A stretch of DNA of 64,000 nucleotides from a virus. The translations under genes were made by a program, and so were the position numbers. Under the pieces are notes generated by a model, which did no database searches, was not told the origin of the DNA, and was given only the letters and a program-made list of their open reading frames with translations. The DNA is taken from IMG/VR virus record IMGVR_UViG_3300027902_000001, positions 9,496 to 73,495 of that record. One strand, written 5' to 3'. Positions 1 through 64,000 of the stretch are shown here, piece after piece (positions within the stretch are counted from its first letter, which is position 1; each line of letters opens with the position of its first letter).

Positions 1-9348: not shown

Positions 9349-9567
9349 AATTTTGCTCCTCGTTCATGATGTTCTTCGATTGGTGTAGTCGCCAAGGCAA
9401 CCGCATACCCACTGACCCTTGCCGGTAGGACCAGCGATCCACATGAAAGTCTTGCCGTGACCCTGGATACATTGTAATCTGACATAGCACGGCGGACGCC
9501 AGATACTGATCATCGACAATGGTATAACCACTAGGATCATAGTCAGCCAGCGTTTTAGAATCACAAC

Positions 9568-9993
9568 TTACCTCCCTAGCATAGGTATGAAGATTTTTGA
9601 TCTTACGCGTAAATTGATTTTGCTGACCACGCCGGACTCAAACAGTACGGCGCTACCCCAGGGTCCCCCAGGATTCTGCACCTGGCACAATTCACCATCT
9701 GCGTAAAAGAAGATGGGTGTGCCATCTTCAATCCATCCTTGGATAGCCAACAGGGTTGGTTGTCCATATTGCCCAACCACTGTCGTCGTGATGGGATTTG
9801 CTCCTTTTGGAATCCCGATCAAGACGTTATCCCCCCGTCCCTCTATGACTGTGCCAATTGGAGCGGGTTGTCCCCGCTTCTGTATGGCGCCATAGAAACC
9901 CTGCGGCCACGGTGGAGGTCCGCCGGCTTGCGCAGATAGCGAGCAGAATAGCAGTACGCTTGCCAGTAATGCGTAAAACCATAGATGCTTCAT
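9568..9993 (-). CDS. Secreted protein
   Basis: Signal peptide ending AQA; PQGFYG...PAPIGTVI domain; C-terminal KIFIPMLGR; RBS AAAGGAGG. Confidence 0.7.
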   Translation of the reverse strand: MKHLWFYALLASVLLFCSLSAQAGGPPPWPQGFYGAIQKRGQPAPIGTVIEGRGDNVLIGIPKGANPITTTVVGQYGQPTLLAIQGWIEDGTPIFFYADGELCQVQNPGGPWGSAVLFESGVVSKINLRVRSKIFIPMLGR

Positions 9994-10072
9994 GGTGTCC
10001 TCCTTTACCTGATCGCATCCTCATATTTGACGTTGCGCGGGTCCCAGGTGAGAATCTCCGGCGCAGGCGGCG

Positions 10073-10897
10073 CTATTTTGTAGACTTGCCATGCGATAGC
10101 CATTCCGGTGATGTCAACTCATTGAAATCCAGAGTAGCCGGACCGACGAACTTTTGTGGCGGCGCGGGCTGTCCATTTCCCCCAATGTCTATCTTTCCAT
10201 CACGCTGCCAACCAGCAAGCGTCTTAGAGATATATCCGATACCCAAGAATGGGCGATCCCGGTTTTGATTACAGACTCCAATGGCCCGAATTGTCGCATC
10301 TGCGCCGTACAAATCCTCTAGCTCGCCAAGTTGCTCCGCGTCCATTGGATTGATTGCGCCGCCGCGGGCCTGGTTGAAAGCCTCAAAAACGTTCTGTGTG
10401 GCGACTTTGGCGCGGGTGGGGGAACGATTCTCCCTCTCCTTCTTCTCTGTTTCTTCTTCTCCTCTGTGTGGCGCTACAGTATCGTTATTGGAGTCACGTA
10501 ACGGCGTTACTAACTCGTTGTGATCATTATCAGGTGGCGATACACGACACTCCTTGGCCCGTTTCCGGTGGGCGCTGACACGCTCAGCAACGCGTTCTGG
10601 ATCATCAGACGGCGGCTTGGCTTGACGCTTTTGCCAGTGTGTCACACTCCAGATGTCAGTCATGCCATCGAGAGTCAGGATACCAACACCTTGGAGGGCG
10701 TTCATGTCACCTATTAGGTCTTCTGGATCGGTATGCAGCAACCAGGATAGATCGTTGATTGATGGCAGATCGCCATCTAGCCCACAATCTCCTGCGACCA
10801 AGAATAGACTGATGCAGGTTCGATATTGACGGTCGGTCAGTCGTCCCATCTTGGGGTCGCGCAGAATTTCCGTGTAGAGTTTGATCCAGTAACTCAT
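10073..10897 (-). CDS. Replisome organiser / replication initiator with DnaD-like C-terminus
   Basis: WIKLYTEILRDPK N-terminus, ERVSAHR linker, YISKTLAGW DnaD-like motif. Confidence 0.75.
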   Translation of the reverse strand: MSYWIKLYTEILRDPKMGRLTDRQYRTCISLFLVAGDCGLDGDLPSINDLSWLLHTDPEDLIGDMNALQGVGILTLDGMTDIWSVTHWQKRQAKPPSDDPERVAERVSAHRKRAKECRVSPPDNDHNELVTPLRDSNNDTVAPHRGEEETEKKERENRSPTRAKVATQNVFEAFNQARGGAINPMDAEQLGELEDLYGADATIRAIGVCNQNRDRPFLGIGYISKTLAGWQRDGKIDIGGNGQPAPPQKFVGPATLDFNELTSPEWLSHGKSTK

Positions 10898-11469
10898 TGC
10901 GCACCTACGGTTTTTGATATGACTGGAACTTTTTGTAGACCGAAATTGTCATACTCGAATCTGGCTTGCCGGGCGGCGATGTATGCCGCCATCAGGTCTA
11001 CGTTGGTGGCGGTTGGGAAGGAACATCGCATTTCGTCCTTTGTTATCATCACAACGACGATGTTCCCGTCCAATACACGCTCTTTGAACTCTAATCCATG
11101 CAGAGGCATCGGAGCGTCTTTGCTAAGCGCGCAAACCTTTACTATCTCGTATTCACTTGGCCACGGATCACCGATGAAGGCCAACAGGCTGGATTCTGTT
11201 TCTATCACAACCTGTCTCCACAGGCCCCAATTGTCGATGGCTGATGTGCCGGCGGGTTTGATCTCAGCCCAAAACCCACCTCCCTTCCTAGCCCATTCGT
11301 CTTTTGAGTGCGCCAGCCAGAAGTCAGGCAGGTACCAACCTTTGCTTGTGTCGATACCCTCGGTCTCGTATTGATAGCGAATCCCCAGGGAGTCGAAAAA
11401 CACTGCCCACCGCGCTTCGAGTCTCGACCTGAACCTGTAGCCGTTATAGACCGTCTCGATGGCTTTCAT
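10894..11469 (-). CDS. PD-(D/E)xK nuclease-like protein
   Basis: FRSRLEARWAVFFD...YETEG...YLPDF...AEIKP. Confidence 0.75.
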   Translation of the reverse strand: MKAIETVYNGYRFRSRLEARWAVFFDSLGIRYQYETEGIDTSKGWYLPDFWLAHSKDEWARKGGGFWAEIKPAGTSAIDNWGLWRQVVIETESSLLAFIGDPWPSEYEIVKVCALSKDAPMPLHGLEFKERVLDGNIVVVMITKDEMRCSFPTATNVDLMAAYIAARQARFEYDNFGLQKVPVISKTVGAQ

Positions 11470-11650
11470 TCGGTGCTCCTTCGGCGGCGAGCAGTCTATC
11501 GACTTCCGAGCGTGGAATCCTGCGCCGGCCCCCTGGCGTGCGGACAACGCGAATTGTTCCGCTCTTGTCCGCGCGCCGGAGGGTGCTCGGATGAATCTGC
11601 AATAGACGGCAAGCCTCGGTTACTGTGAGTAGCTGTTCATTCACTGTCAT
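11444..11650 (-). CDS. MerR-type/excisionase-like HTH DNA-binding protein
   Basis: LLTVTEACRLLQIHPSTLRR...RTPGGRRRIP; the true start may be GTG at 11644. Confidence 0.8.
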   Translation of the reverse strand: MTVNEQLLTVTEACRLLQIHPSTLRRADKSGTIRVVRTPGGRRRIPRSEVDRLLAAEGAPNESHRDGL

Positions 11651-11679
11651 AGTATAGCATACCTTTCGAGACGTGTCAA
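11651..11679 (-). promoter_or_regulatory. Sigma70-type promoter, probably giving a leaderless mRNA
   Basis: TTGACA-N17-TATACT with TG extension; in-frame GTG 6 nt downstream. Confidence 0.75.
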
Positions 11680-11975
11680 ATCTCGCCTTGGCGCTTGCGC
11701 GGCGCGTTCACGTCAGGCGGCACAGTCCGTAGCCCGGTGCGCAGGTCGCGCAACTCCCACGACCGCTGCTTGCGCGCCAGGCGGCAGATGATCTGGACGC
11801 GCTGCTCGTAGGGCATGGTGTTCCAGCGCGCCAGCATATCGGCGACGAACTGGTCGATCAGGGCGCTCTTGGTGGTGGTAGCGGTCATGGCATGCTCCCG
11901 CCCGCGAAGACGAGAAAGATGATGGCCAGCACTGCCAGCCACAGCAGAAACAGAATACCGATGACGTTACCTGAA

Positions 11976-12191
11976 TCATCGTTGTCCATGTGGTTCCTCC
12001 TGAGCGGACTCAACCCGGCCAGTTGTCGCCGTCATAGCCTCCAGCACCGGCAGGCCGACTTCGATGGCCGAGCGCAGCGCCTGGCTGAGATTGCCGCTGT
12101 AGCGCGTGCGGGCGATGTCGCGCGCCTTGCGTAGCACGTGTTCCTCCAGGCGGACATTGATGGGCCAATTCGTGCGGGCGATGTAGGTCAT
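11976..12191 (-). CDS. Ribbon-helix-helix DNA-binding protein
   Basis: INVRLEEHV...NLSQALRSAI pattern. Confidence 0.6.
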   Translation of the reverse strand: MTYIARTNWPINVRLEEHVLRKARDIARTRYSGNLSQALRSAIEVGLPVLEAMTATTGRVESAQEEPHGQR

Positions 12192-12478
12192 GGTTGCTCC
12201 TTGTGCTGCTCCAGCGAGAATGACCCCCATTGCAGGTGGGGATGAAAAACGGCGGCGACTAGCACTTCGTCAGGGTTGTTCATGTCTACCGGCGCGCCGA
12301 AGATGTTCATGGGCGCGTCCTTCAAGACAGCGCGAATCATGGCGGCGTAGTGCAGAATGGTCAGCGTGCGCGCCGGTATCAGACCATCTTGCGTGCGCGT
12401 CGAGTTGGCTTTGTAAGTTGGTTTCGGCTCGCTCATCGGCGGCTCTCCTTGCTTGGGCCAGTAGGCTCCGTAGGGCAT
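12188..12478 (-). CDS. Hypothetical protein
   Basis: RBS AAGGAGG. Confidence 0.5.
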   Translation of the reverse strand: MPYGAYWPKQGEPPMSEPKPTYKANSTRTQDGLIPARTLTILHYAAMIRAVLKDAPMNIFGAPVDMNNPDEVLVAAVFHPHLQWGSFSLEQHKEQP

Positions 12479-12683
12479 GGGTCCTCCTTGGGGCGTATGG
12501 ATAATGCTACGATGCCGGCCTGACGGCTCTGATGCCGCACTCGCAGATGTTGGTCATCTGCCGGGTAACGCCCTCGCGCGCGCTGGCGCTGTCCCAGGCC
12601 GGGACGTGCTCCCCGTGTCTGCGCTTCAAATCGCCTATCAGCGTGTAACGTCCGCTGTTGCCGGACGCCCAGGTGGGCGTCTA

Positions 12684-12763
12684 GGTGGGTCTAAGCCGAC
12701 TCGGACGGCTTAACTCTGCGCAGGCGACCCTACGCCGTGCTTGTCCGTATACACCACGACCCA
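12684..12763 (-). ncRNA. Degenerate tRNA-like element
   Basis: TGGGTC/GACCCA acceptor, GTGT/GCAC D stem, GCGTAGG-GTCG-CCTGCGC arm, TAAGCCG-TCCGAGT-CGGCTTA T-like arm. Confidence 0.55.
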
Positions 12764-12865
12764 TGTTGCGCGGCGAGCTTAGTGCGTCCCGCGACCGCTG
12801 TTGTGATCTAACTTGCCCCCCACAGAGCATGGTACGGTCTTGGTATGTAGCACTCGTCGCGCAAG

Positions 12866-12937
12866 CAGCAGATGCGGGACTCGAACCCGCGTCGTAGCCT
12901 TGAAAGGGCCACATCCTAACCGCTAGAAGAATCTGCC
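12866..12937 (-). tRNA. tRNA-Glu(TTC), CCA not encoded
   Basis: GGCAGAT/ATCTGCT acceptor, TGGCC-CTTTCAA-GGCTA anticodon arm, GCGGG-TTCGAGT-CCCGC T arm. Confidence 0.9.
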
Positions 12938-13088
12938 GTGTTCGCCAGTCTTGTCAGGCGGGGCGCTCGTACCCCCACGGACGCCCCGCCCGGTACGCGA
13001 TTTCTTCAGTGACCTGATGGCATGTGCTAAATTGACCTCCTTTCGGCTGCGCCGCCGCCCATGCCGGCGCGCGGAGCGGCAACTTAGG

Positions 13089-14237
13089 TTAGCGCACGAC
13101 TTCGACGCGTTCCCGCTCGGCGCGTGCCGCCATGCCAAACAGACTGCGGGGATCGACCAGCAACCCACCCGCCAGGGCCTCCATCTCCACGGCGGCCAGC
13201 GGCTCCTCCCGCTGCGCGGCCCAGGTGATACCGTTGACGACGCCCAGCACGGTCGCTTCGCCGTGCGTGCCGGCGCTGACCGCCAATTTGGTGTCCTCCG
13301 GCCAGCCGTTTTCCTTGGCCAGCGCGGCCAGCACGTCGTTGAAGTTGGGCAGCGCGGCGGTCTCGGCTTCGACCACCTTGGCCAGAAAACCGGCCCCGGC
13401 CTTGAGCGCCGTGCCGATGGCCTCTTTGGCGTAGAGCTTGATGCGCCCCAGGTCGCCGCGGTGCACCAGCGAGATGCCGATGAAGTCGCCCTGCTGGTCG
13501 CCTTCCTCGTCGTAGCCGAACTCCTGGAAGACGCCCTGACCGGTCTTGGTTTTCAAGTTGCGGAAGATGATGCTGTTGCTACAGCCGGTCTGTTGCAGCA
13601 ACGGCCAGACCTTGATGCGTCCGCTGCCGATCTCGTCGTTGGCGACGAACACGCCGACGCCCCAGTGGCCGCCGCGGCCGTCGTCGCGCCCGGTGTCCTT
13701 GTACATCGTGCGCAGCACCAGATGATCCGGGCTGACATAGGGTCGCGCTAGGCGCAGATCGGGCGGCCGCGACTCTTGCAGTAGATCGTAGATCGTGTCC
13801 AGTAGGTCGCTGTTGGGCAGGCAGGGGTACTTCTCGTCCAGCACCGCGCGGCCTTGCTCGCCGTAGCAGCGCACCAGCCAGCGTTTGTTGTGCGCCTGCT
13901 TGGCATGGAAACCGAGCAGAGTGGCACGCACCGGGCCGGGGAAGCCGGCCAGGTAGTCGAAGGGCAAGCTCTTGGTCGAGCCGGCGCCGAAGTGACCGGG
14001 GCCGAACTTCTTGTAAAGCTGTTGGGTGGCGTGATCGGACAGCGCCACCGGCAGTATGTTGGGAATGGTGAGCTTGCAGTCGGCGTCGAAGGCCAGATCG
14101 CCGCCCGCGAACACGTGATCGTGTTTCTGCGCGTCGAACGCCAGTGACGCGTCGCGCAGCGCGGCCAGTTCCTGCATGGGGTCGCCATGCGACTGTGGGT
14201 CGTGGCCTACCGCGGCGGAAAAGATTGATTGGTTCAT
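13089..14237 (-). CDS. DUF932/DUF945-like phage protein
   Basis: RAVLDEKY...GVFVANDEIGSG...CSN...HRG pattern. Confidence 0.65.
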   Translation of the reverse strand: MNQSIFSAAVGHDPQSHGDPMQELAALRDASLAFDAQKHDHVFAGGDLAFDADCKLTIPNILPVALSDHATQQLYKKFGPGHFGAGSTKSLPFDYLAGFPGPVRATLLGFHAKQAHNKRWLVRCYGEQGRAVLDEKYPCLPNSDLLDTIYDLLQESRPPDLRLARPYVSPDHLVLRTMYKDTGRDDGRGGHWGVGVFVANDEIGSGRIKVWPLLQQTGCSNSIIFRNLKTKTGQGVFQEFGYDEEGDQQGDFIGISLVHRGDLGRIKLYAKEAIGTALKAGAGFLAKVVEAETAALPNFNDVLAALAKENGWPEDTKLAVSAGTHGEATVLGVVNGITWAAQREEPLAAVEMEALAGGLLVDPRSLFGMAARAERERVEVVR

Positions 14238-14262
14238 GTAACCTCCTGGGTGAGTATGGGCA

Positions 14263-15651
14263 TCAGAACAGTTCCGGCTGTTCTTCGGTCGCCGAGCCAG
14301 GCTCCTCCTGGTTGGCCAGCGCCGCGGCGCGCGCCTTGAGCACGGCGGCGATGCGGTCATAATCCTGGAGCGCGTCCTGGAGTTGGAACTGGATTTGCTT
14401 GGTTTTGAGCTGGCGGGTCGGGCGCAGCCAATCGAACAGGGCGCGATAGACGCCTTCAGTTGCCGTGCTTTCCGACCAGGCCCAGGCGGCGAAGGCCAGG
14501 CGCAGGCTCTCGTCGGATTCCAGGGCGGTCAGCATCTCCTCGATCTTGGCCTGCATTTCAGCCGTAGCCGGCGTGTTTAGATGACCGAACTGATTGAGCT
14601 TCAGGCGGATCGGCTCGATAGCGGCTAGGTCGGCGGGTAATGGCTCATCGGTTGATTCTGGCGCCGGCTCCGCCGCGGCTGGCTCCTGGTGATCGAAGTC
14701 GATGCCCTCATTGGCGGCGCGTCGGCGCGTGTCCTGGTCTTCGGCGTAGCCCTCGGCCGCGGCGGCCTTGACTGTGGGCGTCAGGGTCTGGGCCTGACGT
14801 TCGGCGCTTTCCAGCAGCGTGCGCAGGCGCTCGGTGGGCAGGCTTTCCAGGGTGTCGATGTCGCCCGGCAGCGCATCCTGGCCGACGCGATCCAGAAAAT
14901 CCTCGATGAACTCGACGTTGCTCTGCGGCATACCGGGGATGTGGCGGTCGGCGTCCTTCTTGGCCCGGTTGCGCGCCTTGCGGCCCCAGGTGTAGCCGCC
15001 GCTGAGTTCGACCTTGATCGGGGCAGGCAACTTGACCTTGCGCCGATTGTCGCCCCACCCTTCCCACTTCTCGTCAGTCCACTTGTCCTTGTTTTTGACG
15101 ATACCGAAGCCCAGGATCGGATGGTAGGTCTGGTGCAGCAACTCCATCTTGGCCTTCACTTCGACCTGGGTGGCGATGCAGACGATGCCGCTGTCGCCCT
15201 CCTCGATGTCCATCTCGTCCTTCTCGTCGGCTGTCATGGGGCGGTAGTCGTAGTCCACGGTGCCGACGCCGCGCCGTTGTGACTGCTTGGCGACCCCCTG
15301 GTAGCTCGGCACGATGCCCATCGTCTTGTCCAGGAAGAAGTCGCGATCCAGGCGCTCATCGGGGTTGGCCAGTTCGTAGAAGTAGCAGCCGATGGCCAGC
15401 GCCAGCGGCACCTCTTTACCCTTGGGGCGGGAGGCCAGGATGGCGAACACGCGCTTAGCCATGTCTTCGTCGCTGGCGACCAGGGTGGCGAACTTGTTCT
15501 GGTCGGTGACCTCGGTAATACCGATCTTGGTGAAATCCGTCGCCTTCATGGTGCGCAAGTCGGCGGCGGTCGGCGCGGGCAGCACTTCGCCCTGCGTGGC
15601 CAGCGCACGCGTCGGCGCGGCTGGCGCAGTGGGTGGGGTAGGTTGGTTCAT
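14263..15651 (-). CDS. Putative ssDNA-annealing recombinase-like protein
   Basis: Position in replication module; PSYQG and RKARNRA motifs followed by acidic low-complexity tail. Confidence 0.4.
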   Translation of the reverse strand: MNQPTPPTAPAAPTRALATQGEVLPAPTAADLRTMKATDFTKIGITEVTDQNKFATLVASDEDMAKRVFAILASRPKGKEVPLALAIGCYFYELANPDERLDRDFFLDKTMGIVPSYQGVAKQSQRRGVGTVDYDYRPMTADEKDEMDIEEGDSGIVCIATQVEVKAKMELLHQTYHPILGFGIVKNKDKWTDEKWEGWGDNRRKVKLPAPIKVELSGGYTWGRKARNRAKKDADRHIPGMPQSNVEFIEDFLDRVGQDALPGDIDTLESLPTERLRTLLESAERQAQTLTPTVKAAAAEGYAEDQDTRRRAANEGIDFDHQEPAAAEPAPESTDEPLPADLAAIEPIRLKLNQFGHLNTPATAEMQAKIEEMLTALESDESLRLAFAAWAWSESTATEGVYRALFDWLRPTRQLKTKQIQFQLQDALQDYDRIAAVLKARAAALANQEEPGSATEEQPELF

Positions 15652-15658
15652 AATCCTC

Positions 15659-16066
15659 CTATACTAGTTCCTCGAAGCCGCTGGCCTGTTCCTCAGCGGT
15701 CAGGACAATTTCTTCTTCCCAGTCGCACGCCCTGCAACTGACCTTCACCGTGACCTCGCCGCCGTAGAAGGTCTTCATGTAGCGGTAGCTCTTGATGGGT
15801 TTGCCGTAGCGATCTTTGGATTCAAGCCGACTGGCGCCTTCCTCGCTGACGGTCTCAACTTCCAGGTCGTGCTCGCAACCTGCCAGGCGTTCAAAGTCGG
15901 CCTCGGCGCTCAGGTTGGCCTCTTTGAGTTCACCGCCGCATTCGTCGCAGCGCAGGACAACGCGCATTTCCACGCTAACGGTGTCGTCGGCGATCTCAGG
16001 GGTCTCGGCTTCGACGGTCGGCGGGTCTTCGTAACTCACAAACTTCTGACAATCTGGACAGCGCAT
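15659..16066 (-). CDS. Zn-binding acidic protein
   Basis: CPDC, CDEC, CEH and CRAC; RBS AGGAGG. Confidence 0.6.
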   Translation of the reverse strand: MRCPDCQKFVSYEDPPTVEAETPEIADDTVSVEMRVVLRCDECGGELKEANLSAEADFERLAGCEHDLEVETVSEEGASRLESKDRYGKPIKSYRYMKTFYGGEVTVKVSCRACDWEEEIVLTAEEQASGFEELV

Positions 16067-16199
16067 AGAACCTCCTGGGATGAATTTGGCTCGCCGCGGT
16101 GGGGTGAGGCATTGCTGACCCGGAGGCGCAACGCCACCTGGATGTACCCAGTTGCTCCCCCACCGCGACGCGTATGCCTGTGTGTCAGGCACAGATGCT

Positions 16200-16228
16200 A
16201 TTGTAGCACAACACGCTACAAATGTCAA
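16200..16228 (-). promoter_or_regulatory. Sigma70-type promoter overlapped by a palindromic operator
   Basis: TTGACA-N17-TACAAT; TTGTAGC...GCTACAA inverted repeat. Confidence 0.75.
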
Positions 16229-16262
16229 ATTGACGTATGCCGCCTTACAGCGCCGGGTGTCA

Positions 16263-16835
16263 TCAGCCGCCGCGCTCGCCGTGATAGGCTTCGCGGAGCG
16301 TCTTGACCAACTTGCCCTTGACCCAACGCTTCTGGTCCTGGTATCCCATGCCGCGCTCGTAGCCGTCCAGAGTGAACTTCAGGCCCGGCCAGCGTGCGGC
16401 ACAGGCGGCGATCACCGACGACGGCGGCGACCAGGCCGTCTCGAAGTGGACGACCAGAGTGTCTGGCTTGGGCTGCTCGTACTTGGTATCGCTGGCGTTC
16501 CACTTGGTATCCCAATGCTTGATGTGCCAGTCGTACCAGTTATCTGCGCCGTACGCGGCGATCCATTGCGCGCGCACGTCGGCGGGCACCGGGCCGCCAC
16601 GCCCGAACTTGTCGGCAGAATCGGTCGGTGGGTAGTACGGCACGTCGCCGACGACGATATCGCGCAGCACATCCGGGCAGGGCAGGATAGCGTTGAAGTC
16701 GAATACGAGTTGCGCATCGGCGTCTTTGTTGCGTGGATAGACTTCCTTAGCAGGTCGCAGCATCACGGTCATGAAGTCTGCGACGAGTTCCGATTGACCG
16801 ACGACCTTCAGGTCGCAACTGCACCAGTTAGGCAT
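16263..16835 (-). CDS. DUF1281/YubB ferredoxin-like protein
   Basis: MPNWC start; WYDW..HWDTKWNA; FETAWSPP. Confidence 0.8.
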   Translation of the reverse strand: MPNWCSCDLKVVGQSELVADFMTVMLRPAKEVYPRNKDADAQLVFDFNAILPCPDVLRDIVVGDVPYYPPTDSADKFGRGGPVPADVRAQWIAAYGADNWYDWHIKHWDTKWNASDTKYEQPKPDTLVVHFETAWSPPSSVIAACAARWPGLKFTLDGYERGMGYQDQKRWVKGKLVKTLREAYHGERGG

Positions 16836-17436
16836 CTTGATCCTCCGTTTCTTCCGGTTCTTCGTATACTGCCCGCCAGGCGTCGAAGGCGGTAAAGACA
16901 CCGGCATCCAGCGGCAGCGTGGCGATGCACGTGCAGGGATAGTAAACTGGCCCACCCTCGTAGCAGGGTTTTCCGTCCTGGCCGTAGCGATTGGTGGGGT
17001 CGGATTCTTCTTGGAAGCCCCGCCACACTTCCAGGATCGAGTCGTCCAGGTTGGCGACGTAACCCCATTCGCAGAACAGCGAGTCACGGATGAAGTAGTT
17101 AGCGTCCAGGAGGATGCCGGTCGCCAGCATGGCTCCCATGTCACCTTGGGCTTTTCTGAGCAAGCAGTACCAGTTGTCGATGCGCCGATTATCCACGCTC
17201 AGGTCGGCATACTGGCGGCACTTGGCGATGTCCTCTGGCGTGGGCGTGCTGTCTTCGCTCACGGCGCGCAGCGCGCGCACCTGTGATCTCAGTTCGTCCG
17301 TGGTGTTGTCTGCCAACAGTTCGGCCAACTGCGCGGCGATCTCCGTCCCCAAGCCGGGCGGATAGCTATCGAAGTGATTGTAGGCCAGATAGTCATGGCC
17401 GTCCAACCGCCAGCCGTAAGTACCTCTAGTACCCAT
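16828..17436 (-). CDS. Conserved phage protein (MGTRG...NHFDSYP family)
   Basis: MGTRG, YNHFDSYPPGLG and CEWGYVANLD motifs. Confidence 0.7.
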   Translation of the reverse strand: MGTRGTYGWRLDGHDYLAYNHFDSYPPGLGTEIAAQLAELLADNTTDELRSQVRALRAVSEDSTPTPEDIAKCRQYADLSVDNRRIDNWYCLLRKAQGDMGAMLATGILLDANYFIRDSLFCEWGYVANLDDSILEVWRGFQEESDPTNRYGQDGKPCYEGGPVYYPCTCIATLPLDAGVFTAFDAWRAVYEEPEETEDQDA

Positions 17437-19798
17437 GTTGATCCTCCTGAGCGGCGGCGGCCGCGGCGACGTATTGCGCCGCATCGTCCAGCAGGGCGCG
17501 CGCGGCCTGAGCCGCAGCGGGCCGCCCGCACGTGTCCATGTAGTCAGCCTGGCCGCGCACCTGCTCCGCGGTCAGGCGACCGGTGATGTTGCCCGGTCGG
17601 ACGGTGTAGCGCGTACCGTAGCCGGTGACGAAGTTGTACTGGCCGGGCAGATAGTTCGGCCCGGTGCAGACGGCGGGACCCAGCGCGGTCAGCCAGACCA
17701 GGTCGCCGGGCGCGAAGGTCTCGTCTTGGTTCATGGTGCGTCTCCGTAGTGCTTGGGGTGATCCGACCAGTGGCGGTCGTAGGGCGTCGGCGCGTCCGGG
17801 TCATCTTTGAGCAGGTCTTGCAGGCGCGCGTAGGCGCGGCTGTCGATCACGTCGCCTTGGTACAGCGCCTTGAGCAGGTCGCGCAGGGCGGCTTCGAGCC
17901 GCGCGACTTGCTGGCCGATCTCCAGGAGTTCGTCGGCCAGCTTTTCTTTGGTGGTTTCGTCGTAGCATTGGGTCATAGCGCAGCCTCCATAGTGGCAAAG
18001 ACCGACTCGTAGCGGGGCCGGTACAAGTCGGTCGAGTCCGCGATCAAGTTCGGGTCGGCGGTGTTCAGGAAACGTAGGTGTTCTAGCCACAGCAGTTCCC
18101 GTTGTGCATCCAACAGCAGGAACGCCAGGTGGCGCAGTTGTGGTTCGGCGGCGAGGCGGGCGCGGGCAGCCTCCTCAGCCAGCCGCGCGCCGCGCCGGTA
18201 GAGTTCGTCCAGCATGAACTGGACAGCATCGTCGTAGTGCCGGTGATACCAGGCCGGCAACTTCCCCTGGGCGTATGCTTGATGCTCCCACGCGTCCACC
18301 GCGGCGTCGGCCCAGGCCAGGATGTCGTAATCCTCATCGCTCAGCGGGACTTGGGCCGCGTGCGTGGCTTGTGCGCGCAGCCAATTCTCTTGTTCGTCGG
18401 TCAACATGGCATCTCCTATGCGGACTGCGGCGCGTCCCAACCGATCTGCTTGCTGGTCGCGCTGTGTGCGGCGGCGCCGATCTCCGCACGCTTCTCCTTC
18501 ATTTTGGCGGCAAAGTAATCGCCGGTGAAGCCTTGGAACCAACGCGAGCCGACTGGCTCGAAGCGCCAAAGATAGAGCATGTGGTCGTAGCTCATCTGGT
18601 CGATAAGTCGGCATAGTTGTTCTTCTTCAGTTGTCATGGAACCTCCTAGTAGCCCAGGTGGTACACGTGGCCGGTGGGTGCGTAGGACGTATGGGGATAC
18701 TCGCCTACGCCGACGATCTCGGCCAGGGTGATCTTGGTGCGCGTCAGTTCTGTGACGCGCACCAGTCCGCCGATGCTGCTGCCGCCGTCGCTGTAACCTT
18801 CGTGCAGCAGCAGGATGTCGCCGACGCGCAGCGTGCGCGTCTTGACGGGTGGTTGTGGTTTGGGCATGTTATCCCCCTAGTGGTGGTTTGCGAGCGCCAT
18901 CAGCACGATGGCGGCCACGACGATGCCGACGCCGGCCAGCGACCAGAGGACGTACTGGCCGCAGGTCGCGCCTTGCGGCGCGGCGGGTGTGTGTCGATAG
19001 CGTGGTGGGTTGTGGCGCAGGGTGCGTCTACGCATGGTCGGCTCCGTCTGTGGGCGTCAGTTCGGCCAGGATCGCACTGTAGCGACCGGGCGTCAGTTCG
19101 GTTTGGGCCAGGGCCCGATAGGCTTGGCGCTCAAAGTAGCGCAGGATGTCAGCGTGGATCGTGTCGTCCAGCGCGGCGTGAGAGAATTCCAACAGGCTCT
19201 CCAACTCCTTGATGACCGCGCGATAGCCGGCCGGCTCCAGCCCGGCGCAGCCATTGACGCATGCCATCGCGCGGTCGTAGTCGTCTAGTTCCAGCGTCAC
19301 CGGTCCGAGCATCCGGCCCCTGCGGTCGCGCTGGACCCGGTGGGTATCGTGCTGCCAGATGTGTTTCCAGGGTTCAGGACTCCAGGTCATGGTGATCCCT
19401 CCGGTTGAGATAGTTGACGGCTATAACACACGCACCCGCGCCGAGCACCAAGGGGACGGCCACCGCCAGGTGGTTCACGCCGGTGGCCAGGCCGAGCAGA
19501 AACACGGCGATCACGTAGAGCCAGTCGTGGTTGTGCATGGTCAATCCGCGAGCCAGAAGCCCGCCTCCTTGTATTCGGCTGCGGTCAGATGCGTGATCTT
19601 GGTGGCCGCGGGGATGCAAAGGCCGAGCGGTCTGTCGTCCAGCCATGTCACCTGATCGGCGCGTACCAGGTCAAGACTGCCGTCGCGGTGCAGATAGGTG
19701 ATCCGCATGTCGGGCCATTCCGACGCGCTGACGCGCCGGCCAAAGATCGGTTGGCGTGACCGCATGTCGCGGTCGTCGCGATGGGTAGTGGTTTTCAT
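17426..19798 (-). other. Run of about 9 small, tightly coupled early hypothetical ORFs (e.g. 17426-17734, 17731-17976, 18416-18637, 18646-18867, 19028-19390, 19541-19798)
   Basis: Strong GGAG RBS motifs and stop/start overlaps, all on the minus strand. Confidence 0.6.
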
Positions 19799-19825
19799 TT
19801 CTTCTCCTTGAGTAGTATGCGCGCC

Positions 19826-20608
19826 TCAGCGCGCCAGTCCGAGCCGTGACGCGATGTAGACCCACGTCGCACGGCGTAGTTGCTTGCCGACCACAGCCAG
19901 CAGCGGCGCGTCGTCCGGCGTGCGCGTGTGCTGGAGCAACTCGAAGGCCAGTTGCCGGGGCAGCGGACCCAGCGGCGACTTGGGATCGACGATCACATTC
20001 GCCAGCAGCGAGGGCACCAGGTAGCCCTCCGCGATGTGCGACTGGATGTGATCGTTTTGGGTGGTATCGCCCCAGGTTTGACCGTCCTCGTTCACCATGC
20101 AGCAGTACCAGCAATCGCCGCTACCGGGTGCGGGCAGGCTGCCGGCTAGCAGTGCGTCCACCAGATGCTTGACGTAGGCTTTGGCGTCCTTGGTCAACTG
20201 CGCCTGGCGATCAGCGGCATCCTGGTTGACGCCCTCGACGCGGCCGTCCGGGTAGACGGTGCAGCCGTCGGCGAATGAGTAGGAGGGGATGGGCGCTCCC
20301 GGTGCGGAGTAGAAATACAGCCGCCACTGACCCTTCTCTGACCAGACCCGCCAGTGATTGCCGGCCACGGCCAGCCGCAGCACCTTGTTGATGCGATCCT
20401 GGGTGGTCGCGGTGCGCCAGCCGCCGGTGTTGAGCGTGACGCGCCCATCCGGGTAGCAGGCCGCGATGTCGGTGTTATGCAGCACCGCGGCGATGTGCGG
20501 GTCCACCCCGATAATCCGGCGCACGCGCGTGTTATTACCCCACGCGCGCTCCATTTTGGACTGGCCCGCTTCGATATGGGCCAGCAGTTGCGAGTATGCA
20601 GTTTCCAT
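19826..20608 (-). CDS. Conserved early phage protein
   Basis: LHNTDIA...LNTGGWRTATTQDRIN motif; GDCWYC. Confidence 0.65.
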   Translation of the reverse strand: METAYSQLLAHIEAGQSKMERAWGNNTRVRRIIGVDPHIAAVLHNTDIAACYPDGRVTLNTGGWRTATTQDRINKVLRLAVAGNHWRVWSEKGQWRLYFYSAPGAPIPSYSFADGCTVYPDGRVEGVNQDAADRQAQLTKDAKAYVKHLVDALLAGSLPAPGSGDCWYCCMVNEDGQTWGDTTQNDHIQSHIAEGYLVPSLLANVIVDPKSPLGPLPRQLAFELLQHTRTPDDAPLLAVVGKQLRRATWVYIASRLGLAR

Positions 20609-20632
20609 GTGATCCTCCTGAGACGGTATGGG

Positions 20633-20854
20633 TTACGCGACGAGTGCGTCCAGTTCGGTTTGCGGCACAGTCTTGGCTTGTGCGCCAGCCAGCCAACGGT
20701 TGATGTGTTTCGACGTGGTTTTGCTGTAAGACTGCCCGGTGCGGATGTACTTGCCGTCAACGTACGCGGCGACCGGCGTGGAGTACGAAAACAGGATCGT
20801 CGCGCGCTCTGTATGTAACTCCGTCTGATTGCTGCCAATGGGTATAAGTTGCAT
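20633..20854 (-). CDS. Small conserved phage protein
   Basis: FSYSTPVA...YSKTTSKHIN motif. Confidence 0.7.
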   Translation of the reverse strand: MQLIPIGSNQTELHTERATILFSYSTPVAAYVDGKYIRTGQSYSKTTSKHINRWLAGAQAKTVPQTELDALVA

Positions 20855-20863
20855 GGTATCCTC

Positions 20864-21208
20864 CTACAGCAGGTGCGCGCCCAACCGCGCCGCCACGTCG
20901 CCCCAACAGCCGACGCGGTATGTTTCGGTCAGGTAGTCGTACAGCAGGGTCGTGTCATACGTGTTGCCCTGGTTGACGTAGCTCAGCCTGGGATGGCCTC
21001 CCAGGCGCTTATCCCACACGTACTCGACGCCGTGGCCGTCAATGTCATCGTTGCAGGCTTGCAGGATGCGGTCGCTGCGCGACCAGCCATCAGTCAGGCT
21101 GGTAACTGGAATCGGCCCGCCGTGGATGTAGTCGCGCAGGCGGGCGGAGGCTTCCCAGGTCATGCCCCGGATGAGCATGAGCCGCTTGGATGATGGTGCT
21201 CTAGGCAT
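20864..21208 (-). CDS. Conserved phage protein
   Basis: GHGVEY...YVNQGNTYDTTLLY...WGD motif. Confidence 0.65.
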   Translation of the reverse strand: MPRAPSSKRLMLIRGMTWEASARLRDYIHGGPIPVTSLTDGWSRSDRILQACNDDIDGHGVEYVWDKRLGGHPRLSYVNQGNTYDTTLLYDYLTETYRVGCWGDVAARLGAHLL

Positions 21209-21395
21209 GGTTGACGCTCCCGGCCGCGGCGCGACGATCCAGTTCGTCGTCGATGTGGACGGTCTCGGCTTCGTCCTTCAGGATCGCAATTATCTCGGCG
21301 GCAGGCAAGCCTGATGCGTCGATGGCGGCGTGCAAGGCGCGCCGGAAGTTGATCCGTTGCGCGCGCTCCAATGGTGCGGCTTCGATATGATCCAT
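21201..21395 (-). CDS. Hypothetical protein downstream of hammerhead A
   Basis: RBS AAGGAGG. Confidence 0.55.
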   Translation of the reverse strand: MDHIEAAPLERAQRINFRRALHAAIDASGLPAAEIIAILKDEAETVHIDDELDRRAAAGSVNHA

Positions 21396-21407
21396 GTGTT
21401 TCCTCCT

Positions 21408-21480
21408 TGACCTGGCTCGTTCAGCGCCGGGCAGTCATCCCCGGTCAGAGCCGCGGCCTCCCGACCGCAGCTTTCGCCTG
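21408..21480 (-). ncRNA. Type II hammerhead ribozyme A (variant core)
   Basis: GGC-GAAA-[stem III]-CUC^-[stem I, loop GAUGACUG]-CUGAACGA-GCC, with 3' tail GGUCA pseudoknot. Confidence 0.8.
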
Positions 21481-21481
21481 T

Positions 21482-21700
21482 TCAATCCCCATCATCCTCT
21501 TGCTTGTCACGACCATAGCGATTGCGCAGTACGTAACCGTGGCGGCGTGCATAGGTACGCCAGAAGGCCCGGCTTTGCGCGCCCAGGTCGCCGTGGTAAA
21601 ACCATGACGCGCCCCCATCGGTGGATTGGCTGGCGCAGAAACCATCGCCAAATGGGTCGCCGTTGGGGTAGATTTCAAGGATGTCGGCAGGATTACGCAT
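21482..21700 (-). CDS. Hypothetical protein
   Basis: RBS AAGGAGG; stop lies immediately before hammerhead A. Confidence 0.55.
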   Translation of the reverse strand: MRNPADILEIYPNGDPFGDGFCASQSTDGGASWFYHGDLGAQSRAFWRTYARRHGYVLRNRYGRDKQEDDGD

Positions 21701-22127
21701 GGTTGGCCTCCTTGGATTTATGCGTGGTCAGGTCGGCGCGACAGTAGCGGCACTCGTGGTAGATAGCGCAGCCGTCCTCCCAACTGACGCCGACCAGTAT
21801 GGTGCCGGTCAACTTCTGAAACGGCATACCAGGTGGCACGCGGTCAGCCGGCACGGCCATCATGCCGTAGATCAAGCCCCGGCTCCGATCCTCGTGGTAG
21901 GACTCCCGGCAACCGTCATCGCAGAACTTACGCTGACTCATGGTTAGCCTCCGTAGTGCCAGACTTGGGTGCCGACCGGCAGGCGCTTGCACTTGGGTCC
22001 GCCATGCCAGTCACGCAGGTATGACCGGAACTCCTGCTCGCCGATGGGTTCACGGAACTCGAATGCGCCCAGCGCGTAGGCGTCCAGCGAAAACTTGGCC
22101 GACCAACGTGCGCTTTTACGGGACATG

Positions 22128-23597
22128 CTACGCTGGCTCATGGTTGGCCTCCCGCCACGCGCAGTACATCTTACGCGCCTTGATGTAGATGCTCGGATCG
22201 TCGGCGCAGTATTCCATGACGCCGACCGACAACTCACTGATCTGGTTGGCGTGTTTGCGCGTGCAGTCGCTCGCGCCCTCACTGGCGACGTGGGCCGCCT
22301 CATGGATGACGACGGTGACGAAGCGTTCCCACGACCACTGGGAGATGTGGTCAGTATTCAGGATGATGCGGGTGGCGTCACCTGCGCCGTCGCACTCGTC
22401 CTTGAGCGCCCGACCCTCGATGGGCGTTTCGACCATGCCGCAACACGCCAGTAGGGTCTGCGCGGCGTGCAGCACCGGCTCCGGGATGGGTTTTTGGAGC
22501 GCCTGTTGCGCCTTGACCGTCACGATTTCGGAGACGTTAGGGATGGCGTCCGTCACCCACGCCGGCGGCGCGTAGTAGCCGGTCAGCACCTTACTGTTGG
22601 TCATCGCCGACGCGTCGGCAATCTGGGCCGCGTCGTCCGCACGCGTGGTGGCCCAGGACAGCTTCTTGAGACCCGCGGTCATCTTGAACTGCTTGACGCC
22701 GGCCGCGACAATGCGGGCCGGGGGCGCTTGCATGAACCGGAACTCCTCCGGTTGCGCGCCGTAGTTGGCGGCGTATTTGAGGACGGCGGCGATAGCGTCG
22801 GCGTCCGCGTAGCGGGCGAAGATTTCGCCGCATTCGGTGCGGACGTGCTCCCAGGAGAAGGCGGCCCGGTCGCGGCCGGGCGATTGGGACACGTTGTAGC
22901 TGAGCGCCAGGTTCCACTGCTCGCCGACCCGTTGGCCGCGACTGTACAACTGGCCGGCTTCGGTGATGATCAGCGGCGAGGACGCCTTGGGTGGCCGGTC
23001 GGCCAGGTTGACGCCGACTGCCGCCAGCTTGCACTGCAAGTGCGGATAGACGGCGTAGTTGAGGCCCGGATGGCGGGCGAAGGCTTCATAGGCGTTGGCC
23101 GCGTCCCGCGCTACGCCCGGCCCGGCATACGACCAGTAGGTGCCGCGGCGGGGCGTGGCAGTCTGGTACACGTCCAGCGTGAGCACCTGCTTGCCTCCGC
23201 CGTTATAGTTGGCCAGCCGACCGGTCATGAGCCAGTCCTGGGACGCCAGCAGCTTGACGAAACCGCTGCGCGCGGCGACCAAACTGGAGATCATTTCGCC
23301 TTCGCCGTGCTCGCCGACCGTGGCGTCGTCGCCACGCTTGCCGGACTGGCCCAGCAAAAGGATGGTGTCCAGATCGACGCCGCGGCCGCTGTCGGCCAGG
23401 GTGATGTGGTCGGCGTCGATCACGGTCAGGGCGGGCGCGCACTTGGCCGTCAGGCACTCGTCAAGTTGGTTCTGGACGGATTCCTTGACGGCCTTGGCCG
23501 CGTCCCAATCCGGCACGTAGTCGGCGCTGAGAATGGTCTGGATGGTTTGCGCGTAGGCGTAGGTACGCCCATCCAGGACGATGTTAGTCGGTGACAT
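22128..23597 (-). CDS. GHKL-type ATPase fused to a C-terminal HExxH metallopeptidase-like domain
   Basis: AVKESVQNQLD (N box), DSGRG (G1), GQSGK...VGEHGEG (G2); IHEAAHV. Confidence 0.7.
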   Translation of the reverse strand: MSPTNIVLDGRTYAYAQTIQTILSADYVPDWDAAKAVKESVQNQLDECLTAKCAPALTVIDADHITLADSGRGVDLDTILLLGQSGKRGDDATVGEHGEGEMISSLVAARSGFVKLLASQDWLMTGRLANYNGGGKQVLTLDVYQTATPRRGTYWSYAGPGVARDAANAYEAFARHPGLNYAVYPHLQCKLAAVGVNLADRPPKASSPLIITEAGQLYSRGQRVGEQWNLALSYNVSQSPGRDRAAFSWEHVRTECGEIFARYADADAIAAVLKYAANYGAQPEEFRFMQAPPARIVAAGVKQFKMTAGLKKLSWATTRADDAAQIADASAMTNSKVLTGYYAPPAWVTDAIPNVSEIVTVKAQQALQKPIPEPVLHAAQTLLACCGMVETPIEGRALKDECDGAGDATRIILNTDHISQWSWERFVTVVIHEAAHVASEGASDCTRKHANQISELSVGVMEYCADDPSIYIKARKMYCAWREANHEPA

Positions 23598-23904
23598 CGG
23601 ACTCCTCCCCTGCTTTGATCTGTGCGGCGCGCACCGCGGCCATACGTGCGGTCATGCGCTTGACGCTGCGCAAGTTGTAACCGAGCGACTCCAGTTCCTC
23701 TTTCAGGTCGGCGTATTCGTTTGGCGCGGCCGGCCTGGTCCAGCCGGTGATGCCAACTGATGCCGCGCCATGCTGACCGACGTGCATGCAGGACAACATC
23801 CTGTAGTAACCATCTGCGATCTCCGGGAACAACGCAATGACATCTCCGTCGCCGTCCTTGAACTTGCGGAAGATGACGGTGGTCTGTGCAGTGTCTTGCT
23901 CCAT
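23584..23904 (-). CDS. Conserved phage protein
   Basis: VIFRKF..DVIALFP...MHVGQHG...EYADLKEELESLGY. Confidence 0.7.
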   Translation of the reverse strand: MEQDTAQTTVIFRKFKDGDGDVIALFPEIADGYYRMLSCMHVGQHGAASVGITGWTRPAAPNEYADLKEELESLGYNLRSVKRMTARMAAVRAAQIKAGEESDVTD

Positions 23905-23967
23905 AATAATCCTCCTGAGAGCGTATGTTGGATAGCACCTGACGCGCCATCTTGCTGCGCGTCCATG

Positions 23968-24030
23968 AGGGCCGGCGGGGGAACGATCCCCGCGTACAGT
24001 CTTGGCAGACCGCTGCACCAGCATCAGCCC
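23968..24030 (-). ncRNA. Truncated tRNA-Gly(GCC)-like element
   Basis: GGGCTG/CGGCCC acceptor followed by U; minimal TGC-TGGT-GCA D arm; CGGTC-TGCCAA-GACTG; GCGGGG-ATCGTTC-CCCCGC. Confidence 0.55.
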
Positions 24031-24145
24031 ATGCGCGCATGGTTGGTTCGGCCTGGTAAGCCGCCGACCATGCGCAGACACCCATTGACCGTGATCCTCC
24101 TTGGTTAGTATGCTGCCGCGGCGCATTACCCCGCCAGTGACCCGC

Positions 24146-24454
24146 CTAGTTCGGTCGCGCCAGGTCCAGCGCGACGTGTTCGGCCTGGGCTGGCGTGATG
24201 CTGTCCAGGCCGGCGACGATGCGGTCGGTATGCTCGTCCTCGTGCCGGGTCGCGTGACGCTTGCGCGTGACGACCACTCTGCCGCAACACGTATGGGCCG
24301 TCCAGACACACGGCATGGCGTAGATGCGGGCGTGTTCTTCGGCCAGTTGGATGGCATACGCCAACATGTCCGTCACGCCGTCGAAGGCGTCCGGGTCAAT
24401 GTCAGCGCAGGTGCCGACCGTGAAAGTGTACTTGTCGGTGACGAGCTTAGTCAT
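24146..24454 (-). CDS. Hypothetical protein
   Basis: RBS GGAGG. Confidence 0.55.
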   Translation of the reverse strand: MTKLVTDKYTFTVGTCADIDPDAFDGVTDMLAYAIQLAEEHARIYAMPCVWTAHTCCGRVVVTRKRHATRHEDEHTDRIVAGLDSITPAQAEHVALDLARPN

Positions 24455-24716
24455 GGGATACCTCCATTGCGTCATCCAGCGCCGCCTGTTGCGTCGCGAC
24501 ATGCGCGTTGATTGCATCCTGCACGTGACCGGATTTGAGTGCCGCGAACGCGCGCAGACACTTCAGGTGGTCGTGGCACTCGGCGACTATCCTGGCAATG
24601 GCTATCCCAAAGGTTAGCGGGTTGCGCGGAGTTCGGGCTGTGCGCTGACTTTCGATGCGTAGCGCACGGAGAATTTCGATCTTCTGGTTGTACTGCTCAT
24701 TGGTCATACTTGGCAT
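24447..24716 (-). CDS. Hypothetical protein downstream of hammerhead B
   Basis: RBS AGGAGG. Confidence 0.55.
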   Translation of the reverse strand: MPSMTNEQYNQKIEILRALRIESQRTARTPRNPLTFGIAIARIVAECHDHLKCLRAFAALKSGHVQDAINAHVATQQAALDDAMEVSHD

Positions 24717-24731
24717 GGGATACCTCCTGCT

Positions 24732-24802
24732 TGACCTGCCTCATTCAGCGCCGGACAGTCATCTCCGGGCAGACCGGACGCGCCTGGCGTCCGGTTTCGG
24801 CA
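24732..24802 (-). ncRNA. Type II hammerhead ribozyme B (variant core)
   Basis: UGCC-GAAA-CCGGACGC...GCGUCCG-GUC^-[stem I, loop GAUGACUG]-CUGAAUGA-GGCA-GGUCA. Confidence 0.85.
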
Positions 24803-24931
24803 CGTTACTGCGCGCCGGCCAGCGCGTCGCGCAGCGCGCTGAGCCACGACCGCCACGGCCAGCGGACGCCGATGCCGTGACGGGAGACGAGAATACCTGA
24901 ACGGGAAAAGGTGATGGTCATGGGATACCTC

Positions 24932-25261
24932 CTAGTATTCGCAGACCAGATAGACGTAGCGCCAGTTACGACCGGCCGCGGTTGGCGGTTGTATGTGGCA
25001 TGGCCAGCGACCACGGCGCAGCAACTTCTTGACAGTCGCCGGCGGGATGGCGTGACGGAAGTCTTGCTCCGTCCACACCAGTTCCCACACCGGCTGCCCC
25101 AACCAGGCCAGTTGGGCGTAGTAGTTACCACCCGCATAGTCGCCATCTTGCCAGCAGTCCTGCGCCATGCTCTGCATAACGGACGGCGAAAGCAGGTGCT
25201 CGCATTCGGTTACGATATGCTCGCTGGTCGTTCCCTGATGGATCGTGTAACGCTTGAGCAT
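24932..25261 (-). CDS. Hypothetical protein
   Basis: ORF in the early operon. Confidence 0.5.
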   Translation of the reverse strand: MLKRYTIHQGTTSEHIVTECEHLLSPSVMQSMAQDCWQDGDYAGGNYYAQLAWLGQPVWELVWTEQDFRHAIPPATVKKLLRRGRWPCHIQPPTAAGRNWRYVYLVCEY

Positions 25262-25272
25262 TAGACACCATC

Positions 25273-25560
25273 CTAAGCCAGATACAGACCACAGATCACG
25301 TGGTCGGTGTCAAGCGCGCCCCATTCCTCGCGCGGATAGCGGAGAAGCACCGCGCTGAAGTAGGTGTCGACCACCCGCATGTCCCAGCCGGCGAGGCTGG
25401 ATTGCTCCATGTCGTGCAGGTCATAGCACCAACCCTTGTAACGCACGAACGCGCCGGGGTCGGCCGGGTCATGGTAGTCCAACTCAGCTTGTTCGCGCGG
25501 CGTGAGTTGGTTCCAGTCCAGCACCAAGCGCGGGTGCCGGTTCGTAATGATCTTCGGCAT
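25273..25560 (-). CDS. Conserved phage protein
   Basis: FVRYKGWCYDL...GWD...DTYFSAVL motif. Confidence 0.7.
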   Translation of the reverse strand: MPKIITNRHPRLVLDWNQLTPREQAELDYHDPADPGAFVRYKGWCYDLHDMEQSSLAGWDMRVVDTYFSAVLLRYPREEWGALDTDHVICGLYLA

Positions 25561-26099
25561 CTTACCCTCCTACTCCGTGAGACGTATGGTTAGTTGTACA
25601 CGTACTCGACCGGCGTCAGCAGCAGCCAATACTTCTGGTTGCGCAACTGCGCCAGCGCCGCCTTGGTCGCCTTGGCGCGGGGGTTCTGACCCCGCACCGT
25701 CACGGACGCGCTGAACATGCGTTCCTTGCCGGTTACGGCGTCAATGCCGAGCACTTGCGCCCGGCAGGTGCAAACCACCTTGGAACTGTTGGCCTTAGAC
25801 ATGGGATACCTCCGTTCCTGAGCGTGTATGGATGAACGCAACTCTTGGCTCACAGCCAAGCCTCTGACCGCGCCCGCGCGTGGCCAGAAGTCTGACCGGG
25901 AACGTATGGTTACGCCCGCGCCGCCCGTAAGTACATGGACGCCAGCGCCAGGAATGCACCGGCCAGCGCGTAGTAACCCGATTCGATCTCCCACAGCGCC
26001 ATATCCAGCGCCCGTGCCGTACAGCCCAAGAAATACAGACGATCTTTCATGGTATCCTCCCCAAGATGTATGGTTACTTGCCCGGAACGTAGGGTTACT

Positions 26100-26390
26100 T
26101 GCTACTCATGGTCATAACGTGGCGCGGTATTATCCTTACCAGTTGCCCGCTACCTGACGCGGTCTGTCATCCCGCGACGTTTTACGACGCCCGCGCTACC
26201 AGCTTCGGATATGGCGGCTGACTCTAGGCTGGATCGCACGCTATGACCATGCAGGAGACTAACTCCCACCCCCGACTGACCCTCCACATCAGCCGGGACG
26301 CGACGGGCACTTGAGGGATTCCCGTCAAATTCTTACCGATTGCTTGAGTTGCTCGCCGGCCATCCGACACGTGCCGTCTGAGAACAACAC
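26100..26390 (-). ncRNA. Candidate large structured RNA
   Basis: No ORF; several hairpins and a 15-bp long-range stem CATGGTCATAGCGTG/CACGTTATGACCATG. Confidence 0.5.
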
Positions 26391-26576
26391 CTAGGCGACT
26401 TTCCCACTGATGAGCGGTCCAAAGTTGTCGTAGGCGTAACGCATCCCCGCCGCATACGTCTCAAACAGCCCCAGGGTAACGCGCTCAAATCCGCCGCTTA
26501 CCATGCCAGTGTGGTACACAAGAACTGCGTCCATCTTCTCCATGATGATCCTCCTGGTGATGTATGGTGATGGCGC

Positions 26577-26774
26577 TTACGCCGGTAGCTCTATCCAGTA
26601 TGCGCACAGCATGGTGATGACCAACGACATGATGTAGATGTTCACAGCCGTCCCCGTACTTGCTACCGCTTGGGACAGCCGGTTGATCTCGGCGCGCACT
26701 TGCTTGGCGTCCCCATGCGTTTCGGCCATGATCTCGTCAAAATACTGCTTTGCTTCCGCCCTGTACGCTTCCAT
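26577..26774 (-). CDS. Small hypothetical protein
   Basis: RBS AGGAGG; hydrophobic C-terminus. Confidence 0.5.
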   Translation of the reverse strand: MEAYRAEAKQYFDEIMAETHGDAKQVRAEINRLSQAVASTGTAVNIYIMSLVITMLCAYWIELPA

Positions 26775-36385: not shown

Positions 36386-36693
36386 GGCTGAGTGATGTCG
36401 AGATGGTGATCATGGGTACGGAGGGTTGGACGCCCCAGGCGGCCCAGGCGTTCTATCAGCAAATCTTGAACATCCTGGTCAATCTGGCGTCGCCGGGCCT
36501 GTTGGGCCACGGCACGGTCACGGCGGAACTGCTCAATGTACGCGACCAGCCTGGTGTCACCGGTAACATCTTGGCTGGCCTGCGCCGGGGGGCCGCCGTC
36601 GAAGTTTGGGGCCGCACGCCCAAGAACAACTGGCTGTGCGTGCGGGCCGGCGATCTGGCCGGTTGGGTCAGCGCCGCCTACGTCCAGGCATGA
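36382..36693 (+). CDS. Bacterial SH3 domain protein
   Basis: LNVRDQPG...W...GWVSAAYV. Confidence 0.8.
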   Translation: MRLSDVEMVIMGTEGWTPQAAQAFYQQILNILVNLASPGLLGHGTVTAELLNVRDQPGVTGNILAGLRRGAAVEVWGRTPKNNWLCVRAGDLAGWVSAAYVQA

Positions 36694-36809
36694 CTTTCAC
36701 CCTGTGTCCTGACTACGCCACTGCGCCGCGGGACTGCGGTCTGGTGCGGCGGCAGGGCGACTATTGCTGTACCTTCTGCGCCGAGCCGCGCAGACCAAGG
36801 AGTAACGCC

Positions 36810-37550
36810 ATGACCGATCCACGTGCGGCCAACTGCCGAGCCTATCATCTCAACGCCGCGGGCAGGGTGGATGGCATCCACTTGATTTGGGAACCGGTGC
36901 CCTCGGCTCCCTACGCCTGCGTCTTGGCCGAACTGATTGACGAGGAAGCCGCGATGGGCAACACGGTCGTCACCGTCGAAATCCTGAATCGTGACGGCAT
37001 CCAGACGGCGGAACGCGCCCTGATGGCCTGGCCCTACGGGGAGCCGCCCGCCGCGGATGCGCCCGCCGGGCCGGGGAACACCAACAACCAATTCACCACG
37101 ACCAGCACCTTTCCTTCGACCCGTAATGGCGTCGAGGTCATTGGCCCCCTGGGTTTCTTCGTCGGTAACGCCGCCAAGCAAGCCATCTCGGATGTCATTT
37201 GGGGCTATGGCTTACCGGACCATCGGCATGTCAGCGGACACGTGGTCTTCAAGGAACGCGCCGGCGCGGTGACGCCGCCGGTGGAGCCGCCCAACTATGC
37301 CACCCTGGCTGCGGCGCTGCGCGGCGAAGCCGAGGCCCATGACGTGCTGGCCGTCAACCCGGCCGCGGCGCTCTGCAAGTACGGCGCGCGCTTGGGTCTC
37401 TGGCCGACCTCCAATGAGTTCACGTTCACGTTCGGCGGCGTCAACTACGTGGCGCAGCGTTTCCGCGATCCGGGTAACGACGACGTGCATGTGCTCTCCT
37501 GCGTGGTCGGTCAGTACGGCGTCATCGGACGCCTGACCTATCGTCCCTAA
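36810..37550 (+). CDS. Hypothetical protein (possibly cell-wall associated)
   Basis: RBS AAGGAG; two domains joined by a TPPVEPP linker. Confidence 0.55.
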   Translation: MTDPRAANCRAYHLNAAGRVDGIHLIWEPVPSAPYACVLAELIDEEAAMGNTVVTVEILNRDGIQTAERALMAWPYGEPPAADAPAGPGNTNNQFTTTSTFPSTRNGVEVIGPLGFFVGNAAKQAISDVIWGYGLPDHRHVSGHVVFKERAGAVTPPVEPPNYATLAAALRGEAEAHDVLAVNPAAALCKYGARLGLWPTSNEFTFTFGGVNYVAQRFRDPGNDDVHVLSCVVGQYGVIGRLTYRP

Positions 37551-37837
37551 GCGCGGCTCGCCGAGTCCCATCCTGGTCAGATGGTTGAGCTACGCAGTCT
37601 GGTGCGCGCTGATCACGCTGCTGATGGTGCTGTTGACCAGTGCTATGCCGATCAGCGCACCTTAATTGCCATTCAGGGCCGTTTGGACATTCCGGTCCGG
37701 CGTCATCGGGGGGAGTCCTTTTGAGGGGACTCTGAGTACCCCTACCGGCTCATACTGGGTCTTCATGCCCACCTCCGGCACGTTGATGGTCGAGATGCGG
37801 CGCAAGCCGTGGCTTACGCAGACCAGATGACGCAAAC

Positions 37838-38269
37838 CTATAACTTACCGTGCTCCTTGGCGTGACACCAGTCGCAGAGCACTTTTACGTCCCACCAGTG
37901 CTCGTGCCAGAGCGAGTTGTAATGCAGATGATGAATTTGCAGATGGTGGCGATGGCCGCACGCGGCGCAGGTAGAGTGGGCTAAACGTAAAGCCGCCTGG
38001 CGCACGCGCTGCCAGTGCGGCGTCAGCAGATAGTCGGCATAGGCCAGCGGTCGAGGGTCTACCCGCTGCTGATCCAGGAGGGGGTTGGGGTCGGGCGGCG
38101 GTGGGGGCGGCTTCCGCTGGCACAGCTTGGGCTTTTTTGGGGGCTTCTCCGCTGGCTTGGACTTACCCGGCTTGACGGGTATACCCACTTTGATCAGCTT
38201 CTGCTCATACTCCGTAAAGCTTGCCTTGAATGCTGGCGAAGGGGTCCTTCTAGGCATTACAGGGGTCAA
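37838..38269 (-). CDS. HNH endonuclease
   Basis: YL..PHWQ...CAAC...IHHLHY...LCDWCH. Confidence 0.8.
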   Translation of the reverse strand: MTPVMPRRTPSPAFKASFTEYEQKLIKVGIPVKPGKSKPAEKPPKKPKLCQRKPPPPPPDPNPLLDQQRVDPRPLAYADYLLTPHWQRVRQAALRLAHSTCAACGHRHHLQIHHLHYNSLWHEHWWDVKVLCDWCHAKEHGKL

Positions 38270-39234
38270 TTAAGTACCGTGCCCAACGTCGCGCGCCAGA
38301 GGCGCGTCAGCGGCACACCCTTGTGGAGCAACAGCAGCGGCAAGGCGTCACTGTTACGCGCGGTGCGATAGTGCGTACGACTGTCGGGAGCTAACCAACC
38401 CAAGGGCGCGGCGTGGCGGGTCTGATCTGGCGACGACTTAGAGCGTGACAAAGTTTGGCATCTGGTTTCGTCAGGTTGCGGTGCGTGCCGGTGTTGATAG
38501 TGGGCTAATCTTGCGCGGCCGATGGGTGAAGCGGTGCCGACAGTGGGTGTCATGGGGGGTGCATAAGAGTTGGGGCGATCCCACACGACGATGTATTCCC
38601 GTTCCTGGCATTCAGCATGATGATTACAGAGCTTTTCGAGGGTGTTGAAGGCTTGACCACAGCGACAGTGGTATTCGACGTGGCGGTCCGGCATGTCCCT
38701 GAAGGCGCTCGGCGGGGCAAAGGCGAAGTTCTGGCTCACCAGCACGCCGGCCTCCCGCTCCCATTGGCGCAAGGTGTTGCGCGTGACGCCGAAGATGCGC
38801 TGCAAGGCGTCTCGGCTGACCATCTCCGAACGGTCGCCATGCACGTAACGCTGCATGTAGGCGGCGTAACAGTGGGCGTAGAAGTGGCCCAGGTGCGCCA
38901 GATCGGCCAGTGCCAGCGCCACAGCGGGCGCATCGGAAGGCTCGCCGCCCAGGCGTAGCATGATGGGCTTGGCTCCGATCAGGTAGACGTAGCCGTGCCG
39001 TTCATCCAAGCGCCACCACAGGCCGTCGCCCTTGGCGAGCAAGTTGCTGGCATGGCGCAGTTTGACGTGTAGATGCTCGCCGATGGCGTCCAATAAGACG
39101 GCTTGCGCGATACGCGTGCCGGGCGCGGTAGCCAGGGCACGCGCCAGGAGCCAGACGCGCAATAGCGCGCCTTCACCGGCTCGGTGGGCGGCTGGCATTA
39201 GGTCTGGCGGTAGCTTTACTTGGGGCACGTCCAT
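38266..39234 (-). CDS. Putative DNA-binding protein (HTH plus C2H2-like finger)
   Basis: SRDALQRIFGVTRNTLRQWE; CRCGQAF...LCNH. Confidence 0.6.
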   Translation of the reverse strand: MDVPQVKLPPDLMPAAHRAGEGALLRVWLLARALATAPGTRIAQAVLLDAIGEHLHVKLRHASNLLAKGDGLWWRLDERHGYVYLIGAKPIMLRLGGEPSDAPAVALALADLAHLGHFYAHCYAAYMQRYVHGDRSEMVSRDALQRIFGVTRNTLRQWEREAGVLVSQNFAFAPPSAFRDMPDRHVEYHCRCGQAFNTLEKLCNHHAECQEREYIVVWDRPNSYAPPMTPTVGTASPIGRARLAHYQHRHAPQPDETRCQTLSRSKSSPDQTRHAAPLGWLAPDSRTHYRTARNSDALPLLLLHKGVPLTRLWRATLGTVLN

Positions 39235-39249
39235 GAGGATACACCGATG

Positions 39250-39385
39250 CGGACAAAGTTCACGACACTAACCTGACGATTTCCTGACATTTAGCTGACG
39301 CGTATGATTTGTTGACACCAAAAGTTACAGCTTGCTGACGCCAGTCTGACAATCAGCAGACATGCAGCAGACAAAACGCCCGACC
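39250..39385. repeat. Array of (CT)GAC motifs phased at about 11 bp
   Basis: GAC at 39252, 39264, 39275, 39286, 39297 and 39314, 39337, 39348, 39359, 39370, 39382. Confidence 0.7.
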
Positions 39386-39391
39386 TATAGG

Positions 39392-39634
39392 TCAGGCGAT
39401 CTTGTACATGGTGACGACTTGTTCAGCTTGCGGCACGACGATCTCGCCCTTGATCAGCAGATGCGCGCCTTCGGGCCAGTAGCCGGTATCCGAGCAATCA
39501 TCATCTGGCAAGGCTGATAGGAATTGAGGGTGATCGCCGTAATCGCCAGCGCCGATGTCTCTGGCGAGCTTGCCAGGATCAATCCGTTCGACATAGGTGT
39601 CGCCGTCACTGTTCCAGATCAGAAAGTAGGTCAT
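39392..39634 (-). CDS. Hypothetical protein
   Basis: RBS AAGGAG; LLIKGEIVVP motif. Confidence 0.6.
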   Translation of the reverse strand: MTYFLIWNSDGDTYVERIDPGKLARDIGAGDYGDHPQFLSALPDDDCSDTGYWPEGAHLLIKGEIVVPQAEQVVTMYKIA

Positions 39635-39957
39635 GGTTGCTCCTTCGTGTGCGTCTTGACGATATGCACGCGCAGCCCGCGCGCTGTGTCGAAGCGATTA
39701 CTCTTGCCCTGGCAGGCCGGCAGGCGGCACTCGTACTTACCCCGGTGATTGGGGATATGGCGGGCAAGCCCAAGCAGGTTGACGGACGCGTGGCAGATGG
39801 GGCAGATGACAGTCGGCACTTCGGGCGGCACGATGTAGTAGTCGTCAGCCAGCCAATCGTTGACGACCTGCGCGCCGTACTTGCGCTTGGCGGCCTTGTA
39901 GATGGCGGCCACCATGTCAGCTTCGCGTGCGAGTTGGATGTGTGACGGGATGGTCAT
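39631..39957 (-). CDS. C2H2-like zinc-finger protein
   Basis: CPIC...H..H and C...C...H...H. Confidence 0.6.
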   Translation of the reverse strand: MTIPSHIQLAREADMVAAIYKAAKRKYGAQVVNDWLADDYYIVPPEVPTVICPICHASVNLLGLARHIPNHRGKYECRLPACQGKSNRFDTARGLRVHIVKTHTKEQP

Positions 39958-40184
39958 AGCTCGGTCTCCGCGGGCGCGATGATGCTGAATTCGTAGCCTG
40001 GGCCGAGTATCACGTACTTGTTGTCAGGGAACAGCATACGCATCAGCTTCTCGGTTTCTGCGAGGTCAAATAGTCTCAGCGTGCGAGGCGTCTTTAGCAC
40101 GATCACGTCGCCAGGTTCCAGATGCAGGCGTTGGACATCGCCGATGTAGCGCAGCGGCGGGTTGGGGGATGGCTGATCGTTCAT
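39954..40184 (-). CDS. Hypothetical protein
   Basis: LHLEPGDVIVL; RBS AGGAG. Confidence 0.55.
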   Translation of the reverse strand: MNDQPSPNPPLRYIGDVQRLHLEPGDVIVLKTPRTLRLFDLAETEKLMRMLFPDNKYVILGPGYEFSIIAPAETEL

Positions 40185-40194
40185 GGCAAAACAA

Positions 40195-40340
40195 AACTCC
40201 TGCGCATTGGTTGAGGCCGACCGCCGACTGAAGGCTTTCGCGTTGACAAAACGCTAGGCAAGTCGGCTCCCACCATTGAGCAGGAGTCTATGTGCCTTCA
40301 GTCTACTTGGTACTAGCTTGGGGCTGTCAGTTCCCAGGCG
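40195..40340 (-). ncRNA. Structured leader / C4-like antisense RNA candidate
   Basis: Long stem sequesters the AGGAG RBS; upstream GACTGAAGGC and GCTAG..CAAGT are complementary to inner segments. Confidence 0.55.
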
Positions 40341-40345
40341 CTTAT

Positions 40346-40374
40346 ATCTTACAGCGTTTCTCTGATCTTGTCAA
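40346..40374 (-). promoter_or_regulatory. Leftward sigma70-type promoter
   Basis: TTGACA-N17-TAAGAT. Confidence 0.7.
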
Positions 40375-40392
40375 GTGGGTATATAATAAGTC

Positions 40393-41040
40393 ATGCCTAC
40401 CACGCGTCTCCCCGCTTACATCTTCGACCGCCGCATGTTTGGCGGTGGCCGCTACCGTCGCCTGCTGCCGGATGGCCGCCTGGGCGCGCTGGTCTCGCAG
40501 CGCGAGCTAGAAGCCGGGCTGCGCGAAATCGCCCTGCGCGCCGAGACGACGCTGGCCGATCTAGCCGAGGACGTGCTGGCGGGGCGACTGCTGCCCGCCG
40601 ACTTCCAACAGGCGGGCCAGTACATTCTGAAGCATCTCTACAACGCCTACTCGGCTCTCGCGCGCGGCGGTTGGGCGCAGATGGACTTCGCCGCGTGGGG
40701 GGCAAACGGTCAAATTTTACGAGGAGAATATCGCCTACTCGCAAAATTTTCGGCAGAGTTGGCGCAGGGTGAAATGTCGGTTGCGGCGGCCCGCGCCCGC
40801 GCTATGCTGTATGTCGGCAAAGCCTACAGTCGCTACTGGGCTGAAGATCGCGTGCTGAAGCTCACCAGCGGCGCGTTCACCGAGGAGCGTTGGGAGGACA
40901 CCAAGGGGCCGCAGGAATGTGTGGATTGTCTGGCTTTAGCGGCTTTAGGTTGGGTGCCCATCGGGACATTCAACACCGTACCCGGCGCAGGTGGCACCAA
41001 ATGTGGCGGGGCCTGCTACTGCCGTATCCGCTATCGCTGA
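40393..41040 (+). CDS. Head morphogenesis (MuF/gp7-like) minor capsid protein
   Basis: C-terminal ECVDC...GWVP...PG...CGGACYC; TATAAT 5 nt upstream suggests a leaderless mRNA. Confidence 0.7.
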   Translation: MPTTRLPAYIFDRRMFGGGRYRRLLPDGRLGALVSQRELEAGLREIALRAETTLADLAEDVLAGRLLPADFQQAGQYILKHLYNAYSALARGGWAQMDFAAWGANGQILRGEYRLLAKFSAELAQGEMSVAAARARAMLYVGKAYSRYWAEDRVLKLTSGAFTEERWEDTKGPQECVDCLALAALGWVPIGTFNTVPGAGGTKCGGACYCRIRYR

Positions 41041-41113
41041 GGTAGCATGTCGAATTGCCGTATCTTGACAAGTGGGTGTATCATATAAGCATCCACCAGT
41101 CATCAGGAGTATC

Positions 41114-41719
41114 GTGCCTACCAGTGGGCTAATCATTCAGAAAACCGTGCGGGTGGCCGCCGATCCAGCCTTTCAAGCGCGCAAGCTGGACATTTTGCGC
41201 ACGGTGGCCGCCAAGTATCAATCCAAGGCGCGCACTGAGTCGATGCGCCGTACCGGTCTTGGCCCCGGCGTGGTGACAGGCCGTTTGGTCGAGTCGATTC
41301 AAGTCATTGGTCCCCTGGTGTTCTCAACCGGCAAAAGTACCCGCATCACCATCTACGCCTCGCGCAAGGTCGCTCCCCACGCCCTCTGGCAAGAAGAAGG
41401 CACCGGTATCTATGGCCCAGCCGGCACGCCGATTGTCTCACCGACCGGCAAGAAGATGTCCTGGACGCAGGTTGGCCGCGCCTATCGCGGGCCGTTCGTC
41501 AAGGCGCGGATTATCGCCAAGACGCGCATCGGCTCGCGCAAGACCGCCAAGGGGCGCACGCGCGGCGTCTACGAGAACACCTATCAGCAATTCGCCAGCC
41601 AGGTCAAAGGCTCGCGCCCCAAGCGTTTCATGGCCAGCGCGGGAGCCGACCCGGCGATTGCGGCGTACTATCAGGAGCAGGTGGCCGCGCTGGCGCGCAC
41701 CGCCATTAGAATCACTTGA
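41114..41719 (+). CDS. HK97 gp10-like neck/tail completion protein
   Basis: TGRLVESI...HALWQEEGTGIYG...VKGSRPKRFM. Confidence 0.7.
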   Translation: MPTSGLIIQKTVRVAADPAFQARKLDILRTVAAKYQSKARTESMRRTGLGPGVVTGRLVESIQVIGPLVFSTGKSTRITIYASRKVAPHALWQEEGTGIYGPAGTPIVSPTGKKMSWTQVGRAYRGPFVKARIIAKTRIGSRKTAKGRTRGVYENTYQQFASQVKGSRPKRFMASAGADPAIAAYYQEQVAALARTAIRIT

Positions 41720-41731
41720 AGGAGTCAGCCC

Positions 41732-41794
41732 ATGACTAAGCCCAAGAAATCCGGTGGCAAGGGTAAGAGCGGCAAAGGTGGCTGCGGCAAGTAG
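41732..41794 (+). CDS. 20-aa Lys/Gly-rich micropeptide
   Basis: RBS AAGGAG; MTKPKKSGGKGKSGKGGCGK fills the intergenic gap. Confidence 0.55.
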   Translation: MTKPKKSGGKGKSGKGGCGK

Positions 41795-41803
41795 GAGGTC
41801 AAG

Positions 41804-42040
41804 ATGGATACTTTGAAGTTTCTGCTCCAGGACAGCCGTTTCTACGCCGCGCTGTTGGCGTTCCTGAACGTGCTGGTGTTCTACTTCTGGCCGACCTTCC
41901 CCAAGGAAGTGTGGGCGGCGATCAACGTGTTCGCCGGGGTGATCCTGGCGCTGTTGGTGTCCTACGGCTCAGTCAAGCAGACGCGCGCGTTGCGGGCGCA
42001 GCGGGCTGTCAATGCCGAGACGCGACCGGCAGCGGAGTAA
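41804..42040 (+). CDS. Holin-like two-TM protein
   Basis: SRF motif, two TM helices, basic tail. Confidence 0.6.
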   Translation: MDTLKFLLQDSRFYAALLAFLNVLVFYFWPTFPKEVWAAINVFAGVILALLVSYGSVKQTRALRAQRAVNAETRPAAE

Positions 42041-42046
42041 TGACCG

Positions 42047-43684
42047 ATGCCCTACAGCGGCGCGGGTGACGAAGGTTTGCCCAAGGCGGTCAAGAAGCTG
42101 CCGCGGGACTTGCGCGAGTTGTGGGTGCGGGTCTTCAACGAGAACTACGACGCCGAGGATGAGGGCCAGGGTTTCAAGGTGGCCTGGGGCGTCATTCGCA
42201 AGGTGCAATCCGTGCGCAATGCTAAGGAGTGGGCTAACGTGGATATGAAAGATATTCGGGCCTGGTTGAGTGGCAGTAAGACCGTGCCTGCCGCGCCTGA
42301 CACGCCGTTGCCGGTCAGTGATGGTGCGAAGGCTACAGAGGACTCGTCCGTGGGCGATTATCCGCCAGGTCAACTTTGTCCTGAGTGCGAAGCCGACCTG
42401 GAACTGCCTGACGCCGGCTGGTACAAGTGCGGCGGCTGCGGCGCAGTCCTCTGTGATGAAGCGTCAGATAGCGACGTTGAGGACTACAAGCTCCACAACG
42501 CTGCCGCGGCCCAAAAGCTGGGCCTCGGCGAGCCGCCCGCCAACCCGCCCATCGCCAAGGTCATCAAGCGCGCCGACGAGAAAGCTGAGAATGCCAAGGC
42601 GTTCCGCAGCGAGTTCAAAGCTTACGCGCAGGCCGATGGCCGCACGCGCTGGACGCTGATCGCCAGCGGCGGCTTTCAGGATCGGGACGGCGAGATTGTC
42701 TCGACCCCCTTCTTGGACAGCGCCGTCGAGTACGCCGCCAAGTCGGGCGACCGCGGCCCGCTGTTGATCTGGCACATTCCCGGCAGCGATATCGGCACTT
42801 GCGATACACAGGTCGTGATCGGCCAGCCTGGTTTCTTGCTGGAATCCGGCCTGTTTCTGGACTCCCCGCGCGGCCAACGCGCGGCGAAGTATTACCGCGC
42901 GCACGCCGCCGACTACGGGGCGTCGATTCAGTTCTTGTGGGCCAACCGCGCCGAAGGGGTCTACCTGCCCCCCGGCTGTATCCTGGAACGTTCCCTGTTG
43001 CCGCGCAGCAAGGCCGCGTTCCCCTGGTCGGGCCTGCACACGAAGGAGCTTGACATGGGTACATCGAAACAACCACGCGCGGACGCCGTGGCCGAACTGG
43101 CCGCCGTCCTGGGCGACGACGAGGCCAAGCGCATCGTCGAGCAACTGGAAGCCAGCGCCAAAGACCTGACCGGCCTGGGCGTGCGCTTCAAGGAAGCTGA
43201 GGTGGTTGCTGAGGCCGCGCCGGTCGCGCCCGCAGCCGAGGCCAAGGCAGCCGACGCGCCTGCGCCGGAGCCAGCGGTCGCAGAGGAGCCGGTCGCCAAC
43301 GCTGAAACCAAGGCTACGCCGGAGCCGGGCCTGCCCGCCCCTGCCGAGATCAGCCAGGTGGAAATCGTCTTCCCGCCCGCGACGCTGGCGACGATGGCCA
43401 AGGCGGTCTCTGACAGCATGGGGGGCCAGTTCGCCGCCCTGACGGCCCGTCTGGCCACGCTGGAAGGCAGCGTGCAGGGCCTGTTGGCCGGCCTGGAGGT
43501 ACTGAAGGCCGCCGACGACGCCAAGATCGCCGAGAAGGTCGCACATCTGCCGCGCGCCACCGTGAAGTTCATGCAGGAGCCGGTGCAGCGCCCCACGCAG
43601 CGCACGCCGGAGGCCGGTGACGGCACGGCGCAGAAGTCGCTGGCCGATGTGGAGCACGAAACCCTCTACGGCAAACCAACCTGA
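42047..43684 (+). CDS. ChaB domain, Zn ribbon, prohead protease and scaffold fusion
   Basis: LP..VK.LP...WVRVFN...AWG (ChaB); CPEC/CGGC; DRDGEIV, LIWH, ASI protease motifs; Ala/Pro/Glu-rich tail. Confidence 0.7.
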   Translation: MPYSGAGDEGLPKAVKKLPRDLRELWVRVFNENYDAEDEGQGFKVAWGVIRKVQSVRNAKEWANVDMKDIRAWLSGSKTVPAAPDTPLPVSDGAKATEDSSVGDYPPGQLCPECEADLELPDAGWYKCGGCGAVLCDEASDSDVEDYKLHNAAAAQKLGLGEPPANPPIAKVIKRADEKAENAKAFRSEFKAYAQADGRTRWTLIASGGFQDRDGEIVSTPFLDSAVEYAAKSGDRGPLLIWHIPGSDIGTCDTQVVIGQPGFLLESGLFLDSPRGQRAAKYYRAHAADYGASIQFLWANRAEGVYLPPGCILERSLLPRSKAAFPWSGLHTKELDMGTSKQPRADAVAELAAVLGDDEAKRIVEQLEASAKDLTGLGVRFKEAEVVAEAAPVAPAAEAKAADAPAPEPAVAEEPVANAETKATPEPGLPAPAEISQVEIVFPPATLATMAKAVSDSMGGQFAALTARLATLEGSVQGLLAGLEVLKAADDAKIAEKVAHLPRATVKFMQEPVQRPTQRTPEAGDGTAQKSLADVEHETLYGKPT

Positions 43685-43718
43685 CTGTAAGCGGACGCAA
43701 GTCCGCGGGAGCATGACG

Positions 43719-45125
43719 ATGGGACTGAATATTGATTCCGAGACCCTGATGCGGGGCCTGCTGGCGCTCGCCCAGGGTAATGTCAATATCAATCAACCGG
43801 GCGGCTATCGAAGCAGCAAGGAAGCCTCGCTGACCCTTTCGACCCTGCCCACCTTTTTCGGCTGTTGCGGCCTGTTCAATATGTGCGGGTCGAACGACCT
43901 GCTCAGCCTGACTCTCGAAGCCGAACCGCTCATCGACTGGATCGGCTTCCGCGCCAACGACGAGTGCAACCAGTTCGTCAAGCTCGTCACCTACGTCGGC
44001 CCGGCGGGTACTTCTACGGACGCCGAAGCCACCGGAGCGACCGCCGCCTGCGCTAATGCGCCGGGCGTCGAGTTCGGCACCTGCGAAGTGCTGCTGCCCG
44101 GCAAGGGCCGTCTCAAGCGGGCCGGCCCGGTGCGCGACATCACCGAGAACAACGTCAAGCTGTGTGATGCTTACCCCACCTTCCGCAAGGACGGCACGCA
44201 AATCACCGACGAACTGGCCTGGACCCTGACCCTGGCGGGCATCGCCATGAAGCAGGATTTCAAGCGCATGTTGATCACCGGCAACGCCGCTACCACCGGG
44301 CAGTTCGCCGGCCTGCAAGCCCTGGTCAACACCGGCTACGCCAACGTGCATGACTCGCGGCGCTGCTCGGATATGGACTCCTACGTCCTCAACTGGGGCA
44401 GCAACGTGATGACGGCCACCCGCAACGGCTTCGAGTTGGTGGACTACCTGATCGACATCATTCGTCGCATCCAACTGCGGGCGCAGTGGTCGAACCTGGG
44501 CACCATCGGCGACGGCGACATGGTCCTGATGATGCCGAGTCACCTGCGCGACTGCCTGCTGGACACCTTCACCTGCTGGTCGGTGTGCTCCACCGGCAAC
44601 ACGCTGGTCTGGCTCAACCCTGAACAGCGCGCCTTCCGCAACACCCTGAACGGCGGCACCTTCGGCATGGGCCAAATCTTCGTCGATGGGCGGGCCATCC
44701 CGATCATCACCTACGACTGGACGACCATGACCCAGGCTGCGCCGGCCTTCGTCGGCGACATCTACGTGCTGACCCGGCGCATTGGCAACATGCCGGTGCT
44801 GATGGGCCAGTATTACGACATGACACAGCCGGCCAACAGAATGACCGAGGTGGCTGGCTCGACCCACTACCAGGCGACAGACGGCGGCAAGTATCTGGGC
44901 TACTGGAAGTACGACAACGAGTGCTTCCAGGGCACCATCGTCTTCCGCCCGAACCTCTATCTGTCGGCCCCCTGGGCGCAGGCGCGCATCCAGAACGTGG
45001 CGTGCACGCGACCGCTCAGCCCGATCTCCCCGGACCCGACTTCGAGCTACTACGCCGAGCAGTACCTCAACCCGGCGCTCTGCCCCGAAGACTACCTGGA
45101 CGTGAGCCAGGACAGCGGACGCTAA
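43719..45125 (+). CDS. Major capsid protein (Cys-rich)
   Basis: Follows the protease/scaffold gene; LITGN...QFAGL HK97-type motif; followed by a terminator. Confidence 0.75.
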   Translation: MGLNIDSETLMRGLLALAQGNVNINQPGGYRSSKEASLTLSTLPTFFGCCGLFNMCGSNDLLSLTLEAEPLIDWIGFRANDECNQFVKLVTYVGPAGTSTDAEATGATAACANAPGVEFGTCEVLLPGKGRLKRAGPVRDITENNVKLCDAYPTFRKDGTQITDELAWTLTLAGIAMKQDFKRMLITGNAATTGQFAGLQALVNTGYANVHDSRRCSDMDSYVLNWGSNVMTATRNGFELVDYLIDIIRRIQLRAQWSNLGTIGDGDMVLMMPSHLRDCLLDTFTCWSVCSTGNTLVWLNPEQRAFRNTLNGGTFGMGQIFVDGRAIPIITYDWTTMTQAAPAFVGDIYVLTRRIGNMPVLMGQYYDMTQPANRMTEVAGSTHYQATDGGKYLGYWKYDNECFQGTIVFRPNLYLSAPWAQARIQNVACTRPLSPISPDPTSSYYAEQYLNPALCPEDYLDVSQDSGR

Positions 45126-45128
45126 ACG

Positions 45129-45162
45129 TAAACGGGGCGGTCTACCAAGGCCGCCCCGTTTA
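45129..45162 (+). terminator. Intrinsic terminator-like hairpin after the capsid gene
   Basis: TAAACGGGGCGGTC/GGCCGCCCCGTTTA. Confidence 0.7.
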
Positions 45163-45184
45163 GCAAGCAGCATAGGAGTTGACC

Positions 45185-45502
45185 ATGCCGACCCAGAAAA
45201 CCATCCCGTTCACGCTGGAAATCAAAGAGGTGCCGCCGAAGCCCGACTTTTTTCCAGCAGTTGATCCAACTGCTCAGGCAGTTCTTAGAGGCACTGTGGC
45301 GACTTTTGCAGTCAGCTTTACTACAGTGGCTGGCTATGCAAATCCAATCGCTCTCAATGTCCTCGGGCTTCCCGATGGAGCCGTGGCCTCCTTCGGCGTG
45401 AACCCGGCTATGCCGACCGATGTGGTCAGCCTGACCATCACGACCGATGCGGAAGTGGGCGTCTACAACCTGTTGGTTGAGGCGACCGAGGTCGTAGTTT
45501 AG
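45185..45502 (+). CDS. Ig-like capsid decoration protein
   Basis: PDF...GLPDGAVASF...LTITT...GVYNL Ig-like fold. Confidence 0.6.
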   Translation: MPTQKTIPFTLEIKEVPPKPDFFPAVDPTAQAVLRGTVATFAVSFTTVAGYANPIALNVLGLPDGAVASFGVNPAMPTDVVSLTITTDAEVGVYNLLVEATEVVV

Positions 45503-45545
45503 CCGGTTGGGTTGGACCCCGCCGGGGTGTTCCTCCTCTTTGTGA

Positions 45546-45578
45546 GCCGGAGATCGGTCTTGTTAATCGGTCTCCGGC
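45546..45578. terminator. Intergenic hairpin
   Basis: GCCGGAGATCGGT/ATCGGTCTCCGGC. Confidence 0.45.
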
Positions 45579-45635
45579 GAATAATGCGGGATAGTGGACG
45601 CCGGTCGGGCGGCGATGGATAGGAGCAGTACAATA

Positions 45636-48614
45636 ATGTCACAATTTTTTACAATCAAACCGCTCACAGCCGCTGAGTTTGAGGCGCCCGAAGCCAATGA
45701 TGGGCAAGTCCTGACAGCAGACGGTGCGGGTAAAGCAATCTGGGAGGATTCTACAGGTGGCGGCGCAGGCGTCACGGACGTGACCTATGCGGAACTGGTC
45801 GCGGCCATCGGCGCAGACGCACTGACTCCGGGGGGCTGGTATCGGATCACGGACTACGCCACTACACATTACATCGTAGACGGCGACGGCACCATCTACA
45901 CGTCGCCGGTCGCGCAGGTAGACACCGTCACATTGAGCGGAACCAGCGGCACGGCCACGATTGACGTAGTCGGCGGCTTGAGCAAACTGGCGACATTCGA
46001 CGGCGACCTGGAGACTACGGCGGCCAACTTTGTGACCGACTGGGCCGCCGCCTACCTGGCAAACCCGATTCGCGTTGTCGTTACGTCTTCCGGCCCTGAC
46101 ATCATCTTCACCGCCGAAGTTCCCGGCACAGCGTTTGATCGACCCACCATCGCGAACGTTTCCGGCGACTTGGGGCTGGCAGTCGCACAGGTTGACACGC
46201 TGACGTTGAGCGGCACGGACGGCAGCGCAGAAATCACCATTGACAGCGTGGTGCGCAGCATCACATTTACAGACGACCTGGCCACCACCGCAGAAGATTT
46301 CTTCACGGCGCACGCAACCGCCTACGCAGTGCTCGGCATCATTCTCGCCAACAGCGACGCCGACCTGATCTTTACTGCCGTCGCACCCGGCACGCCCTTT
46401 ACGTCGCCAACCATAACCAACCTCGACGGTTCCCTGGACGGCACAGTTGATCCCACCGAAACCAACCAGGTAGCCGCAATCAGCATGCACACCACCGCCA
46501 ACGATAACCCCGTCATCGTCGGTGAGACTGAGCCGCTGCTCGTACTGGCCACCGCCACCGATCAAATCGACGGGCAGGTATACTCCGTCTTGCACCCGGA
46601 AGACCAGATCAGATATGACTGGAACCCGGATAACTGGCTGTATGACCTTTCGTTCTGCGAGGACCAGGCTACCATCATCGCAGGTTGGAAGGGCGTCATC
46701 GTGTTCCGTTGGGACACCACCTTTGACAATTACGCCGGGTACGACTGGCGCAACGTCCTATTCCGCAGGTGGCAGACGGATGCAGAACCGTGGGACGCCG
46801 ACGCGGGGTATTCTGCAGGCAGCATCGTGAACTACGGAGGAGTCACTGGGGGCGTCTACCAGGCCATGTTTGACATCCCCGCGAGTGAAGCGCAGATCCA
46901 CACCGTAACACTCACCGGCACGGTCGGCTCCGCCACCATCGACACGGCCGGCGGCTTGTCGAAACTGCTCACGTTCGCGGATGACCTGGAGACGACAGCC
47001 GGCGACTTTGTGACGACCTGGCAGGACGATTACCTGCTGCAAGGCATCGTCGTCACAGCGAGCAGCGCCGATTTGATTTTCACGGCCCTGATTCCCGGCA
47101 CGGCCTTTGACGCGCCGACCGTCAACAATCTGACCGGCGACCTCTGCCTCGCCGTCGCGCAGGTGGAGACGTTGACGCTCACCGGCACGGACGGCACCGC
47201 GGACATTTCGGCAGCCGGAGGATTGACGCGAACAGCGACGTTCGCCAGCGACCTGGGAACCACGGCCGGCAACTTCGTCACGGCCAACGCGGCAGCCTAC
47301 CTGGTCGAACACATCGTGCTGACCAGCAGCGGCGCAGACTTGATTTTCACCGCCGAAGTTCCCGGCACAGCGTTCGTGCCGCCAGTCATCGAAAACGCAA
47401 CCCTGTCCCTGGACGGCACGGTAGACCCAACGACACCGAACAATCCCGCGCCGACAATCGCGCCGGCCCACGCCAACGTGCCGCCAAACAGCGACCCGGC
47501 AACGGACACCGCCAACTGGATCAAGTTGCTCGCTCTGTCCAGCATCCAGAATTGGAACGCCGAACCGTCATCCTGGTTGGGTGTGCCATCGGCAACGCAA
47601 GAATTTGCCGACTACATCACATTCAAGTATGACGATCCATTCAAAAATTACATTCGCGGCAACCATCTTGAGCCGATGCGCGACGACGCCAACTACTGGA
47701 ATGACATAGCCACGATCCTATCCAATAATGTACTACTCGGCGCGAACACGTACGCCAACGTGCTCGGCGCGGGCGCGAACTCCAACGTGCTCGGCGTGGG
47801 CGCGTACTTCAACGTGCTCGGCGCGGGCGCGACCTCCAACATGCTCGGCGCGGGCGCGAAATCCAACGTACTCGGCGCGAACACGTACGCCAACGTGCTC
47901 GGCGTGGGCGCGCAGTACAACGTGCTCGGCGCGGGCGCGCAGTACAACGTGCTCGGCGCGGGCGCGCAGTACAACGTGCTCGGCGCGAACACGTACGCCA
48001 ACGTGCTCGGCGTGGGCGCGCAGTACAACGTGCTCGGCGCGGGCGCGCAGTACAACGTGCTCGGCGCGAACACGTACGCCAACGTGCTCGGCGCGAACAC
48101 GTACGCCAACGTGCTCGGCGTGGGCGCGCAGTACAACGTGCTCGGCGCGGGCGCGCAGTACAACGTGCTCGGCGCGGGCGCGTACTTCAACGTGCTCGAC
48201 GTGGCCGCGTACGCCAACGTGCTCGGCGCGAGCGCGCAGTTCAACGTGCTCGGCGTGGGCGCGACCTCCAACATGCTCGGCGCGTACGCGACCTCCAACA
48301 TGCTCGGCGCGGGCGCGAACTTCAACGTGCTCGGCGCGAACGCGAACTACAATGTGCTCGGCGCGAACACGTACGCCAACATGCTCGGCGCGGGCGCGAA
48401 CTTCAACGTGCTCGGCGCGAACGCGAACTACAATGTGCTCGGCGCGGGCGCGCAGTACAACGATTTTGCTCCCGGTGTCATGGACCTCGACTGCACCCTG
48501 GGAACCCACGTCTACGCCGCCTACCAATGCTGGATTGCAGTCGACAACACGCTCGGCGCACGGCTGCGCTACTATGACAACGATACGGTAGTCTTTGCCG
48601 ACCCAACTGCCTGA
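45636..48614 (+). CDS. Large virion fibre/adhesin with four ~90-aa repeats, a CBM5/12-like motif and a 9-aa beta-helix array
   Basis: VTYAEL...YRITDY domain; four AQV(D/E)TLTL-type repeats; WDADAGYSAGSIVNYGG; about 27 NVLGxxxxx units. Confidence 0.7.
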   Translation: MSQFFTIKPLTAAEFEAPEANDGQVLTADGAGKAIWEDSTGGGAGVTDVTYAELVAAIGADALTPGGWYRITDYATTHYIVDGDGTIYTSPVAQVDTVTLSGTSGTATIDVVGGLSKLATFDGDLETTAANFVTDWAAAYLANPIRVVVTSSGPDIIFTAEVPGTAFDRPTIANVSGDLGLAVAQVDTLTLSGTDGSAEITIDSVVRSITFTDDLATTAEDFFTAHATAYAVLGIILANSDADLIFTAVAPGTPFTSPTITNLDGSLDGTVDPTETNQVAAISMHTTANDNPVIVGETEPLLVLATATDQIDGQVYSVLHPEDQIRYDWNPDNWLYDLSFCEDQATIIAGWKGVIVFRWDTTFDNYAGYDWRNVLFRRWQTDAEPWDADAGYSAGSIVNYGGVTGGVYQAMFDIPASEAQIHTVTLTGTVGSATIDTAGGLSKLLTFADDLETTAGDFVTTWQDDYLLQGIVVTASSADLIFTALIPGTAFDAPTVNNLTGDLCLAVAQVETLTLTGTDGTADISAAGGLTRTATFASDLGTTAGNFVTANAAAYLVEHIVLTSSGADLIFTAEVPGTAFVPPVIENATLSLDGTVDPTTPNNPAPTIAPAHANVPPNSDPATDTANWIKLLALSSIQNWNAEPSSWLGVPSATQEFADYITFKYDDPFKNYIRGNHLEPMRDDANYWNDIATILSNNVLLGANTYANVLGAGANSNVLGVGAYFNVLGAGATSNMLGAGAKSNVLGANTYANVLGVGAQYNVLGAGAQYNVLGAGAQYNVLGANTYANVLGVGAQYNVLGAGAQYNVLGANTYANVLGANTYANVLGVGAQYNVLGAGAQYNVLGAGAYFNVLDVAAYANVLGASAQFNVLGVGATSNMLGAYATSNMLGAGANFNVLGANANYNVLGANTYANMLGAGANFNVLGANANYNVLGAGAQYNDFAPGVMDLDCTLGTHVYAAYQCWIAVDNTLGARLRYYDNDTVVFADPTA
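47730..48458 (+). repeat. About 27 x 27-bp coding tandem repeat
   Basis: Units of approximate form AACRTGCTCGGCGYG-NNC-RCG-NNN-NNC. Confidence 0.95.
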
Positions 48615-48624
48615 AAGGACACCT

Positions 48625-49203
48625 ATGCATACTCCCGCGCAAATCGCCCTCCGCCGAACCGAACAGAGACAACGGCCGCCGCATCCCGAACCCGTCCAAC
48701 CGCCGCGGCCACCCGACCCGCCACGCCCGATCAACCCGCGCGTCAAGTTGCTCGTCCAGGAGTTGACCGCGTATCCTGAGACCTACCTCGACCTGACCGC
48801 GCCTGAGATTGCGGCGCTGCTGAACGCGGCCGGCAGCATGGAAAACCCCGCGCCGCAAGCCGACCTGCCGGCGCTGCAAAGCATCGTGCAGGCCATGACG
48901 GTGATCAACAGCAAGGAAGCCCTGGCCATCTACCAGGTCGGCAACGGAGAGTTGAAGCGTGACATCGAAGCGGTCATTGCCAGCCGCAACCCGGAGGCGA
49001 TGGCAGCAGTTTTTAGAATCATCGCGCCGATGCTATCGGAGGAAAGTCAGAAGTACCTGCTTGAGCTGCTCGCGCAGACCATCCCCGATCCGACCTGGAC
49101 ACCGACCGTGCCCACGCCCAGCCGCGCAAAGCAGATTGGCATCGGGCAAACCAACGCCGTCGAAGTGATCCAGGCGCAGGAGATCGTTGCAAAGGCGGCA
49201 TAA
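48625..49203 (+). CDS. Hypothetical structural-module protein
   Basis: RBS AAAGGA; Pro-rich N-terminus; EIAALLN and SRAKQIG motifs. Confidence 0.55.
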   Translation: MHTPAQIALRRTEQRQRPPHPEPVQPPRPPDPPRPINPRVKLLVQELTAYPETYLDLTAPEIAALLNAAGSMENPAPQADLPALQSIVQAMTVINSKEALAIYQVGNGELKRDIEAVIASRNPEAMAAVFRIIAPMLSEESQKYLLELLAQTIPDPTWTPTVPTPSRAKQIGIGQTNAVEVIQAQEIVAKAA

Positions 49204-49205
49204 GC

Positions 49206-51404
49206 ATGGCAAATGAACTACAGGCGCATGGCATCACAACTGGTAAAACGCTGTACGCTGTACGGATTACCTCAACCGGGCTTTACTGGAATGGTGCCAC
49301 ACACGTCGCGTACAACGCTGCCAACTGGACGACTTATGCCATTGCGCTGACCGAGATCGGGGCGGGCAGTTATATGGCGACGATGCCGACTGCCGCCGCG
49401 GGCGTCTATGCGTATCCAGTCTATGAGCAGGCAGGCGCTTCTCCCGCGGTGACAGATGCAAAAAGGGGCATAGGATCAATCGGCTGGAATGGTGCAATCG
49501 AGATTTTGCCTGTCAACATTCTTCAGGTCAGCGGCACAGCGCAGACGGCGCGCGACCTGGGGCTGGCGCTGCCGGCGGCCGCCCCAGGCGGGGCTGGTGG
49601 CCTGGCACTCACCGGAGCCGTGGGTGTGGCTGTGGCCTACGCGCCGAACGCAGCCATCACGAACACGGGCGGTGGTGCCGAGGTCAACACTTACACCGCA
49701 CTGGCCGCGCGGGATGGTGTCGAATACACGGTACGCGAGGTCAACTCCTCCCCGAATAACATCAACATCACAATCACGCGCACTGTCTCGACCATCACCG
49801 AAACGCCATCCGTGCTGCGTGTCGCCGGTTGGTACAACGCCTCCGGCTCGACCCACTGGATCACGGTGCTGGCCTGGGATTACTTACAGGCTGTGCCCGG
49901 CTTCGTCGCCATCGGCACGATGCTCCCGCGCGCATCCGCATTTGATTACGTCTTTCCCCTTGGTGTCGCCAATCACAACGCAGCCACCGGCGAGATGAAG
50001 ATACAGTTCCTGCACAACGCCGTGACGGGCAATACCTCGCACTATCTCCAACTGGATTACGTGTCGTTCGAGAAGATGGGCACCTCATCGGCTTTGTCTG
50101 GTGACGTGGCCGCAATTCGCGCCAAGACCGATCAATTGGGGTTCAATTCCGGGAACCTGAAGGCGGACATCCAGATGTGGCTGGCTGCTGCTCCGTTGGC
50201 GTTGTCCAGCCAGCAGGTGCAGGCGGTCGTGCCCGATACGCAGAAGGTGGACGTCAACACTATGAAGGCGAAAGGCGTCACCGTCGATACAGGCGGCACC
50301 ACCTTCCCCGCAACTGTAGGTAGTGGTACAAGTACTTTTGCAGGCGGCGCGGTGGCAAGCGTGACAGGAGACGTGGGCGGCAAGGTATTAGGTGGTGGTA
50401 TAAGTACGATTACTGGCATAGGCGCGTGGGTGGCAGGCGCAGCAGGCGCGGCGGTAGCCCTGGTTGGATCGGTCATGGGTAAGTCGCCAGCGACATTGGA
50501 CTGGACGGCGGATGTGTCCAGCAAGCCGACCATTGGTACCGGCATGGCAGGTGAAGCAGCGACGGCGGTCAGCGGCCTGGCGACGGCGACGAACGTCAGC
50601 GACGCCGTGACTGCGATCAAAAAATGGCTGCGGCTCATGTTTCGCAAGGACCCCAATATCAAGAGCGATTACGCAACCGAACTGGCCGACATCAACGCCA
50701 ATACCGGTGCGGGTGTTGGCACAGTGGACAATACCACCGATAGCCTGGAAGCGCGTGCCGATCTCGGCCTCAGCGCGCAAGCCAAGCTCGACGTAAATGC
50801 CGAGGCGGACAGCGCGCTGACAGATTACGGCGCAAACAAGGTGGCACCGCCGACTGCCGACGATGTGGCGGCTAAGATTCTGGTGACACCGGCCAATAAG
50901 CTTGCTACGGATGGTACGGGGCGCGTCACGCCCAGCATTGTCACCGCCGCGGCTCCCACGACCGCCGATATCAAGACGGCCTTGGAAGTGGACGGTGGGA
51001 TGCTGGATCACCTGCACGAGATGACCGAGGACGATGGAGGTGTGCGACGACTGACGGCGAATGCATTGGAGCAAGCCCCGACTGGTGGTGTAGCTCCCAC
51101 TGTGGGCCAAATCGACACGCAACTATCAACTACGCATGGGCCTGGCGTGTGGGGAGCCGGCGTCGGCGTCTTCAGCAAGGTCTACACGGCGACGGTCGAT
51201 GGTGTGGTTGCGGCGGGCGTGTATTGCCGCCTCTGTCTGGATACTGCCGGCACGATTCAGGTGGACGCCGGCCTCACGAACAGCCTGGGCCAAGTTACCT
51301 TCCATCACAACATTCCGGTCGGCACGACGGTCTACGTGTTCCCGTCCAAGGACGGCGTAGAGTTCAGCTTCGGCGGGTTGCCATATGATACTGAGGTGGT
51401 CTAA
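49206..51404 (+). CDS. Putative virion structural (fibre-like) protein
   Basis: 732 aa, Thr/Ala/Gly-rich mosaic of beta domains within the head module. Confidence 0.6.
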   Translation: MANELQAHGITTGKTLYAVRITSTGLYWNGATHVAYNAANWTTYAIALTEIGAGSYMATMPTAAAGVYAYPVYEQAGASPAVTDAKRGIGSIGWNGAIEILPVNILQVSGTAQTARDLGLALPAAAPGGAGGLALTGAVGVAVAYAPNAAITNTGGGAEVNTYTALAARDGVEYTVREVNSSPNNINITITRTVSTITETPSVLRVAGWYNASGSTHWITVLAWDYLQAVPGFVAIGTMLPRASAFDYVFPLGVANHNAATGEMKIQFLHNAVTGNTSHYLQLDYVSFEKMGTSSALSGDVAAIRAKTDQLGFNSGNLKADIQMWLAAAPLALSSQQVQAVVPDTQKVDVNTMKAKGVTVDTGGTTFPATVGSGTSTFAGGAVASVTGDVGGKVLGGGISTITGIGAWVAGAAGAAVALVGSVMGKSPATLDWTADVSSKPTIGTGMAGEAATAVSGLATATNVSDAVTAIKKWLRLMFRKDPNIKSDYATELADINANTGAGVGTVDNTTDSLEARADLGLSAQAKLDVNAEADSALTDYGANKVAPPTADDVAAKILVTPANKLATDGTGRVTPSIVTAAAPTTADIKTALEVDGGMLDHLHEMTEDDGGVRRLTANALEQAPTGGVAPTVGQIDTQLSTTHGPGVWGAGVGVFSKVYTATVDGVVAAGVYCRLCLDTAGTIQVDAGLTNSLGQVTFHHNIPVGTTVYVFPSKDGVEFSFGGLPYDTEVV

Positions 51405-52315
51405 TGACTGATTGGACCGGAGCCGGCACGACGATTACAGTTACGCCGAGTGTGGGTGCAGCGGCCTGTCTGGAATATCTGACGGTCGCCGACGTGCGCG
51501 CCGAGTACGGCGATGACGTGGTCGATCTCACCGACGCGCAGTTGCAGCGCCGCATTGATCGCCTGGTCGCCAGTCTGCAAGCCAAACTTGGACACACCTT
51601 CGGCCAGGCGTTGATCGCGCGCTCGACCGCCGCCGACACGGTACAAGTTACCGCTACGGCGCTGCTTATCGGCGGTACTTCCTTTGCCTTCGCCACCTAC
51701 CCGACCCTCTACGATCTGATTGCCGCGGTGAGTGCAGCCAGCGCGGTTTTCAGCCTGGAGTTACTGCCCAACGTGCGGGCCGGCACGCCCTCGACCCTCC
51801 TGGCCGCGCACGGAGCCGCGACGTGCGGGCCGGGCGCGGAGCGGCGCGTCGTGCTCTGCCTGGACGCCCTGTACTGCAAGCTCAGCGGCGCGCACGAGTC
51901 GCACCTGTTCCTGCCGTCGCCGGTGCAGGAAGTCATTACGGTAGTCGAGAACAACGTCGTATTGAGCGCAGCCGCTTACTGGTCAGTGCTCGGTGAAAGT
52001 TGGTTGATCCGCAAGTTGTGCGGCTGCACTGCCAGCGATGATTGTCCGCATCCGACCGGCGCGTGGCCCAATACCTACCCCGGCAACATCGCCGTGACCT
52101 ACGTGCCGTCCTGGTGGGGCCACGTGCCCGCCGATTTGCAGGGCGCGCTGTTGGATGCCTTTGGCGCGAAGTTGGGCGGCGGCGCAGCGGGTGGCCTGAT
52201 CGCCGAGGACTTCGGCGAGTACAGCTATCACAAGGGCGCGACACGCGCCGATACCTGGGATGAAATCCTGGGCGGGGCGACGGTGCGGCGCTACGCGACG
52301 AAGTTCCAACCATGA
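51404..52315 (+). CDS. Head-tail adaptor-like protein
   Basis: YLTVADVR...VPADLQGA...EDFGEYSY pattern. Confidence 0.65.
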   Translation: MTDWTGAGTTITVTPSVGAAACLEYLTVADVRAEYGDDVVDLTDAQLQRRIDRLVASLQAKLGHTFGQALIARSTAADTVQVTATALLIGGTSFAFATYPTLYDLIAAVSAASAVFSLELLPNVRAGTPSTLLAAHGAATCGPGAERRVVLCLDALYCKLSGAHESHLFLPSPVQEVITVVENNVVLSAAAYWSVLGESWLIRKLCGCTASDDCPHPTGAWPNTYPGNIAVTYVPSWWGHVPADLQGALLDAFGAKLGGGAAGGLIAEDFGEYSYHKGATRADTWDEILGGATVRRYATKFQP

Positions 52316-54942
52316 AGCCGACCAAGACGGTCTGCATGTTGCCGCGCTTCGCGGCGACCGACATCGGCGGCGTGGCGATGCACGAACGCCAGTTGTGCCA
52401 GCAGCTTGAAAAACATGGTTGGACCATTGTGCCGCGGCCCGATGGGCACGCGCTGGTGCACACACATGCCCTGACACGCGCGCCGCAGGTAGATGCCTTT
52501 ACCTGCCACGGCGTCTACCCGATTAAAGAGCAGATGCCGGCCTGGCAGCGGGACGCCAACCGCCAAATCTTCGACAATCTCAAACTGGCGCGGCGCGTGA
52601 TCGCCGTCTCGCAATGGACCGCCGATCAGTGGCGACATCTGAACGGCGTCACACCGACGATCATCCCGAATGGCATCGACCTGGCGCAATGGCAACACGT
52701 GCCGACTGGCGTCTGGCGCAGCAAGCTCAAACTGGACAAGCGCACGCCTATCGCGGTGTGGGGCAAGACCAGCGTCTCGGAAGTGCTGGACCCGACGCCC
52801 GCCGTCGAACTGGCGCTGCGTAATCCCAAGTTGGCGGTCGTCGCGCCGTTGCCGGCCAATGCACTGCCCTTTGCGCCCAAGAACTTCTACTGCATCGGCG
52901 CGCAGCCGTTCGCGGCCATGCAAGCCTTGCTGGCGGATTGTGACATCTACCTGGCGACGGTGTGCGAGAACCACGCCATTCAGGTCCTGGAGGCAATGGC
53001 GCTGGGCCGGGCAACGATCTTGGGTTACGCCTGGGGCGGCACGGCGGAGACGGTCACGGATGGCTGTGGTCTGCTGGTGCCACCCGGCGACATGGATGCC
53101 CTGCACGAAGCCCTGTGGCCGGCTTATGAGCAGCGCCAACTGTTCGGCGCGCAGGCCCAGGCGCGCGTAGCTGAGCATTACACCTGGGACAAACTGATCG
53201 ACCAGGTACTGGAGGTTTACGCTCAAGTGCAAGATGAACGCCAGGTCGAACTTGACACGCTGCACGCCATCAAGTGCTCGATCATCATTCCGGTCTACAA
53301 CAAAGCGCCGTGGGTCGCCGAGACCATCCAGAGTGCCTTGGCGCAGATCGGCGCGCCGCCCTATGAGATCATCGTCGTCAACGACGGCTCTAAGGACAAC
53401 AGCCTGGCGGTCGTCAAGCAAGCGGCGAGGCGCGATCCGCGCGTGCGCATCTTCGACCGCGCCAACGCGGGCGTCTCGGCGGCGCGCAACTTCGGCATCG
53501 AGCAGGCGCACGGCCAGTACATCTGCTGCCTGGACGCCGACGATCTGATCGACCCCTACTTCCTGGCGCGTCTGTCGCCCGCGTTGGACAGCGACCCCGG
53601 TCTGGGTATCGCCTACAGTGATTTCGTCTCCTTCGGCGTCAACGAGCAGGGCCAGGAGTGGGAAGCCTACATCCGTTGTGACGAATACGACTTCGACAAG
53701 CTCAGGCGCGACAATTTCCTGCCCTGTTGTAATCTGTTTCGTAAGGTCGCCTGGCAGCGCGCCGGGGGCTACAAGCCGATCAATCCGTCCTGGGAAGACT
53801 ACGAGTTGTGGCTCAACCTGGGCAAGCTGGGTTGGTACGGGCGGCGTATCCCGGAAGGTTTGTTCCGCTACCGCAAGATACCCAATGTGGGCCGCGATCA
53901 CGAGAGCCAGGGCAAAGTCTGGCGCTTGCGGGCGACCGTCAACGCCTATCATCGCGACCTGTACCCTCCGCTGGTATCGTTCATCGTGCCCTGCTTCAAG
54001 CACTCGCAGTTTCTGCGGGAGGCACTGGACAGCATTCAGGCGCAAACCTTCGTCGATCACGAGACGGTCGTCGTCGACGACGGCAACGACGCCGTAGAGG
54101 CAGCCGCGATCCAAGCTATCTGTGATGCCTATCCCGGCGTGCGTGTGGTCAAGCTGGCGCATAACAGCGGGCTGGCGACGGCGCGTAATGCGGGCTGCGA
54201 GGCGGCGCGCGGGCAATGGCTGGCCATATTGGATGCCGACGATAGGGTCGCGCCGACCTTCATCGAGGCCGCCCTGCGCACCATTGAGGCCCACCCCAAG
54301 CGTTTCGCCTACACTGATTCCTGGCTCTGGTGGCCCGACGATGCCAAGAAGCCCATGAAGGAACTCAAGGCGCATGATTACGACTTCAACGAACTGCTGG
54401 TGCGCATCACCTGGGCGTGCAGCATTCTGGTACATCGGGACGCCTGGCGCGCGGTGGGCGGCTACAAGCCGGAGATGAGCGCCGTGGGCGGCTGGGAGGA
54501 CTGGGAGTTTGTCATCTCCCTGGGCGAGATCGGCATCTGCGGCGTGCGGGTGCCGGAGTCGCTGTTCTACTACCGTCAGCATTCCGGTGAGCAGATGCGC
54601 TACAAGGCCGAGGCCAATAAGCCACGGCTACAAGAGGAACTGCGCCGCCTGCACGCGGCGACCTATCGAGGAGAGCGGACTGCCATGTGTTGTGGATCGG
54701 GTAATCGAGCACTTGAAATGCAAGCCAGGGACAGCGCGTTAGCTGCTACCCGCGGCGCGTCGCCTGGGCAGAATAGCACCCAACTGGTGCATTACGTGGG
54801 CGGCGGCGTCGGCACGGTATCCTGGCCGGTGCCGGGCGGCAAGACTTATCGTTTTGGCCTGGCCGAGCCGTACCAGCAAGTCGATACGCGCGACGTGCCG
54901 TACTTTGACGGTCGCCGCGAGTTTCAAGTTATCACTGGTTGA
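52312..54942 (+). CDS. Multi-domain glycosyltransferase (GT4-like plus two GT2)
   Basis: IPNGID and ENHAIQVLEAMALG (GT4); SIIIPVYN/VNDGSKD/LDADD and SFIVPCF/VDDG/LDADD (GT2). Confidence 0.9.
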   Translation: MKPTKTVCMLPRFAATDIGGVAMHERQLCQQLEKHGWTIVPRPDGHALVHTHALTRAPQVDAFTCHGVYPIKEQMPAWQRDANRQIFDNLKLARRVIAVSQWTADQWRHLNGVTPTIIPNGIDLAQWQHVPTGVWRSKLKLDKRTPIAVWGKTSVSEVLDPTPAVELALRNPKLAVVAPLPANALPFAPKNFYCIGAQPFAAMQALLADCDIYLATVCENHAIQVLEAMALGRATILGYAWGGTAETVTDGCGLLVPPGDMDALHEALWPAYEQRQLFGAQAQARVAEHYTWDKLIDQVLEVYAQVQDERQVELDTLHAIKCSIIIPVYNKAPWVAETIQSALAQIGAPPYEIIVVNDGSKDNSLAVVKQAARRDPRVRIFDRANAGVSAARNFGIEQAHGQYICCLDADDLIDPYFLARLSPALDSDPGLGIAYSDFVSFGVNEQGQEWEAYIRCDEYDFDKLRRDNFLPCCNLFRKVAWQRAGGYKPINPSWEDYELWLNLGKLGWYGRRIPEGLFRYRKIPNVGRDHESQGKVWRLRATVNAYHRDLYPPLVSFIVPCFKHSQFLREALDSIQAQTFVDHETVVVDDGNDAVEAAAIQAICDAYPGVRVVKLAHNSGLATARNAGCEAARGQWLAILDADDRVAPTFIEAALRTIEAHPKRFAYTDSWLWWPDDAKKPMKELKAHDYDFNELLVRITWACSILVHRDAWRAVGGYKPEMSAVGGWEDWEFVISLGEIGICGVRVPESLFYYRQHSGEQMRYKAEANKPRLQEELRRLHAATYRGERTAMCCGSGNRALEMQARDSALAATRGASPGQNSTQLVHYVGGGVGTVSWPVPGGKTYRFGLAEPYQQVDTRDVPYFDGRREFQVITG

Positions 54943-54949
54943 GGGCGCG

Positions 54950-55609
54950 ATGCACACCTTGATCATTGCGCCCCACGCCGATGATGAAGTCCTGGGTTGC
55001 GGCGGTTACATGGCCCGCTGCCAGATGCGCGGCGATTGCGTTTGGTTGACCGTCGTCGCCCTGGGCGGCGAGCGCGCGCCCGGTCAGGCGGAAGATTTCA
55101 CCGTGCGCCAGCGCGAATTGGCGCAGGCCAGCCAACTGCTCGGTGTCGAGCGCGTCGATGTGCTTTTTCCGGGCTACAACATGCGGTTAGACACACTGCC
55201 CACGGTTGAACTGGTGAGTAAGTTGGATGCCATCCTGGCGCTGGCGAATTTCGATGCCGTCTATCTGCCCTACGCGGCAGTCAACCATGATCACATGACG
55301 GTTTACCGCGCCGCGCTGGCGGCCTTGCGACCGGCGACTGGCAGGCCGCAGCCACGTCTGGTCGCCGCCTACGAGTATGCGCAGATCGGCTGGCAGTTCG
55401 ATGTCGTGCCGGGCGGGCAGTATTTGATCGACATCACGCCCTGGTTGGAGCGCAAGCTGGCCGCGCTGGCGTGCTACACCAGCCAGGTGCGGCCTTATCC
55501 GCACCCTTGCTCGTCGGAGGCGATACGCACGCTGGCGCAATTCAGGGGCCTGGCAATGGGCACGCGTTACGCCGAGATGTTCTATGCTTTGAGGATGGTA
55601 TCACCGTGA
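54950..55609 (+). CDS. PIG-L/LmbE family N-deacetylase
   Basis: APHADDEVLGCGG, NHDH, YTSQ. Confidence 0.9.
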   Translation: MHTLIIAPHADDEVLGCGGYMARCQMRGDCVWLTVVALGGERAPGQAEDFTVRQRELAQASQLLGVERVDVLFPGYNMRLDTLPTVELVSKLDAILALANFDAVYLPYAAVNHDHMTVYRAALAALRPATGRPQPRLVAAYEYAQIGWQFDVVPGGQYLIDITPWLERKLAALACYTSQVRPYPHPCSSEAIRTLAQFRGLAMGTRYAEMFYALRMVSP

Positions 55610-56427
55610 ACGAAGATACCTGGCAGCCCTGGCCGTCCGATCCCACAGTGCGCGTGCATCGCCGCGCCGAACTGGCCGTCGATGCGCTTTATATCGGCCC
55701 TGACTCGGTAATTGGGCCGGATGTGGTCATTGAGGGCCGCCGCGTGCGGATCGGTCGCGAAGCCTGGTTGGATCGGGGTGCCTATATCGGCGGCGGCTCC
55801 TGTCATGATCCGTGGGCTGAGTTGCAGGTTGGCGACTGGCTGCACATGGGCCGTCACAGCCACATCAATATCGCCCGTCCGGTTATGATCGGGCACGAAT
55901 TCGGCTGCGGCATCGAAACCAAGGTCTTTGCGCACGGCGCGTACCTGGCGGCGACGGACGGATTTCCGGTGCAGTTCGGCGGCGTCACGATTGGCGACCG
56001 GGTGTGGCTGCCGAACGCCTGGGTCAATCCGGGCGTGACCATCGGCTCCGACGTGGTGGTGGCGGCCCGCAGTCTGGTCAATCGCGACCTGCCGGCGCAT
56101 TGCCTGGCCGGCGGTATTCCGGCCAAAGTGTTGCGCGAGAACTGCTACCCGCGCGCCTTGACCTACGCCGAGACACGCCGCATCTTGCAGCAGGTCCTGT
56201 ACGAAGCCCTGGCGATTCACGGTCACGAAGTAGCTTGCAGTATCGGCGAACACGCCGGCGAAGCGATCATCAAAGCTGAGCATACTTTATTCATGATCGG
56301 CCAGCGCGTTATCAGCGGGCCGGCCAGCCCGTTCAGCGCCGTCTTGAAGAACCAGTTGCGCCGCTATGGCATTCGTTTTCGCTACGCAGCCGTAGACGGT
56401 CAGTGGCAGCCCTGGAGCGAGACTTGA
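55606..56427 (+). CDS. Left-handed beta-helix (hexapeptide) acyltransferase
   Basis: VTIGDRVW...GVTIGSDVVVAARSLV...GGIPAK. Confidence 0.85.
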   Translation: MNEDTWQPWPSDPTVRVHRRAELAVDALYIGPDSVIGPDVVIEGRRVRIGREAWLDRGAYIGGGSCHDPWAELQVGDWLHMGRHSHINIARPVMIGHEFGCGIETKVFAHGAYLAATDGFPVQFGGVTIGDRVWLPNAWVNPGVTIGSDVVVAARSLVNRDLPAHCLAGGIPAKVLRENCYPRALTYAETRRILQQVLYEALAIHGHEVACSIGEHAGEAIIKAEHTLFMIGQRVISGPASPFSAVLKNQLRRYGIRFRYAAVDGQWQPWSET

Positions 56428-57074
56428 TGGACTGGCCGACTGTCAGTGTGCTGATCCCAACCTTTCAACGTCACTTTGTCGTGGCGCGCACGGTCGAATT
56501 GTTCCAGAAGCATCTGATCTATGCCGGGCAGTTGGAGTTCGTCGTGTCCGAGGATGGCCCGGAGTTGCCCGACATTGCCGCTCCTCACGTGCGCGTCGTC
56601 AAGGGGCCGGGGCGCGGCCTGGGTGGCAACCAGAACGCGCTGTTGGCGCAGAACGAGCACGACATTGTGCTGCAAAGCGACGACGACTTCTGGCTCGTCA
56701 CGCCGCTGTTTTTGGACGCACACGTCATGACGCTATTGACGGTGCCGGAGATAGGTTGGATCAAGCTCATGTACCTGGAGGATCACAACTTTACGGCTAC
56801 GCTTAGGGGTATGTACTGGTGGGTGGATTGGTCCAGCCCGGAGCTCTATATCCCATCGAATCGCGCCCATCTGAAGCACCGGCGTTTTCACGCGGCCTTC
56901 GGTATGTATCCCGAAAACGAGAAGTTGGCCGCGACGGAAAATACCTTCTGCGCGCAATGCAAGGCGTTGGCGCAAACGCCCGGCCCGTGGCCGCAAGTTG
57001 TCGCGCCCTTGGGCATGGATACCGAAAACTCCTGGCTGCATGTGGGCCAAAGCTATCAAAAGCAGGGTTACTAG
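56427..57074 (+). CDS. GT2-family glycosyltransferase
   Basis: VSVLIPTFQR, SEDG, QSDDD, HVG. Confidence 0.8.
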   Translation: MDWPTVSVLIPTFQRHFVVARTVELFQKHLIYAGQLEFVVSEDGPELPDIAAPHVRVVKGPGRGLGGNQNALLAQNEHDIVLQSDDDFWLVTPLFLDAHVMTLLTVPEIGWIKLMYLEDHNFTATLRGMYWWVDWSSPELYIPSNRAHLKHRRFHAAFGMYPENEKLAATENTFCAQCKALAQTPGPWPQVVAPLGMDTENSWLHVGQSYQKQGY

Positions 57075-57076
57075 CG

Positions 57077-57847
57077 ATGCCACCTACCGATTTATGGTGT
57101 GACGCAACGGCTAATCACCGGCCTGACGGGTTGCTCAATGCCGTGCCGATTGTGCAGTGTCGCAACGAGGAACGCTTCATCGCGCAGGTTATGCGGCCCT
57201 TGATCGACGTGTTCGGCTATGCGCTGGTCGGCGATACCGGCAGCACCGACGATACGCTGCCGATTCTCCACGCGCTGCGAGATGCCGGTCAGATCGGCCT
57301 CTACGAATTCGGCCTGAGCACGATGGCCGAGGTGGGTCGCGTGCGGCCCCGCCTGGCTGCTGAAGCCTTACGCTTGGGCGCGCGTTTCATGTGGCTGTGT
57401 GACGCCGACGAACTCTACAACGCCTACGTCCTGCGCTATGTCGCCAGCCAACCCTGGCCGACCGGCAAGAGCCTGGGCATGATCGCCGGCGCGACCATCG
57501 AAGAAGTAGACGGCCAGTTCTATGAGCTTGAGGAACGCTATCTGTACAGCGGGCGCACCGCGCTGATTCGCAATGACGATGCCTGGGTGGGCGAATATCC
57601 CTTCGAGGGGCCGGGTGATTTCAACCAGTCCGACCGGCATCACTGGTTCCTACTACCGCCCGGCTGGCGCTACAGCCACTTGCACGTGCATCGCTGTATG
57701 CGCTCCCGCAAGGATGCCGAAGTGCCCTATCGGGTGCAAAAGCAGAAACAGATGTCGATGATCAACGTGCCGGACGTGGGCTTGGGTCTACCCCTGGACA
57801 TCACGGACTGGCTGGCCGCGACAGGAGATGCAGATGGCAGAGCATGA
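57077..57847 (+). CDS. GT2-like glycosyltransferase
   Basis: CRNEERFI, DTGSTDDT, CDADE. Confidence 0.8.
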   Translation: MPPTDLWCDATANHRPDGLLNAVPIVQCRNEERFIAQVMRPLIDVFGYALVGDTGSTDDTLPILHALRDAGQIGLYEFGLSTMAEVGRVRPRLAAEALRLGARFMWLCDADELYNAYVLRYVASQPWPTGKSLGMIAGATIEEVDGQFYELEERYLYSGRTALIRNDDAWVGEYPFEGPGDFNQSDRHHWFLLPPGWRYSHLHVHRCMRSRKDAEVPYRVQKQKQMSMINVPDVGLGLPLDITDWLAATGDADGRA

Positions 57848-58469
57848 TTTACGGACGCAACAAGCGGAGCTACAAGCCCTATGCGGCAAACAAGCGCCGG
57901 CTGAGCCGCCCCTGGATTGGGCGCGTAATCTGTGGAACACGCAGTTCATGGGCATCGGCACGGTGCAGTTCCACGTCGATTTGCTGGTGTGGGAACGCCT
58001 GCTGAACGCGTCACCCGACCTGCGCGGCATCATCGAGCTAGGTTCCGGCAACGGCGGCCTGTCGCTGTATCTGGCCCTGCAAGCCTACCAGCGCCAGATG
58101 CAGTTCGCCACCTTCGATCACATGATCACCGGCGCGGCCGCGACGCCCCTGGGCAAGCTGCTCAACCTGGCCGCGCATTGCTTTGCGGGCGACCTGTTCA
58201 ACGGCGAGCATCGTACCGGACACGATGTCTTGCGGCTGCTGGGGACTTGGGGCCATCCCCTGATCCTGCTGTGTGACGACGGCAACAAGCCGCGCGAATT
58301 CCAGACCTTCGCGCCTGAGTTGAGGCCGGGCGACATCATCGGTGCCCACGACTGGGATAATGAAATCGGACTGGGAGACGTAAGCGCCCTGGGTAATCTG
58401 GTGACGCCCTACTTCTGGCAGGAGTGCGAGGAAATGGGCAGCTTGACGCGCTTCTGGCGGCGCGTCTAG
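57834..58469 (+). CDS. SAM-dependent methyltransferase (CmcI-like)
   Basis: IIELGSGNGG, CDDGNK, LRPGDIIGAHD. Confidence 0.75.
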   Translation: MAEHDLRTQQAELQALCGKQAPAEPPLDWARNLWNTQFMGIGTVQFHVDLLVWERLLNASPDLRGIIELGSGNGGLSLYLALQAYQRQMQFATFDHMITGAAATPLGKLLNLAAHCFAGDLFNGEHRTGHDVLRLLGTWGHPLILLCDDGNKPREFQTFAPELRPGDIIGAHDWDNEIGLGDVSALGNLVTPYFWQECEEMGSLTRFWRRV

Positions 58470-58562
58470 GCTCGTGCGCCGGCGATAAGTGGGTTGGCTT
58501 TTCATCGTTTTGCTGGCCAAGCAGACTGACAGCGCCCACTTATCCCGGCGCAGCCCGGACTA
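58465..58562 (-). ncRNA. Candidate ~100-nt rod-shaped small RNA
   Basis: GCGCCGG-GATAAGTGGG pairs with CCCACTTATC-G-CCGGCGC; TG-c-TATAAT lies just upstream on the minus strand. Confidence 0.55.
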
Positions 58563-58589
58563 AACATAATTATAGCATAGGTTGTCAAG

Positions 58590-58958
58590 ATGTTGTCAAG
58601 TTGGCTAGACTTTACGTTGTGGGCGCTGGCGGTGTGGCGTGTGGCGCATCTGCTGGTGCATGAAGATGGGCCGTGGGCGGTCTTCGCGCGGCTACGGATG
58701 CACGCCGGGATCGGCTACGTGGTGCGCCAGGACGCCGAGGGCCGTCCGACCAGCATGAAGGTGGCGCGCGGCACGCTGGCCGAGGCGCTGACCTGCGTCT
58801 GGTGCGTCTCGGTGTGGGGCGCGCTGCTAGCGGCGCTGCTGGCCTGGTCGCCTTACGGCCACCAAATCGTCTTGACAGCGCGTGATATACTGGCAGTAAG
58901 CGCAGGTGTATGTATCCTGCATGAAGGCGTAACGAGGCTTAGAGATGGCGCTGGCTAG
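58590..58958 (+). CDS. DUF1360-family membrane protein with CxxC
   Basis: LAVWRVAHLLVHEDGP...LR...LTCVWCVSVW. Confidence 0.75.
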   Translation: MLSSWLDFTLWALAVWRVAHLLVHEDGPWAVFARLRMHAGIGYVVRQDAEGRPTSMKVARGTLAEALTCVWCVSVWGALLAALLAWSPYGHQIVLTARDILAVSAGVCILHEGVTRLRDGAG

Positions 58959-59385
58959 TCAGATCAAGAGCATCTTCCGGCGGGCCTGGTTGGCTTACGG
59001 CAAGCCGACCATGACGACAGTGCGCCCTATCGCCTACTGGGCGCTGCCGGCAGGTTTCGCCTACGCTGCCGAGTATGACGCCATCACAAACAGCGCCGGC
59101 ATGGTGCTGACTAACCACGCCGACTACTGGGTGACAGACACGGTGTACATCGTACCGGCCAAGCATACCGCCGATCTGGACATGCTGATCGCGGCCGGTG
59201 TGGTGCCGTCTGGCAGCGTCGATGTCTATATCATGGCCGCCGACGTGGCGCGCGTCAAGGCGTCTCATGCGGCGCAGATCAACGGCGACTGGTATGATGT
59301 GATCGACGTGGGCCAGGCTCCGGTTGGTTATCCGGGCGGCGCGACGGCGCTGTGGGCGCGCGTGCGTCTGCAAAGGAGATCGTAA
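58945..59385 (+). CDS. Head-closure-like protein
   Basis: Position; INGDWYDV beta motif. Confidence 0.5.
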   Translation: MALASQIKSIFRRAWLAYGKPTMTTVRPIAYWALPAGFAYAAEYDAITNSAGMVLTNHADYWVTDTVYIVPAKHTADLDMLIAAGVVPSGSVDVYIMAADVARVKASHAAQINGDWYDVIDVGQAPVGYPGGATALWARVRLQRRS

Positions 59386-59801
59386 TGACCGTCACCATCG
59401 ACAGCATCTACGACGCGCTCTACACCGATCTCAGCACTACTCTAGGGGTCAATGCGACGAAGGGGTATCCCGACTGGGCGCGGCCAGCCGTGATACTGCC
59501 GACTTTCGCGTTAGAATACTTGGCCTGGGCACCGAGCAGCGCGCGTGGGCGCATCGGTCAACGGGACACGCAGCAGATAGCTCAGTATCGCGGCTGGCTG
59601 TTCGCCAGCCATGAGCCGCAACTGGGCGCGCTATTAGCGGGTCTCGCCGCCTGGGCGGCTGCCCATGCGCTGCTTGAACTTGAAGGCCAGCGCATCGTCA
59701 TCACCATCGAAAACGCGCAACGCTATGCCGCCGGAAGTATGGCGCAGCAGGAGTTGCACGCCTTCGTATGGTTACTAACTGCGACCTACGCACTAGCGTA
59801 A
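59385..59801 (+). CDS. Tail terminator-like protein
   Basis: Position before the tail tube; size; IDSIYDALY start. Confidence 0.5.
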   Translation: MTVTIDSIYDALYTDLSTTLGVNATKGYPDWARPAVILPTFALEYLAWAPSSARGRIGQRDTQQIAQYRGWLFASHEPQLGALLAGLAAWAAAHALLELEGQRIVITIENAQRYAAGSMAQQELHAFVWLLTATYALA

Positions 59802-59814
59802 CAAGAGGTGTACG

Positions 59815-60333
59815 ATGACCAAATCTGCTTTCAACTCCTCGCTTGAGGTGCGGCAACCGTACCTCAGCATGGTGTACATGAAGATTCCGGGGGAAGCGGC
59901 CTGGACCTTGGTCGATCAGGGCCGGGTGGTCTCGCCGGCGCAGAAGACCGACAAGAAAGAGTACAAGCGCATCGGCGACTCCAACAGTCTGAGCGTGCCC
60001 GGCACCGTCTCGACCGACGTGACCGTCAACTTCTACCTGGAAGACGACGTGGAAGAAGTGGCGCACCTGCTGAGCGTTGTCAAGCCGGTCTCCGGCGGTT
60101 GGACCGGCAATGAAGTGATCCAACTCGATCCTAGCAAGAAGATCGACATGAAGATCGAGAACTACAACGGCGCGACGACCGGCGCAGCCCTGCTGTTTAC
60201 CGAGTACATCAACGAGTTTCAACCGGGAAACCTGACGCCGAACCTGGATGCCGAGGGCGATGTCCGCATCGTCGAGCTTTCCGGCACCGCCAAGTCCTAC
60301 TACATCATCCCCGTCGCGGGGTTGGGCGTGTAA
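59815..60333 (+). CDS. Major tail tube protein
   Basis: 172 aa beta-rich protein before the chaperone and tape measure; hairpin follows. Confidence 0.65.
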   Translation: MTKSAFNSSLEVRQPYLSMVYMKIPGEAAWTLVDQGRVVSPAQKTDKKEYKRIGDSNSLSVPGTVSTDVTVNFYLEDDVEEVAHLLSVVKPVSGGWTGNEVIQLDPSKKIDMKIENYNGATTGAALLFTEYINEFQPGNLTPNLDAEGDVRIVELSGTAKSYYIIPVAGLGV

Positions 60334-60352
60334 GCTGCGCCGCCAGTATGCC

Positions 60353-60374
60353 GCGGGGGGCGCAAGCCCCCCGC
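60353..60374 (+). terminator. GC-rich GCAA-loop hairpin after the tail tube gene
   Basis: GCGGGGGGC-GCAA-GCCCCCCGC; no U tract. Confidence 0.5.
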
Positions 60375-60391
60375 TAGTCCCAGGAGGGAAT

Positions 60392-61224
60392 GTGAGTAAG
60401 AAAACTCCCAGTAGCACCAGTGAGTTACCGACGACCATGACGGACGTGATGAGCGGCGCGCCGCTGCCGTTCACTGTGGACGGCAAGAACTTCACTGTGC
60501 GCCAGCCGACGACTGAGGAATACGACGACGCGCTGAATCTACAGCGTCTGGTCTACCGTATGGCGCTGGCGCAGCCGCACATCGCGGCGCTGAAGCAATA
60601 TCCGATCACCGACGCCGAGCGCGCCAACTACGAACGGCTGATCGAACGCATCGCCGCCGACCAGACTGCCGCCGATACCGACGCCAAGCGCAACGAGCTT
60701 GAAGACGAGAGGGTCGCCCTGCAAACCGATTTGGAGGCGCGCACGCTGGCCGAAGAAACCTCTTCCGAGCAGGCGATCCTGAAACGGGACCGCTGGCTGA
60801 CGGCGCGGCTGCTGGGCGATGAGGACGGCAAGCCGATCTTCGATCCCCGTGGTAAGAACTTTGCCGCGCAATGGGAGCGGTTGTCGCTGAAGATCAAGGA
60901 CACCGCGCGCCCGTTTATTTGGATCGCCTTGGGGATGGTGCGCGAGGCCCCTTTCTCTTGGGACATGCTACGCGGGCCAAGCTGATCCTGGCCGAACGTT
61001 ATCATGTCTGGCCCCTGGCGCAGCCGCCGGATCGCTTGACAGCAGCCCAGGTGGGCGTGCTGGCCGAGGCGCTGCGCGCGGACACTGTCCCGGTTGATGC
61101 TGAAGGTCACGCGACTAAGACGGACACGGCGCGCAAGCGGTTAGGGCCACGCGTTAGCCGGGCTAAGTTGTTGGAACTGGCGCGTGCCCAGGACGACAGC
61201 ACGCGCGATGTGATGCAAGCCTGA
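60392..61224 (+). CDS. Tail assembly chaperone (60392-60985) with -1 frameshift extension to 61224
   Basis: In-frame slippery heptamer C CCT TTC at 60949-60955; the -1 frame is open to 61224, just before the tape measure. Confidence 0.8.
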
Positions 61225-61236
61225 GCGGGTAGTTAC

Positions 61237-64000
61237 ATGCCTGACATCAACACCGAACAAATCAACGTCATTCTCAACGAGAATGTCGTCGCGCCAGCAG
61301 CCAGAACGACAGCCGCGATTGATAGTATCGCCGCGTCGGCTACCGCGGCCAACGCACCAGTTGTGGCGCTCGCCTCCGCAATGGCGGGCCTCAATACCCA
61401 ACTAGACGCCTTCGCCGCCAAGGGCGCACTGATCAAGTCCATCCTCACCCCTGGCGCGCTGACGGCTGCCGTCAAGGCTCCGGTCGTCCAAGCCGCCGCC
61501 GCCACGGCTCCCGCTATCGCCACTGAACGCACGATTCCCTATTACGCCAACGCCAAACGTCAGGGCGACCTGGTCATGTTGGGGGCCGAACAAAAGGCGC
61601 TTGTCGGCGTCAATGCCGAACTGATCAAACAAGTCGCACTCGAAGAAGCCGTCAGCGTCAAACAGGCCCAACGACTCACGAAGCGCGAAGCTGAACTGGC
61701 GGCTTTGACGCTTGCCACCAGGCAAGGAGGTCTTAACCAGGCCCTCATCGTAGGTAAGCTGCCCAAGACCTACGAAAAAGAGGACCTGAATAAGATTATG
61801 CCGTGGGATGACATTACCCAAAGAGTCAAGCACCTCAGAAACGCCACCGATTCTGCATCTATCGCGGCCTATGCCGCGATACCCGGTTATCAAAAACTTG
61901 CCACGGTGATCAGGGGTGGCTTTAACAAACAAGACATTGATGCCGTTGCTGGCAGTTTCAAGAGGTGGACCGCCTCTTTTGCCGGCCTAACTGTCGGCGA
62001 TAAGTTACACAAACTGGGCATGGACTTTGCGGCCTTCCAGGGCGTCAAGATCGCCGCACCTGATACCGCGTCACTGGAAAGAAGCGCCGGCCTGTTTACG
62101 CGGCTATCGACCGCTATCACTGGCACCGGCACCGCTGCTGGCAAGGCTCGCTCGCCGATGGTCAACCTGGCGATTATCGGTCGCTCGATTCTATCCGCCG
62201 GCACCGTCACTAATTTGCAAGGCGCGGCCTATTATATGTCTCTGGTTGGGCGTGCCGCGACGGGCGCAGCGGTCGGCGTTGGCATCCTTGGCGTTGCCTC
62301 AGTGCTGGCCGGCGTGGCCTTTCTCAAGATTCTCGACATCGGCGCGAAGGCCCAAGGCATCTCCACTGTCTTCGAGAACATGACGCGCAATGCGGGTATA
62401 GCCGGTCAGGCGCTGCTGGGTCAGATGACCACGGCGGCGCGCGGCGCGATTGCGCAAGCCGACCTGATGAAGATGGCTAACCGGGCGCTAATCGCGGGCG
62501 GCGCGGATATTGCTACCCAACTGCCACGGCTGCTGGAGATCGCGCGGGCGTCGTCCATTGCGACCGGTCAAGATGTAGGCTTAGCCTACGATTCGCTGAT
62601 CAAGGGCATCGTGCGCGCTTCGCCCAAGCTGATCGACAACGCCGACATCTATTTGAAGATCGGTGATGCGGTCGGCGAGTACGCGGCTTCAATCCATAAG
62701 TCAGTCGGCGATCTGAACGCCCAGGAGCGCCAGATCGCGGTCCTGAATGCGGTGCTGCGCGAGGGCGACAAGTTCATCTCACAGATGGGTCTATCCGGCG
62801 CAATGGCGTCGGAACGCATGGCTTCGCTGCCGGCCGCGCTCAAGAACGTCACCACGGCGCTCGGCGAGATCGCGGTCCAAAGTGGAGCCGCCGAGCAGAT
62901 CGGCAAGGTGGGCAACTTCTTCAGTGCGGCGGCCAAGGATATTGAGAGCTATACGGCCCTCAAAGACCTGCGTAAGAACTTGGACGCTCTGGGCACCAGC
63001 AATGCGGCTGCGCTCATCAAGAATTTCGACTCAGCCGTCGCCAGTTTGAACCGACAAATCTCCAAGGGCGAAATTTCGCAGGCCGATGGTAAGCGAGCCT
63101 ATCTGGAATATGCGACTGCCTTGGATGTTGCCTACCGGGCCGAGTTGCGCCTGACGGACACGGAAACCTTCATGCGCAAGCTGGAGATCGACCGTGCCGT
63201 AGCCCTGAAAAGGTCCAAGGAGCCGATCACGGATGTCGCCGCGGCGCTGCAAATTTACGCTGATGCGGTTGATGAGGCTGTGGCGGCCTCGACCGGACTT
63301 GGCCCGGTTGTAAACGACATGGCCAAGCTGTACGGCGACATGGCCGGTCTGGCCAAAGTCAAGATCGACCTACCCAAGCTCGGCGCGACTACCCTGGGCA
63401 CGGATACCGACAAGCTGCGCGCCGACCTGACGGCCCTGGCCAAGCTCTACCCTGAACTATTCAAGGGTTTTGCCGGGCACGGCCGCGACCCGTTCGCGTT
63501 GGTCGATGGCATGAAGGCCGCGCAGGAATCTGCTATTGCGATGGCCGCCGCGTTGCCGACACCGATTGAGCGCCTGAATCAACTGGCGGTCTTCACCTAT
63601 GGCGCGGGGGCATCGGCCAAAGACTTCATCGACAAGTGGGATCAAGCGCCGGCCATCGCGCAGGCCGCCGCGGTACAGCTTGGTCTGCTGACGGTCTCAT
63701 TGGCAGACTTGCGCGCCCAACTGCAAGCACCAGCCACTGTTGATCTGCAGGTCAAGGGCTACGAAGACCTGCAAAAGAGTCTGACCTCGACCCTGGCCGG
63801 TCTGACCAATATGATGCCGTTCGGCGACTTGCTTCGGGCGCAGGATACCTACACGGCGCAAGCCTACAACGACTGGCAAGCCTTCCTGGCCCAGTATCCT
63901 ACTGCCACCGCCGCCGAGCTTGATTTTGAGCGCACGATCCTGGAAAGCAAGTACAAGGGTCTGTCGGAAACGCGCACCGCTTACGCTAAACAAGCCCTGG
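61237..64000 (+). CDS. Tape measure protein (3' truncated)
   Basis: Long Ala-rich helical ORF; DLMKMAN...LLEIARA...ATGQDV...SPKLIDN tape-measure motifs. Confidence 0.85.
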   Translation, partial: MPDINTEQINVILNENVVAPAARTTAAIDSIAASATAANAPVVALASAMAGLNTQLDAFAAKGALIKSILTPGALTAAVKAPVVQAAAATAPAIATERTIPYYANAKRQGDLVMLGAEQKALVGVNAELIKQVALEEAVSVKQAQRLTKREAELAALTLATRQGGLNQALIVGKLPKTYEKEDLNKIMPWDDITQRVKHLRNATDSASIAAYAAIPGYQKLATVIRGGFNKQDIDAVAGSFKRWTASFAGLTVGDKLHKLGMDFAAFQGVKIAAPDTASLERSAGLFTRLSTAITGTGTAAGKARSPMVNLAIIGRSILSAGTVTNLQGAAYYMSLVGRAATGAAVGVGILGVASVLAGVAFLKILDIGAKAQGISTVFENMTRNAGIAGQALLGQMTTAARGAIAQADLMKMANRALIAGGADIATQLPRLLEIARASSIATGQDVGLAYDSLIKGIVRASPKLIDNADIYLKIGDAVGEYAASIHKSVGDLNAQERQIAVLNAVLREGDKFISQMGLSGAMASERMASLPAALKNVTTALGEIAVQSGAAEQIGKVGNFFSAAAKDIESYTALKDLRKNLDALGTSNAAALIKNFDSAVASLNRQISKGEISQADGKRAYLEYATALDVAYRAELRLTDTETFMRKLEIDRAVALKRSKEPITDVAAALQIYADAVDEAVAASTGLGPVVNDMAKLYGDMAGLAKVKIDLPKLGATTLGTDTDKLRADLTALAKLYPELFKGFAGHGRDPFALVDGMKAAQESAIAMAAALPTPIERLNQLAVFTYGAGASAKDFIDKWDQAPAIAQAAAVQLGLLTVSLADLRAQLQAPATVDLQVKGYEDLQKSLTSTLAGLTNMMPFGDLLRAQDTYTAQAYNDWQAFLAQYPTATAAELDFERTILESKYKGLSETRTAYAKQAL

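Follow-up and report, generated by a model that had tools for sequence, protein, structure and literature searches.

Two type II hammerhead-like elements sharing an eight-nucleotide core box between the genes of a complete phage genome

Two hammerhead-like elements, named here HH_A and HH_B, lie 3.3 kb apart in the gene array of a phage, each in an intergenic gap and on the minus, coding strand, and both carry one surplus nucleotide at the same place in the catalytic core. The window, that is, the whole stretch of 64,000 nt that was analysed, belongs to a virus record of 73,495 bp (73.5 kb) with direct terminal repeats, which is called complete. The hammerhead-like nature of the two elements is confirmed by their sequence, their fold, the covariation between them, their intergenic placement and their match to a family model. 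The explanation we favour, and hold to be somewhat better than an even bet, is that they are type II hammerheads with a rare core variant (CUGAAYGA), which would serve to process a polycistronic transcript by cutting themselves slowly. Intergenic phage hammerheads have been on record since 2011, and the two copies described here keep the same 8-nt box. The coordinates of all features are collected in Table 1.

Read 5' to 3', each element consists of a stem II strand, GAAA, a stem III hairpin, UC, a stem I hairpin, the core box, the second stem II strand and a GGUCA tail, which is the type II architecture that an earlier reading of the letters (the sequence-only reading) had proposed, and which holds upon both Rfam alignment and inspection of the sequence. 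Stem II is open, stems I and III are capped by loops and the pairs next to the core are intact. Stem I, which ends in the loop GAUGACUG, has seven pairs starting with U1.1-G2.1 and is interrupted in each copy by a one-base bulge, as noted in that reading; stem II has three pairs in HH_A (GGC/GCC) and four in HH_B (UGCC/GGCA), the first being G10.1-C11.1; stem III has 10 pairs in HH_A and nine in HH_B, A15.1-U16.1 included. The conserved residues are all in order (C3 U4 G5 A6...G8 A9, G12 A13 A14, A15.1-U16.1, C17 and G10.1-C11.1), with GAAA at 21472-21475 (HH_A) and 24795-24798 (HH_B) and a NUH triplet at the presumptive cleavage site, CUC in HH_A and GUC in HH_B. The predicted cuts, after C17 in each case, fall exactly where they had been placed before. 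Instead of the 7-nt box (C3 U4 G5 A6 N7 G8 A9), both copies have 8 nt, CUGAAYGA (CUGAACGA in HH_A and CUGAAUGA in HH_B), in which all six conserved letters are ordered and one surplus base sits between A6 and G8. Rfam aligns this base as an insertion after A6, in agreement with the earlier remark that the core exceeds CUGANGA by one nucleotide. Loop I and the 3' tail, which had been thought to form a pseudoknot, are indeed complementary in both copies (UGACU and GGUCA, with four Watson-Crick pairs and one G-U), and these letters differ on both sides from those of a distant relative, L249 (UGGCC/GGCCA), and of the Rfam consensus (UGGC/GCCA), with complementarity preserved. A pseudoknot of this kind, with at least four pairs, occurs in most type II members though not in all.

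Table 1. Positions in the window of the two elements, their parts and the neighbouring open reading frames
Feature	Positions	Strand	Basis or remark
HH_B, type II hammerhead-like	24730-24802	-	Rfam RF02276, 32.0 bits, model 1-66 of 66
HH_A, type II hammerhead-like	21406-21479	-	Rfam RF02276, 20.1 bits, model 1-66 of 66
Predicted HH_B scissile bond, C24772 (C17 of GUC) / U24771	24771-24772	-	sequence reading
Predicted HH_A scissile bond, C21448 (C17 of CUC) / U21447	21447-21448	-	sequence reading
HH_B 8-nt core box CUGAAUGA	24741-24748	-	Rfam alignment; second A is an insertion after A6
HH_A 8-nt core box CUGAACGA	21417-21424	-	Rfam alignment
HH_B loop I UGACU, putative pseudoknot partner of the tail	24757-24761	-	pairing from complementarity
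HH_A loop I UGACU, putative pseudoknot partner of the tail	21433-21437	-	pairing from complementarity
HH_B 3' tail GGUCA	24732-24736	-	followed by AGGAGG 24723-24728 and ATG 24714-24716
HH_A 3' tail GGUCA	21408-21412	-	last A is first base of AAGGAGG 21402-21408; ATG 21393-21395
Short ORF, 38 codons from ATG at 24921	24805-24921	-	AGGAGG ahead; ends 2 nt before HH_B
89-aa ORF directly 3' of HH_B	24447-24716	-	without family match
72-aa ORF	21482-21700	-	stop 2 nt before HH_A; without family match
64-aa ORF directly 3' of HH_A	21201-21395	-	without family match
Stretch between both predicted cuts, 3,324 nt	21448-24771	-	89-aa, 102-aa and 489-aa ORFs and several small ORFs
102-aa ORF inside the 3,324-nt stretch	24146-24454	-	
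489-aa protein ORF inside the 3,324-nt stretch	22128-23597	-	

Both elements are on the same strand as the flanking coding sequences and occupy the space from a stop codon to the ribosome-binding site (RBS) of the next gene, as had been claimed from the letters with positions (21408-21480 and 24732-24802) that prove correct to within 1-2 nt. The stop codon, TGA at 21482-21484 for HH_A and TAA at 24805-24807 for HH_B, lies 2 nt ahead of the element, and the Shine-Dalgarno sequence adjoins the pseudoknot tail. The gene in front of HH_B is the short ORF of Table 1, which a listed 113-aa ORF (24805-25146) probably extends spuriously at the 5' end. The sequence-only reading had spoken of an early operon, a label that derives from position only and is best taken as a suggestion.

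The two copies differ by compensatory changes, and the covariation listed in the sequence-only reading is real. There are two compensatory double changes, (i) in stem II, where pair 11.2/10.2 is G-C in HH_A and C-G in HH_B, and (ii) in stem I, where the loop-closing pair is G-C in HH_A and A-U in HH_B. The bulged base of stem I also differs (A versus C), and the sequences of stem III are unrelated, yet perfectly paired in each element. The 3' halves are ~88% identical. In short, the copies have drifted wherever pairing allows, and have retained the same 8-nt box.

Comparison with the Rfam hammerhead models, which the sequence-only reading had proposed as a check, came out in favour of the elements in one respect and short of expectation in another: the Hammerhead_II family (RF02276) matches exactly these two sites over its full length and nowhere else convincingly in the whole genome, but neither of the two reaches its gathering score of 37 bits. 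With this model alone, E over the 73.5 kb of the genome is 3.8e-6 for HH_B and 0.005 for HH_A, and an all-family scan of 3.6 kb gives 7.8e-4 and 1, respectively; when the whole window is scanned with all families, HH_B is the sole ribozyme match at E<=1. A hammerhead descriptor run on both strands of the window finds HH_A and HH_B only. In 100 dinucleotide-preserving shuffles, loose descriptor matches average 0.1 and none has stems of at least 7/3/8 pairs, a quality that a survey of 239 fetched loci (2.0 Mb) turned up solely in two loci cut out of this same genome. The pattern CTGAANGA-N3-5-AGGTCAAG occurs twice, versus 0.00 expected (100 shuffles). As for folding, the hammerhead is the minimum free energy (MFE) topology for HH_B and, for HH_A, is at most 0.7 kcal/mol above the MFE; stem II is absent from the MFE structure of an 83-nt stretch around HH_A, and folding energies are no better than those of shuffles (z -0.84 and -1.48).

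Similar elements occur in a few relatives. In L249, a Hammerhead_II match of 27.0 bits has the layout seen in this phage (stop, hammerhead, Shine-Dalgarno, ATG), and the same layout recurs in a second distant relative (G008/L328), whose match scores 35.9 bits and whose box, CUGAUGA, is canonical, so that an element with a canonical box is also just under the gathering score. HH_A and the L249 element are flanked by non-homologous ORFs, and their shared position is therefore only approximate. The 8-nt box of L249, UUUGAAGA, is non-consensus, with U replacing C3 and an extra U adjoining position 3, which suggests that elements in this lineage may be decaying. Conservation is limited: a Hammerhead_II match occurs in one of 15 metagenome loci whose products include a relative of the 489-aa protein, while the IMG/VR records with a related terminase (31 in number) include one with a good match and three with weak ones (12-15 bits). 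A single contig from a public metagenome run (X3), with 18.5-fold depth, matches ~21409-21480 at >=80%, which is nearly exactly HH_A, before continuing 3' into unlike sequence with its own AGGAGG-ATG. It provides weak evidence for an HH_A-type element in a related population, and differs from HH_A inside stem I by G21442 to U (RNA strand), with no compensating change listed. No RNA run was found to contain the stretch.

How might the pair work? HH_A and HH_B would be transcribed within a long minus-strand polycistronic RNA, and each would fold into a three-way junction in which loop I docks on the tail. The RNA would then cut itself after C24772 in HH_B and C21448 in HH_A, probably slowly because of the extra core nucleotide. 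The upstream product would carry a 2',3'-cyclic phosphate at its end, which is formed by the long stem III hairpin. The downstream product would be an mRNA with a 5'-OH, the stem I hairpin at its start and the Shine-Dalgarno sequence right after the ribozyme. The transcript might thus be split into separately stable and translatable pieces. Counting against this is the surplus nucleotide, which lies in the strand where one published natural insertion, after A6 (A6a), cleaves with low activity (Perreault et al. 2011, PMC3088659, section 8), an insertion expected in that paper to disturb a backbone contact with U4.

Carried further, the same argument would make HH_A and HH_B catalytically dead or nearly dead hammerhead derivatives, in which the extra core nucleotide has abolished useful cleavage, a reading that we consider less likely. 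They would have been kept as structured intergenic RNA, in which a GC-rich hairpin follows one gene and a second hairpin, together with the pseudoknot, precedes the next RBS. Such RNA could stabilise transcripts, insulate translation or be a host RNase target, or have no function at all. Scores under the Rfam threshold, the likewise non-consensus box of L249 and the uncompensated stem I change in the related contig would all fit, as would section 8 of PMC3088659, in which other core-variant candidates are reported as inactive. However, A6a itself is described there as weak yet active, the diverged copies have lost none of the catalytic residues and still share the 8-nt box, a NUH triplet and the potential pseudoknot, and a mere hairpin role requires no GAAA, CUGA..GA or C17.

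That the surplus A is present in both diverged copies might alternatively mean that it is put to use, by tying cleavage to Mn2+ versus Mg2+, to a phage or host factor, or to ribosome traffic over the stop codon and RBS, with processing switched during infection rather than constitutive. Published variants offer some encouragement, since the A6C core variant of phage Bcep176 is described as cleaving poorly with Mg2+ and well with Mn2+ (PMC7151607), and activity of halophile variants with insertions near C3 has been proposed to depend on ion concentration (PMC3088659; PMC7151607); the stop codon 2 nt upstream and the Shine-Dalgarno sequence touching the tail in both elements would suit a link to translation. 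We nevertheless find such a conditional ribozyme improbable, because a shared insertion may reflect descent or gene conversion rather than selection, and the 3' halves are ~88% identical.

The sequence-only reading had gone one step further, and imagined that both cuts would free a ~3.3-kb RNA (3,324 nt, from 24771 down to 21448), to be circularised by an RtcB-type ligase. If true, and with such a ligase supplied by the host, this would be a circular phage mRNA escaping exonucleases and carrying the 89-aa, 102-aa and 489-aa genes with several small ones, but the idea found no support and is barely credible. The 5'-OH and 2',3'-cyclic phosphate ends would fit RtcB chemistry. RtcB was, however, not found in the complete phage genome, and although a protein of an RNA ligase family is encoded at 2321-2992 (PF09414, 63 bits), ligases of this family join 3'-OH to 5'-phosphate, and neither an AAA_33 kinase nor a PNK3P phosphatase that would heal the ends for it was found in the phage. 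Moreover, the excised ends (the 5' half of HH_A and the 3' half of HH_B) rebuild no hammerhead to hold or religate them when cofolded: stem II does not form, and GGC of HH_A pairs with the HH_B tail rather than with the HH_B stem II strand. Spliced or circular products had also been considered for comparable clusters in PMC3088659, whose authors report having searched for them and detected none. Finally, a chance resemblance of unrelated intergenic hairpins (e.g. processing or attenuation signals) to the hammerhead pattern, which might be argued from the sub-threshold scores and from a control scan in which 11 of 14 genomes gave weak Hammerhead_II matches at E<=10, is very unlikely in view of the per-genome E values, the shuffles, the coding-strand position of both elements in stop-to-RBS gaps and the presence of the pseudoknot with all core residues.

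HH_A and HH_B are a clean natural test of whether a surplus nucleotide between A6 and G8 is tolerated, or is used to slow or condition cleavage. Should they prove active, then active phage ribozymes of this class escape covariance models and descriptors that demand CUGANGA or a score at the Rfam threshold; should they prove inactive, they exemplify the decay of hammerheads into structured spacers. In either case the outcome would mostly interest specialists in ribozymes.

Both retrozymes and viroid-like circular RNAs are of small size and either non-coding or replicating; their ends come from like ribozymes, and ligation restores a whole one. There, two hammerhead cuts free an RNA whose ends are a 5'-OH and a 2',3'-cyclic phosphate (as described in PMC4918200 and PMC7761336). 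Unlike in these systems, the two putative ribozymes of the phage differ in stem II, the RNA between them is a 3.3-kb mRNA and nothing points to circles.

Closer parallels are the type II hammerheads described by Perreault et al. (2011, PMC3088659), which have a loop I/3' tail pseudoknot and form clusters flanking genes in phage and prophage genomes. Like these and the RF02276 model, the elements are circular permutations with an open stem II and loops on stems I and III, found in intergenic regions of a phage, and they have GAAA, A15.1-U16.1, C17, a short stem II, the potential loop I-3' pseudoknot and the trailing AAG of the consensus tail. They depart from RF02276 in their box (CUGAAYGA, 8 nt versus 7), in stem II (3-4 pairs versus 2 in the consensus), in the pseudoknot (UGACU/GGUCA versus UGGC/GCCA), in the one-base stem I bulge and in scores <37. 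The sequence-only reading had called this unusual, and the extra core nucleotide and the bulge are real, but the word was overstated in view of the gene-flanking phage clusters in PMC3088659. In our own scans, PaP3, one of four sources named in a legend of that paper, yielded neither a type II element nor an 8-nt box.

The prophage clusters of Agrobacterium tumefaciens, Azorhizobium caulinodans and Clostridium scindens, for which processing of long phage transcripts was proposed (PMC3088659, Figure 3 text), resemble our pair in that a single transcript carries at least two hammerheads, spaced by no more than a few kb, around genes whose identity varies. The pair described here differs in bracketing ~3.3 kb with several ORFs, and in belonging to a free phage genome with terminal repeats; in vivo cleavage is presented in PMC3088659 for the A. 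tumefaciens set, whereas our pair is known from its sequence alone. Regarding the core, the box of L249 is reminiscent of halophile variants with insertions by C3, the U3 form included (PMC3088659, section 9; PMC7151607, introduction), whereas HH_A and HH_B keep C3 and have their surplus base at the opposite end of UGA. A close published match is A6a (PMC3088659, section 8 and Figure 5), with one extra nucleotide directly after A6, where Rfam also puts the surplus A of our elements, although an insertion at N7 would be indistinguishable from it since this A adjoins A6. What sets HH_A and HH_B apart from A6a is that the insertion has been kept in two diverged copies within one genome.

The observation of two hammerhead-like elements on the minus strand, HH_A and HH_B, is confirmed, and the coordinates and predicted cut sites (after C21448 and C24772) given in the sequence-only reading are correct on inspection of the sequence, as is the 3.3-kb spacing between them (3,324 nt). 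Their parts follow the type II hammerhead order as read from the sequence (see table): loops cap stems I and III, and stem II is open. A stop codon is found 2 nt upstream of each element (TGA 21482-21484 for HH_A, TAA 24805-24807 for HH_B), and at the other end a Shine-Dalgarno sequence sits at, or 1-3 bases past, the end of the element (AAGGAGG 21402-21408 and AGGAGG 24723-24728, respectively), followed by an ATG (21395 and 24716). All catalytic residues are present in both elements, the sole departure being one surplus base in the 8-nt box (CUGAAYGA instead of the canonical CUGANGA), which corresponds in the Rfam alignment to an insertion directly after A6.

Layout of the two elements and coordinates of associated features
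Feature	Position	Strand	Description
HH_A	21479 down to 21408	minus	A, GGC, GAAA, 22-nt hairpin, UC, 23-nt hairpin, CUGAACGA, GCC, A, GGUCA
HH_A 23-nt hairpin		minus	bulged A, loop GAUGACUG
HH_B	24802 down to 24732	minus	UGCC, GAAA, 21-nt hairpin, UC, 23-nt hairpin, CUGAAUGA, GGCA, GGUCA
HH_B 23-nt hairpin		minus	bulged C, loop GAUGACUG as in HH_A
DnaD-like loader	10073-10897	minus	minus-strand array
DnaB-like helicase	5606-6955	minus	minus-strand array
RNA_ligase-family protein, 223 aa	2321-2992	minus	PF09414, 63 bits; phrog_548
14-mer GGAGGTATCCCATG, 4 copies	24452-24465, 24714-24727, 24919-24932, 25800-25813	minus	exact copies

The comparison with Rfam hammerhead models suggested at the outset gave a divided answer: under E-value reporting, RF02276 (Hammerhead_II) matches both elements over its full length (HH_B 24730-24802, 32.0 bits; HH_A 21406-21479, 20.1 bits), and neither of the two reaches the family threshold of 37 bits. 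Run alone over the 73.5-kb genome (a 73,495-bp virus record that is rated complete, has direct terminal repeats and contributes its bases 9496-73495 as the window), RF02276 returned E-values of 3.8e-6 (HH_B) and 0.005 (HH_A), plus a third, partial match that is noise (13.4 bits). When the whole window was searched against all 4,227 Rfam families, HH_B was the only ribozyme match at E<=1 (E 0.014). At gathering thresholds, the only Rfam match in the window is one tRNA gene (12866-12937, minus strand, 53.9 bits). A custom descriptor (GAAA, stem III, U then H, stem I, CUGA-N1-2-GA, stem II) found HH_A and HH_B as its only two matches on both strands of the window; on 100 dinucleotide-preserving shuffles, it gave a mean of 0.1 loose matches and none with stems of at least 7/3/8 pairs. 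Across 239 fetched loci (2.0 Mb), matches of window quality came only from two loci cut from the same genome. Thermodynamics by itself says little about hammerhead identity: folding z-scores are -0.84 and -1.48, and the MFE structure of HH_B has the hammerhead topology, whereas in HH_A the hammerhead fold is 0.7 kcal/mol less stable than the MFE structure.

The covariation claimed in the sequence-only reading is real. Stem pairs were read by script from coordinates (MAFFT alignments of the elements were untrue to structure), and two of them differ on both sides between the copies, stem II pair 11.2/10.2 (G-C in HH_A, C-G in HH_B) and the pair closing the stem I loop (G-C in HH_A, A-U in HH_B). 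The stem III sequences are unrelated in the two copies, yet perfectly paired in both (10 pairs in HH_A, 9 in HH_B, A15.1-U16.1 included). The pseudoknot pairs UGACU with GGUCA in HH_A and HH_B, where UGGC pairs with GCCA in the Rfam consensus, and the element of L249 (a metagenome contig from a distant relative) has UGGCC with GGCCA, so the middle pair is altered on both sides. As judged from the letters, every change between the copies is hammerhead-compatible, in a comparison of two to four sequences that allows no statistical test.

Both elements lie in the promoter-proximal part of a minus-strand gene array that spans window positions from ~28.4 kb to 2.3 kb or lower, amid small ORFs without family matches, while a plus-strand array with a methyltransferase and the large terminase starts at ~30 kb. 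We infer the 'early' label of the region from its position. GC content is 0.53-0.55 at 26000-30000, where the divergent arrays meet, versus ~0.62-0.65 elsewhere; this stretch is likely to be a control region, and the counts of a consensus promoter/terminator scan of 18000-30500 were not above shuffle level. The largest gene between the elements (22128-23597, minus) encodes a 489-aa protein with 13 metagenomic relatives, among which an HExxH motif near the C-terminus (H432, E433, H436) is invariant. Its N-terminal part shows 25-38% identity to phage proteins that carry the annotation histidine-kinase-like ATPase, and a Pfam search returned nothing at E<=0.01. Upstream of HH_B, a 113-aa ORF (24805-25146, minus) looks spurious, with a high content of R, W and C in its translation; a 109-aa gene (24932-25261) and an ORF of 38 codons (ATG 24921, behind its own AGGAGG) are probably the real units there. 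The 14-mer GGAGGTATCCCATG, which consists of a Shine-Dalgarno sequence, a spacer and a start codon, precedes four successive small genes (0.22 matches expected, even allowing two mismatches) and may serve as a signal for recombination or translational coupling.

Public reads were compared by means of Logan contigs from four DNA runs, in which the HH_B bins (24688-24808) had next to no cover; no RNA runs containing the stretch were listed. In one run (X3), the match of a contig to the window spans almost exactly HH_A, with one uncompensated change within stem I, and then gives way to unlike sequence with another gene start. Two other contigs differ among the small ORFs immediately upstream of HH_A: one (from run X1) skips 441 nt (21696-22136), and the other (from run X2) has 232 nt (21953-22184) replaced by 32 other letters. 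With one low-depth contig each, these differences suggest that gene content between the ribozymes varies among close relatives. There is no evidence that HH_B sits within a gene-splitting insertion (24449-24897, seemingly absent from relatives): the joints run back from 24894/24897 to 24448 rather than skipping forward, the intervening letters align colinearly with 24914-24895 of the window, and the apparent gap arose because the aligner put the RBS-ATG of the relatives on one copy of the 14-mer (24452-24465) in place of another (24919-24932).

No DNA-level resemblance to the region was found in the phage records or IMG/VR contigs searched, a blastn search with 21300-24900 as query matching none of 50,697 phage records and a DNA pattern scan for close relatives in viral_contigs giving 0. 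The sole match of one pattern scan (L167) is AT-rich, lacks hammerhead features and was dismissed as a chance match; none of 18 pattern matches in genome_contigs has stem I or GAAA. Two further scans, each with at least 118 stretches among the matches listed, fed the descriptor scan of 239 loci. At the protein level, tblastn of the 89-aa protein against phages found no match, the homologue search with the 102-aa protein returned only itself, and loci encoding relatives of the 489-aa protein were found in metagenome_contigs (15) and in neither viral_contigs nor genome_contigs. One of these 15, L249 (489-aa relative with 33% identity), has a Hammerhead_II match (27.0 bits, box UUUGAAGA) that follows that gene at a distance of ~0.9 kb; a stop codon precedes the element and AAGGAGG-ATG comes after it, and the ORFs on either side share no homology with those beside HH_A. 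This 92.9-kb contig also has two tmRNA-model matches (11187-11313, 58.8 bits; 11833-11904, 45.6 bits; gathering score 47), which are short, tRNA-like ends only. Among 55 IMG/VR records related by terminase, 31 were searched and none passed the Hammerhead_II cut-off; the best (G008, 35.9 bits) has an intergenic element with a canonical CUGAUGA box followed by AGGAGG-ATG, and three have weak matches (12-15 bits). With so few matches among these loci, hammerheads in the stop/RBS-gap layout appear to be sporadic among the distant kin of this phage, and the 8-nt box CUGAAYGA was met, among the relatives examined, only in this phage.

With sequence, computed fold, placement and covariation all in agreement, the hammerhead reading of HH_A and HH_B is well supported in silico. 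We infer that both would cut a polycistronic RNA after C17, probably slowly, leaving an upstream product that would end in the stem III hairpin, and a downstream product whose 5' end would carry a 5'-OH and the hairpin of stem I, with the RBS directly behind. A 5'-OH and a 5'-terminal hairpin shield bacterial mRNAs from 5'-end-dependent decay (RNase E). The further proposal that two cuts free a ~3.3-kb RNA circularised by an RtcB-type ligase is unsupported. RtcB is absent from the 73.5-kb genome, which was searched whole; the phage does encode a PF09414 ligase, which would require healed RNA ends, and searches of the genome turned up neither an AAA_33 kinase nor a PNK3P phosphatase. Furthermore, owing to the difference in stem II between HH_A and HH_B, no hammerhead is restored from the excised ends (in a cofold, GGC of HH_A pairs with the HH_B tail).

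Spliced or circular products were raised as a possibility, but could not be detected, by Perreault et al. (2011; PMC3088659), who propose that hammerheads divide long phage transcripts into shorter mRNAs and describe prophage hammerhead clusters flanking genes of varying identity. The same source, the one relevant source found for the 8-nt-box variant in the literature as far as it was accessible, lists an insertion after A6 (A6a, section 8) as a rare natural core variant that retains low activity, as well as halophile variants with insertions beside C3; another phage core variant, A6C, is described in PMC7151607 as shifting metal preference to Mn2+. Phage PaP3, considered as a candidate source of A6a, gave no Rfam hammerhead match at E<=1, and its intergenic gaps contain no 8-nt box. 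The novelty of HH_A and HH_B is thus modest: the retention of an 8-nt box by two copies that have diverged would be new, and the kind of element to which they belong, type II hammerheads found in nature with this very pseudoknot between loop I and the 3' tail, is already known from Perreault et al. (2011; PMC3088659).
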